Positions 1 through 64,000 of a DNA stretch of 64,000 nt are shown in pieces. The translations under genes and the position numbers were made by a program. Source of the stretch: Camelus dromedarius (lineage: Eukaryota); assembly GCF_036321535.1 (NCBI RefSeq), contig NC_087459.1, forward strand, positions 28,768,001-28,832,000. Direction: 5' to 3'. The notes below the pieces were generated by a model. The model saw nothing but the letters and a program-made list of their open reading frames with translations, was not told where the DNA came from and made no database searches. Each line of letters starts with the position of its first letter. The stretch's first letter is position 1.

Positions 1-228
1 GCGGGGCTGCTCAGAATTGCCTGAGGACCATGTTGGGGGGAGGGTGACCATTGCTGGTGGCCGTGAGTTCAGTTTGTGAACTTGGCTGGGAACTAGAGCG
101 AGGAGAAGAGCGACAACGTGGGAGTGTGCAGAACCAGGGAGAGGAGAAGGGGTGATGCCGGTCGGGGTTCCTGGTTCTTTGAAGGTGCACAGGAGCAGGA
201 GGGTGGAGACAGAGGGGGAGTTCCTCAC

Positions 229-3200
229 TTCTGGTCCTCATCCTCTGAGGTCTGCCAGCTGTTACCCAGCTCCACCTCATCTCGCGCTGGTCTGCCATCT
301 GGCTTCTGGTTGTCGTTGCTGCTGTCGCCATCATAGTTGCCACAGAATCCACAGAGTTTGTCAGAGTAGGTGCTGCAGGGGCCGGGGGAAGAGGAGGTGT
401 GAGCGGAGAGAAGGGGCCTCCATCATCCGTCATCCAAGGGACCACAGCAGAGAGGGGATGAGGAGGGCGCGCAGGCATGAGCTGGGGGTGGGTGGCGAGA
501 TGCAGACTCGGAACAGAGGTTCCATGCCAGGCACCAGGTGCACAGGGACCTCATCGTGGCCCTCACACTTGGGGCATTTTTTACGTCTCCCCTCAACCCC
601 TTCTGCTCACATCCCATCTTCCAGCCACAGCAAACCTCTCGCTGGCCCTGAGACATTCCACTTTCCTTTCTCAAGATGTGTTGTTCACTATTTCTATAAA
701 GCCTTTCTTTCCCTTGTTTGTCCATCTGGGGAGCTACTCTTCCTTGAAGACTGGGGTCAAGAGACCCCTCTCCTGAAGGCTCCCATGGCTCATTGGTGAC
801 TCCTCCTAGCACATTCCCAAAGCCTTATGTATATATCTTGCTACTTTGACGCTGCCCTGAAACCATTTCTTCCCCTTCCTTGACCAAAGGGAAGCCTGAG
901 GGTTGAACTGGCTGCTTCCTCGTCACAACTGAGAATTCGTGCCACGGGGACGTCAGAGGACTTGGATGGGAGGGTCCCTGGAGGGGGAGGGGCAGAGTGG
1001 GTGACCTGGCAGTTGCCTCGCTGGGTGGCGCCCTCACCTGGGCACAGTCACAAACAGCTGCTGGTCACCGTCCCATCTCACCCGCAGACCGAACGCCGTC
1101 TGCAGCTCCACAAATCGCCCACTTGGAGCCAGGAAGACGCCTTTAGAAGGTATGGCTGGAAGGGTGACTAGCTGACCCCCAACCTGGAAGGTGGGGCCGA
1201 GGGAGGAGACAGAGAGACAGATCCGAGGGTCAAGGAGGACACCCAGTGGACTCCCGTATCCCCACTGTGGTGCAAATGTTCTCCTCCACTCCACGTGCAA
1301 TGCTCTGGAGGGTTGGGAAGCTGGAGGAGCTGGGCGGGACGAGGCCACGGTGGCCCACCAGATGGGCCGCAGCCAGCCTGAGTGGAGAACGGACTCACCA
1401 GCGTGCGTCTGCCCTTGAGCAGGGTGATGGTGGTTTCGGGCAGAGTCACGTAGACCTTGCTTAGGTGGGACACGCCTTCTTGTCCTTGATCCTCATTCTT
1501 TACTGTCACCCTGAAGAATGGCTCTGGGCAGGGAGAGGGTGGGCTCATTCAGGAAGCATTTCTGAGCAGCCACTGAGGGTGGCACCCCCATCCAGCCCTC
1601 GGGGATAAAGGGCCACAGAGACAGAGGCTCTGCGGTTCAAGAGGGGAGGCAGGACCCCAACGAGAGTGGGGTGTCATCCAGAACAGCCTGGGCCCATGTG
1701 CTGCGAATCCATCCCCCCTCAGTGGACGGGGACATCCTCTAGGACAGGGTGTTTGTGCTACTTCTCTCGTGCCTTTATTGCCTCAATCAGAGCTGGCCAG
1801 GGAAGCAACTGATGCAGAGAAGTGTCTCAACCTGCGTTTCCCCCAGGACTCTTTCCTGAGAGCCCTGCTTCTGGGGTGGACGTGTCACCCCTTACTCTCC
1901 AGCCAGCCTCGCTCCCATCTTGCCCTGCTATCTGCTCTGGCCCTGTCCTGCTGGCTGCAGCGCTCCAGGGCCCAGCTGCTCTGACCTCAGACCCCTCTGG
2001 TCCTACCTGTCAGGTTGCCACAGGGTTGAGTCAAGATGTAGGTGCACTTGCCCATGAAGTTAAAACGCCTCCCGTCGAAGGTGAGGTAATGAGGGTCTCC
2101 GTAGGCGGAGCAGGTGGCAGGGCCTGCCGAGGGGATGCAGGGGACACGTGAAGCTGGCTCACCAGGCCAGGCCCCGTGCCACCTCACCCACCCAGTGGCC
2201 TGCCCCAGCTCTTCTGGTCGATGGAGGGATTGGGCCCCTGGTGTCAGGCCCACGTGGACAGGCAGGGACAGTGTGAGGAGAGGGTCTCACCATAGGGGTG
2301 GCATCGGTACTGGCCCTTCTTCAGCTGGCACACTGTGCGCCCCCCGCACTTATAGGCCTGGCACTCCATCCGACTGCCAGGCCAGCAGCGGCACCGCTCT
2401 GTGCAGTTGGGGCTGAACCACTCTGACCCCGCCTGAGAGCAAGGGAGCCAGAGTCACAAGGCTGCAGCTCCCAGGCAGACTCCATCATTTCATACTGTAG
2501 CCCCCTCTTCTCCTCCACGCCTGCAGACCTCACCTTGCTCGGACTCCTGCTCTCCTCACCACCCAGCAGATATTCCTGCCCAACCCAGGCCCTTTGCATA
2601 TGCTGTGCTTGCACCCTGGAATGCCCGTCGTCCCTCTCCCTCTTTCTAAACCATTGCTCTGCGATCAGCGAAGTCCGGCCCAAGGGTTGTACTTCCTCAG
2701 GAAGACATCTCAGACCTCCCTGACTAGCCCCTGGTGCCTTTCCTTCCCAGGACTTGCCACGATTGCACTTTTATATTAATCTTTGTGGCTATTTGATTAG
2801 AAGCACCCCTGCGAGGGACTGTGTCTATCTTCACTTGCTTTCTTAGCACCAACATGTAGCACAGTGCCTGGTAAAGAGTTCTCATTTAATAAATACTGAA
2901 TGAAAAAGTGAACCAAGGCTCGACGGGTCCCCCAGAATCTGACAGCACGAGGAGAGCAAGGACATGCCCTATACATGGGGACCCCAATGCCAAGAGGATT
3001 GAAGGTAGCCAGTAAATGTTTGCTGAATGCATAAGTGAACATATAATAAGTGCATATATATCTCTCAGGCAGAGGAAAGAGATGCTTGCTGCTGACGGTT
3101 GTGACAGATCTTTCTACCCAGGCTGCAGCTTCAGCTAATCTTAATGCTGACACAGGGACACCCAGGAGACTGCTTAAGAGGGTTTGGGGAGGAAGTGGCC

Positions 3201-6200
3201 CCTCAAGAGACGAGCAGGAACTCGGATGGCCCAGGGGAAGAACACCAGGAGCTGAGAAGGGGCACTAGACTCTCATAAATAGTTCACAGCACTTTTAATT
3301 AACAGGTCACATATATTTATCATAAATTGCTAATAATCATAATTAGCATTTATTAAGTAACTGGTCTTGTCAGGATCTAGCTTCATCTTCACAACAACCT
3401 TATGAGATAGATAATCTTACTGTGCACATTTTATAGGTGTGGAAATGAACTGGAAAAGGTAAAGAACCTGGCCGGAGGTCACTCAGCAAATGAGTGCTGG
3501 AGCCTGGATTCAAGCTCAGACCCGCCTGACTGGAGGGCGGCTCTGTCCAGCGCCATGGCCACCAGCCACGTGAGGCCAGAGAGCTCGTGAAATATGGCCG
3601 CTGCAAACTGAGATACGCTCTAAGTGTGAAATACACACTGGATTTTGAAGACTCAATAGGGGAAAAAAAAGGTATATAAACGATTTCATTGATTGATAAC
3701 CACTGATTACATGTTGAAATGAGAATATTTGGGACTGAGAAGATGATTTGGGTTAATATAATCTGTTTCCTTGTGCTTTTCTAAAATCTGCTATTAGGAC
3801 ACATACATGCCATGTGAGGCTTGCACACCATCCCCTTCAGATGGCACTGACACAGCACCTGCGCCCCTTCAGAGCCTCTGCTCTGGTAGAACCTTCCGGG
3901 GCGGGGGGGGGTACATCAATCAAGGAAGAACAGTAACTACTGTCCATTGACCTCTCCAATCAGAATTTGCAAGTTCCTTTGGAAGAAGATTCTGGAATGC
4001 CTCATTCTGCCTTGAAAATACCTGAATCNNNNNNNNNNNNNNNNNNNNNNNNNNNNNNNNNNNNNNNNNNNNNNNNNNNNNNNNNNNNNNNNNNNNNNNN
4101 NNNNNNNNNNNNNNNNNNNNNNNNNNNNNNNNNNNNNNNNNNNNNNNNNNNNNNNNNNNNNNNNNNNNNNNNNNNCGCTCTACCACTGAGCTATACCTTC
4201 CCCTCCCAGGGCTCTCTGTCTATGCAGGGCCCCCTGACTTTCCTCAGGATGGAGATGAGGGCCCTGCACCACCTGGTTGGTCTAGCGTCTAATGTATCAT
4301 GGCTGCCAGTGTGAGATGGAGAAATACAGAAACATCAGGACTGCTGGGAGCACTCAGGACAGGGCCACGGATGACAACGGAAACTTCCGCACTGCCCAAC
4401 GTCATGCTGGTCTAAAGTAAGTGCTTAACAAATGTTTCTTATGTGAATAGAGATGACAATCAAAAACCACACGCTGAATGAATGACTCCCCCACTGTGTA
4501 ACCACTGCCAGAGAGCTGACCCCTTGGGAATATCCCTTGGCTCCAAATTCATCTCACCTGGACAGCAGGCGGGGCCAGACCCCAGGGTTTCGGCTCAGCC
4601 TCTCCCTCAGGGGAGCTGAGCGGCCCAGTGGTCTCACCTTATAGAAATTTTCATTGTAGAAGCAATTGCAGGAAGAGGCGTTGATGCAGCGGGAGCCATT
4701 GAAGAAAAAGCCAGGATTGCAAACACAGCCGGGCTTGCAGGGGCGCCCACAGTTGGGTGTGGGGCTCTGGCAGGATGCCGGGCAGGCGCAGGGCTCAAAG
4801 TGGGCATCTGGGGGGCAGTTCACTAAGGGGGAGACAGGCTCCATCAAACCTCCACTCTACAGCTTTTCTCCCATCTCCCCTCTACGCCCTGCTCCCATTC
4901 TCCCAGTCACGAAAGACCACACAGTATATGACTCCCTGTGTATCAAATGTCCACAACAGGAAGATTCATAGAGACAGAACGTAGATGAGTGGTTGCCAAG
5001 GATGTGAAGGTGGGGGAATGGGGTGTAACTGCTAATGGGCACAGACTTCCTCTTTGGGGTGATGAAAGGGCTCTGGAATTGGTAAGTGGCGATGTTCACA
5101 CAATCTTGTGACTCTGTTAAGACCACTGACTTGTATACTTTGAAAAGATGAATTTTTACGGCAGTGAATTATATTTCAACAAAAAAAAGAAGTAGTAGCC
5201 TGGTGCTTGCGTTCCAACCATCCCCACCCCACCCGCGCCCTGCTGTCCCTCTCACTCAGGATTCCTCATCACTTCTTCTAAAGTCACCATGTCTGATTCA
5301 TCTCTCCTCTGAGACTGCAGTTTTCAACTAGAAGCAGCTGTTTCCCCAGCCCTGTCACCCAGTCACTGTCTCTTACTTTCATCTCTTTGTCCAATGCTCC
5401 ACCACATACCTGTAGTGGTGGCCGGGGTCACAGTGGTCATGGAGGTACTTGGAGCACCAGGAGGCACCCCTAGGACTGTTGGCCCAGTGGGTACAAGGGT
5501 AGGGCTGGACAGGGGTGTCGCAGGAGCTCTGGTCCTTTCAGTGGGGATCGTGGGTTTTTCTGTGGGAATGGTGGTCCTTTCAGTGGGAGTGGTGGGTTTT
5601 TCTGTGGGGATGGTGGTCCTTTCAGTGGGAATGGTGGTCCTTTTGGTGGGGACTGTGGGTTTTTCTGTGGGGATGGTGGTCTTTTTAGTGGGAATGGTGG
5701 TCCCTTCAGTGGGAGTGGTGGTCCTTTTAGTGGGAATAGTGGTCTTTTTGGTGGTAGTGGTGGTCCTTTCAGTGGGAGTGGTGGTCCTTTCAGTGGGAGT
5801 GGTGGTCCTTTTAGTGGGAATAGTGGTCTTTTTGGTGGTAGTGGTGGTTCTTTCAGTGGGAATGGTGGTCCTTTCTGTGTGGATGGTGGTCTTTTTGGTG
5901 GGAATGGTGGTCCTTTCAGTGGGAATGGTGGTCCTTTGGGTGGGGACCGTGGGTTTTTCTGTGGGGACGGTGGGTTTTTCTGTGGGGACGGTGGTCCTTT
6001 CTGTGGGGATAGTGGTCCTTTCAGTGGTAATGGTGGTCCTTTCAGTGGGGACGGTGGCCCTTTGGGTGGGGGCCGTGGGTTTTTCTGTGGGGATGGTGGT
6101 CCTTTCTGTGGGGATAGTGGTCCTTTCAGTGGTAATGGTGGTCCTTTCAGTGGGGATGGTGGTCCTTTGGGTGGGGACCGTGGGTTTTTCTGTGGGGATG

Positions 6201-9200
6201 GTGGTCCTTTCTGTGGGGGTGGTGGGCTGCTCAGTGAGCCCAGTGGGTTTTTCTGTGGGCACTGCAGGTTTTCCTGTGGGGACTGTAGGACTTTCTGTGG
6301 GGATTGTAGGTTTTTCAGTGGAAACAGTGGGCTTTTCTGTGGTGACAGTGGCTATTTCACTGGGGACAGATGGTTTTTCTGTGGGGGCCATAGGTTTTTC
6401 TGTGAAGACAGAGGTTTCAGAAGGGACTGTAGTGGGGACTGGAGATTTGGAAGGAAGCACTGTTGGCTCAGGGCCTGTAAAGAAAAAAAATTTCCTGGAG
6501 TTTAGTCAAAATCATACCACCACCCTCTTGACACATCCAACTGGAGTGGGTGGGCTCAAGGGGATAAGTTACTCACACCTCTCCGTCCGCTCCCAGCCCC
6601 AACCTCCACTCAACACTCAACAAGCTGCTCCCCATAGATATCTGATGCTGTGCTGAGTGCAGGAAACACGGAACAAACAGGATATCGGCCCTCCCTGCAG
6701 GATCACCTTTCACTAGGTAAGGGGTCCTGGATCCAAACACAGAAATCCGTGACATCAAAGCCACATTCACTCAAGCAAGCATCTGAGGGGGGCCGGGAAG
6801 GTTACAGGTGGGCAGAGTATAGAAACCAAAGCTGTGTGAGGACTCGGGCACAAGAGGGGACTTGCATTCTGAGGAGCACATGCAGAGAAGCCCAAGAGCT
6901 GGTCACCCCAGAGCATGGCCCCCTTTCTGGGGCCTTGGGTCTTGTCTTACCCCGACAGGTCCCGTGGTTGATCGAGATGAATCCCACAGCAACAACGAAG
7001 GCAGTGTTGGTGCCCCTGACAGCCTCGAATGTCAGCTGAAGGGATGAGGGAGAAAGAAGGAAGAGAGAAACGAAAGGGAACCCCTGGCAACTCAATGACT
7101 CTCTGGGCTCCACTGAAATGTTGCCTTGCGGTGGCCGCCACAGCCCAACGGGGGCCCGCCAGAGAAACTTCTGGGAATCACAGGGTTCCTCTGCTCTGCT
7201 CTTTTCCGGAGTCCCATCCTCTCAGCCCCAGTTGTGCTCTCAGATCCCCAGGCATTAGGTCCCCATCACCAGGCCCCATGGTGACGCTGGCAGGGCCCCT
7301 CTCCGTCTCTCACCTGAATGGGCCGCTGATGTCCCAAAGGGATGGTGACAGAGGCTTTCAGCCAGTCAGGGCTCTGAGACCCAACGCGTTCCCAGAGAGA
7401 ACTTGGGGAACTGCCTGCAGGACTCGCCAGCAGAAGCCTGAGCTTTGCTTCCTCTCCAAGGCCATACATGTGGTAAGCAAACTCCACACAGATCGCACCC
7501 GGGGCGCAGAAGGGCCGGCTCACCAGTCTGAAAGCCTGGCCTGCCTGGGAGACCTTGTCAGTCTCCAGGTAGACATAGTGACCTTCTGGGCAAAAGAAGG
7601 GAACAGGTAAGTTGAGAGACCTCCAGAGGACAAGTGTAGTGTTTTCTTTAGTGACATCTTACTTTCCAAATGGGGATTTGATGCAAACACCCAAACTCCC
7701 CATGTTAGAGTGGGGAATTTTGTTTGCTTGTTTGTTTTGTTTTTTCTTGCTCACTTTAGACTTCTAACAGAAGAAGGCAGGACCAGAAAGAGAGGGAAAA
7801 CCAAACCAGCAACCCAGCTTCCTTTGTTGGCTGCGCCAGTAAATGTCTTGACTGAAAAATGACACTGGATTTTGAAGGCATGGGCTCAATGCAGTGAGAT
7901 GCCTGGATTCTCTGGGGGTTTCAAGTGGCCCAACAAGCACCTGCTGGCTGATCCTCACCACCTACAAGATCTTCCATCAATCACACCAGCCGGGCCCCTC
8001 GCAGAGAGCAAATTCGGTAACTGCTTGGCTAGAGGGGTCCTCCATCTCCTCACCTCCACTGAGGGAGCCTCCGAAGGGGCCTGGACCCTGGATGGGTGTA
8101 CTTTCATTTCCCTGGGTCCAGTGTCCACCATTCTGGGATATCTGGATCCAGTCACAAAAAGGGTGGGCATCGTCTTCAAAGTCACACTGAGGAAAGCTCT
8201 CTGGGGGATCAAAATGGGAGATTTGAGAAATGTGGGCCATGCTCTCTATTTCTGCCCCCCGCTTCTGAGAGCCGCTCTCACCCCCACAGGGAGCGATGCT
8301 GATTGCATCCACCGCCACAGCTGGCTCGGGGATCTTTCCAAACACGCCCACCATGGTGAACTGAAAAGAGAGGGGGCTGGAGTGAGAAAACACCCCAGAC
8401 ATTCAGCCCCTCTCCATCTGATTTTATTCTGTTCAGGGACCCAGGCGCCTCCAGTGCTCCAACCCTCAATCCATTTCTATATCGGGGGTGTATCCCACAT
8501 TCTAGGAGGCTCAATCTCTTGCTTTCCTGTACCTGAATCCGCCCCTGGCCTGTGTAATTGACAGAAACAGGCTGCCAGTTGGGTCCGGGTTGTCCTGAGA
8601 AGAGAGTGTGTTTCTGGATGCTGCCTACAATGGAAGGAATCCGAGAAACTTGTGAGATTAATGGGATGGGAAAATGACTTCAAACTTACACTCAGAAGGA
8701 TGAGTAGCAAAAAGAATACTTGGAGGTCTTCCTCTCCCCTAAGTGCAAGTACATCCATCTCTCTCACTCTTCCGGCATTTTAATCTATTTTTTCCAGAAA
8801 CCAGTGCCCTCCCAGCTCCCCAATTCCACTCCATGGAATAATCTTGCACATATCCCAGATTTCCATAGACACTGAGGGATTCCCCACCTCTCCTTATCAA
8901 CCCAACCCGGGGAGAAGAGCCTCAAGTCATTATAAATCCTGGGGCTTAGCCACTTTTACCCAAGACAGAAGCGTAGATCATGAGGGCTGCACCTGGGGAC
9001 TGGTTATGGAGGGTGTAGTGAAAGGACAGGCTCAGGCAGCCGGAGGACCGGCTCAGAGGGCTCAGGAGGGCAGATTTCTGCCCTGGTTTTGCATTCTTGG
9101 CGTCCAGGAGCATGTAGAAGCCACCTGGGAAGGAAAAGGCCAGTTAAGTGGGGAGGGTGGTGGTGGCTGGAATTAGGGGGTGTATGGCATAGGGTTAGGG

Positions 9201-12200
9201 GCTGCAAGGGCAAGGAGCCTGGCCTGAGGATCCCTAACAGCTGCCTAGGCTCAGCCAGCACTGAGGTGGGTCTACACCTGCCTCACGACTGGCTAAGGCC
9301 TTGGATCCTTCCAGAAGTGTTCGGTAGGTCTGGGTGAGGATGCAGGTACTGCCTAGGAAAAGCGGCATCCTCTCAGAAGCAGCAGCCAGAACCTTGTTCT
9401 TTGGATTCTGACCTTTTAGGTCCCCCAGGGTCATATCCTCTTCCTTTTCTTGGCCCCCTGGACATGGCTGATTCACACAAACTGGTGAGAGAGCGAGCCT
9501 GATACTGACGAGCAGGGGATCCCCTCACCACCACCTTTGCCCGCCACAAGATCAGGCAGCCAATCAGCTTGGACCTCGCTTCGTGACGCAACTGGTAGCG
9601 GGGGTAGGGGGGAAGGGATTAAAGCTGCCGCCGACAGCGCGCACGCGTGCGTGCACCTGCCCAACGCCCACGGGGTTTTGCCTGCTGAGCACGCGCCTCC
9701 GGGGCGGGAAAGGTGGGCTTCTGGAAGGGAGAGAAGACGGAGAAGACGGCTGAAGAGGAAGGAGTGGGCATGAGTGGGAGGGAAGAGGAAAGGAAAGATC
9801 AGAGGAAGGAGAGCATGGAGTTGGGGGTTGGGAAAGATGGACAAGAATGGCCTCTGCCCTTGCCCGGTCCCTTCAGTGGAGTCTCACACAAGAAACCAGG
9901 TGAGCCTTTTAAGCATAAGTCAGGTCTAGTCACTCCTCTGTTCCAAATCGTGCAAAGGCTCCCCATCCATGTAGAATAAAAGCCACAGATAGTCCTGACA
10001 GTGGCCTTCAAGGCTCCACGTGGTCAGCCCCTCCCAGGACAGGTCTGAGCTCATCCTCTTGGGGTCTTTGCATGGCTGGACCCTCTTCTTAGAATGTTCT
10101 TTGCCTCAATAACTTCATGCCTTACTCCCTCACCTCCTTCAAGTTTGTGTTCACATGTGACCTCTATGAGACCTACTCTGACCCCCCGTTTAAAACTTAC
10201 AACCTACCCTACTCTGCTCTCCCAATCCCCTTACTTTGTTCAATTTTTTTTTTCTTTTAGTACTCACCTCATAACTATATAATTTACTTCTTTGTTGTTT
10301 CAGGAACTATCTTTCCATTGCCCCCCCCCCCATCTGTTTTGTAAGCTGTTGCATCTCAAGGGCCTGGGACAGTATCTTGCACATCCTAAGTGCTTAATAA
10401 ATATTTGTTGGATGAATGAAGAATGAAGGGTGCCAGGGAAAAGAGGTGAGGAGCTGGCCGTGTCGGATGGGCCAGGGAGGGCTTTTGGGGGAAGCTGGCT
10501 AGGTGATAGAGTTTGCTTTCTGCTGTATAACTTGGGCTGATAGAGATTTGAGGTTGCTGGGATTCACCCCAGGCCATCCTAAGAGAGTTATGGTCGACTT
10601 GTCAGGCAAACATCGTAAACTCCCACAGAGGTCACTAGAAGAAAGTCAAAGGATGGAAGCGTGGCCACTACTCACTGCCAGGGCTAGAGAAGTCATCCTC
10701 GGGCCCCACGTTCAGTACCCCTGTCGACCCGTTCTTCTGGACCCACTTGGCCCCAGAGGTCGTCGGGATCCAGCTCCAGCCACAGAGATCATTTGGGGTA
10801 TCAAAGCTGCACATTTGCATCATGCAGACTGAGAGGAAAGCAAGGAGGAAGGACTCAGCATTAAGTAAAAGGAGGCAGCTCAGAAAAGTATACCTTAGTC
10901 TGGAGTCAGAATTCTGAGTCCCAATCTGGGTCCTACTGTGAGCCATGGCCGGCTTGCAAGCCATTTAAGATCCCCTCTCCTCAGCCACTGTGTTCCTAGC
11001 ACAGGTTACTTAAGCTTCCTAAGCCTCAGTTTCCCCATCAATGAACTAGGAACAACAGTACCTGCCTGTTGTTAATTACATCACGGGTGGGAGCATCTAG
11101 CACAGGCCTGTCCTCAGTTAAGTGTTAGTTCCTTGCATGCAGCTTCTGGAATGTTCTTTCCCTTGAATTTGTTCCCCTCGAATCTCTAATGTCAGCTCAG
11201 AGGGCTAATTCTGGGTGGATCTGGAGTAACAGGCAGGATGGCCAAACATCCAAGTGTGCCTGGGACTGAGGGTTTCCTGAGTGTGCTAAAATATGGACAG
11301 CCCAGGGCCATCCAGAATGACAGGTGTCACCACAATTCGAGATTCCAAGAGAACCTCTCTTTAGGTGTGACTGCTTCAGAAGTCAAAGGTCTGGGGTGCA
11401 GAAGTAGAGGGAAGCAAGTAGCCTGGAAAGAACCAGGGTCATGGTCCCTGAGCTACCCTGCTAAGGCAGATGTGCAGAGGTGGGGAGAAAGAGGAGTAGG
11501 GACAAGGGCTCACTCCGATTGCAGGAGCCCCGATGGATGGAGATGGCGTCCAGAGCAATGCCCAGGTAAGCAGTGCTGCCCCGCACTCCTTCAAATGTCA
11601 GCTGCGGGAAGGAAGAGGGGATCACCCACCTTGTGAGCCCCTTTGCCTCGGGCTCCCACTTTCCCGCCCGAATTCAGATGGCCTAGCTCCCCGTGTCCCC
11701 TCCTTGTCCCAGCCCAGCCCTTCCTGGGCTCCCCTCACCAAGAACCCAGCCTCTGCCCTCGGCCTCACCCGGCTGGGCAGGACGAGCCCAGTGGGCACCG
11801 AGACGGCAGTGGGCATCCAGGAGGGGCTCTGCGTGTTAGTGTGTTTCCAGAGCACGTTGGGGCGTTTGCCCTTGGTGCCCGTGGTCCGCAGCAGTCTGAG
11901 CTGGGCGCCCCACGACAGCCCGAACATGTAGTAGACGAAGCGCACGCAGAGGGGGCCTTGTTGCCATATTGGGGGGCTGTGCAGGCGGGCCACCCCGCCC
12001 GGGTGGAAGTGGTTTGGTACCATGTACAGGTAGTAGCCCTCTGGGGGAGGCAGAGCCCAGGATGGTGAGGCCCTGCCACCTCCAAGGGCTGCCCCCCACC
12101 CCCTTCCCAGAGCCCAAGCATCCTCTTCCTGCCGCCTCCCTGTACTCGGAACTGCCCATGTCCACCTCCCAGATGCCTCCCTAAGCCTAGGTTTCCTCAC

Positions 12201-13948
12201 CTCCATTGGGGTACCCCCCAGGGGGTCTGGTGCTGTCAGTGGGAGAGGGCTCACTGGCTCGAATCCAGTCCCCATCATCCATGGACCCTTGGGTCCAATC
12301 ACAGAGGGGTCTGGAGTCATCCTCAAAGTCACACTGGGTGAGAATGGCTGGGAAGAAGGGGCCGCTGTGAGGCCAGGAAAGGCAAGGGGAGGGCTCGGCC
12401 GCAGCCTGGGGGTGGGGGTGAGCAAGGTTGTGAAGTTTAGAGAAGGTGGCCACTAAGGTTGAGGGTCCAATGCAGGAATTTGAGAAAGAGAAGCCAAGCA
12501 ATAGTCACCTCTCGGGAGAAATCAGGGCGGGACTGGGTGGGGGGCAGGATGAGTAAATCAGGGGTTGTTGCAAACTGAGGTCCCTGGCAGGCAGGCTTGT
12601 CTGGGCAGCATACCGTTTGTTCTTGATAATTTGCATGTGAATCTTTCAGGTGGGGCTTGTACTCTACTCCTCCCCAGTGTTCTCCACCCTGTATCATCTG
12701 AGGGCTGCCCTTCACGCATTTATTACATGTTTATGTCCTTGCCTGGTCCCAAGGCCACTTGGGGTGGCCACCCCTGGGAGGGAAAGGAGGGCTGAGCAGT
12801 CCTGGGTTCCAACTCACAGTTGTCCCTGGAGCTGCGAGCCACTAGCTTCTGGTCCAGAGGCTTCTCTTTCCTTGGGGTTGGTTTGGAGAGAGAGAAAAAA
12901 TGTAATCCTGGTCATCATCAAGAATTGTAAGCCTCCGTGACTGTGAGCTTTCTGAAGGACTGTTCCTTTCTCATCATCCATATGGTATCAGAGTGTATGC
13001 AGTGAACATGTATTTACTTGAAGATTTTCGAAAAGGTCGCTCACAGTCTCCTCACTTTCAGTTCTCATCTGTTTCCTAAGAAGGGTCTCCCCTCCAAGTG
13101 ACTCACATCCCTGCTGGCTCCCTCCACCCCTCTCTACCCTAGATGTCATGTGTGGTTGTCTCTTGTGAGGAAGAACCAGTTCCTGCGTATAGGAATTTTC
13201 ACACAGCGCCTGAGTTTACACCTGGGGAACCTCCTTGCTTTGGGTCAAGGTCTTCCTACACCAGAGCCCACGTTTTCCCTGGGCTCATAGAGTAGGGACT
13301 CTGTGGATCCTGTGTTGCCAGGTGGGCGCCAGGGATGGTATTGTCCCAACTGAACATGCAGATGAGTGACACCTTACAAATTCCACAGAGAAGCTGGCTG
13401 CCCCTCCCCACGTGGTGTGGGCCACATAGAACAGCCCCCTTTGTTTTAAGAGTTCAAGTCCTGCTTGTTCAAACCCCCTCAAACAAGCTCCAGATCATCC
13501 ATCATTTCTTGCTGCTTCCTACTTGAAGTCTCTATCCGCTCGGTCTGCCCTGGGTTTTGTCCCAAGTCTGAGGGCCCAACCTCTCTCTCCTCCCCTGCCA
13601 TCCTCAGACCTGTCTGCCCAGTTCTGCCCCCTCCTCCCTCTCTCACACGTTTCAGCTCTGTCCTGCCCTGCCTGAGCTGCTCACACCCCAGTTCCAGGCT
13701 CTGGGGCTGCAGGGCTCCAGCCACCCTTGCTCATTCTCATTGTCATACCCATCGGGCTCCCACCTTCCTCCCCAGGGCTGTGCCCTTCATCACTGGCCCA
13801 CTTGCCCCTTCCAGCTTTGCCCCTCGCTCTTCCTCAGAGCCACCCCCAATCACCCCCTGAGCCCAGCTTACCTGGTGGTGGCAGGCATGTGGCCCTGGCC
13901 CCAGGCAGCCCCAACCAGCAGCACCAGAGTCCAGACTGGAGGAGCCAT
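229..13948 (-). CDS. ZAN: Zonadhesin, 5' part (signal peptide, 3 MAM domains, mucin-like repeat, partial D0 and VWD D1); continues beyond the left edge of the window
   Basis: Frame-consistent GT-AG exons read on the minus strand: 13948-13872 ([19 protein letters not shown]), 12870-12818, 12347-12201, 12040-11769, 11601-11514, 10828-10676, 9124-8960, 8624-8533, 8360-8282, 8200-8054, 7585-7314, 7035-6951, 6474-5410 (mucin), 4822-4638, 2432-2291, 2123-2007 ([11 protein letters not shown]), 1523-1399, 1183-1038, 372-229 (CGFCGNYDG). Total 3554 nt, no in-frame stops. Peptides match recalled zonadhesin sequences and the position next to EPO is syntenic. Confidence 0.96.
3540..3835 (-). mobile_element. 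hAT-Charlie MITE, MER33-like
   Basis: gtgtgaaatacacactggattttgaagac and gattacatgttgaaatgagaatattt match the reverse complement of the recalled MER33 consensus. Confidence 0.7.
4176..4205 (-). mobile_element. 5' head of a second Vic-1-like SINE; the body lies in N-gap 4029-4175
   Basis: Minus strand reads ggggaaggtatagctcagtggtagagcg directly into the gap. Confidence 0.7.
4911..5190 (+). mobile_element. L1MB-type 3' end fragment
   Basis: Typical old-L1 3'UTR sequence (tcatagagacagaacgtag...gtggttgcca...ggggtgatgaaa...gaattatatttcaa) with an A-tail. Confidence 0.8.
5530..6410 (-). repeat. ZAN: Coding minisatellite: about 42 copies of a 21-bp unit encoding PTE(K/R)(P/T)T(I/V/T) heptads of the ZAN mucin domain
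   Basis: Plus strand shows repeats such as gtggtcctttcagtgggaatg and gtgggtttttctgtggggatg; the minus-strand ORF 5363-6460 translates to [14 protein letters not shown] heptads. Confidence 0.95.
9555..9712. promoter_or_regulatory. Intronic promoter-like CpG patch in the ZAN intron 9125-10675
   Basis: AGCCAATCAG at 9558-9567, CRE-like TGACGCAA at 9584-9591, palindrome CGCACGCGTGCG at 9640-9651 and GC box GGGGCGGG at 9701-9708, in a local CpG-rich patch within a CpG-poor intron. Confidence 0.5.
10040..10420 (+). mobile_element. LINE-2 3' end
   Basis: Ends with aagtgcttaataaatatttgttggatgaatgaa, the L2 terminal signature. Confidence 0.7.
10893..11135 (+). mobile_element. MIR SINE
   Basis: tctggagtcaga...cctcagtttccccatc...agtacctgcc, the MIR core. 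Other MIR remnants occur at about 3385-3530, 17205-17400, 18900-19075, 59050-59420 and 62830-63000. Confidence 0.7.
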
Positions 13949-14049
13949 GCGCGACCTCAGAGGCTGCTCTCAGGGGAGAGAGGAAGGCAGAGTGAGGAGC
14001 CCAGGCCACTTTATACACCCCTGCCCCTCCTCGCTCAGCATCCTTCCAA

Positions 14050-14560
14050 GGACGCCATGAAAACGGGACAATCAAAGAACACAAGAACGCTCTGGGAACC
14101 GAAAACTTCGAGGGCTGAAATGTCAAATCCAATAGAAAAGCTATACATCAAAATCAAGAGAAATAAAATGAGAGCAAGAGCGAAGGAAAGGAAGAGAAAA
14201 AAGAGAGAGACTTGGAGGATGGGTCCAGGAAGCCTACCATTCAACCAGAAGAGTTCAAAAAACAAATTACTTAAGAAAAACCACACAAGGTGATTTCCCA
14301 GAAGTGTGAGTCTCTTGATTAGAAGGGGTCTAGTACGACGAATGCAAAGAGACTCGTGAAAGGCGTGTCGTGGAATTTCAGAATATCAGGGGAGAAGAGA
14401 GGATCCTAAACATCAGACACCAAAAGCAGGTCACGTCCTGAGGATCCAGGAAGAGCATAGCACTGGACTTTTCAATAGCAACCACGGATTCTAAGAGGCA
14501 GTGGAACATTGTCTGCAGAATTCCAAGAGAAAGTCATTTCAAGCCTAAAATTCTGTAGCT
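14050..14560 (+). mobile_element. Ancient L1/HAL1 ORF1-like fragment in the ZAN 5' intron
   Basis: The translation fragment ALDFSIATTDSKRQWNIVCRIPRESHFKPKIL resembles the L1 ORF1 C-terminus; the frame is disrupted. Confidence 0.6.
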
Positions 14561-16179
14561 GGCAACAGTGGCAGAGGTGACTGAAAGATTGAGTAAAGTG
14601 AGGACTTAAAATGCTTCTTGGCAAAGAACTGAAAAAGACAAGTCACAGAGGAAGACATACAAACTGCCAGTAAACATTGGAGAAGATGTTTTGCTTTGTA
14701 GTAATAAGGGAAGTACTGATCGAAACGAGAACTTTCACATTGACAACAGTTTAGAAGATTGATACCATTAGGGTGTTGGCCAGGATGCAGATAGGCACAC
14801 TCAAACACATTGATGCTAAGACTGTATGTTGGTGAAAACATCTTAGAAGATCATTTGTCAGTGACTATTAAACTTTCAAATGTGCTTCTCTTTGACCCAG
14901 CATTACCTCTCTAGGAGTCTTCCCGCAGAGATACATGCGTATTTTCACAAAGTTGTCCACTCTTTGAAGATGGTAATTGCAGCACCATTTGCAATAGGAG
15001 GCAGAGGCCCTGTCTTGGAGGACCTTGAATGCCACAGCTTTGAGGAGCCACCAGAAATTTTTAAGCAGCAGTGGGTGACTTGATTTCGCTTGCATTTTCC
15101 AAAGGTTGCTCCAGCAGCCCTGGCTGGATATGGAACAGAGGGGCTGGGCAGGGCTAGGGAGACAGGAGAGGAGGTTGTGGAGGGAGAGAGATGGAGAGGC
15201 AATGAACACTGATGTCATGGCAGCGGGAATGGGGATGTGAGTGGTTCAAGAGCTTTCCGGGAGCCGGAAACAGCACTTCTTGCCAGCTAAGCTACTGAAT
15301 CTCATCTTCTCATCACTGCAGAATTATTGTCCTCATTTTCCATGTGTGGAAACTGAGCTCTGCAGAAATGATGTCAATTGCCCAGCATAAGAGCAGGGCG
15401 CTGACAGTCCCCACTCGGTGTCCTGCTGAGTCCCACAGCTCCACAAGATGCCCCTAGGGGGCTGTTGGTGACAATGACAACCAAATGGGGGCAGGGTCCC
15501 ACCCCATCCAGAGCAGATGTGTTTTATCAGTTTCACAATTGGTAATTCTACATAAGATTGCAGCTGGAAGGGCAGTTTTGCAGCCTTTTAAAAACCCCAT
15601 TGACTCTCGTTACTGTATCCTGGCTGGGGGTGCTGGCCCGGCAGCGAGTTGAACCATGCTGAGTGCAGAGTTCCTGTAGCCCACACACCCAGGTGTTTCT
15701 CGAAACTGTCAGTTTCATTCCCTTCACTTCACAGCCCCCCTTCCTCCCTACTATCAAATCTATGCTAAGGGTGCCTGGCCTTGGTCCTTGACAAGTGACA
15801 GGGTTACTTGGGCTGGCCATTCCAATGAGCTGTCAGGGAAGGGCTGGCACAGTCATGCCCCGGGTGTCAGAGAGGAAAGTCTCAACCCCCTTCGAAGTCC
15901 TGGGGACTCCTTCTGCTCAAATGAGCACCAACAGGGCCCACACTGGGGGGATCTCACCTCGGGAGAGAGATCCTTTGTTCTATTAATGTCAAAGCTGGGG
16001 CTGATAGAGGATGCACATCCCAAACCCTGGTCTCCCCTTCCTCCATAGCAGGTTGGGAGAGCAACTGAGAGAGGGACAGAGTCAGGAAGTGGTTAACCCA
16101 GGGGAAAGCACCAGGAGCAATTGATCCACCGCCCCTCCAGGTTGGGCAATCAGCCCTCTGAGCGCCCGTTCTCACTGAC

Positions 16180-16350
16180 CTCCCTTTGGCGCCACAGAGC
16201 TGGACACACACAGCTTCTAACCTGTCTGGGCATGGGGGTGGGTGCTTAGGCAGGACAGAAAGGGGTGGTGGGGTGGGAGGGAGCCACTGGGCTCTGCCTC
16301 TGGGGGAGTCAGGAACGGGCAAGGCCCCAGAGTGCCGGTCACGTGACAAG
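16180..16350 (-). promoter_or_regulatory. ZAN: Putative ZAN non-coding exon 1 and promoter
   Basis: Good donor GGAG|gtcagt with the exon ending at 16180 (minus); palindromic E-box GTCACGTGAC at 16338-16347. The TSS cannot be determined from sequence, and a non-coding first exon is assumed from recalled human gene structure. Confidence 0.45.
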
Positions 16351-19300
16351 ACTGGCAGTTGCAGGAATAAGGGTGAAGGACCCTGGGAAGTGGAAGAACC
16401 TGGAAATCAACTCCAGAGAACTGGAGCCTGTTCTGGCTTCACTGTCTGTCCTTGGACCCTTTGCTCACCTGCTTTGGGCCTCGGTTTCCTCATCTGTAAG
16501 ATGGAGAGACTTGCATAGCCAAGGTTTTTTAAAAAAAATAAGAAATTGTGGGTGGGTGGCATTTTTTTTTTTATAATTCAGTTTTAAAAATCAAGGAGGT
16601 AGTTTATAGACACTTGGGCATGACTCACAGAGGCTGGGAACCATACTGCTATCTCTTTTTCTATTGCAAATAATCTTTCATAATGTCACAGTTTTATGGT
16701 GAAATTTTAGAGGAATTAGCCTTGCCCAGCTGGAAACAATATAGGTAACATTCAATTTAGATCCCAGTGTCTAAGACACCCCATTTAGGTAATTCAGCTC
16801 CAGCGACAATCACCTGCAATGATGAGACCAGTAGGCCTGAGTAGTTCCAGGAAAATCTTAGGTGGCCCGTGGGCCAAAGTCAGGCAGATGAATTTGATCA
16901 GCCTGATGCTCAGGCCCAGAAAGAGGATTCGGGCCAGTGGTACCCAAAGCCAAGAGGCTGCAGGAGGCAGTGGAGGTGGCACCTAGTGCTGGGAGACTTG
17001 GGTGATGGGGAGGGTCCTCCTTCCTATCCAGGTAGGAAGTGGGAGCCAGAGGCAGGGAATGGAGTGGGAGGGAGCTGGTAGCGAGAAATGGATGGGACTC
17101 ATGCCTCGTTGACCAAAGCTGTTTCTTCCCCTCCGCTCACCCCCCACTTCTTCTCATGATCTTTGCTTCAAGTAGTTGGGGGACTGGGAGTCTTCTACTT
17201 GAAGAAGAGAGCCTGGCTCCTGGTCTTCATGCTTCCTCTCAGTGTCTTATGACCTGGGCAAGACCCATCCTTGGTCTCTCAGGATCTCGGTTTCATCCTC
17301 TGCAAAATGGGCATCTTCTATCATCACTGCCTTTCTCAGGGGGTTGGAGAGCAACTGTGAGAATGCCCGGGAAAGCACCCTGTAAATCGCAAAGCGCTGC
17401 AAACAGAAGGCATCTCCATTAAACAGTTATGTAACCTGCTGACTCAGAACTGAGCTGAGCTGGCTCCTGTCCCACCAGGAAGCGGGAAGAGGTGGCTTGG
17501 TCACTTAACCTGGAGGAACTCAGTGTTAGTTTCCCCATCTAACAAATGGGAATGATACATCTTGTCCTCCTGTTTTATGGAGTGGTGGTGAGAATCCCAG
17601 CAGATTGCGCCACTGCCAGAGTTTAATGTTGTTGATCATAACAATAATAGTACGGAAGAAAAGTTTACTCCCTCGGCCTGCTCTTGAAGAATCTCGGAAA
17701 CCCGGCGACGCCTTCTTTGTGTGTCTCTGCCTCTTCGCAGGGACCACAGCCCTCACCAGGTTCTTTCCATCTGGGCCCTTGGACGCCTCAGGACTCAGTC
17801 ACGTGCCAAGCTGGTTCTGTCTGCATTTGTGAGCTCCAGTCTCTGCCCCCAGGGGACTGCGTGCTCTAGCTGTGAGTGGCACAGACTGTCATTCCGTGTT
17901 TCCTAGCACCAAGTGCAAAGGCTGGCACACAGCAGGCAGTCCATAAGTGTGGAATAAGTAAATTATGGTTTTAATGTTCTTAACATACTCTCCCATCACA
18001 CTGGCCCAGCTCGTATACTTCAGGTTCTGTTAAGTACTTAAAAAAAATACTGAAAGCGGTAAGAAGTCTGAAACGAAGTCAAGGAATAAGGTCAGAGGAA
18101 AAAAGATCCAGGACATCAGGCCAAGAAGGGGACAAGCTTTTGGAGTTAGGAGTCCTAAATCTCAAGTTCAGGTCCTAGCTGGGACTTATCAGCTAGGATT
18201 CCCTAGGCTTTAGGATAAGTCTCGTAACTTTAGTTTTGCCCAGCGAGAAAGAGATTTCTTCTTTACTGATTCACAGCGGTGGAGCAAGCCCCAATTGGCA
18301 TGTGTGGAAACCATAACCCAAATTTTTGTGGAAAGGTGCCAGGCGAGGGTCCTCAGGGTTCTATGGCTTGTAGATTACGCTAGCATTTCCCAGTAGAGCC
18401 TGAAGAGGGCACTGTAGCTCAGCAGCCGGGTTGACCTGAGTGAAAACTATTCCCGGGTCCTTCCATTCGCTGACTCCTCCCACCAGAGCTTCACCCTTAC
18501 CCTCACACTCATTCTCAGCAGATACCCTTCAACCCCTGATCCTGCCCATATTTTTCCTGCCACAGATTCATTCCCTGCCTTTTGCATACTTGCAGGGGTG
18601 CAGGCTGACTTCTATAAATTCTGTGATACAGGCAGAAAGACTGATCCTCACGTGTACGATAATGGCCAGGATTGGGGTCCCCATACAATTTTGTAACATC
18701 TTTTGCTGTCTGCACAGGTCTCTACTTTGCAAATGAAAAATAATTTCTTGGAAGGAATTTGATGTCGATTGTAAGGGGAAAGGGTAAAATTAGAAGCAGG
18801 GATCAAGAGTGGGTGTTGAGTTAGTTTGCTCGGTGTCCCCCATCCCAGGTGAGCAGGGAGAGAGTATGCGGCAGGAATAAGCGGGAGAGGGAAGGGGTGA
18901 GTGCTGGGAGAACTGGGGACTCCTGTCACCTTGGCCTTGGGCAAGTTATTTTACTTCTTCATCTGTACCATGGGAATGGCAGCAGTAACACTCTCATAGG
19001 GCTGTGTGAGGAATAAAATGAGGTCTTAGAAGTGAGCTCTCTGGAGTAGCACCGGGCAGAGGGGTTGATCAATGTGACTGCTGTCTGGGAAGATGGTTCC
19101 CACTGTCCCCCTTTCTACTGCCCCTCCTGCATATTTCAGGGTAGAGCATTAATGATAACCTTCCCCAGGCAAGGAAGGGTCCGTTGGATTTAGAGGGGGT
19201 TTCTGTGCTGTGATGGCAAAGGCTGATGCTAGGATTGTGGCATTAGAAGAAGGGGCCACAGAGAAGAGGCAGAAGATAATAAGGGTCCAGCAGCCAGGGT

Positions 19301-19477
19301 AGGCAGCTGCCACCAGCCCCGATAGGGGCCCCTCCTCCTGGCCCCTGTTTCCTTGCTGGCAGCTGAGGTTCACTAAAGACTCATCCTGGGCCAGTTGGCA
19401 GCTGCCTACTGAGGACTAGCCTTGAATGGAGCCACTTTATTGACCAGTGTGGGCAGAACTTGTGGCCTCAGGCCCGG

Positions 19478-19525
19478 TGGGGTCAAGAGGTCAGACAGGC
19501 CATGCGAGGCAGCACGTAGGGCCCA
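19478..19525 (-). promoter_or_regulatory. EPO: EPO 3' hypoxia-inducible enhancer (HIF site plus DR2 nuclear-receptor element)
   Basis: Minus strand reads GGGCCC TACGTG CTGCCTCGCATGGCCTGTC TGACCT CT TGACCC. HIF site at 19513-19518, DR2 at 19480-19493, about 100 bp past the predicted poly(A) site, which is the established EPO enhancer layout. Confidence 0.93.
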
Positions 19526-19626
19526 GCCCCCTCCACCTCTGGTTTCCCGGGCCAGAATGGGGCAGAACCAGGGAAGCCGGGGGCTCCCAGAAAAAGAGAG
19601 AAGCCAAGAGCCAGGTTGGGGTTTCA

Positions 19627-19632
19627 GTTCTT
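19627..19632 (-). terminator. EPO: EPO non-canonical poly(A) signal (AAGAAC)
   Basis: Minus strand ...ccaagttttgtgtaattttcaattgtgctggcAAGAACtgaaacc resembles the recalled end of human EPO mRNA; about 550 nt after the stop codon, and I saw no AATAAA in the UTR. Confidence 0.6.
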
Positions 19633-20176
19633 GCCAGCACAATTGAAAATTACACAAAACTTGGACCAGTGAGAGCCAGGGGCTAGCCCCCACCCCATCT
19701 TCACGGCTTCCACCACCCTCCTTGTCCAGTGGGCTCTTGCTGTCATAGGAGTCCCCATGAGACCTGGAGAATTCCCAGCTTGCCACCTAGATTCTCCAGT
19801 CCATCCTGTCCCTGCTTGGTAGGTGCAGAAGGAGGTACTTGCCCTCCAGCTTGTCCTGGCATCATGGTTCTTCAGGGCACCGAGATGAGTTTCAGTGTCT
19901 CCCCAGAATGGTGCTGTCCCCAAGTTTAAGTTGATCTCTGAATTCCTCCTTCTTTGGGGCCTCAGGCTGGCCCTGTGACATCCTTAGATCTGAGTTGAGC
20001 TCTGGACAGTTCCTCTAGCCCGTGAGATGTCACTGTTAGCCCTGGAGTGTCCATGGGACAGGCTGGCGCTTAGCTGATCACCCCTGGACAGGGGTTGGGA
20101 GTGGAGGTGCAGAAGGCATGGCACAGGCAGTGGTGGTGAGCGAGGTGGTGGATGTGCCCAGGGTGGGAGCACCTGG

Positions 20177-21952
20177 TCACCTGTCCCCTCTCCTGCAGGC
20201 CTCCCCTGTGTACAGCGTCAGCTTTCCCCGCAGGAAATTGGAGTAGATTCGGAAAAGTTTGCACAAAGTATCAACAGTGAATGTTCGGAGTGGGGCGGCG
20301 GAGGAGGAGGCTGCATCTGGAAGGGGGATGGCTTCCTTCTGACGAGGAGAGAACAGGAGGTTACTACAGTGCTGGGGGCCTGGAGGGAGGTGGGGTTCGG
20401 GATAGAATTGGAGGGAGGATGAGCAGAGCCTTGGTACTTTGGCAGGGCCCTTCTCCCGTTTTCCAGAAAGGGCAAACACAAGTGCGAGGGAGGGTCCTAC
20501 ACACCTGGGCTCCCAGCGCCCGAAGCAGGGAGGTGAGGCTGCGCAGGCCGCTAACAGCTTTGTCCACATGCAGCTGCAGGACCTCAGATGGCTGGGAGGA
20601 GTTGGCCAACAGGGCCTGGCCCTGCAGGATGGCTTCAGAGAGCAGGACCAGGCCCTGCCAGACTTCCACAGCCTGCTGCGCGACCTGAAGGGAATGGAGA
20701 CTCAGAGTCAGCTGGCCAAAGCCAGCCCCTCCCTCCTCCTTCTCACCAGCCCCAAAGCAAACAAGTTTTGTTGAGTGAATGAACAAATGAATGAATGAAT
20801 AAATGAACATATTCCATTCAGCCCTCATCTTTGCTGCTCTGTTTCTTCTTTCTATCGTTCTCCTTCCCACCCTCATTCCCAAAATGAGTCTCCCCAAGAG
20901 GAAGGAAAAAATGAACTCACCTCCATCCTCTTCCAGGCATAGAAGTTAACTTTGGTGTCTGGGACGGTGATATTCTCACTGAAGCTGCAGCCTTCGGCAC
21001 AGCCCATCTGAAATGCACGACCCCAGAGTCAGGGGACCCGAGGGCTCCCTCCGCTTTGCCCCTTACCTAGCTTCCAGATATACACTGGGGGCTACCACAT
21101 TTATCACTTGTACTGGAGGCCCTGGTTTCCGGCCTCCACCCCAGAAACAAGTGCCAGGGAGGAGTCCAGGTTCCTGGATCTTGGAGGAGACCCTGGACCC
21201 CTAAGAGTGAGTTCTGTGGAAGGTCCTGGGGAGGGGGCCTCACCGTGGCATTTTCGGCCTCCCTGGCCTCCAGGATGTACCTCTCCAAAACTCGGCTGTC
21301 ACAGATGAGGCGTTGGGGGGCGCCCAGGACCGGGAGGCCCAGAGGAAGCAGCAGCAAGGACACCAGAAGCAGCAGGGCAGGCCATTCTAGGAAAGAGAGG
21401 CAGGCTGAGTGTGAGGCAGGGAGGGCAGGGGAAGGGTTGCTTTGGACCGGCAGGTTCACCCATCCCGCTCCTGGGCGCCCAGCTAGTCCTCCCGACCCCA
21501 ACCTTCCAAGCGCTCAGGCTCTGCCTCCTTTGCCTTCATTCAATCCCGCGGCCGTGTGCACACCCCACCCCCCAACTACCGGCATCCACTTCTCCCGGCC
21601 AAACTTCAATCCCGGTGTGACAGAGGCTTTCCCTCTCGCAGATACAAGTTTTTGCTCCCAGACCCAGGTATCGGCTTCCTCGGCACCCACAAAGCAGCCC
21701 CTCTCCTCCCTGGATTCCCAGACCTCCACCGGGTCTCCGGGTCGGACACCGACTCTCCCCAGGACTCCCCAGGCCCAGCCGACAGGTGAAGGCTGCCCCA
21801 CCCCCCTTGCCCTTCCAGGGTCCTTGGTAAGTCTCAAGTCCTTGAACCCAGCCACCTCGGGGCCAAGAGCCCCAGCGGTAAATTCCTCCTCAAACAGGGG
21901 CCGGGCGGGCGGGAGCTCCCCCGGGTCGGGAGTACTCACCGCGCGCCCCCAT
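20177..21952 (-). CDS. EPO: Erythropoietin precursor, 194 aa (26-aa signal peptide plus 168-aa mature protein)
   Basis: Exons 21952-21940 (ATGGGGGCGCGCG), 21386-21244, 21007-20921, 20684-20505, 20338-20177 (TGA); 585 nt in total. Translation MGAREWPALLLL...APQRLICDSRVLERY...LYTGEACRRGDR. Three N-glycosylation sequons (NAT, NIT, NSS) and the C7/C161 and C29/C33 equivalents are present. Confidence 0.98.
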
Positions 21953-22520
21953 CTCCGCGCCTCGCCCGGCCCCTCAGCGACCGGGGGCTCGGCGGGTGCC
22001 GGCGCCGGGAGCCCGCATCCCGGGAAGCTCGACGGAGCAGAGCCACCCCGCCGCCCGAAGGAGGGGGCCGCTGTCCGGGGCCGCCTCGCCGGGGTCGGGG
22101 CAGAGCGCACAGGGCCCCTGGCCAGGGTCCGGAGGACGGCGCGGCGAGGCGACCGGCTGGGGTTGGCCCGGGGACTGCGGCGGCGGCCGGGGGTCGGGGC
22201 TGTTATCAGCTGTGTGCGTGCGTGTGGGGGGTTGGGGGGGGGAGGCTGTGTGCGTGAGGGGTCGCGGGAGGTGGGGGCCAGAGGGGTCAGAGCCGGGGCA
22301 GGATGCCTGGGTCGGGGGCTCGCCGGGGCGGGAGCGGAGCAGCCGGGGGCTCGAGTGCGGGGCACCGGGCTGCCCGCCGGACCTCGGGTTCCGGGAGGCG
22401 CGGCTGAGTGCGTGCCGCGGGATGGGCAGAGGGCTGCTCTGGGAGAGCAGAGCCATTCGCGGAAAGGCTGGGGACCCCGGCGTCCCCCCACGGCTGGGAC
22501 TGCCTAGGTTTTTGCGAGGC
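21900..22520 (-). promoter_or_regulatory. EPO: EPO CpG-island promoter and 5'UTR with GATA box in the TATA position
   Basis: CpG-dense; TGATAA at 22203-22208 (minus), preceded by CACGCACACAG motifs and a C-rich tract, as in the recalled human EPO minimal promoter. Confidence 0.88.
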
Positions 22521-23523
22521 AGCTGGGTCTGGAAGCTGGGAAGTTGCTGGCGGGGCAAATCAGTTGCCTCCTCACAATCCCAGTTCTCATTCTAGGAACT
22601 AGTGTTGTTCCTGTTAAGGGATTTAATGGGGGCGCACAGAGCAAGAAATTTGGGGGGTCTTCTTCCCCCATTCTGCACTTTCTAGGACCCTGAAAGCCCA
22701 GAAGTTGAACTTTTAGGTTAGTCTGCATGGCGAAATTCTTAAGAACTCTGAAATAGAGCTAACCCCTAGAGTGGTGGCACTTCGGCTTTGCAGCTAAACC
22801 TTTGTGGCTTCTAGGAAGTCCCAAGGCAGGGGCGAGCTCCCAGGGGCAGGAGTGCAAGGCCAGCCATCCTCTCAAACCTTGGAAAGTGGCTGGAGTCCCT
22901 GAGCCTCAGTGCCCTTGCCTGTCAAATGGGTGTCATGAAAGCACCAGTTCCAGCTCCTGCAACTTTCATAAAAGACAGGGAAGTCCTACAAATCCAGGTA
23001 GCTATATATATGTTCATTCACTCCCCCCCCCAGTCCCATGATATTAGAGCTGTTTTATTCATGCATTCAGTGCCTTCTTTGTGCAAAACAATTGACTACA
23101 AACTTTTCAGGACAAAAAGATGTGTTGAGGCCTAACTCCTGCCTCCTGAAGTTTGCGACTTACCATAGAGATAAGGTGGGTCAACAGGGCTGTGCATGAG
23201 GACTGGAGTATGCAGAACTGAGCTGTAAGAGCTTAGAAGAAGGGAACTTACCTCTAGCTGGGGGAATGGGGGAATCGAGGAAGATTTGATGCAGGAGGTG
23301 ATAACCAGCCTTAAACGGCAGATAGGATTTCAATGGGAAGCGATGTGAGGTGGTGGGGGAGGCCAATTCAGCCAAGTGCATGTGGGTCAGGCGTATTGGG
23401 GTGGAGGGTGTGGGAGGGGGAGGTAGAGATCAGGCTTGAGTGCAGGTCAGAGAGGGATCAGGTTGTGAAGGGCCTTGAATACCACTTGGAAGAATTTGGA
23501 TTTTGTTTGAAAAGAGTGGGAAA

Positions 23524-23557
23524 TATTCATTCATTCATTCATTCATTCATTCATTCA
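23524..23557. repeat. (ATTC)n tetranucleotide tract, about 8 units, at an L2 terminus
   Basis: attcattcattcattcattcattcattcattca. Confidence 0.85.
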
Positions 23558-26500
23558 AGAAATATATGTAAGAGTATCTACTCTTGGCCAGGGACCTAGG
23601 GATACAGCAGTAAATGAAACAGACAAAAATGCCTGCCCTGGTGGAGCTGACGTTCTAGTGGAGAGATGGACGGTAAACATAAAAATGGATAAGAGAGGAT
23701 CTTGAATGGCAAAAAGGACTAAAGAGAAAAGGCCCAGAAGTGTTGGAGGAGGCTGTTTTAGGTGAGGCAGGCAGGGATGCCTGCTGAGAAGGTGATGGAG
23801 GTGACGGCAAGAGCATGATCGAAGAAGGGGGTGGTTCAGGAAGATTAATGGGGGGTGGGGAGACAGAGGCTTGCAGGAAATAATGAGGGCCTGACCTGCT
23901 CAGACCCTGCACTTCTGCCCTCTGCTCACCTCGAGTCTGCTCTGTGGGCCTCCCCGAATGTGGTATACTGGCTGCCAGTCTGCACACCCCACTATGTTCT
24001 CTGGTCCCAGTTTCCCTTTCAACAAACAGCCAGGCAGCCTCCCAGCCCCACGTGGCCCTCAGAGCCTGATTCTGCTCTCTTCCCAGATCCCAGCTGTGGG
24101 ACAAGCTCACGCACACTCACGTCCACACACGTCCACACATGCGTTCTGGCCCGATCCCCCCAGGCTCTGCTCTCCCGGTTCCCTGACTCCTGCGTCACTG
24201 CCCTGACCTGAGCATGGAGAGGGGGCCAGGGACAGATGGGTGGGTAGACACAGCCAGAGGTGGGGGAGGAGGAGGAGGAGCCCTTCAGGCTATGGGACCT
24301 TTGAGAGAGGAAGGGAGACAGACCCTGGGCACCAGCCCATAGGTGCTGGGGCCTGCTGGATAGGGGTGGTGCTGGCTCATCCTCTGGAGCTTTTGGAGAG
24401 AGAGAACTATGATTGCAGCTTGCGAGAAAGGCCAGAGGAGAGGATCTTGATTCACCCTATACCCTATCCCTAGGTTGTAGTAATCCTACCAAGAGGGTAG
24501 AGGCTGGTATGGGGGCCAACTTCAACCCAGGTGCTCTTGGATCCTGCCCAGTAGGGTCCATCTGTCCGTCTTTGATGCAGGGGTCCCTGAGGAGCAGGAA
24601 GAAAGCAGAAAGCTACTTCCCCCTCCCATGCTGACCCCCACCCCGCCATTACCCCATCTATCTGCCTGTTTGTGTTCCTCTGGCGTGCAGAGAGGGTCTC
24701 CTACAGAGGGTCTCCTCATCAACCCCTCCAATTAATCGCCAACCCCACCACTAGAGTCACTTTCCCGTTGAATAGCTTTGTTTACATCACTCCTCTGAGC
24801 AGGAGCCTGCAATGGCTCCCAGGTGCCTCTGAACTAAGACCCTCTGTGCCCCACCATCCACCTGTCTTTCCAGCCTTTTCTCCCACTCTGCTCATCGCCA
24901 CTCCCTCCATCACATGAGCTCAGTTAGATGCTCTGCTGCTTCCTGCCCTTCGCTCACTCTGTGCCTTCCACCTGGGTCACCCTCCCACACAATCTCCCCC
25001 TGTTCTTCAAAGCCCAAACACAAGTATCACCTCCTCGACAAAGCCTTCCCTGATACCCCAGCAAGAAGTTGTCTCCTTGCTCAGCGTTGCCATCCTTTAT
25101 GTGCACGTCTTAACACCTCTCCTGGCCAGACCACTATGAACAACTGTCAAGGCTGAGCACTGCACAACTCCAGGGGGTGCCGTTCATCTAGACCCTCATA
25201 AGAATGGCACTCTCTGGAGTCAGGCAGCACAAGTGCTCTGATAATCGGAGACAAGAGCAGAGGACAGTGTACGGTGGGTCTTGTTCACCTTAGTGCCACC
25301 GGCCACCCAGCATGTTGCCTGTTTATGGTCATCATTCATGTGTGACTTGCATTATGTGGTCCCTCTACTCCAGACACCTCAGCCAGAGAGTGGGGGGCCT
25401 AGAAGGAGGAAGTTGTGACCAGAGGATGGCGGGGGTGGAGGCAGGCTCTGTTCCATGGAGTCTTCCTGGCAGCCAATTCAGACTGAAAATCCAAGAAGCA
25501 GATTTACAGCCCCCCTGAGCTGTCCCAGACCCCCAGGCAGCACGAAGTCCCAGCTGCCTGGAGTCATGTTGGGGACAAGGAGGGGCTCCTGGACCTCTCC
25601 TCCCTCCTCCTTTCCAAGCAGTAGCTTCTTGGCCGGGCTCAGGAGTTCAGCCAGCGGCCCAGAAGACCTTCTGTGCTGGGAAGGGAGGTGGCCAGGGACC
25701 TCGGAGGGTGCTGTGGGGGAGGGGTTCCTGGCGCTTAGAGGACTAGGAAGGGAGCAAGGACTCTGGAGAAGGGATTCCTGCTTGACAACCAAAGAAAATC
25801 CTGTGCAAAGGTCAATTTGAGGAAACTGAGGCAAGTGCTGCCTTCTTGGCCACAAAGGAGCCAGTAGAACAAGACGTCTGGATCTGTCTTCAGCGAGCAG
25901 CTCTGTGGCTCAGCCATCTAAAGGGGATTGCTGGTAAACAAGGGAACCTGCGTTGGTGGCCTGAGCTCTGCCACTTACTGCACCTGACTTGGACAAGTGA
26001 CTTTGTCTCTGAGCCTAGGAATGGCGAAAATGATAGTAATCACTTGCCAGGGCTGTCGTGTGATGACTTAATGCTGGCACGGGGTAATCGATAAATGCTG
26101 TTATCACTGCACTCTGCTCTACTATGCCTGCTATTTGTGCTCACTTTGGAGGCTGGAGCCCAAACCTGAAGCATATTCTTCAGCCTCACTCCCATATCCT
26201 CCACTGTTCCCTCTGGGGAGCTGGACCTGGGTGACACCTTATCTCTGGTGTTGTAGCTGCCCCACCAAACAACTCACTGGAAAAGGTCCCAGGGGTAGAG
26301 GGGTGTGGATGGAGTTATCCCTGGGTGTGTACCTCCGCTGCTCTTTGGAGACACTTACCACTGAAATGGCATCACTGCGGGAGTTGAGGGTGGATTAGGA
26401 CACAGATATCAAGACAAGTCTCAAACTTAGTTTATTCAAAGTCCAGGGCCAGCCAAGGATTTCTTGCCCTGTTAATGTGGGTCTCCCTCCAAGGCAGCCC

Positions 26501-29500
26501 CGGAGAAGCCCCAAGGACCTTGGACTGAACAAGTCCTTCGGGCCCACCCTAGACAAGCCCTGAAGCATTACAAGGCCACCTTCCTCGGTTACTTGTCTCC
26601 TGAATCCCTCCCAGTGCTTGTGTACTTGGAGGAGGACTCCCAAAGCACCCATACCTCCACCTCAATCTCCAGAACCACTTCCCGGGGTTAGGTTTCTGCA
26701 AAAAGCGTCAGCCCCATCCTAGCATCTCTAGCTCAGCAGGTGTAGCTGAAGATTCCCAAGTTCCTTTCCGTGTCGCCCATCCTTCATCAGAAGACAGAGC
26801 TGCTAAACTGGCTGGGGTAGCTTTCCTGTCCAAGCAAAAATAAAACTGGAAAATCCTAACATAACAAAACACTACTGCCAATACCAACAGGAGTAAAGTT
26901 TTTCTCCCACAGTAGGTCTTTGCAGGGGAGAGTCATAAATACAGCAGTTTCATTTTGTTAACATGGGGCTTGGGGACTGAAGGATTTTGCATGATCTCTA
27001 TTGGCTGGTCATATAGGCTCTTCCTATTTGGAGGAACAGAGGCCAACATCTACTCAAGGGGGTTTATAGAAGCCTTAGACATACTCTTAAACATTCAAAT
27101 TTAGCAAATATTTTCACAAATTGTTCATGGTTCACTGAGAACCAACAAATTACAAGAACCTATTGCTGGACACAGGCTTCCCCTGATCTGTATATAAGCA
27201 AGCCCTTCTGTTCATGTCTTATTTCATGAGCAAGCAAATAATTTTAGTACTTTCAGAAAAGTATATTTCCAGATTCATGGACTCTGAGTTGGAAGGGACC
27301 TAGGAGCTCCCATGAAGGTGAAGTTCCACCCTCTGCTTGCACATTTCTAGTGAAAGATAATTTGGTGTTTCTCAAGAGAGCAGAGATTTGTTATAGGGTA
27401 GCCAGCAAGCTGTCCTCCTGTGCATCCATCCTCCCATCCATCCATCTGATATTTATTAGCTACTGGACTGGGCAATGGAATCACTTCTCCTCAAAATTAT
27501 CTCATTAGTTTGATAATGAACTCCTCTGGTCACCCCACCTAAAGAACAAAACAACAGTCTTCATAAAAAAGTAACTTCTTATTACAAAAACAATATGTGA
27601 ACAACTAGAAAATATGGCTAAACCAAAACACATAAATCAAAAAGCACCCATAATGTCATTAGGAAGATGGGGTCTTAAGTGGTCCTTTCCACAGACTTCT
27701 TTCTTGATGCAATAACCTTCCCCTCACCACAGATCTCTGTGCAGTTGGACATCAATTCCCTAAGGAACTACATTCAACACACAGTTCTAGTCCAACTTCT
27801 CCAAGGGTTGCAGGATTTGTGGACCATGCCATTCGTCCCCTACCTGCTGACCAAGCACCAGGAACTCACCTGGACAGAGTGCAGGCAGCCTCCTAGAAGG
27901 ATCATCAGCCCATCCAAACCAGTTCACATGTCCTGAGGGCCTGTCTTCTTCCCTGCTTCGCAAGCCACAAAAGTAAACGCCGATGGACTAACTAACCAGC
28001 CTTCCTTCCCCTCTCCCCATCCCCAATAAGAGGCCCAAACCATTTCATAGCAAAATGGCTCACACTGACAGCAGTAGCTCTTACTGTTTATTGAGCCCTT
28101 ACTAATGCCAGGACAATTCCAAGCACTAGGCAAATTATTTGTCTTTTTAAATCTATCTGTCCTTTTTCCTATTGTTTTTAGAGAACCAGTGGGTTATACT
28201 TCTCTGGGCAGGCCTGGCACCTAGCACAGACTCACTACAACCAGCGGATGCTCAGTGACACTGTGGATGATGAGCAAAGGTCTACACCTTCAAGGTAAGC
28301 ACTTCAAATCTGGCCTCTGGGGCTCTGTTTTTGAAGCAGGAGGTCATTCCGCACTCACTGTGGGCTCTGTCACTGGTGAGCAAAAAAGGGAGGGGAACTG
28401 CATCTGGACCCCCCTTCTGCCCCATCTGCCTCCCCCGTTGTACCAGCTTTAATGGAAGACACTTCAGAGAGGGGAACAGAGAGGCTGGTGTTGACTTCCC
28501 TACTGAGAGGATGCAGGGCTCCCTGCCCCATCCATCATGCATGGACTCCAGCTGATACAGGAGCTTCCTCCAGGCCTCCTACCTGCCCCTACACACTCCA
28601 GGGTGAGTCCCCACACCCCCTCTTCCCTTGGTGGCAATGACTAGGTGCTGTTTCTGCAGACCTGCCACCGAGGGAGGCCCCACTGGTAAGCAGTGAGAGG
28701 ACATGGAGTAGAAACAACAAATAAGCTGCGAGACATAGCTGCCAAAACAAACCAAATGCAAAAGGGCTGCTGCCACCACCTCAGCGGGGCCCAGGCCAGG
28801 AGCACAGAGACAAGAGCACAGCTGTGCAGGGAGACACATAGTTCCCTCCAGCTCCCTACTTCGTTACTGGGGGTCTCCTGGGCAAGGGAGCCTTGCAGTC
28901 AAGGCTGATAGGGAAACTGGGCTGGGGGCAATAAGGGGGACCTGACAGAAATATCTCCAGCCTTGTCTCCCTCAAGTCTCCCCAGTGTTTCCTGCTTTCT
29001 AGCCGCTCAGTGACCCTCCAGTCCCGGAACACACCCTGCCTGTTCATGAATCCCCTTTGTGCATACTGACCCCTCAGCCAGATTTGCCATCTCCCCTCTC
29101 CTCCCTGGTAAACTCCTAGTCATCCTTCAGAATCCAGGTCAAAGGTGAAACCATCTCAAACCCCACCAGGAAGTCAGCTGTTTCCTTCTCCACATTTCTA
29201 TATCCTAGGTACTCTTTCTTCTTACATAACACATCTTACGCATTTCACAAAAGCTGGTATATCCACTTTCTCAGTTAAATGGTGAACTCCTTGAAGGCAG
29301 GGGCTGTTTTATACTCATTTTGTATCCCCAGGGCCCAGCCCAGACATTGACTCACAGTAGGCACTCTGCACTGTTTAGTTGTTAGAGTAAAGCGCTAATC
29401 CTTATGTGACGAGTTATTTCCTGAGCTGCTGGCAGTCACTTCCCCAGCATCAAAGGAATACTCAGAGGAATCCCTCATCAACAGGAATACTCAAACCAGA

Positions 29501-29597
29501 GAGAGAGATTTTGATAAATGAGAAGGCTGATTTTCAGAACCCCAAACCAACCTGCCTTCAAGCAAACTAAAGCCAAGTTCTGTTACTAACCTTTAGA

Positions 29598-29805
29598 TCA
29601 AAGGCTTTCAAACTCTTGTGACCTCGACCAACAGTAAAATTTACGTCATAACGAGTATATATGTGTCTATATACATGTCTATATCTGAAATAGTGTCAAC
29701 AAAATATTACCATTGAAGTTGCAGTTTTACTGTTTTACTTTTTTAAAAGGCTATGACCCAGTAAATTGACATATGGGTCATCGCACTTTGATAAACATTG
29801 CTTTA
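29598..29805. mobile_element. hAT-type DNA transposon MITE remnant
   Basis: Degenerate terminal inverted repeats (caaaggctttcaaac ... tttgataaacattg) with an internal atgaccca/tgggtcat inversion. Confidence 0.5.
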
Positions 29806-30425
29806 GATGACTCTAGTTGGTTAAATTTAAGAAGTCAGATCCTCCTACAAATATCCAAGCAAACAAACAAAAAAGCATTTATGATCTGTGTGCCCAGTAA
29901 TTCAGAAGGAAGGCTTTCCTTTCACACTTAGAACAGCCCAGCCACAAGCTCTGGACCATAGCTATTTAGAACAATTTGGGCCCCACAGGACCAGGAGTCA
30001 AATGAAGCAATCAGTGTAGCAGTCACTACCACAGCCTGATACAAAGGAGGCCCCTGTCTTTGTTTGCTTCCTTCATCCTTAAACCTGCACCTTTCCTGTG
30101 CCTTCCAAGCATACAACTGCACACCAGCTGTGCGTCAGCAGACAAGAGTACACACCCTATCCACCCTGCCTTCCTTAAAGAGAATGAAGTATTTTAAAGC
30201 AAACATCAGGATTGTCAGGCTCCTGCATTGTACTAAAGTTTGTTTCATGTTGCAGTGTCCGTAGTACAAATTATGCTTTCTGTGAATGCGGAAAACATTT
30301 CCCGTTCCCCTCCTGTACCTAAATTCTTGTAAAGTTTCCTACTGTCCTTCCCGGGTACACAAAGAATTTGCACAGGGGAGAGGCAGTGCAGTGGCATGGT
30401 TGGGCACTTATACAACTTGACACTT

Positions 30426-30431
30426 TTTATT
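30426..30431 (-). terminator. POP7: POP7 poly(A) signal AATAAA
   Basis: tttatt on the plus strand, about 230 nt after the stop codon. Confidence 0.75.
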
Positions 30432-30660
30432 GTATAGGACAATGGTTACAGACCACAAAGATTCGGGAAGACCCACTGCTTGGGCCCAACAAAAGACAAT
30501 ATTCACCCTCTCAATTAAGAGTCCTCTGGGGTTGCAGGGGATAGGCTTTTTCCCACATGGCTTTGGTGGGAAGTCCACGACAGTACTCAGTACAAGAAGA
30601 GGCACATCTGAGCCTAGCTGTAGAGGGGTGAGTGGATAAGATGGGCCAGACTCGTTTCAA

Positions 30661-31083
30661 TTACTTGGGTGTGACCCTGAAGACGCGGATGTGGATGGCC
30701 GAGTTGTTGCGGATGCGAGTCAGCGGCTCTCGCGTATCCGTCTCTGGTTCCAGCTCATCAACAAGCTCCACGGTAGAAGTATTGGCAGCCACCTGCAAGG
30801 ACCCGAAGCTGCCAGCCTGCAGCTGGAGGGCAATGTTGATGGCGCGGTTGATGGCCAGGCCCAAGCCGTGAATGTAGATCTCAGTGCATGCGTTCTGACC
30901 CCGCGCCCCTCCGTCCAGCAGCTTCTGGCAGCGGACCAGCTGAGCCTTAAAGTCAGTCTTCATGTTGACATAAATGTCATTGGGCCTCCGGGGCAGACGG
31001 TGGGGAAGCCGCTTCCGCAGGGTGTACTCCACCGGGTCCAGCTCAGTCTCCACGGCCCCGCGGGGCTCTCGGTTTTCGGCCAT
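30661..31083 (-). CDS. POP7: Ribonuclease P/MRP subunit p20 (Rpp20), 140 aa, single coding exon
   Basis: ORF MAENREPRGAVETELDPVEYTLRKRLP...IHIRVFRVTPK. 5'UTR intron 31094-31241 (gtgagt...ccag) with the acceptor 10 nt before the ATG. Confidence 0.98.
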   Translation of the reverse strand: MAENREPRGAVETELDPVEYTLRKRLPHRLPRRPNDIYVNMKTDFKAQLVRCQKLLDGGARGQNACTEIYIHGLGLAINRAINIALQLQAGSFGSLQVAANTSTVELVDELEPETDTREPLTRIRNNSAIHIRVFRVTPK

Positions 31084-31830
31084 GTTGTGTGCTCTGGCAT
31101 GAGAAAGGGACTAGATCAACGAGAGGTGACCAGCGACTTCGCTTCCGTCCCTACCCTGATTCCTGGCCAAAGGGTGCAGCCGGGAAGAAGGCGCACTCGA
31201 TGCTCCTCTTCCCATCCCGCCTCTCAGTCCCTCCCACTCACCTCAAGCTCCCGCATCTCCCCAACCCCAGTTCTTGTTCATTCATCACATCGCCCGCAAC
31301 CTCAGGCCCCTCCACCGCCCCCTTTCCCCATCTCTTCCGTGCCTACTCTCTCCGGTCCACAATTTCCGCCACGCGAACGCGGCCCGCTCCCCCGCCAGGC
31401 CACTTAAGCGTAGCGCCGACCAGCCTGAATACAGGCTGCTGCCCGCGACTCCGAGGCCCCAAGAAGGGAAGAGAAGAAAAGGGGGGCGCCGCAGGAACGC
31501 CAGAACCCTGGAGCCCTAGCGGCACCTGGCTCCTGCAAGGGTTGCCGAGTGCGCGTGCGCGCCCGCCCCCCGCGGCCAAGCGTGCGCGATCCACGAATCG
31601 CCTTCCCGGCCTCCGTTCTCCCCACCCTTTCCTGAGTGCTCGCAAAGCCGCGCGAGGTGTTAAGTAACGCGAGGTTTCCGGAGGCGATGGGATCACCACG
31701 TGTACGTCTTGGAGGCGGGGCGGGGAGGCAGGGGGCAGGTATCAAGTCGAAGCCGGGGAGGAGCTGGGAAAGGGGGAGTCAGCTTCCCTGGGCCAATCCA
31801 AGTCTCCGGTTCGCGGAGTCCTGAAAGGAA
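31000..31830 (-). promoter_or_regulatory. POP7: POP7 CpG-island promoter and non-coding exon 1 (donor after 31242)
   Basis: CpG-dense; GC boxes (ggggcgggg near 31716), NRF1-like gcgcgtgcgc near 31550, and donor GAG|gtgagt. Confidence 0.8.
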
Positions 31831-32879
31831 GAAAGGAGGAGAGGAGGCTATTCTAGGGGCCTGGAGGATTTAGGGGTAAGGGGCTTCCTTTAAAGACAGC
31901 AGGGAGAGGAGTGAGTTCTGGGAAACGTGATCTCGAAGGAGCCCGAAGTCAAGTCGGGACTCCCGCGTCCATCGCAGTTCATCCGGTCACAATTTGGCGT
32001 GGCATAGTTGGCAGGCCTGACCTCCCTCCCTAAGATCCTGTTGCCCAAAGGCGGGTTCCGAGACCCGGCCCTTGGCGGAGGACAGCGCCCCTGGACCCTT
32101 CTGCAGTTAACGGGGACCCGTCCTTCTACCCTGTCTCTTGCTGAGCTGAACCCCAGGCCAGCCTCTGGGGACCCAAGCAATGAGCCGTAGCCCCAGCCTT
32201 CAAGGCTTCCCTGGCCCACTCGCTCCCCTCAACCATTTCCCCGAGCTCTTCTGCCGCTGCCCGCCACCTGGGATCAGGGGCTTGCGCCCCCTGGCGGGAA
32301 GGGCGGGAGGCGTCTGGGTGTGGGTGGTTCCCCAAGGCCGGTGGGGAGGGGTTCTCTGGCCCAGACTGGTGTGGCTTCTGGAAAGCTCCACTCGGAAATG
32401 AGTTAGACCTGCATTGGGGACCTCGACTACTCTTCGCTTGGGTTTCCACATCACTCAAATGGGGATTATAATTCCTGTCTTGCCACTGAGTTGTGAAGCC
32501 CAATATAATATTGTAAACTGTAAGCCTACACGTGTGAGCTGGCATTTTTATGCCCCCAGACCTCTTTCTAGTTACCTGGGTGGAGTCTAACCCCATTTGA
32601 CTGGAGGTTGGAAAGAGGTCAGGCTCCTGAGAACTTTTCTTCCAGCACTATTTAAATCCTGTAGTTCTCCTTTTAGCTTCAGATTCTTACAAGTTTGGGG
32701 GCTTATTCGGGGGTGAGGAGGAAAGGCTGGCTACAACCCTATTCTGCTTCCGAAGTGACAAGTGAGCTGAGTTTTGATGGATAAACAGGAGTTCTTCAGG
32801 GAACCAAGGAGTATTCTGGAAACACTGAACAGTATTTTTAAAAGAATGAAAGCATAATGTAAGCTCCTCGCTCAGGGAG

Positions 32880-35345
32880 CTAGAAAAAGAAGAACCAAAT
32901 AAAGCAAAAAGGAGAAGATGGGAAGAAATAAAGATCAAAAAAAAAAATCAATGAAACTGAACACAGAAAAATAATAAAGAAACTCAAACTAAAAGCTGGT
33001 TCTTTGAAAAGATCAATAAAATTGATTAGCCTCTAGCAAGACTGACAAGAGAATAAGAGAAAGAAGACTCAAATTATTATCAGAAGTGAAAGAGGGGATA
33101 GCACTAAAGATCCCTCATACGTTAAAAGATGCATAGAGTAACACAAACAACTCTGCATACATACATTCCACAACTTAGATGGACCAAGTCCTAGAAAATC
33201 ACAACTACCAACCCTTCCAAAATGAAATATATCATCTGAATAGTCCCATAACTATTAAAATAATTCACAGTTTAAAAAAAACTTTTAAAAAATCTAGGCC
33301 CACATGGTTTTACTGGTGAATTCTACCAAAAAAAGGAAAGAAAGAAATAGCACGAATTCTACACATTCTCTTCCAGGAAACAAAAGAGGAAGGTACATTT
33401 CCCAACTAGTTTTATGAGGCCAAAACCAGACAAAGATTATACAAAAAAAGAAAACCACAGACTGGTATCTCTCATGAACAACACAAAAATCCTCAACAAA
33501 ATGTTAGCAAATTAATCCAGCAGAATCTACCATGTTAGCAAGCTAAAGAAAAAACACATACGATCATATCAATTGATGCAGAAAAACCATTTAGTACCCA
33601 TTTATGATAAAAGTTCTTAGCCAAAAAATAGAAGGAACTTCCTCAACCTGGTGAAGAGCATCTACAAAAAACCTACAGCTATCATCATACTTAATGGTAT
33701 AAGACTGGACACCTTTCTTTTAAAATCAGAAACAAGGCAAGGATATCTTTGCTTACTACTCTCGTTGGAAGTCCCAGCCAGTGCAGTAAGGCAAAGAAAA
33801 GATTGTAAGGGAAGAAATGAAACTGTCTCTATTTGCAGATTACATGATTGTATATACATAAAAAATCCCAAGAAATCTATTTTAAGAAAAAACCCATATA
33901 ACTAATAAGTGAGTTTAGCAAGTTTGCAAGATACAAGATTAACATACAGAAATCAATTGTATTTCTATATACTGGCCAATAAACAACTGGAAACCAAAAC
34001 TTAAAACCATTTACAATCACTCCAGAGAGAAAAGGAGAGGGGGAGGAGAAAGGGAAAGGGAGGGAAAAATATTCAGGTATAAGTCTAAAAAACATGTACA
34101 AAATTTGTATGCTAAAAACTACAAAATGCTGATTAAAAAAAATCAAAGAAGATCTAAATTAATGGAGAGATATACTGTGTCCATGTATTGGGAGATTCAA
34201 CATAGTAAAGATAACAATTCTCTCCAAGTTTAGTGTAATTCCTATGAAAATCCTAGCAAAAATTTTTGAAGATATAGGTAAGTTTACAGTAAAATTTATA
34301 CAGAAAGGGAAGTCAAACACTTTTGAAAAATAAGTTGGAATCACACTACCTGATTTTAAGACATACTATATAAACACAATATCAAGACAGTGTGGTATCT
34401 GCCAAGGGATAGACACAAACATCAACAAAATGGAATCAAGAACCCAGAAATAGATTCACACAAGTACAGCCAGCTGATTTTTGACATAGGTGCAAAAGTA
34501 GCTAAATGGGGAAAGGATGAGTTTTTTCAGCAAGTGATGCTGAAACAACTGAATAAATTGGCAAAGACTGGACCTCAGCCCCATGCAAAAAATTCACACA
34601 CATAAAACGTAAAATTATAAAACTTTTGGAAGAAAATATAGGAAAAAGTCTTCATGACATAGGGTCAGGCAAAGACTTCTTAGCTACAACTCCAAAGGCA
34701 CAATCCACTAAAGAAAGCCATTGATAAATTCTACTTCATCAAAATTAAAACCTTTTACTGTGTGAAAGACCACCTGGCCACAGACCGGGAGAAAAGATCT
34801 GCAAGTCACAGATCCGACAGAGGACTCGTATCCAGATATATAAAGAACTCTAACTCAAGCATCAGAAAATGACTCAATTAGAAAAACAGGCAAAAGTCTT
34901 GAACAGACACTTCAGCAAAGAGGGAATAAGGAAGACAATTAAGCACCTAAGATATTTGATATCATTCACCATGATGGAAATGCAATTTAAACCATGATGA
35001 GACACCACTACACACCTATTAGAGTGTCTAAAATAAAAGATTTGGATAATATTAAGTGTTTAGGGGAATGCAGAGAAACTGGATCTCTCATGCGCTGCCT
35101 GTGGAAGTGTTCAATGGTCCAGCCACTCTGGAAAACAGTCTGGCAGTTTCTTCTAAAACTAAACATACATTCATCATATGAATCAGCCAGCGCACTTATG
35201 GGCATTTATGCACTTGTATACACATGTCCAGAGTAGTTTTATTTGTAACAGCCCCAGACTGGAAACAATCCATGCATCTTTCAGTGGGTGACTGGTTAAA
35301 TAAAGTGTGGGCCATCTATCCCATGGAATACTACTCAGTAATGAA
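32880..35345 (+). mobile_element. Ancient degraded LINE-1 (L1M-type), ORF2 to 3' region
   Basis: A-rich sequence with L1 ORF2 hallmarks (tctttgaaaagatcaataaaattga, atcaattgatgcagaaaaa, gagacaccactacacacctattaga, ggaatactactcag) and many stops and frameshifts. Confidence 0.9.
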
Positions 35346-37979
35346 AGTTGGATCATGGAAACCTGTTAGGCTGTTGGAAGACTGGTTATATCATAGAACA
35401 GTACAGTGCTGAGCAGCTCATAGTTGACTGTGGAAGGCAAACAAGATGAACAAGACAGCGTGACCAGGGCTTAGCTGGGAGCGTGCGCAGTGTTCGGTAG
35501 ACCCCCAATGTGACCTTGGGGGATCCAATGTTTTCCAAAGGAAGCAATGGCTCAGCTGAGGCAGGACTGTCCAGCAGTGGGGCTCATATCCTGTGCAGCC
35601 CCTCCTGTTACAATGGAGAGGTCTGGAAGGTCTGAGCTCCAGGAGGTAGGGAAGGAAGAAGAAACCAGCAGAGGATTCAAAGGAGTGGTTGATGAGATAG
35701 GAGGAAAACCAAGGGAGTAGGGCCATCTGGAAGCCAGGTGAAGAAAGCATTTCTTGGAGGAAGGAGTGACCAGCTGCATCATATGCTGCTGACAGGCCAC
35801 ACAAGATAATGGCCCAGTGGATTTAGCAATGTAGAGGTCATTGGTGACTTGACAAGCAACTACCCTAGGCTGACCAAAGACCTTAGCTCATGGCAGAAAG
35901 GAATTCTGAATGCAATAAATAATTGTAAGGACGATTTTTATCTGCTAATTAACAATAAGCACAGTTTATGAACTATCAGTTCATTATTCAGGTTGTATGT
36001 CTTTCCATGGCATCTAAAATATGTTTTCCAGATTTTGACATACCGATAAATATAAAGGTTAGCAATTCGGGTGGGGGAAGCCAGGCCCCGTAATACACTG
36101 ATTTGACACTAAGATGGCCCTTTTCGTTTTGCATTTCATTTAAGGCAAACACCACAGGGGAATTTGTCATTAGGAAAAAAGGCAGAGCATGGCAGTTTAG
36201 TCTTACTTGAGACCTCCCTTTTAACTCGATTAATCATCTAACCACATCTCTTTGTTTAGTTCAAAAGCTTCCAAATTGAAAATAACACAGACCAAGACAT
36301 TTTCCAGCACAGTACCTAAAGAAACAAAAAACAGCTTAGGTTAGGTCCAAGTGATTGCTTCACAATTTTGTCTTTAATTTTGTATGGGAGATTCACAGTT
36401 CTGGTTTGTTTCCTTTCTCAAAGAGGGTGCTTAGACGATTCCATTTCCACCATGTCATCGGCAGCAGAAGCATTCCCACTTTACAGGTGGGGGAGTTACT
36501 TGGTCAGGGTCACAAGCTGGTATGCGGGGAACCTGGGTGATCCATGACTCTAGTCTTCTATCCCGCAGTCCAGTGTTCTCTCTTGGACACAGTGCATCTA
36601 GTGAGTGGGTACTACTCTCTTATCAGCAACATTTTATGATAGCATTCGAAGCCCTCACCTGAAGTTTCACTTCAGTTCTCATCCAACTAGCAATCCAGAT
36701 CCTCTTCTCCCATCAGCCTGGATTGTCAGACACTATTCTAAGGCTGATGGCCACTTTTCTTAAATCTACCCAAATCCTGCCCTTCCTTCCAGTTCAGCAC
36801 AGGACCCCACTGTCCCTGACTGCTTCTCCCATTTCTCCACCATAATTTACTAATTGACATTTGCTAATTGACAATCAAAACATTCTAAGACCTTATTCAG
36901 AGGGTAGACTACTGGTAACTTTAATTGCCCAGGACACAATCTAGAAAAGTTAAAAAAACGAAAAGCTTTTGAGTAAGCAGAAACTGTCATCAACTTAAGA
37001 ACTTTATTCTAGGAGAAGAATTCTGACCCAAGATTGGATTCAGTTGATACATTTTTATACAGGGTTAAATTAACAATCTGAGTATTGTGGACCCTACTAG
37101 CCAACACTTGTGGAGTGCTTGCTTGCTCTGTGCCACGCACTGTGTTAAGTGCTTTACCATACAATTCAGAGACCCAGAGATTAATAAAGTTGCCCAAGGT
37201 CACAGTCAGTAATGGATGGAACCAGCACACAAGCCATTGCTTTAAACAATGCATTTTCCAGCCTGTGAGCAAGCAGCTCCACTGATGACACTGAGGCAGG
37301 AATCCTGAAGAAAGTCAAGGGAACTGAAAAAAATCAGACGCTAAAACTACAAGTGCATTGAAGCCTGGGATGTACTTGGTGCAAGAACAAAGGGCCTTCC
37401 TGGTAGCTCGGGAGGTCCACGTTCCCTTATGGCGTAACACAGGGGACTCAAGCTTCAAGTCTGAATTTACCTTTCCCTGTCCTGAGAAGAATTATATTGT
37501 TTGGCTGCTTTAGGAAGCAGAGAGATAGAATAACTTTCAAAGAAAATGGTGAAAACATATACAAAACTTTTTCATCCTAAAGAGTTGAAGGAATCGGAAA
37601 AACCATTCTTGAAAATCTCCTTTTTAAACAAAGGAGGTGTCAATCTACTTCTCATATTTGCATAGTAGTTTCTCTCTTTTCAGTCTTTCACACTCACCTA
37701 TTTCAATTCTTTCAGCACTCTGGGAAGGGAGTGGAATGGGGGCCCGGGATGGGGCGGAGGAAAGCATCAATGCCTTACTATGAAACAGAAACTGAGGCCA
37801 GAAAGGGTGAACTCTTTTGCCCATGAGGTCTAGAGGGCTAAGGGGTGGCGGAGCCATAAAGAAACTCCAGATCTCACCAGCCAGTGCCGCCTTGGACTGT
37901 TTCTAAATCATTAAGTCCTTCATTTATTTCATATATCCCATGATGTCGGATGAACACATGTCTGGATATATGTGGTCTC

Positions 37980-39250
37980 CTTCAACCCAGGCGGGCTTCC
38001 TGGATGAAGCCGACTGTCGGGGAGGCCGGCGGCTGTGCTAGCCTAGGCCTCCGTCGCGATGGTCGGGCGTCACGTGCCCGGGGGGCAGCGCGGGGGCACC
38101 CTGGGGACACGCCATCCCCCAGCCCACAGTAAGCCGTGTCACGTGAGGTACCGGGCTCACGGGTCACGTGCCGGGGGGGGTGTCGGGGGCGGCGGGCGTC
38201 CGGGCCGCGCCCTCGGGGCACTCGGGGAGCGGGCCAGGCCGTGAGGGTCGGAGCGGGCAGNNNNNNNNNNNNNNNNNNNNNNNNNNNNNNNNNNNNNNNN
38301 NNNNNNNNNNNNNNNNNNNNNNNNNNNNNNNNNNNNNNNNNNNNNNNNNNNNNNNNNNNNNNNNNNNNNNNNNNNNNNNNNNNNNNNNNNNNNNNNNNNN
38401 NNNNNNNNNNNNNNNNNNNNNNNNNNNNNNNNNNNNCCCCCCGGCCCGCCGCGCGTCGCCAACGCCCCGGGACCGGAGCCTCGCGCCGCCCGCCCGCCGC
38501 GGTAAGCGCCCGGCGGCCCCGCGGACCCCGGCCCGCGGCCGGGCCCAGGCCAGGCCCGCCCCCGACGCCGAGGCGGCCGCGCCGAGCCTGCGAGAGCCAG
38601 AGCGGGAGCGCGGGCCGCCGGCACGGACCCTCCCCCGTCTCCTCCCGAGGCCGCCGCCCCCGCCTCTCGGTGCGCCCGCCCTCCGGTCCTCCCCCCGCGC
38701 GGGCCGGGTCCCCGCGCCGCCCCGAGGGAGGCCGGCCCCTTCCAGGGGGCCGGCCGCCCGCGCCCCACGCCCCACGCACCTGGCGCCCCCTCCCTGAAGG
38801 GCACACTGTCCTCCCCGACCGGCCCGCCTCCTTCCTACTGCCTTGCTCCTAACGGTCGCCCTGCGGCCCCTCAGAAGCCCGGCCGGGGCTCCCCACCTCC
38901 CCGCTCCCGCGTCCTCCGCGCGGGGGCCCCCGACCCTAATGCCCGGCGCTCCCCGCAGATTTCCCTCAGCGTTCCTCCGGGTTCTCATCGGAATTAGCTG
39001 GGCCCTGCGGGTCTTAAAGTCCAAGCGTTCCGTGACTGGCTAACGTGGAAGCCTTTCCCCATAACCAAAGCAACTCGTCTGGGTCTTCGCCTCAGTTTCC
39101 TTTCAGCGAGCGACAGTAGTGCTTGGTCATTGGGGTCTCCTTCCTCCGGGTTCCTCGGCCGTATGAAACACCCTTCCCAGCCCATCTCCCCTGAGCAGCA
39201 CCTCCCTGGCCACGGCCCCGCATTCTTTGCTTCCCCCTCCACCGCCCCCC
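37980..39250 (+). promoter_or_regulatory. GIGYF1: GIGYF1 CpG-island promoter and non-coding exon 1 (donor after 38501)
   Basis: Very GC/CpG-rich; three GTCACGTG E-boxes with CACGTG cores at 38071, 38140 and 38165; donor CCGCG|gtaagc at 38501/38502; interrupted by the N-gap 38261-38436. Confidence 0.8.
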
Positions 39251-41859
39251 CCCCCCCGTTAACTTTAAAGAGACCCTCACCTCGCACGTCTTCCTCAGTC
39301 ATTCCAGAATTAAGCTTCCAGGTCTGGTTTGAAGATACGGCCCAGCCTTGGGAGATGCTCAGCTAGCACTTGTTGGCGGGCCCTTTCCTCCACCACCCCA
39401 GTCTCACTCCCTCTTCTCATTGCTGCTTTTCCAAAGATCAGCCTCCACAACCTCTCCTCTTCCCCGAGAGCTGATGTGCGGTTGCAGTTTGGCCCCCACC
39501 CCTTGGCTTCGCACCTGAAACACCATGAGTACTAATAGGCTGGTCCCCTTTGCTGGTCACAGTGTGAGAGTTTGCTCTGTGGCTCCTTCATCTGTATTGT
39601 TTCCTGTGCAGTCCCAGGCCACCCACCCTCATTCCAGCCTCAGTTTACCTCCTAGATGGTAGGTCTATCATGTCATTGGGCAGGGTTGAAGCAGATCTGG
39701 GCTTTGTGTTGCTGCCATAACCTGGGGACTAGGGGCCTCGAGGGTCCCATTTGGTGATTACAGTCAAGTGAGTTGTGTTCTTACACTCATGGCCTGGCTT
39801 TTTTGGCCAGTGGATGTGGCAGCATTGTGTGTAGTTTGATGGCTTAAAGGACCCCGGTTTGCCCTGGGTTTTACGTCTGTAGTTGGCAGCTTGGGATAGA
39901 AAAAAACAGCCCCACTTTAGAGCAGAAGAGGTGAGAAGAGGTGGCTCTGGGAAGGATTTTTTAAAATTTCTAACAAAAAATTTGTAATGAGATGAAAAGT
40001 GGTTTAAAATTCACAAAGTGTGCTTGCGAGTTTGGGGTGGTTCCTGCTGCATGTGTGCCCTTTCTCCAGTCTGGGGTAGGGTCTCAGGGACGTCAGGGCT
40101 CCTATTAGGGTAGCTTCAGCCTCCCTTCCTTGTTTTCCTTGGCCAGAGCCCAAGCCTGGGCAAGTGGGCAGACGGGATCAAATGAGGTGAAGTGTGAAAG
40201 TGCTTTGAAAACGTTAACTACTAGACATGCCACAGGGCGTTGTCGTGATGGCTCAGAGCTGGGATGACTGACCAGCCAGGAAGAACATGGGCTTGTACCT
40301 CTTTTTAAGCCTCAGAGTTCTCATCAGACCACGCGTGGAGTCTCTTTCCATCCTGAGAAAGGGCGGAGTCACCACCACCAGGCTTGGGGCTGGGCGGTTG
40401 CTCAAATGTTGGAGAATTTGGGACTCCACTTCTGTTAATAGTGGTGCCTTCTTGTGCCAAGGCACATTGCTCTGGATTAGGGCTAATTTTAGGGGTGATG
40501 GAATGAGGAAATAATGTTCTTAACTTAGTGTGTACTGGGACAGTCTAGTCTCTGGATCTTATTCTTCTCCTGTGAGTTCTGAACCCCAAAGAACACGCTC
40601 CCCTCCTGTTCCCTCAAGCTTCCCTCCCTGGGTGTTGTGAGCACGCAGGACCAGTGTGTGTCCTCTCCCTTCGACTCCGGCAGGGGGCAGTCTTTTAATA
40701 GCAATAATTCAGAAGCCTGGGGACTGAGGGTATACTGTGGCTTGAGGAGGAGAAGGCCGGACGGGGCTGGGTAGAGAGGCAGACAGATGCTGAAGGGTGG
40801 GGGGGAGCTGGACACCCTGAGACCTGGTAGCCAGGAACAGATATTGTCCCCAGGAACAGATATTGCCTGCCACCTCCTGCTCTTTCCTTCACTGGAAAGG
40901 AATCCATTCGCTTGGCTTTGAGAGTTTGTGGTAGAGAAACTTAAGACAAGTTTTTTTAATCTATTCTTTTCTTGAGGATTTCCCTCTTGGCAGGAACTCA
41001 GGTTTCGCTCATGGGACAGTGTAATCAGAGGGTGCTTTCCTTGCTCTTCAGAGGGGAGAATGAGCTGGAGTAAATTTGGATTCTCTTGTCTTCAGTTCTT
41101 CCCCATAAACAGACAATAGGTGTTACCTCTGCCCGAGGCTTGTGGGAGGGTTTCTCGGCTGCCACTGTTGATAACCTGAGGCCAGATCCTGTGCACTGTG
41201 GGATGTTTAACAGCATCCCTGGCCTCTGTACGCTGGATGCCAGTAGCACTTCTCCACCAAAAGTGCCTCCAGATGTTGCCACATAACCCCTGGGGAGCAG
41301 GATTGCCCCGGGTTGAGAACCTCCAGCTTTGAGGAGGCACATGGACAAGACGCAGACCTGTGTGGAGCTCTGGAACCGGGTGGTGTGCTGCTCGCAGTCT
41401 GAGGAGGGGCCAGGCACCCACCAGCTCCTGTGACCCCGTCCTCCTGGGGCTGGGCCCACCCAGGCACTTGACCTTTCTCACCAACTCCTCCTCTGCATCC
41501 TCTTGCCTGACTGCCTCTCTCTCACCTTTGCAGTTTCCCTGCTTCTCACACCGGGAGCCAGCCACTCTTCCTCAGTTTGCTGCTTAGGACGGAAAGGCGC
41601 CAGCTGGAAGTGGAAAGCACCCTTTTTGTGCCACTCCCTGGAAGGGTGGGAGGGTGAGTTGTCCCCTTCCTGTACCCTCGCCCCACAGCAGCCTTCCATG
41701 CCCACAGGACTCTTGGTCTCGTAGGTCCAGAAGATGAGGCTCTTCTGGGGTGAACTAGAGGAGGCTCAGAACAGCCTCTCCCGAGTTTGTCTGAAGGAAC
41801 TGGGGTGTTTTTCTTGGAGTGGGGAAGACATAGGTATGCGATAGCTATCCCCACGTTTT

Positions 41860-42200
41860 TTTTTTCCCCTAAACCTTTTATTTAATGGTGGTAAGATAAG
41901 ACATGCACCATCTTAACCATTTTTAAGGGCACAGTTCTGTGATGTCAGATATGTTCACTTTGTTGTGCAACCGTCCATCCCATCTCCAGAATGTATTCAT
42001 CTGCCTCATTTAAGCTGAAACTCTATGCATATTAGATGACTCCCCACTCCCCTAGTCCCCCAGCCCTGACACACCGTTCTCTCTGTCTCTCCGAATTTGA
42101 CTCCCTTGGGAATCTCACATACGAGGAATCATCCAGTATTTGTTCTTTTTGTGACTGGCGTGTTTTACTTAGCTAATGTTTTTGAGATTCATTCATTGGC
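41860..42200 (-). mobile_element. L1M 3' end fragment, antisense, in GIGYF1 intron 1
   Basis: T-run followed by ttaaccatttttaag...ttgtgcaacc...catctccagaa...gaatcatccagtatttg...tttttgagattcat, the reverse of an old L1 3'UTR. Confidence 0.8.
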
Positions 42201-43986
42201 CAGATTACGTCAGGGTTGTAGTGTAGAAAGAACTAAGTGTTGTCCTGGGAGGCCTACTTGAATTGAATGCAAAAAAAGAACTTTTCAACAGGCTTGTCTC
42301 TTCCGACGGCTGAGTGTGCCGTGGCGCACTCTGTCTCCAGAAGTGTCCAGCTGGGGCTGCTGTAAAAGAGATGCCTGTGCCAGGGGAGGTCAGCCCTGCT
42401 CTAGGTGGTCTCAAAAGCTGCGTTTCACTAGGATGCTGGGATCCTGGGGGTGGGTCCTGTGTCTGTCATGGAGTTTGCTTTGTCTTCTGGTCTGTAGCTA
42501 CAGGGTAAAGCCTCTTTCCTCTGGCTCTTGTGGTAGAAACCCTTCTTCCTCCTTCCTTCCCAGAGTTGTGGAGTCTTGGAGTTGATGGGAACTGTGGAGG
42601 AACCCCGGTCCAGCCACACCCCCAGCCACTGAGGGAAGCCCTCACTCGGCTCCCTGAGAACCTGCCCACCAGCCTCTGCTGGGAACCACCAGGGATGAGC
42701 CACCTCCTGAGAGCCTCCTCTGCTGTTCCTTAGCCGGATAGGTCACTGCCGCCGCGGCTGCTTCTGTCAGCCTCAGTAACTGACCTTGTTTCTACTTTAT
42801 GGTGAGAGAGCCTGCTTCCTAGGCTGTATCGCAGTAACACTGCGCCCTTTTTGGCTCTTTGTACTTATAATCGAACTCTCCCTGATCCCAGGGAGAGGGC
42901 CTGGGTGTTGATTCCTGTTTGATAAATGGGCCCTGGGCACACTGGCTGGACTTGCCTGCCTGCAGCCTTCAGCGTGTGCCCCTTCTCTGGCCTTGGCATA
43001 GGCCCCTTGCTCCCTTTTACCGGGTTTCTTCCCGAACCGAGTCCCTGAGTTCTAGCCACCAAGCAGCCAAACCTGAGTTTTTTCAGGAGAGGTAATGTTG
43101 CTTCTAGATCAATTTCTAATCCACTTCATAACTAGCCTTTTCTTGCTCTGGAGTATTTGTGGCCCTAGTGGGTTTTTTGCTTGCTTGTTTGTGTGTGTTT
43201 TGTCTTTGTCCTAAATATCTACTGAATGCTGGGCCACTTGGTGAGGGTGCTGAGCTGTGGAGAGGTGCCTGGCGCTCTGCCACACCTCGAGCACCTCAGC
43301 CAGGCTTTGCTGAGTGGACTGACTGCTCATGAGGCCTGATGTGTGGAGGGCATAGGTGAGGAGGAGCAGGGCCCATTGTCCCCTGTGCTATAACGAGCAG
43401 CCTCTAGGCAGCTGTGGGTCTTTCTGTTAGGCAGGGTAGAGGAGGGCTGGAGGCAGGGAGGTCTGTCTGACCATTAATTTAACCCCATTTTCTTCCCTTC
43501 ATCTCTCGTTAAGGATCTTTCCCAGATGTGAAGGTCCCTCCCTGGGCACCACTCTAGACTAACGATCAGTTTTTTGGGGACCCTCGTTCACTCCAGCACA
43601 GGCCCTTGCCTGGAGAGAGCCCGGCCCTTGCCCTACCTGCTTCCCTGGGCAAGGCTGCCAGGTGAGTCTGGGCCGGAGGGAGGGCAGTCCCCTGCAGAAG
43701 CAGGAATGGGCTCTAACTGCCTGTTTCCTCCCCTCCCCAGGTCTTCCCACGTGACTCTGGTTAACTCATGGTGTGAGTGGCACGTGGCCGGCTTAGGGGA
43801 GTCCTCGTAGAGCCCATTACTGTGCCTGTGTAGGTGGGGACCTATTCCCCATCCTCTTGGCTTCTCCAGGTGTGCTGTCTCCAAGGCCCAGTGTCCCCCA
43901 CGCCTCCACAGGTGTTTGGAGAGTGAACGCCAGGTACCCCTCCCCTGCACATCTCCTCTGACCTCTCAGACACGCCCAGTTCCACA

Positions 43987-46900
43987 ATGGCAGCAGAGAC
44001 CCTCAACTTTGGGCCCGAGTGGTGAGTCTGACATGCTTTGGGTGGTGTGGAGAAGCAGGGAAGAATAAGGCTGCTCAGGTTCCTGTCTTCTCGTTTCCTT
44101 CTTCCAGGCTGAGGGCCCTCTCTAGTGGTGGCAGTGTAGCCTCCCCACCCCCATCCCCCGCCATGCCCAAATACAAGCTGGCCGACTACCGCTACGGGCG
44201 AGAGGAGATGCTGGCTCTCTATGTCAAGGAGAGCAAGGTAGGGGGTGCAGTGTGGCCCGGTTGCCCGGTTGCCCACTTGGTCTCAGCCAGTGGAGAGGTC
44301 CCAGGAGCATGTGGTGCCTCCTGCCCGATTGACAGGTCCCCGATGAGCTGCAGGACAAGGAGTTCGCCGCGGTGCTACAGGAGGAGCCTCTGCAGCCCCT
44401 GGCGCTGGAGCCGCTGACGGAGGAGGAGCAGGTGGAGCCAGGCCTGGGCAGCTGCAGTGCTGGGCGCTGTCCTCACCTTGGAAGAGGGGCTGGAGTTGGG
44501 AGGGCAGGTGGTGGAGGTAGTGGTTCTGGATGGGGTGGTGGTGGCCGGGGCTGGGTGCCTGGGTCCTCACTCCCACCCCTGGCTCCCTCCTCAGAGAAAC
44601 TTCTCCCTGTCAGTGAACAGTGTGGCTGTGCTGAGGCTGATGGGGAAGGGGGCCGGCCCCCCCCTTGGTGGCGCCTCCCGTGGCAGGGGCAGCACTCGAA
44701 GCCGAGGTAGAGGGGGGTGATGACATGTTCCAGGGCGGGCAGAGGTGGGGCCTGTGGTCTTGAGGATTTGGAGAGGTGATCCGGTTGGTTTCCTATGTGT
44801 ACCTTGTTCCTTCTCCAGGCCGCGGTCGTGGTGACACTTGCTTTTACCAAAGAAGCATTGAAGAAAGCGACGGGACCTTTGGCCGAAACCCCCGGGAGAT
44901 CCAGCGTAGCCAGAGTTGGGATGACAGGTGCAGGCTGGAAGGAGGTGGCACAGAGAGAGCTGAGAGAGGGTCTGATGGAGGGAGGCTTGGGTTTTGTCAT
45001 CAGAGGGCACCAGGAGACCCACCAAAAAAGCCCTGGTCAGAGAGCTCTCTCTCCAGCCCTCTGACCCCCTGTGGCCCTGCCCTTTTCCTTCCACTCTCTG
45101 TGAACCCCTTTCGGCTCCCTCCCAAGCCCAGTCCCCACCCCCAACCCAGGGCAAAATGGACAAGGTGAGCAGAGATCCCACAGGTGGGGAGGAAACTGTC
45201 CTCTGATCCACACTTTTCTGTCCTGCAGAGGCGAGAGGCGGTTTGAGAAGTCAGCCAGGAGGGATGGAGGTATGGAGAGTGGCAAGGGTGGTGGCCAGGC
45301 CCTGGAGGTCATTGAGAGGTGGGGGAGGACTGAAATGGGTGACCCCAGTTGGGGGATGTTTCCTGGGGGAGGTGGTGGGGCAGGAGGGCCCGGAGCTGGG
45401 CTTCTCTTTACCGACAAGGTGCGTATAGTAAGATTCTTGCAGGGACTGCGGCTGCCATCCGCTGACTGTGTCTTCCCTACCCCCAAGCACGATCCGGGTT
45501 TGAGGAGGGAGGGGCTGGCCCGAGGAAGGAGCATGCCCGCTCAGATAGCGAGAACTGGCGTTCTCTCCGAGAGGAGCAAGAGGAAGAGGAGGAGGGCAGC
45601 TGGAGACTTGGGGCAGGACCCCGACGAGATGGCGACCGTTGGCGCTCAGCCAGCCCTGGTGAGACTGGGGCCTGGACGGGCGTGGGGTGGTGGGCGGCGA
45701 GAACCTCCCATGAGGGTGGGTGCAGAGAGTTCCAGAGTGGGGCTGGTAGGAGAGCCATCCCGGAAATGCTGGTGGTTCTGGGCAGTGGAGGGGGCCTGGG
45801 GTGGGTCGCAGAAGAGCGGATCTGGCTTGACTAGGATACCGATTCTCCACCTTTTCCTGCCCAGATGGCGGCCCCCGCTCTGCTGGCTGGCGGGAACATG
45901 GGGACCGGCGTCGCAAGTTTGACTTTGATTTGCGAGGGGATCGAGGAGGGTGTGGTGAAGAGGAGGGGCGGGGTGGGGGAGGCAGCTCTCACCTCCGGAG
46001 GTGCCGAGGGGCTGACGGCTTTGATGACGACAAGGATGGGCTCCCAGAGTGGTGCCTGGACGATGAGGATGAAGAAATGGGCACCTTTGATGCCTCCGGG
46101 GCCTTCTTGCCTCTCAAGGTATTTGCTAGGAGGCGAGGGGGAGATTTTCCTTAGAGGTTGGTGGGAACCTGCCCTGAGGGGGTCCTCTCACTCCACCCAT
46201 TTATCCTTGGCTCCTCATTTCCCAATCCTATCCCCTAACCCATGCAGAAGGGCCCCAAGGAGCCCATTCCCGAGGAGCAGGAGCTCGACTTCCAGGGTCT
46301 GGAGGAAGAGGAGGAAGAGCCTTCCGAAGGGCTGGACGAGGAAGGGCCCGAGGCAGGTGAGCCTGCGGCCTTGAGCTGGGTTCGAGGATGCTGCTTTCTG
46401 CCTGCCTTCGGGAGAAGGCTGCTTACACACAGGAGAAAAGCAGGTGCTGACACGGTGTGGGGAGGAACTAGGAAACAGCAGGGCTGTGTTTGAAAAGCTG
46501 AGTGTCAGATAAAAATCAAAGCAGGATCAAAATGACCTTTGAAAATCACTCAAGGAATCTGTACGACAAGGCGTTAAGTCAATGGCGTGGTGGGTACAGC
46601 TGTGGATGGTGATGTGGAGGCACGTCCATTACTGGCAGGGCAGAAGAGGAAGTGTGTGCGGTGGGGTGTGTGGTGTTAGTTCACCAAGCGTTAGTGGACT
46701 TGACCAAAGTTACGTGGGTGGGCTCAATACCTAGAGGCCCTTCTGGCCACAAATGGAGGGTTTGTGCTAAATCATTTTTAAGGCCTTCCAGCTCTTTGGT
46801 TTTGCATTCTAGTAATTATCCTTTCCTTTCAGGAGGGAAGGAACTGACCCCACTGCCTCCTCAAGAGGAGAAGTCCAGCTCCCCATCCCCACTGCCTACC

Positions 46901-49900
46901 TTGGGCCCACTCTGGGGAGCTCATGGGGAAGGCGATGACGCTGTGGAGAGAGACCTGCCGGCAGCTGAAGGTAGCCAGGGGGTGGGGCCGCCCTTTCCCA
47001 GGTGTCTGGGGTCGTGGGGGATGTGCTCCCCTTCTCTGGGGAAAGGAAATGCACTGGAGGTCACAGGGAGGGCAGAGTTAGAGCCCACTTCCATGGTATG
47101 AGGGGCATAGGGGACTGTCTCCCCCTTCTCTGGACTCCCCCAATGTCACCGTCCTCTCTTCGCTCTGTTTAGGAGATGACATGAGGGGAATGCAGCTGAG
47201 TCCTGGGGTGGGCTCACCCCCTGGCCCACCAGGAGATCTGGAAGATGATGAAGGCTTGAAGCACCTGCAGCAGGTGGGGGGGCCTGAGACAGCTTTAGGG
47301 ACCCTCCCGTATCTGGGAGACAGAGAGCCTTTGTTCCTTTTGTCCTTACCATGGTTCCCAGCTTTTCCCCATCTGTCCCGCTGTGTTCAGGACCTGACCT
47401 CTTGACCCCACCCAACCTTAGCCCCAGCCCCGTCCCAGTGTTGATGGGATTAGACAGTTGAGACTTCCCTCTCTCCCTGGGCTCCCAGGAGGCGGAGAAG
47501 CTCGTGGCCTCCCTGCAGGACAGCTCTCTGGAGGAGGAGCAGTTCACAGCTGCCATACAGGCCCAGGGCCTGCGCCACTCTGCAGCTGCCACTGCCCTCC
47601 CCCTCAGCCACGGCGCAGCCCGGAAGTGGTTCTACAAGGACCCGCAGGGGGAGATCCAAGGTGCCCAAGGGGAATGGGGGACACTGGGGGTGCTGCTGAG
47701 GCCAAGGGACAGCACCATTTCTATCGAGGGCTTCTCTGGTGCACCTTCCTGACCATGGTCCCCCTTCCCTTGGTCCAGGCCCCTTCACGACCCAAGAGAT
47801 GGCAGAGTGGTTCCAGGCAGGCTACTTCTCCATGGCCCTGCTGGTGAAGCGGGGCTGTGATGAGGGCTTCCAGCCACTGGGTGAGGTGATCAAGATGTGG
47901 GGTCGTGTGCCCTTTGCCCCAGGGCCCTCACCACCCCCACTGCTGGTGAGCATTTGCCCCTTAGTGTGGAGCAGGGACGGGAGGCGCGAGCCTCATGGAC
48001 GGCGGTGGGTGGTGCAGAGCAAGACAAGGTCAAAGCTGCGGGAATGCTCTCACTCACGCAGGGAAACATGGACCAGGAGCGGCTGAAGAAGCAGCAAGAG
48101 CTGGCAGCAGCCGCCTTGTACCAGCAGCTGCAGCACCAGCAGTTTCTTCAGCTGGTCAGCAGGTATGGGGGGCCTAGCGGGGCTTGTGAGTAGGGCCAGC
48201 GCTGGTCCTGTGGCCTGCCCCCTCACGCACGCCTGCATCTCAGCAGTCGCCAGCTCCCGCAGTGCGCACTCCGGGAAAAGGCAGCTCTGGGGGATGTGCC
48301 GCCGCCGCAGCAGCTCGCCGCGTTCCTGCAGCAGCTCCAAGCTCTCAAAGCCCCCAGGTCTGTGGGCTGCTCCGCCTCTCGCTTAGCAGTCTTTGCGTGG
48401 CTGCACGTGTGAGAGCCCACCGGCTGTGGGAAGGGGGAGGTGGGGAGACGGGCTTTAGGCTGAGCGGCAGTGCTCTGCTCTTCAGGGGTGGGGACCAGAA
48501 TCTGCTCCCGACGATGAACCGGTCTTTGTCGGTGCCAGACTCGGGCCCTCTCTGGGACATACATACCTCAGCCTCATCACAGTCAGGTGTGTGTCCAGCC
48601 AGTTCCCCGCCCTGACCCGTTCTGAGTCCCAGTGTCCCTTCCCCGGGTCTTGAGCAGGTGGGGAGCTGGGGTCTGCGCCTCCCCTTGCGCCCTACAGCCA
48701 GGGGATCTGAGCTCTCTCCTGCAGCTGCCTTTATCCCCTGCAGGCGGTGAGGCCAGTCTTTGGGACATACCAATTAACTCTTCGACTCAGGGTCCAATTC
48801 TAGAACAACTCCAGCTGCAACATAAAGTGAGTGGGTGCCCTGGGCTGGAATGCTTGGGTGTCGGGGGGCTGGGCCCAGTCTGGGAAGGCATGACCCCTGA
48901 TCACCATGGCTCCAGTTCCAGGAGCGCAGAGAAGTGGAGCTCAGGGCGAAGCGGGAGGAGGAGGAGCGAAAGCGCCGGGAGGAGAAGCGCCGCCAGCAGC
49001 AGCAGCAGGAGGAAGAGGAGTTGTTTCGGCGCAAGCAGGTCGGGGCCCAGCTGAACCCTTAGCCCGCCCAGGCGGGGCGAGGGGCCGGCCGCCGGCCTCA
49101 CCGCGTCTTTGCTTCAGGTGCGGCAGCAGGAGCTGCTGCTGAAGCTGCTGCAGCAGCAGCAGGCGGTGGCCGCTGTCCCTGTGCCTCCTGCGCCCAGTTC
49201 CCCGCCCCCACTGTGGGCCGGCCTGGCCAAGCAGGGACTGTCCATGAAGACGCTGCTGGAGCTGCAGCTGGAGGGCGAGCGGCAGATGCACAAGCAGCCC
49301 CCGCCTCGGGAGCCGTCTCGGGCCCAGGCCCCCAACCACCGTGTGGTGAGCAGGCCGGGCCCGGTCCCCACTGACCAGCACCCTGGGGCCCTGGGACACC
49401 CCTTCCAGTCCACTCCCAGGGTGACTCCAGGGTGGGCGCGCACTGGTCCAGGTGGGACTCTGGACCCTCTCTTCTGTGCAGCCCTCGCCCTGCCCCCCTT
49501 TGCCGCCTGAAGGAACGTTCCCACTCAGCATTCTTGAGTGTGTGTGTTCTTTTTTTGGGCCACCTTGACTTCTGCCATCTGTAGCAGCTCGGGGGCCTGG
49601 GTGCCGCCCCCCTGAACCAGTGGGTATCTGAGGCTGGGCCGCTGTGGGGCGGGCCCGACAAGAGTGGGGGCAGCAGCAGCCTGGGACTCTGGGAGGACAC
49701 CCTCAAGAGCAGCGGGAGCCTGGCCCGCAGCCTGGGCCTGAAGAACAGCCGCAGCAGCCCCTCTCTCAGGTGGGTGCCAGGGCCTGCAGGGCCCAGGCCA
49801 CGGCCCGGGGGGAAGGATACGGGACACCTGAGTTAATTTCTTGCCTCTCATTCACCCTCATCCCGCTCAGTGACTCGTACAGCCACCTGTCAGGTCGGCC

Positions 49901-50641
49901 TGTGCGCAAAAAGACAGAGGAGGAAGAGAAGCTGTTGAAGCTGCTGCAGGGCATCCCTCGGCCCCAGGATGGCTTCACCCAGTGGTGTGAGCAGATGCTG
50001 CACACGCTGAGTACCACAGGCAGCCTGGACGGTAAGGCAGTGCTCCCTGGGAAGCCGGGCCAGGGGTTCCAGACCTGCGTCTGGTGGGCCCTGACAGCTG
50101 CCTCCTGTCNNNNNNNNNNNNNNNNNNNNNNNNNNNNNNNNNNNNNNNNNNNNNNNNNNNNNNNNNNNNNNNNNNNNNNNNNNNNNNNNNNNNNNNNNNN
50201 NNNNNNNNNNNNNNNNNNNNNNNNNNNNNNNNNNNNNNNNNNNNNNNNNNNNNNNNNNNNNNNNNNNNNNNNNNNNNNNNNNNNNNNNNNNNNNNNCCCT
50301 GGCCAGAGGGGGTGAGGGCTCCCAGCGCCCTCCTGACTTGCCCTCTCTCTCTGCTGCCTTGCAGGAGGCTTGGCTGAGCAGCAGCTCCCTGCAGACGGCC
50401 TTTCAGACCAACCACAGCACCAAACTCGGCCCTGGGGAGGGCAGCAAGGCCAAGAGGCGGGCACTGATGCTGCACTCGGACCCCAGCATCTTGGGTGAGT
50501 TTGGGGGTGGAGCTGGGAGAATGGTCCTCCCTCAGTGCCGGACAGGAGCTGGGTGGGAGAGCTCAAACCCAGCTTCCCCTGGCTTCAGGGTACTCCCTGC
50601 ATGGACCTTCTGGTGAGATCGAGAGCGTGGATGACTACTGA
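43987..50641 (+). CDS. GIGYF1: GRB10-interacting GYF protein 1 (4EHP/DDX6-binding translational repressor), about 1020-1030 aa
   Basis: Exons 43987-44021, 44108-44237 (YRYGREEML 4EHP motif), 44336-44431, 44595-44706, 44819-44927, 45229-45269, 45488-45658, 45865-46118, 46248-46356, 46833-46970, 47173-47273, 47489-47660, 47779-47945 (GYF domain across these last two), 48062-48162, 48247-48357, 48486-48586, 48744-48826, 48916-49038, 49118-49345, 49585-49769, 49871-50031, one exon inferred in gap 50110-50296, 50365-50494, 50589-50641 (EIESVDDY*). All phases are consistent. Confidence 0.97.
50110..50296. other. Assembly gap hiding one GIGYF1 coding exon; other gaps at 4029-4175, 38261-38436, 53761-53892 and 55865-56070
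   Basis: N-runs. The flanks show a pyrimidine tract entering the gap, and the missing peptide (recalled VPMAVAILKEVES...RQQQQ) fits the gap size. Confidence 0.9.
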
Positions 50642-52899
50642 CCAGCCCGTCCCACCAGCGCCCCGGGTTATAGGCCGAGGGCAGCGGCAGCAGCTTGGAC
50701 CTCTGGGTCCCCAGCCTGCAGGCTCCCCACGAGGAGCATAGGAGGAAGCAGGGGCAGGGTCCCCAGCACTTGTTACAAACCACACGATGCACCTTAACTC
50801 ACCCACCACGAGGCACTTTACAGATTGGGGGAAAGGGTTTTTTTTTTCTTTCTTTTTTAAAAATTTTAAACAACATTGAAGAAAACATAAGGAGATGAAA
50901 AAATTGTTTAAGAACTAGACTCTAAGCACCCCTTTCCCTTTTGGGGATAGAAGGAGTGCAGTGGATGATCCACAGAGGTTTTTTGGGGGGTTTTGTTGGA
51001 TTTTTTTTTTTTTTGGATTTTTTTTTTTAAGAAAAAAAGAAAAACAATGAAAAAAATTGATTAGGAGACTGAAAGAAAAAACACACTGTTATTTTGGGGC
51101 AGTGGGGACATGGGCCCCACAGACCTGTCCTGCCTGGCCCCTGAGGCTGCACTTCCCCTCCCCACCCCACGAGGTGGGCCACTGGGGTAACTGGAAGCTG
51201 GGGTGCCAGCAGTTTGCACAGCGAGGCCCCCTCAGCCCCGCCGGCCGGACCCGCTGTGAACGGTTCCCTTGTTGCTGTGACTGTGGCAGAGGTGTCTGGG
51301 GTGGGGGCCAACGTCGCCCCTTGGCTTTGCTGCTTTGGGGAAAGTTGCACAAATGGGCTGGGCCGCCTCAGCGCCCCCAGCTGCCATCCTGCGCCGGCTG
51401 ACAGGGTGGACGGGAGAGGGCCAGCGGTGCCAACCTCATCTGGCTGTCAGGCCGGCAGAACTTCCACTCTGGCCCTGGTGAGGGTCTTCCCCCACCGCTG
51501 CCATTCGGGGGACCGCCTGGGTGTGAAGCTGAAAGCCCCAGCTCCCTGCCTTGCCACATGAATGTATTCTCTGGGCCGTGAGCCCCTGCTGCGCCCCCTG
51601 CCTCAACATTGAGGAGGTGGGGGCGGAGCAGTTCCTCCAGGAGCTGGAGAGAGAGGCACCACTTAATGACTGTTGTTTTTCCTGTGAAGGGGGCAGAGGA
51701 GGGGCCCAGGAGGCCGCAGAAGTGGGCAGCTTGGGGCTTCAGGTTGCAGTACGGGCCTGCTGTTAGAAGGGAGCCCCTCACCTGCAGCTGGCTGTGTGGG
51801 ATGTGGACTACCCAGCTCTGCCCCGCCCCTCCATTGACCAAATGGGAGAGGAGCAGGTGGCCTCTCCCCTCCCTGCTCCCCTGATGTTTTTAATGTTGGG
51901 TAAGGTGGGGGGTCAAGAATGGGAGTGTCTATGTCTCTCCCGGGTCGGGTCGGGGGTGGGCTACCCTTTGCCACCTTCTTATTCCCGATCACCTACCTGG
52001 GTTTGTCTCCATTCGTGGTTTTTTTGGTTTTTTTTTCTTTTTTTAAATTTTGTTGTATCTTTTTGGTTTCTCATCTAACTTCTCCCATCAACCTCATTGC
52101 TCAGAGCGCGGTATTAGGGCAAGATTTCTGCCACTGCCTCCCTTCCATGAATGTATTTATCCTTCCTGCCGTGGGGAAATGGGGAGTGACCCCAGTTTTC
52201 TTTCCCCATCTAGCCCCAGAGAGATGATTTTTTTTTTTGCACCAAAGTGGCAACTGGGTCAGTGTTGGGGGGTAAAGCTGGCCTCGGGGGTGGAGGGGCC
52301 CCCTCCACCTGCTTCTCCCTGGCTTCAACAGTGTTAGCGTCCGTGAAAAGACAATATTCTCTCTAAAGCAATAAGGGGGTGATGGGCCAGGGGGAAATGT
52401 CTTGCTGCTGCTGGCCCCCCAGCTCCCCCTTTCCTCAAGCCAGTATTTGGCGGCATTAGAGGTGGGGGGGTACTGTTGTGACTGAATGTAACTGCCCCCA
52501 CCCCTGCCGCAGCCAATGCAGGGGAGGGGGGATGACACTTCCCTGTCTCTTCCTTCCCCTCCCCCCCAGCTAAAGAGACTTTGAACTTGGGGGCCCTTGA
52601 GCCTGGAGAGGCCTTAACCCTGTGAGGAAGTGTAGGGGGAGCCCTCTCCCACCCCCATCCCCTTCTGAGAGTGGTCAATGTTTACAAGTCCCTGAGCCCC
52701 CCAGCCCAGGGACTCAGCCCCCTTGCTGTCCTTCCCTAGCCCATCTTCCTGGGCCCCAGCAGCTCTCCTGCCCTTCCTGGGGTTAGGGTGGGTGCAGGGG
52801 TCATTCTGTATCCTGTTGTCTGCCTTGTACCCATAATCTCCCATACCCTGTGTGACTCCCCTCTCTTCTACCCGCCCCTGTAAATACTCCCCTTCCCCC

Positions 52900-52905
52900 A
52901 ATAAA
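52900..52905 (+). terminator. GIGYF1: GIGYF1 poly(A) signal AATAAA (3'UTR about 2.3 kb)
   Basis: AATAAA followed by GT/T-rich sequence (cttggtgtgtgttctcctctctgtctct). Confidence 0.75.
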
Positions 52906-53240
52906 ACTTGGTGTGTGTTCTCCTCTCTGTCTCTGAGTCTTTTCTTGGGGGAAGGGGAAGGTGGGGATGAGAGGCAAAGCTCAGAGCTGGGAACTGAGCC
53001 TTGGGCAGAGGTGGTTCTGGTCGGTCAGCCCAACAGGGCCAGGCTAGAACTGGGAGAGTTGGGGGTGTGGGGACACCTGTGACCCGCTGGGGGAGGAGGT
53101 CCTCCTGCCTGTGACTTGGCTTTAGTCTGGGGAAGAGTGAGCACTGCCCCTGCCGGCCACTCTGTCTTCAGGGACAGAGAACTAGAGGAAGGAAGACACG
53201 AGCAAGGGTACAGACCAGGTACAGAGTTGGAATTGGTTCC

Positions 53241-53246
53241 TTTATG
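53241..53246 (-). terminator. GNB2: Probable GNB2 variant poly(A) signal CATAAA
   Basis: Minus strand ...ttttcagtttttcCATAAAggaaccaattcc after a U-rich tract, about 345 nt past the stop codon. Confidence 0.5.
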
Positions 53247-53591
53247 GAAAAACTGAAAATATAATAAAAATTAAAATAAAACCAGTTTTAAAAAAGCCAG
53301 CCCCTGGAGCTTCCACCTCCTGCCTCTGGCCCTCCAGAGGGATGAGGCCCTAACCCCAGGGCAGCAAAAGGATGAGGGCTTTCTGCCCCTCCTCTTCCCC
53401 CATTCTATCCCCATCTTAATCTCCACAGTGGGGGCCTTGGGAGGAACCAAACCTGGGTAGGGGAGTAGGGACCCAAGGCCCCGTGGCCTGGGGAGGGAGG
53501 CTTGGTATACACCCAGCCCCAAAGCTCCCGGCCTGTAGTGTGGGCACGGGCAGGGCCCCTCCTAGCCTGGGTGCAGCTGGGATTGGGGCTG

Positions 53592-55674
<2,083 letters not shown>

Positions 55675-56069
55675 CTATAAGAGATGGCAGAGCCAGTCAG
55701 ACAGAGGCAGGAGAAGAGATGGGCAGGGAAGGAGACGGAAGACAACAGAAGGGGAGTGGAGAGGATGAGACTAAGAGATTACCGTACCCGTCCCCCAAAA
55801 CCCCTCCCCTGGCCCAGTCCACACAAGCCACCCGGCCCTGCCCGCTCAGCCTCCCCAGCTTGGCNNNNNNNNNNNNNNNNNNNNNNNNNNNNNNNNNNNN
55901 NNNNNNNNNNNNNNNNNNNNNNNNNNNNNNNNNNNNNNNNNNNNNNNNNNNNNNNNNNNNNNNNNNNNNNNNNNNNNNNNNNNNNNNNNNNNNNNNNNNN
56001 NNNNNNNNNNNNNNNNNNNNNNNNNNNNNNNNNNNNNNNNNNNNNNNNNNNNNNNNNNNNCGGGGGTAG

Positions 56070-58950
56070 AAGGGGGAAAGGCGGGGTTGAAGCGCTGCCC
56101 GGAAGGGGTAAGCACCGGTCGGAGTAGGGAGGAGGAGGAGGCGGCAGCGGTGGCGTGGTCCCCGGGACAGAGCCAGGGTCTCTGGCACAGGAGAGACAGT
56201 TGCCGAGAACAGCTGACTTCCCCAATCTTCCTCCCGCCCCCCGGAAACGGAGCGGGAAGCGCAAGAGGAAGCGCAGGGGAAACCCCTCCCTCGGACAGCA
56301 GCCCGGGCGGGACACTCGCGGCAGGAACTGGGGGCCGGAGGTGGGGGGGGGGGGTAGTCCCTTCGAAAACAGACCTGGCGTCTTCCCGGGCCCGCAGAGG
56401 CACCGCCCTCCTAGCGCCTAATTTTAAAAGGGGCGGTGCCTCTTTAAATGCACCCCCACACGCCGCACACCCTCCACACACACCCCCAGCTGGGGGTGGG
56501 GGAGACCAGAGGGGAAAGATGGGCTGTTCGTGGGGTTGCCTAGGCAACCGTCACCCGGACTGAGAGCACCTCATTGGTGAAGTGCCCCCACCCTAGCCCG
56601 GTTGCCAAGGCAACCGCATCCACGGCAGAGACCTGTAGGGTGGGTGACCCCACCCCCGGCCCCATCGCCCCCGCCCGACCCAGCCTCCCGCCCCTCCCCA
56701 GAACGGGCCAAGGTGGCTGTTTACAGGATTTGGGAAAAGCCGATTGGGCGCTAATAGGTTCGGGACGGCTCACCCCGGATTATCCCTGGACCGGCTGCGC
56801 CCCATTAGCCGCGCGGCGAGGGGAGGCGAGGGTGGCGGGGAAGGCAGCCCCAAGCCGTTGTTCCCTCCAGTGCCGAGGCCGCTCGCCCCGACGCGCCCGC
56901 ATAAAGCCCGTGGGAGCCGCTCTCCAGTAATTAGGGCTCTGAAGACAGGTCCCCGGCCCCGCGGCGCGGAGCTGCTCTCTCCCAGACGCCGGCGGGCGGG
57001 CGGGCGGCCCCAGGCGGCCCGGCACCTGAGCCCTAGTTTCCCCAAGAGCCCAGCCCGTGGGCTCCGCGCCGGGGCCCCAGGGGCCTGGCTGGCTTCGCTC
57101 CAAGGCCTGGAGTCCTGCCCCACCTTTTGGACACCTGTGTGATCTGACCACGCACACTGCACTCTGCCGACCCAGGCGTCCCCCACCCTGCTCCCACTTC
57201 CCCCAGGCCCTGGGCGTTCCTCTTCCCCACTGACATTTCCCCTGTCAGTTCAGCTTTCTACACCAGAGCCAGAGGACGACCCTCCAAAAAAGGGAGGGGG
57301 TAGAGCCCCCCGCCCCCACGCCCCAGCTCCGGACAAAGCCCCTTCCTTCCAGCCGCCAGCAGCCCAGGCCGGACGACAACGCTAGAGGCTCTGGGCAGAA
57401 GGAAACAAGCCAGGAGGAAGCCGCTGGGGGCGGGGGCGACGCTCCCAGCCCTCAATCCCCATCACCCGCCAGGGCCCCCTCGGCGGCCCCTGATTCTGGG
57501 CATATAGCAGCAGGAGCCCTAAGGAAAAATGGGGGTGCGACCGCCTCCCCAGGTCTGGCAGGGCGAAGGGGAGAGCACAAGAGAGGGTCCCCGGATCTGC
57601 CAGCTGGAAGGCGCGGGCCGGTGCCGCGCTGCGAAGCGCAGTGGGCCTGGCCCTCCGGCCCCCACGACCTCCATTTTGCCCAAAAGAAAACTAGGCGGGG
57701 GGTGGGGACTCCCGGGAGCTAAGCGTGGGGTTGGTTAGGACTACTAAAGGGAATAGGGCGCCGAGATCTCCAGTCTAGGGTAATGGGGCCAGAAGACACA
57801 GGCAGAACCCAGATTGAGGGTGGAGATGAAGGGAAGGGTGGCCTCGCGGCCTTGCCTGCCTCTGAGGATTCTGGAGTTTTGCAAGGCGAATGCCGACGGG
57901 GGTGCGAAATGGAAGGACACGAGGGGCGCTACCCAGGGGCAGGCAGGAGGGTGGGGGGGTGGAAGGGGGCGGGACGGGGCCTAGAGGAAGCCACGAATTT
58001 AGCCCCCCCAACTTTTCTGGGACCAAGAGGCAGGTAGGGCTGGGATGGGGTCTAGGGTCCGGCAAAAAAAAAAAAAACCCCGACGATGCAGGGAACGTGT
58101 GCGTTTACTCGGGGCGAGGGTCCCCCCAGTTCCCCTTCCGGGTTTGCGAGCGACGGGGCCAGAAGAAGGGAGAGGAGGTCTGGGGAGTTACGTCCGCTCC
58201 CGAGAGGCCAGACCGGGGAGACAGGCGGAAGAGAGGTTCCCCCCATGGGAATTTGGGGCTGGGGGGGATGAGGACTCCTTTTATCAGCGGAGGTACCTGT
58301 GGCGATGGGACTCTGCAGAGGGTCGCTAGAAGACCGCGGGAGGTCCTGTCTTCCTCCGCGGCGGAGGCGGCAGCGGCGGCAGCGGCGGCGACGCGGATGG
58401 ATTTCCTCAGTCACCCCAACTCAACAGTCCAGCGCTGCTCTCCCCAGAGCGGAGGGATCCCGCCCGCCAGTGACGCGGCCGGCGCCGCCGCGCCCAGGGC
58501 CCGGCTGGGCGAGACCAACTACTCCGTGGGGGGAGGTCCGAAGGAAAAATACCACTTAAGGGGTAAAGAGTGACCCCGTCGCAACCAAGATATTATCCCA
58601 CACTATTTCGACGCAAAACGGACCAAAACAAATGCTTTGCTTCCCGAAAAGGTGCAAGACATCCCCCCCGGGACCGGCAGAGGTGGTACGGGCATAAAGG
58701 AGGGCGAAACCTCTTGCTGGTCACGTGACCTGCCCACCCGGATTGGGCGGCTCCAGACTGAGAAAGGAAGCTCGACGCCCAAATTCTCAATTTGGCTCCA
58801 CCCCCTGACCGGTTAGGCCACGCCCCTCCGTAGGAGGTGGAGTTACAGAGATTGCTACCCGCGCCTTGCAGGCCCGACGGCCTCTAGGCGGTGGAGGGGA
58901 AGAGCAGCGATTCCGAAGGTCCTCGAGCAGGAGCAGGAAGGAGTGGGGAC
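56070..58950 (-). promoter_or_regulatory. GNB2: GNB2 CpG island, non-coding exon 1 (about 58297-58420) and promoter
   Basis: (GCC)-rich exon ending cgccacag|gtacc at 58297; upstream GGTCACGTGACC palindrome at 58719-58730, inverted CCAAT (gattgg) at 58741 and GC boxes. Confidence 0.82.
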
Positions 58951-59561
58951 TTGGGCTGGCCCCTGGGAACCCAGGTATGCTGTGAAAACAGCCCTGCCCA
59001 GGCAGTGACCTCGCGTTGCCCAGAGGGCTTTTGTAGAACTCTTTACAGAGCTGCATGACACTGTACTTACAACTCATATTTATTGAGTCCACACTTATTT
59101 AATCCTCACGACAATGCTCTGAAGTTAAGTACGGGCATTGAACCCATTTTATAGCAGTGGAAACAGATTTCTAGGGCTGCAGAGTTGCGATATGAACGAA
59201 GGCAGCTTTATCGACTTTACTGTGTGTAGTGATATCAGTGCTGGCCTCTTGATGAACCCTGCTCTGGACCATCCCTGTAAATGTATTAAAATGTAAGTAT
59301 AGCCCTCAGTTTCCACATCTGTAAAGTGAGAGTGTTGATGGCTACGTGCCCTGCAAGTCATCTTGGACTGATGAGATCCCCGTGGGTTGTGAAAGTGCTT
59401 TGGTAAGTTCAAGTCAAAGAATAGCTTTCATTGAATCCTCATGCAATTTAAAGGTAAAAGTATCAAAACAGACACTTTTCCTTTAGTGTCTATTAAGAGC
59501 ATTACAAGTAGTTTTCAAAGCACCATTTCTTAAAGAAATAAATGTTTTAAAAGGCACATCC

Positions 59562-59686
59562 GGGGGGAGGGTATAGCTCAAGCAGTAAAGCACATGCTTT
59601 GCATGCATGAGGTCCTGGGTTCAATCCCCAGTACCTCCTCTAAAAATAAATAAGTAAACCTAATTACCTTCCCCCCCCACAAAAAA
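59562..59686 (+). mobile_element. tRNA-Ala-derived SINE (camelid Vic-1-like), full length with target-site duplication
   Basis: Head ggggagggtatagctcaagcagtaaagcacatgctttgcatgcatgaggtcctgggttcaatccccagtacctcc contains A and B boxes, followed by an AT-rich tail and a C/A run. Flanked by AAAAGGCACATCC (59549-59561) and AAAAAGCACATCC (59682-59694). Confidence 0.88.
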
Positions 59687-59959
59687 GCACATCCTTAGTT
59701 AAGCACAAACTCAATTTATGTGCATTAACCCATTCAATGATACATTAGCAGTACATATTAGATGTCAATTAGAAGTTAGAATTTGAAAGGGACCTTATAG
59801 ATAATTTACTTCAATTTCCTCCTCATCTGCAGATGGATAACATGACTTCCCAAAAGTTGCTTAGAAAACTAGCAGCCTTGGACTAGAACCCAATTTTGTT
59901 CATCTCGTTAGGGCATCTGACACGACTTCCTCTCACTTTGACTTCTGTGCTAATATGCT

Positions 59960-60880
59960 TCTTTGTTTTAACTCATTCAGCAAATATTTATTGAGTCCCA
60001 GTGATGTATTAAGCACTGTCTTAGGCACTGATGATATAACCTTGAACTTGTGCACCCTTCCCTGCCTGCAGGGAGCTTACAATCTACAGAGGAAACAGAT
60101 AGTAGATGACCTGGAAATAACTATTAGTACTGGCGGCTTGGAAGTGCTGTTACTGAGAGTAGAACAGTTGGAAGGAGAGACATTTGGGGAGGAAGTTCAA
60201 GAGTTTTAAGTTGGGACGTGAGGTGCTTAGGAGAGGTGCACAGAGAATACTTAGTAGTGGCTGTTGAAGCAGGTCTGGGGCTTAGCAGAAGAGCCTGGGT
60301 TGGAACAGAGCCTTGAGAAGGAATGGCATTTTAGAGCAGATGAAGTCATTAAGAGGTTCAGGGAAAAGACAAGATGGCCTAAAACCAAGCCCTGAGGAAC
60401 TCCAACATTTAAAGGTCAGACAGAGGAGATCAAGCTGCCAAAGAAGCCAGAGAGCTAAAAAGAAAATCAGGAGAATGTGAAGTTCTGGACTCAAACCCAA
60501 AAGAAAAAAGAGTGTTTCCAAAAAGAAATGAGAAACTGTGTTGAATGCTGCAGAGAGAGGCAGCAAGGCTGGACTGGGAAGTGGGCGTAGGATTGACTTC
60601 TGGGGAGGCCACTGGTGATTTTGTCTGGAGCATTTGCAGTGGATACTCTTGTTTGCTGTGGGCTTTGGGCAAGTGAGAAATGAGGCAGTGGAGAAAACCA
60701 AGGTGGCCAAGGCTTTGGGAATCTTGTCTGGGAGGGGGTGTAGGAAAGTGGGGCATCTGTGGGAGGAGAATGTGCAGTCAAGATATTTGTGTTTTGATAG
60801 GAGCTACTGAAGATTGTTTAGGTAATAATGAGGAGGACAGCAAGGAGAGAGAGATGAAGGATGCAGACCGATAGGGGACA
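59960..60880 (-). mobile_element. LINE-2 fragment
   Basis: Begins tcattcagcaaatatttattgagt (reverse L2 terminus) and continues with typical L2 body sequence. Confidence 0.7.
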
Positions 60881-63800
60881 ACCAGCAGATGACCAGTTTT
60901 CTGAGAAGGCAGAAGCCCTGGAGCATATGTGGAAAAGCTGGCTCTGATGGGTCAAGGGACACTTCCTCCTTCCTCTAACAGTTCTTTCTTAGGCTTCTCC
61001 TCAGCCTCTCCTCCTCTTCAGGACACTGTAAACATTGATTTTCTCAGGATCCCAACTTCAGCCTCCTCTTCTCACTCTCCATGATATTCACTGGTGACTT
61101 CAGTCACTACTGGAACTTTAATTACCCCGTAATTGCCCATGACTCTCAAATCTCTGTCTCCATGTGCAGGCTTGGTGTCTGTCCAACTGCAGACTGAACA
61201 TCTCCATCTGGATGTTTATGGACAATGGTGTGCTAGAATCAGCTTGTGCTGGCCCAGACCAGCTCACAAGAGCCCTTGATATACCTTTCTTCCCAACAAT
61301 TTGTTCAATGAAGTCATGTTGATAGTAGGAACTTGTAATCATCAGAGTGGGAGTATTTACACTGTGGAACCCAGCAAATCCTTCAGATCGAGGTTCACCT
61401 TCCCCAAAGAGCTGGTTGTTAAAACCGTTACATCACAGTTCACAGATGTCTCACACTCAACAAAATCAAAACTAAATTAATCCTCTTCCACCCCACCCCA
61501 TCCTGCCCAACCCTACCCCTGCTCTGAATCTCTTGGCCCAGTTAGCAGCACCACCATCCACCCAGGAGCTTCTCATTCCCTCATTCGCCATATCCAAAGG
61601 ATGGTCAGCGGATTAAGCTACAGTCCAAGCTGTTATAACAAAGAGTTCCCAAAATTCAGTGACTTAAGTGACAGCCCCAAAATAGATCCTCCAGGGCTGC
61701 GGGGCATCTTAGCTATCAACATGTGGCTTTCATCTCTGTGTCCAGTGTGGCCCAAGCAGTTCCCACAATTGTATCTGACTCTCATCTCTTGGGAAGGGGG
61801 TTGGCATGGGAAGCATAAGATCTTTCCTGTTTGAGAACACTACTAACTTCTTCTCAGAAGTTGGCCAGGTGCAAGGAAGGCTGGGAAATGTAGTCTTTAG
61901 CCATACACCCAGCTAAAACATTGTTCATGAAGAAAGAAGGGGGATAGCTATTGATGTAAGGCTAGCAGTCTGTGTCATTGGTGGATACATCTTGTTGATG
62001 CTTCTTCTTGAATATTGCTTAAATCTGTCCTTTCTACTGTCTGTCAACTGCTATTACCTTGGTTATTGCCTATTACCTGGCCTTTTAGGATAGTCTCTCT
62101 CTAGTCAACCTACCAAATAGCTGCCAGAGGTATCTTTCTAAATTGCAAGTTGAATCTCATAATTTTGCTGTTCAAAACCATGCAGTAGTCCCCTGTCAAT
62201 TCCATAAGAAGGGCCAAACTTCTTTGCAAGACACACAGGCTGGGTCTTGTCCCCTCTGCTAAGAATGCCTTCCACCCACACTCCAATGCACCTTCCTTGT
62301 CAGCTGGGAACATTTTCATTTTCTCAGTCTTAGTGTAAATATTGCCTCCCTGACTACACTGTTGTTCGTGCCCCACTGCAATTCTGTCTCCATTCCTGCT
62401 GCAGCCTTTACTGGACTGTTTCTTTCTGGGCACTTGCTACCTGCACTAGGGGTTCCCTGGGAAGCCAGGGCACTTGGTTTGTCTGGCAGAGGTCTGGGTG
62501 ACAGCTCACCAAGCAATGAACAGACCCTCAAAAGATGCCAAATCATATCCAAGGTGTGGTATCTGAGGGTCATGGCCCTGCCACCTTCGACATCATTACC
62601 AGGTGCTCAAGGTTTGACCAATGGGAGAACCTCCAGATGACTTTATTGGGCTTATTGTTCAATCTTCCAAGATAGACATTAAATTCAATAAGAGTCCCAT
62701 CAAATTATATGCCATTTTATCCCCAGTGCCTATCAGGCACCTAGACAACATCTGTGAAATGAATCGAAGCAACGTTTCCCCCAGAAAATCAACGTTTTCA
62801 CATGCCACAGTTCAAATCTCCTCTCTGTCCCTTACCAGCTGAGTGACCTTGGGCAAGTCACTTAACCTTTCCGTGCCTCTGTTTCCACTGCAAAATGGGG
62901 ATGATAATCGGATCATTATGAGGACTAAATTACTTAATATTTATAAAGTATTTATATCAGTGCCTGGTACATAGCAGATGCTTTGTGTCTGCTAAACAAA
63001 AGTAGGGTTCTGGCATGAATGAGTCAGTCTTTGACTATTTTTCCAGTCATATCTCCCCTTGACACTGGTCTCTGCCATCAGCTCATATCCAACTCTCCTT
63101 CTGGACTGAACTCCTATTTCCTCATAATGCTAGAAATGCCCATTCCTCTAGACCTTTGCTCACCCTCTTCTCTGTGTGGAAGACCTTTCCCATCTTGCTC
63201 ACTGGTAAACCCCTATTCATCCTTCACAATACAGCTCAAACTTCACTGGACTCTCAGAGACAGGTAGCCCCTCCCTACCCTGAGCCTCCATTTCATCCCA
63301 CTTTTACGTATGTCTCCGCTCCCCACTGCACCAAAACTCCTTGAGAGCAGGAATACATCTTATGCACCTTAGTATTCCCATACCTTGTACAATGCCTGGC
63401 ACACCGTATTCATAAAAGATGTTTGAATCAATAAGTGGATGAGTGAAATATCTTAATAAACTTTATCTTAACCACTTCCATCATGACAGATCCTATGACA
63501 AATGAAAACTGGCCACAGTTGACTGGGAGGTAAATCAAATCTAGTCCTGTATTAGCTGACTGTAGCTTTTCCACCAACCATGAGCAGGGAAAAAAAATCA
63601 CTTTACCTGAGAGACTCCAGATTTCTATGAACATTTTCTTAATTATAAATTAATTATACAAATTAATCATAAATTAATAATAATATTAAAGCCTCAAAGA
63701 TGCCACAGGGATTTTCTTAGGACCTGATGTTTGCTGAATAATCCTGTGTGCCCAGCTTATAGCCAGAGCTTGATTCTGGCGTCAGACTGAGTCCTCATCA

Positions 63801-64000
63801 CCAGCTCTCCTACTGATGGGGACAGTGAAGCTTGGAGAGGGGCACAGAGGTGTTATGAAACAAGGTCATCTGTCAGCTGGCTGATGAGAGATATGAGTTC
63901 TAGTCCTGGCTCTGCCCCCATGGGTTGTGTGACCCAAGACAGGGCCCTGCCTCTCTATCTGGAGAAATCCCTATAAATTCTAGGAGTTAGATCCATGATC

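What the first reader, a model, noticed from the sequence alone, without database searches (positions are those of the whole stretch)
9125..9260. ZAN intron end encodes a broken homolog of the pig zonadhesin N-terminal leader
Seen: on the minus strand, the intron just before the 9124 acceptor translates as ...[17 protein letters not shown] in one frame. After a 1-nt shift in a C-run it reads [18 protein letters not shown] and continues in frame into the exon ([10 protein letters not shown]). Recalled, not verified: published pig zonadhesin begins [41 protein letters not shown] and has only one full plus one partial MAM domain. Inference: the pig leader is this intronic sequence, which implies a ZAN transcript starting inside the intron. 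Here the leader is broken by a frameshift, a TAA (9144-9146, overlapping the likely branch point CTTAAC) and no start Met. An internal transcript would therefore give a leaderless protein from the Met in GFYMLL, or none.
Basis: partly seen in the sequence, partly recalled or inferred. Interest (0 to 1): 0.72.

Follow-up and report, generated by a model that had tools for sequence, protein, structure and literature searches.

The report
Camel counterpart of pig zonadhesin leader
The end of a camel zonadhesin intron is the non-coding counterpart of the DNA that in pigs encodes the first 31 residues of the published sperm protein, so the pig protein start comes from inside an intron and is a pig-lineage novelty, not a leader that camels broke.

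Summary
On the minus strand, 9125-9260 is the 3' end of ZAN intron 6 in a camelid. Its two reading frames and the TAA at 9146-9144 are as described.

In the pig genome, that leader is contiguous with exon 7. The pig cDNA therefore starts inside the intron and reads through the acceptor.

The word "broken" has the polarity wrong:
- The pig ATG is pig-only; the other eight species have CTG or CGG.
- The 1-nt "shift" is an insertion seen only in pig, plus an unrelated one in pika.
- The pig frame also depends on a pig-only 15-nt deletion.
- No reading frame is shared across the nine species.
- All three frames are often open, so openness is not evidence of coding.
- Only the TAA and a 10-nt insertion are camelid changes.

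An internal start is plausible but not proven:
- An invariant inverted CCAAT box lies 396-443 nt upstream of exon 7, inside a CpG islet, from sloth to lemur.
- The rabbit cDNA leader maps to the same intronic block.
- Camelid reproductive-tissue RNA contigs hold the intron tail far better than the upstream intron.

The read-laying step was lost. Interest is moderate.

The parts
9125..9260 (-). 3' end of ZAN intron 6; the non-coding ortholog of the DNA that encodes residues 1-31 of pig zonadhesin Q28983
   Evidence: Frames. Pig genomic contiguity. Nine-species alignment.
9144..9146 (-). TAA in the exon-7 frame, inside the candidate branch point CTTAAC (9148-9143). Shared by Camelus and vicugna and absent in the seven other species.
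9173..9180 (-). C-run (9180-9176) followed by TAA (9175-9173) in the other frame. This is where pig carries one extra base relative to all other species except pika.
9125..9143 (-). Polypyrimidine tract and AG acceptor of exon 7. It translates as LAFSFP, which explains why that part of the 'leader' looks conserved.
   Evidence: Conserved in nine species.
8960..9124 (-). ZAN exon 7, the second exon of MAM domain 2, in phase 1. The Met of GFYMLL is at 9113-9111.
   Evidence: tblastn with the Camelus, pig short and pig long proteins. ORFs.
10674..10829 (-). ZAN exon 6, the first exon of MAM domain 2. It is absent from the pig and rabbit cDNA proteins.
9558..9566 (-). Inverted CCAAT box TGATTGGCT, 442 nt upstream of exon 7. 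Invariant in nine species at 396-443 nt.
9583..9590 (-). CRE-like half-site TGCGTCAC. Present in camel, pig, lemur and pika; mutated in vicugna, dog, oryx and rhino.
9500..9800 (-). CpG islet (GC 0.65, CpG o/e 0.82-0.85) in an otherwise CpG-depleted gene. Candidate internal promoter.
   Evidence: The same islet is seen in vicugna, pig, lemur, rhino, sloth and pika, and has decayed in dog and oryx.
9411..9465 (-). Candidate 3' part of an alternative first exon: ATGs at 9465 and 9434, and a GT donor at 9412-9411. If spliced to 9124, the ATG at 9434 would read [15 protein letters not shown] in frame. Hypothetical; vicugna has ACG at 9434.
   Evidence: The rabbit cDNA leader maps to the aligned block in pika.

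Best explanation
The stretch is the ordinary 3' end of ZAN intron 6 in a camelid: branch point, polypyrimidine tract and acceptor. It is orthologous to the pig DNA that supplies the first 31 residues of the published pig zonadhesin precursor.

In pig, a transcript that begins inside intron 6 runs unspliced through the exon-7 acceptor. A suid-specific ATG (CTG to ATG), a 15-nt deletion and two 1-nt insertions happen to open a frame into exon 7. The leader is therefore a lineage-specific coding extension made from non-coding DNA. It is not an ancestral leader that camels lost.

The transcript most likely comes from an old internal promoter: a CpG islet with an invariant CCAAT box about 400-440 nt upstream of exon 7. 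The rabbit cDNA also appears to start there, with a different spliced leader.

In the camel, the same transcript would carry several upstream ATGs. It could give only a MAM1-less protein without a signal peptide, starting at the Met of GFYMLL (or, if the 9412 donor is used, at the ATG at 9434), or no protein at all.

Shown: the orthology, the contiguity in pig, and the derived state of the pig ORF. Inferred: the internal promoter and its activity in the camel.
For: - The pig Q28983 N-terminus is exactly as recalled.
- In the pig genome the leader is contiguous with exon 7 through ttccttcccag|gtggc.
- The pig genome still has canonical exons 1-6, and long models start MAPPLW... with three MAM stretches.
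- Nine-species alignment: the ATG is pig-only, the pig-specific indels are -15, +1 and +1, and the camelid-specific changes are +10 nt and the TAA.
- An in-frame ATG upstream of exon 7 exists only in pig (-94) and oryx (-205, a different frame history). There is none in dog, pika, lemur, rhino or sloth.
- Other frames are equally open, for example 259 codons in dog frame 1.
- The inverted CCAAT is invariant in 9/9 species, and the CpG islet is present in 7/9.
- Rabbit cDNA leader residues 22-34 match pika at -298..-260, which is aligned to window ~9470-9430.
- Reproductive-tissue RNA runs X1-X4 hold 0.42-0.58 of the words of 8900-9800. Of 9720-10380 they hold under 0.05 (X1, X4), 0.20 (X2) and 0.16 (X3).
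Against:
- Word shares are coarse, and two of the four runs do hold some upstream intron.
- The rabbit mapping rests on pika and a 13-residue match (E 0.27).
- The CRE-like site is not conserved.
- Dog and oryx have lost the islet.
- The rabbit ATG and a musk-deer model lie at or just after the CCAAT box, so that box may be inside the transcript rather than upstream of it.
- I could not read the pig cDNA 5' UTR or the original papers.
Confidence: 0.7

Rival explanations
1. There is no internal promoter. The 1995 pig cDNA is a 5'-truncated, partly unspliced copy of the canonical pre-mRNA (retained intron 6). The CpG islet is an enhancer, or it belongs to something else such as an antisense or unannotated transcript.
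For: - The pig leader is simply unspliced intron next to an intact acceptor.
- The pig genome has intact canonical exons 1-6 with a much better signal peptide (best 10-residue KD hydropathy 2.09, against 1.46 for the leader).
- Runs X2 and X3 hold some upstream intron.
- No RNA-derived protein fragment with the leader was found.
Against: - The rabbit cDNA leader is a different, spliced sequence from the same intronic block. Plain intron retention does not give that.
- X1 and X4 hold the tail but under 5% of the upstream intron.
- The CpG islet and invariant CCAAT box are conserved from sloth to lemur.
- Gnomon models in rabbit (X2), vicugna and lemur start at the exon-7 Met.
Confidence: 0.2
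2. One reading: the leader is an ancestral coding N-terminus of an internal ZAN isoform that the camelid lineage broke by a frameshift, a stop and loss of the Met.
For: - The frame into exon 7 is open for 24-90 codons in 7 of 9 species, and only the two camelids have a stop within 6 codons.
- The TAA and the 10-nt insertion are camelid-specific.
Against: - The ATG is pig-only, and the pig frame needs three pig-only indels.
- Dog, rhino, lemur and bat share a different frame from pig and have no ATG.
- Non-exon frames are as open or more open.
- Indels are not multiples of three.
- The majority frame is already closed in pig, oryx and the camelids (TTGGGG to TTAGGG or TTAAAG).
Confidence: 0.05
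3. Chance resemblance between a proline-rich translation of a pyrimidine-rich intron and the pig N-terminus.
For: The leader-only protein match is weak (45% over 28 residues, E 0.19).
Against: The DNA alignment is syntenic and colinear, at 78% identity, and is flanked by the orthologous exon and module in nine species.
Confidence: 0.01

Closest known systems
Pig zonadhesin precursor, Swiss-Prot Q28983 / RefSeq NP_999548.1 (cDNA of Hardy and Garbers 1995)
   Same: Its first 31 residues are encoded by the pig ortholog of window 9125-9240, and from residue 32 on it is exon 7. The '[14 protein letters not shown]' junction is identical in the camel.
   Different: The camel has no ATG, a TAA 22 nt before the exon, a 10-nt insertion, and lacks the pig indels. 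It cannot encode the leader and, by the nine-species comparison, never did.
Rabbit zonadhesin cDNA protein (AAF63342.2, Swiss-Prot entry; P0158)
   Same: It also begins immediately before exon 7 and lacks MAM1 and the first exon of MAM2. Its leader maps (via pika) to the conserved intron-6 block just downstream of the CCAAT box.
   Different: The leader is a different sequence, spliced from an upstream intronic exon rather than read through the intron tail. In the rabbit frame, the camel has a stop (…KKRKRI*).
Alternative internal promoters or first exons of testis-expressed genes that give N-terminally truncated isoforms (general class)
   Same: A CpG islet inside a CpG-poor gene, a conserved CCAAT box, cDNA 5' ends in the intron in two species, and lineage-specific 5' coding sequence.
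   Different: No TSS mapping is available here. The products would lack the canonical signal peptide, so function is doubtful.
Canonical three-MAM zonadhesin (mouse and human cDNAs; Camelus, vicugna and pig long models)
   Same: The window encodes all canonical exons 1-7 and onward, and exon 7 has a normal acceptor.
   Different: The canonical form splices this stretch out.

Membership tests
Splice acceptor region (branch point, polypyrimidine tract, AG) | AG at the intron end, an upstream pyrimidine tract, a yUnAy branch point 18-40 nt upstream, and the exon boundary supported by protein alignment | tested here: met
   AG at 9126-9125, tract at 9143-9127, CTTAAC at 9148-9143. The exon 7 boundary comes from tblastn. 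The pattern is conserved in nine species.
Conserved protein-coding leader (N-terminal exon extension) | A start codon conserved across species | tested here: not met
   The ATG is present only in pig (and warthog, by protein). CTG or CGG is found in camel, vicugna, oryx, dog, rhino, lemur, pika and sloth.
Conserved protein-coding leader (N-terminal exon extension) | Reading frame preserved (indels in multiples of three) and more open than the other frames | tested here: not met
   Indels are -15, +1, +1 (pig), +10 (camelids) and -1 (Camelus). Frames differ between pig and the dog/rhino/lemur group. The other frames are open for up to 259 codons.
Signal peptide | A hydrophobic core of 7-15 residues after a short, often basic n-region | tested here: inconclusive
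   The best 10-residue Kyte-Doolittle mean of the pig leader is 1.46, against 2.09-2.38 for the canonical exon-1 signal peptides. The leader has no basic residue and many prolines. No dedicated predictor was available.
Alternative internal promoter | Transcript 5' ends inside the intron | tested here: inconclusive
   The pig cDNA protein starts in the intron. The rabbit leader maps there via pika. Camelid RNA word shares are 0.42-0.58 on the tail side and <0.05-0.20 upstream.
Alternative internal promoter | Footprint of germline hypomethylation (CpG islet) and conserved core motifs | tested here: met
   CpG o/e is 0.82-0.85 at 9500-9800, against 0.1-0.25 around it. The islet is present in 7/9 species and the inverted CCAAT is invariant in 9/9. 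The CRE-like site is not conserved.
Alternative internal promoter | Promoter activity and tissue specificity | not testable with these tools
   Needs CAGE, 5' RACE or a reporter assay.
Structured RNA gene in the intron | Match to a curated RNA family | tested here: not met
   No Rfam match at E <= 1 in 8900-10380.

The most novel reading that the evidence does not exclude
ZAN carries an ancient internal promoter in intron 6, unmethylated in the germline and present since at least the common ancestor of Xenarthra and Boreoeutheria. It drives MAM1-less transcripts. The 'two-MAM' zonadhesins of pig and rabbit, long treated as species differences in domain structure, would then be isoforms from this promoter. 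Their N-terminal peptides arose de novo and independently from 5' UTR or intron DNA (pig by read-through, rabbit by a spliced first exon). Camelids would make the transcript without any leader.
Probability: 0.5. Interest if true: 0.55.

Novelty: new member of a known kind. Interest (0 to 1): 0.42.

Why it matters
Zonadhesin is a textbook species-specific sperm-egg adhesion protein. The reviewed pig entry (Q28983) and the rabbit entry are cited as having two MAM domains, against three in mouse and human (PMC1325057 repeats this).

The data here show that the pig N-terminus is intron-derived and suid-specific. They also show that the pig genome keeps the canonical signal-peptide exon and the MAM1 and MAM2a exons. 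The reported domain-number difference is therefore probably an isoform or cDNA effect, not a difference in gene structure.

This bears on evolutionary analyses of the MAM region. It also raises the question of which pig isoform reaches the acrosome.

For the camel window itself the stretch is ordinary intron. Nothing was lost there.

Tried and rejected
Read-level starts, strand and junctions were therefore never seen. No letters of 10386-10427 were sent afterwards to any DNA-pattern, genome, paper, findings, run or Rfam search (stop at 10380). Local scripts held them only as a passive part of the window: composition, and the subject of a local BLAST.
2. Two searches for RNA-derived protein fragments joining the intron tail to spliced downstream exons, one with a camelid query and one with a pig query, returned only genomic read-through ORFs.
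3. Look-ups failed for rabbit isoform X2, horse and Pteronotus, so the rabbit leader was mapped on pika only.
4. Ensembl models starting in the intron (dog, panda, yak, musk deer, mink) were rejected as transcript evidence. The dog model bridges two frames with a tiny gap, which looks like protein projection.
5. An open frame upstream of exon 7 was rejected as a sign of coding, because the other frames are as open.
6. The CRE half-site was rejected as a conserved element, because it is lost in vicugna, dog, oryx and rhino.
7. Sliding-window conservation of the intron tail is no higher than that of neighbouring intron 7, so conservation alone says little.
8. The key papers (PMC29746, PMC1223699, PMC2915722, PMC2809229) are not held. 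Full-text searches found nothing on a ZAN alternative promoter.
Full report
**What is there**

The window carries a camelid ZAN gene on the minus strand. Exon peptides are 96-100% identical to Camelus models, and the DNA is 95.7% identical to vicugna.

tblastn with the Camelus and pig proteins places the exons as follows:

| Exon | Coordinates | Note |
|---|---|---|
| 1 | 13948-13871 | |
| 2 | 12878-12810 | |
| 3 | 12348-12202 | |
| 4 | 12041-11768 | |
| 5 | 11604-11515 | |
| 6 | 10829-10674 | first exon of MAM2 |
| 7 | 9124-8960 | |
| 8 | 8634-8533 | |

The finding, 9125-9260, is therefore the last 136 nt of intron 6. The 'LAFSFP' part is the translation of the polypyrimidine tract and acceptor.

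**The pig side**

A profile-free search with the exon peptide, then a region search and a cluster look-up, gave P0178, which is Q28983 / NP_999548.1. The warthog Gnomon model has the same leader with two substitutions.

The pig reference locus L001 settles the main inference. The ATG at L001:10001 is followed without interruption by the leader, the canonical tract ttccttcccag, and exon 7. So the published pig N-terminus is the intron-6 tail read through an intact acceptor.

The pig genome also keeps canonical exons 1-6 upstream. Long pig models start MAPPLW... with three MAM stretches, against two in Q28983 and in the rabbit cDNA protein.

**Is the camel copy 'broken'?**

I fetched dog, pika, oryx, lemur, sloth, rhino and vicugna loci and aligned the intron tails. 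The results are:

- **Start codon.** The pig ATG is unique. Every other species has CTG or CGG.
- **The 1-nt shift.** At the C-run, the shift is an extra base in pig relative to all species but pika.
- **Other pig indels.** Pig also has a private 15-nt deletion and another +1.
- **Camelid changes.** Camelids have a private 10-nt insertion and the TAA, both shared with vicugna. Camelus alone has a 1-nt deletion at 9224.
- **In-frame ATGs.** Upstream of exon 7, only pig (-94) and oryx (-205) have one. Dog, pika, lemur, rhino and sloth have long open stretches but no ATG.
- **Frames.** Dog, rhino, lemur and a bat share a frame different from pig's.
- **Openness.** The two non-exon frames are often just as open, up to 259 codons, because stop trinucleotides are scarce in this GC- and pyrimidine-rich DNA.

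The leader is thus a suid-specific ORF made from non-coding DNA. The camel sequence is its non-coding ortholog, not a decayed copy.

**Where would such a transcript start?**

About 440 nt upstream of exon 7, the window has an inverted CCAAT box (9566-9558) and a CRE-like TGCGTCAC (9590-9583). Both lie inside the only CpG islet of the 5' half of the gene (9500-9800; CpG o/e 0.82-0.85, against 0.1-0.25 around it).

TGATTGGCT is invariant in all nine species, at 396-443 nt from exon 7. The islet is present in camel, vicugna, pig, lemur, rhino, sloth and pika, and has decayed in dog and oryx. The CRE-like site is not conserved. Plain sliding-window conservation is no higher than in intron 7. No Rfam family matches.

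The rabbit cDNA protein begins MFFATG...LREERRIKKRKRQ|DGFYMLLD. Its residues 22-34 match pika at -298..-260. That position aligns with window ~9470-9430, just downstream of the CCAAT box. This would be a second, independently cloned cDNA that starts in the same intronic block, but with a spliced leader. The match is short (E 0.27) and made through a related genome, so I treat it as supportive only.

**Camelid RNA**

Four RNA-Seq runs labelled reproductive system hold the following shares of the sampled words:

| Run | 8900-9800 | 9720-10380 |
|---|---|---|
| X1 | 0.58 | under 0.05 |
| X2 | 0.48 | 0.20 |
| X3 | 0.42 | 0.16 |
| X4 | 0.42 | under 0.05 |

Exon 7 is only 18% of the first stretch. 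At least 150-300 nt of the intron next to exon 7 is therefore in RNA contigs, while the upstream intron is poorly held or absent. This fits a 5' boundary somewhere between about 9420 and 9720. It gives no strand, no start and no splice state.

I worked beside those places afterwards.

**What the camel could make**

- **Unspliced.** The internal transcript has upstream ATGs at 9465, 9434, 9368 and 9190 before the Met at 9113. All end in stops. The Met at 9113 would give a MAM1-less protein without a signal peptide.
- **Spliced.** There is a GT at 9412-9411 (also in rhino and lemur; absent in pig, dog and oryx). If it were spliced to 9124, the ATG at 9434 would read [15 protein letters not shown] in frame. 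But vicugna has ACG there, so I give this little weight.

The pig leader is only weakly hydrophobic (1.46, against 2.09-2.38 for the canonical signal peptides). Whether the short form is targeted to the acrosome is open.

**Literature**

PMC1325057 states that pig and rabbit zonadhesin have two MAM domains. PMC9275260 does not discuss the 5' end. Full-text searches found nothing on an alternative ZAN promoter. The original cDNA papers are not held. I cannot exclude that the intronic origin is noted somewhere I could not read.

**Verdict**

The inference 'pig leader = intron tail' is proven. 'Broken homolog' is rejected in favour of a suid gain. The internal promoter is likely (about 0.6) but unproven.

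The same scan noted the promoter-like module separately (s1-172652). My CpG and CCAAT analysis agrees with that note and extends it.

Noticed in passing
window 9500-9800: The only CpG islet in the 5' half of ZAN sits inside intron 6 (CpG o/e 0.82-0.85). The canonical promoter region upstream of exon 1 (13950-14100) is CpG-poor.
   Followed up: yes
L002 (dog) and L004 (oryx), about 300-500 nt upstream of exon 7: Dog and oryx keep the CCAAT box but have lost the CpG islet and the CGTCA half-site. This suggests the element became methylated or inactive in those lineages.
   Followed up: partly
L007 -1029..-892 and L004 -979..-866 relative to exon 7: The first coding exon of a cat Ensembl model (P0113) maps about 900-1000 nt upstream of exon 7. 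This is a different place in intron 6 from the CCAAT module, and possibly yet another intronic start.
   Followed up: no
pig models P0091, P0185, P0186, P0187 versus P0180, P0183, P0184: Some long pig models are 51 residues shorter between MAM1 and exon 7. This looks like skipping of an exon about the size of exon 6. Not examined.
   Followed up: no
window 5363-6460: The mucin exon carries many near-identical heptad-like repeats ([13 protein letters not shown]) on the minus strand. The opposite strand also gives a long spurious ORF.
   Followed up: no
window about 3990-4160: A run of N (seen as X in ORFs 3920-4186 and 3967-4314) lies inside the ZAN D-domain region.
   Followed up: no
window 12041-11768 versus 9124-8960 plus 8634-8533: The middle part of MAM1 is one exon (274 nt). 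The homologous part of MAM2 is split into exons 7 and 8.
   Followed up: no
   Followed up: no
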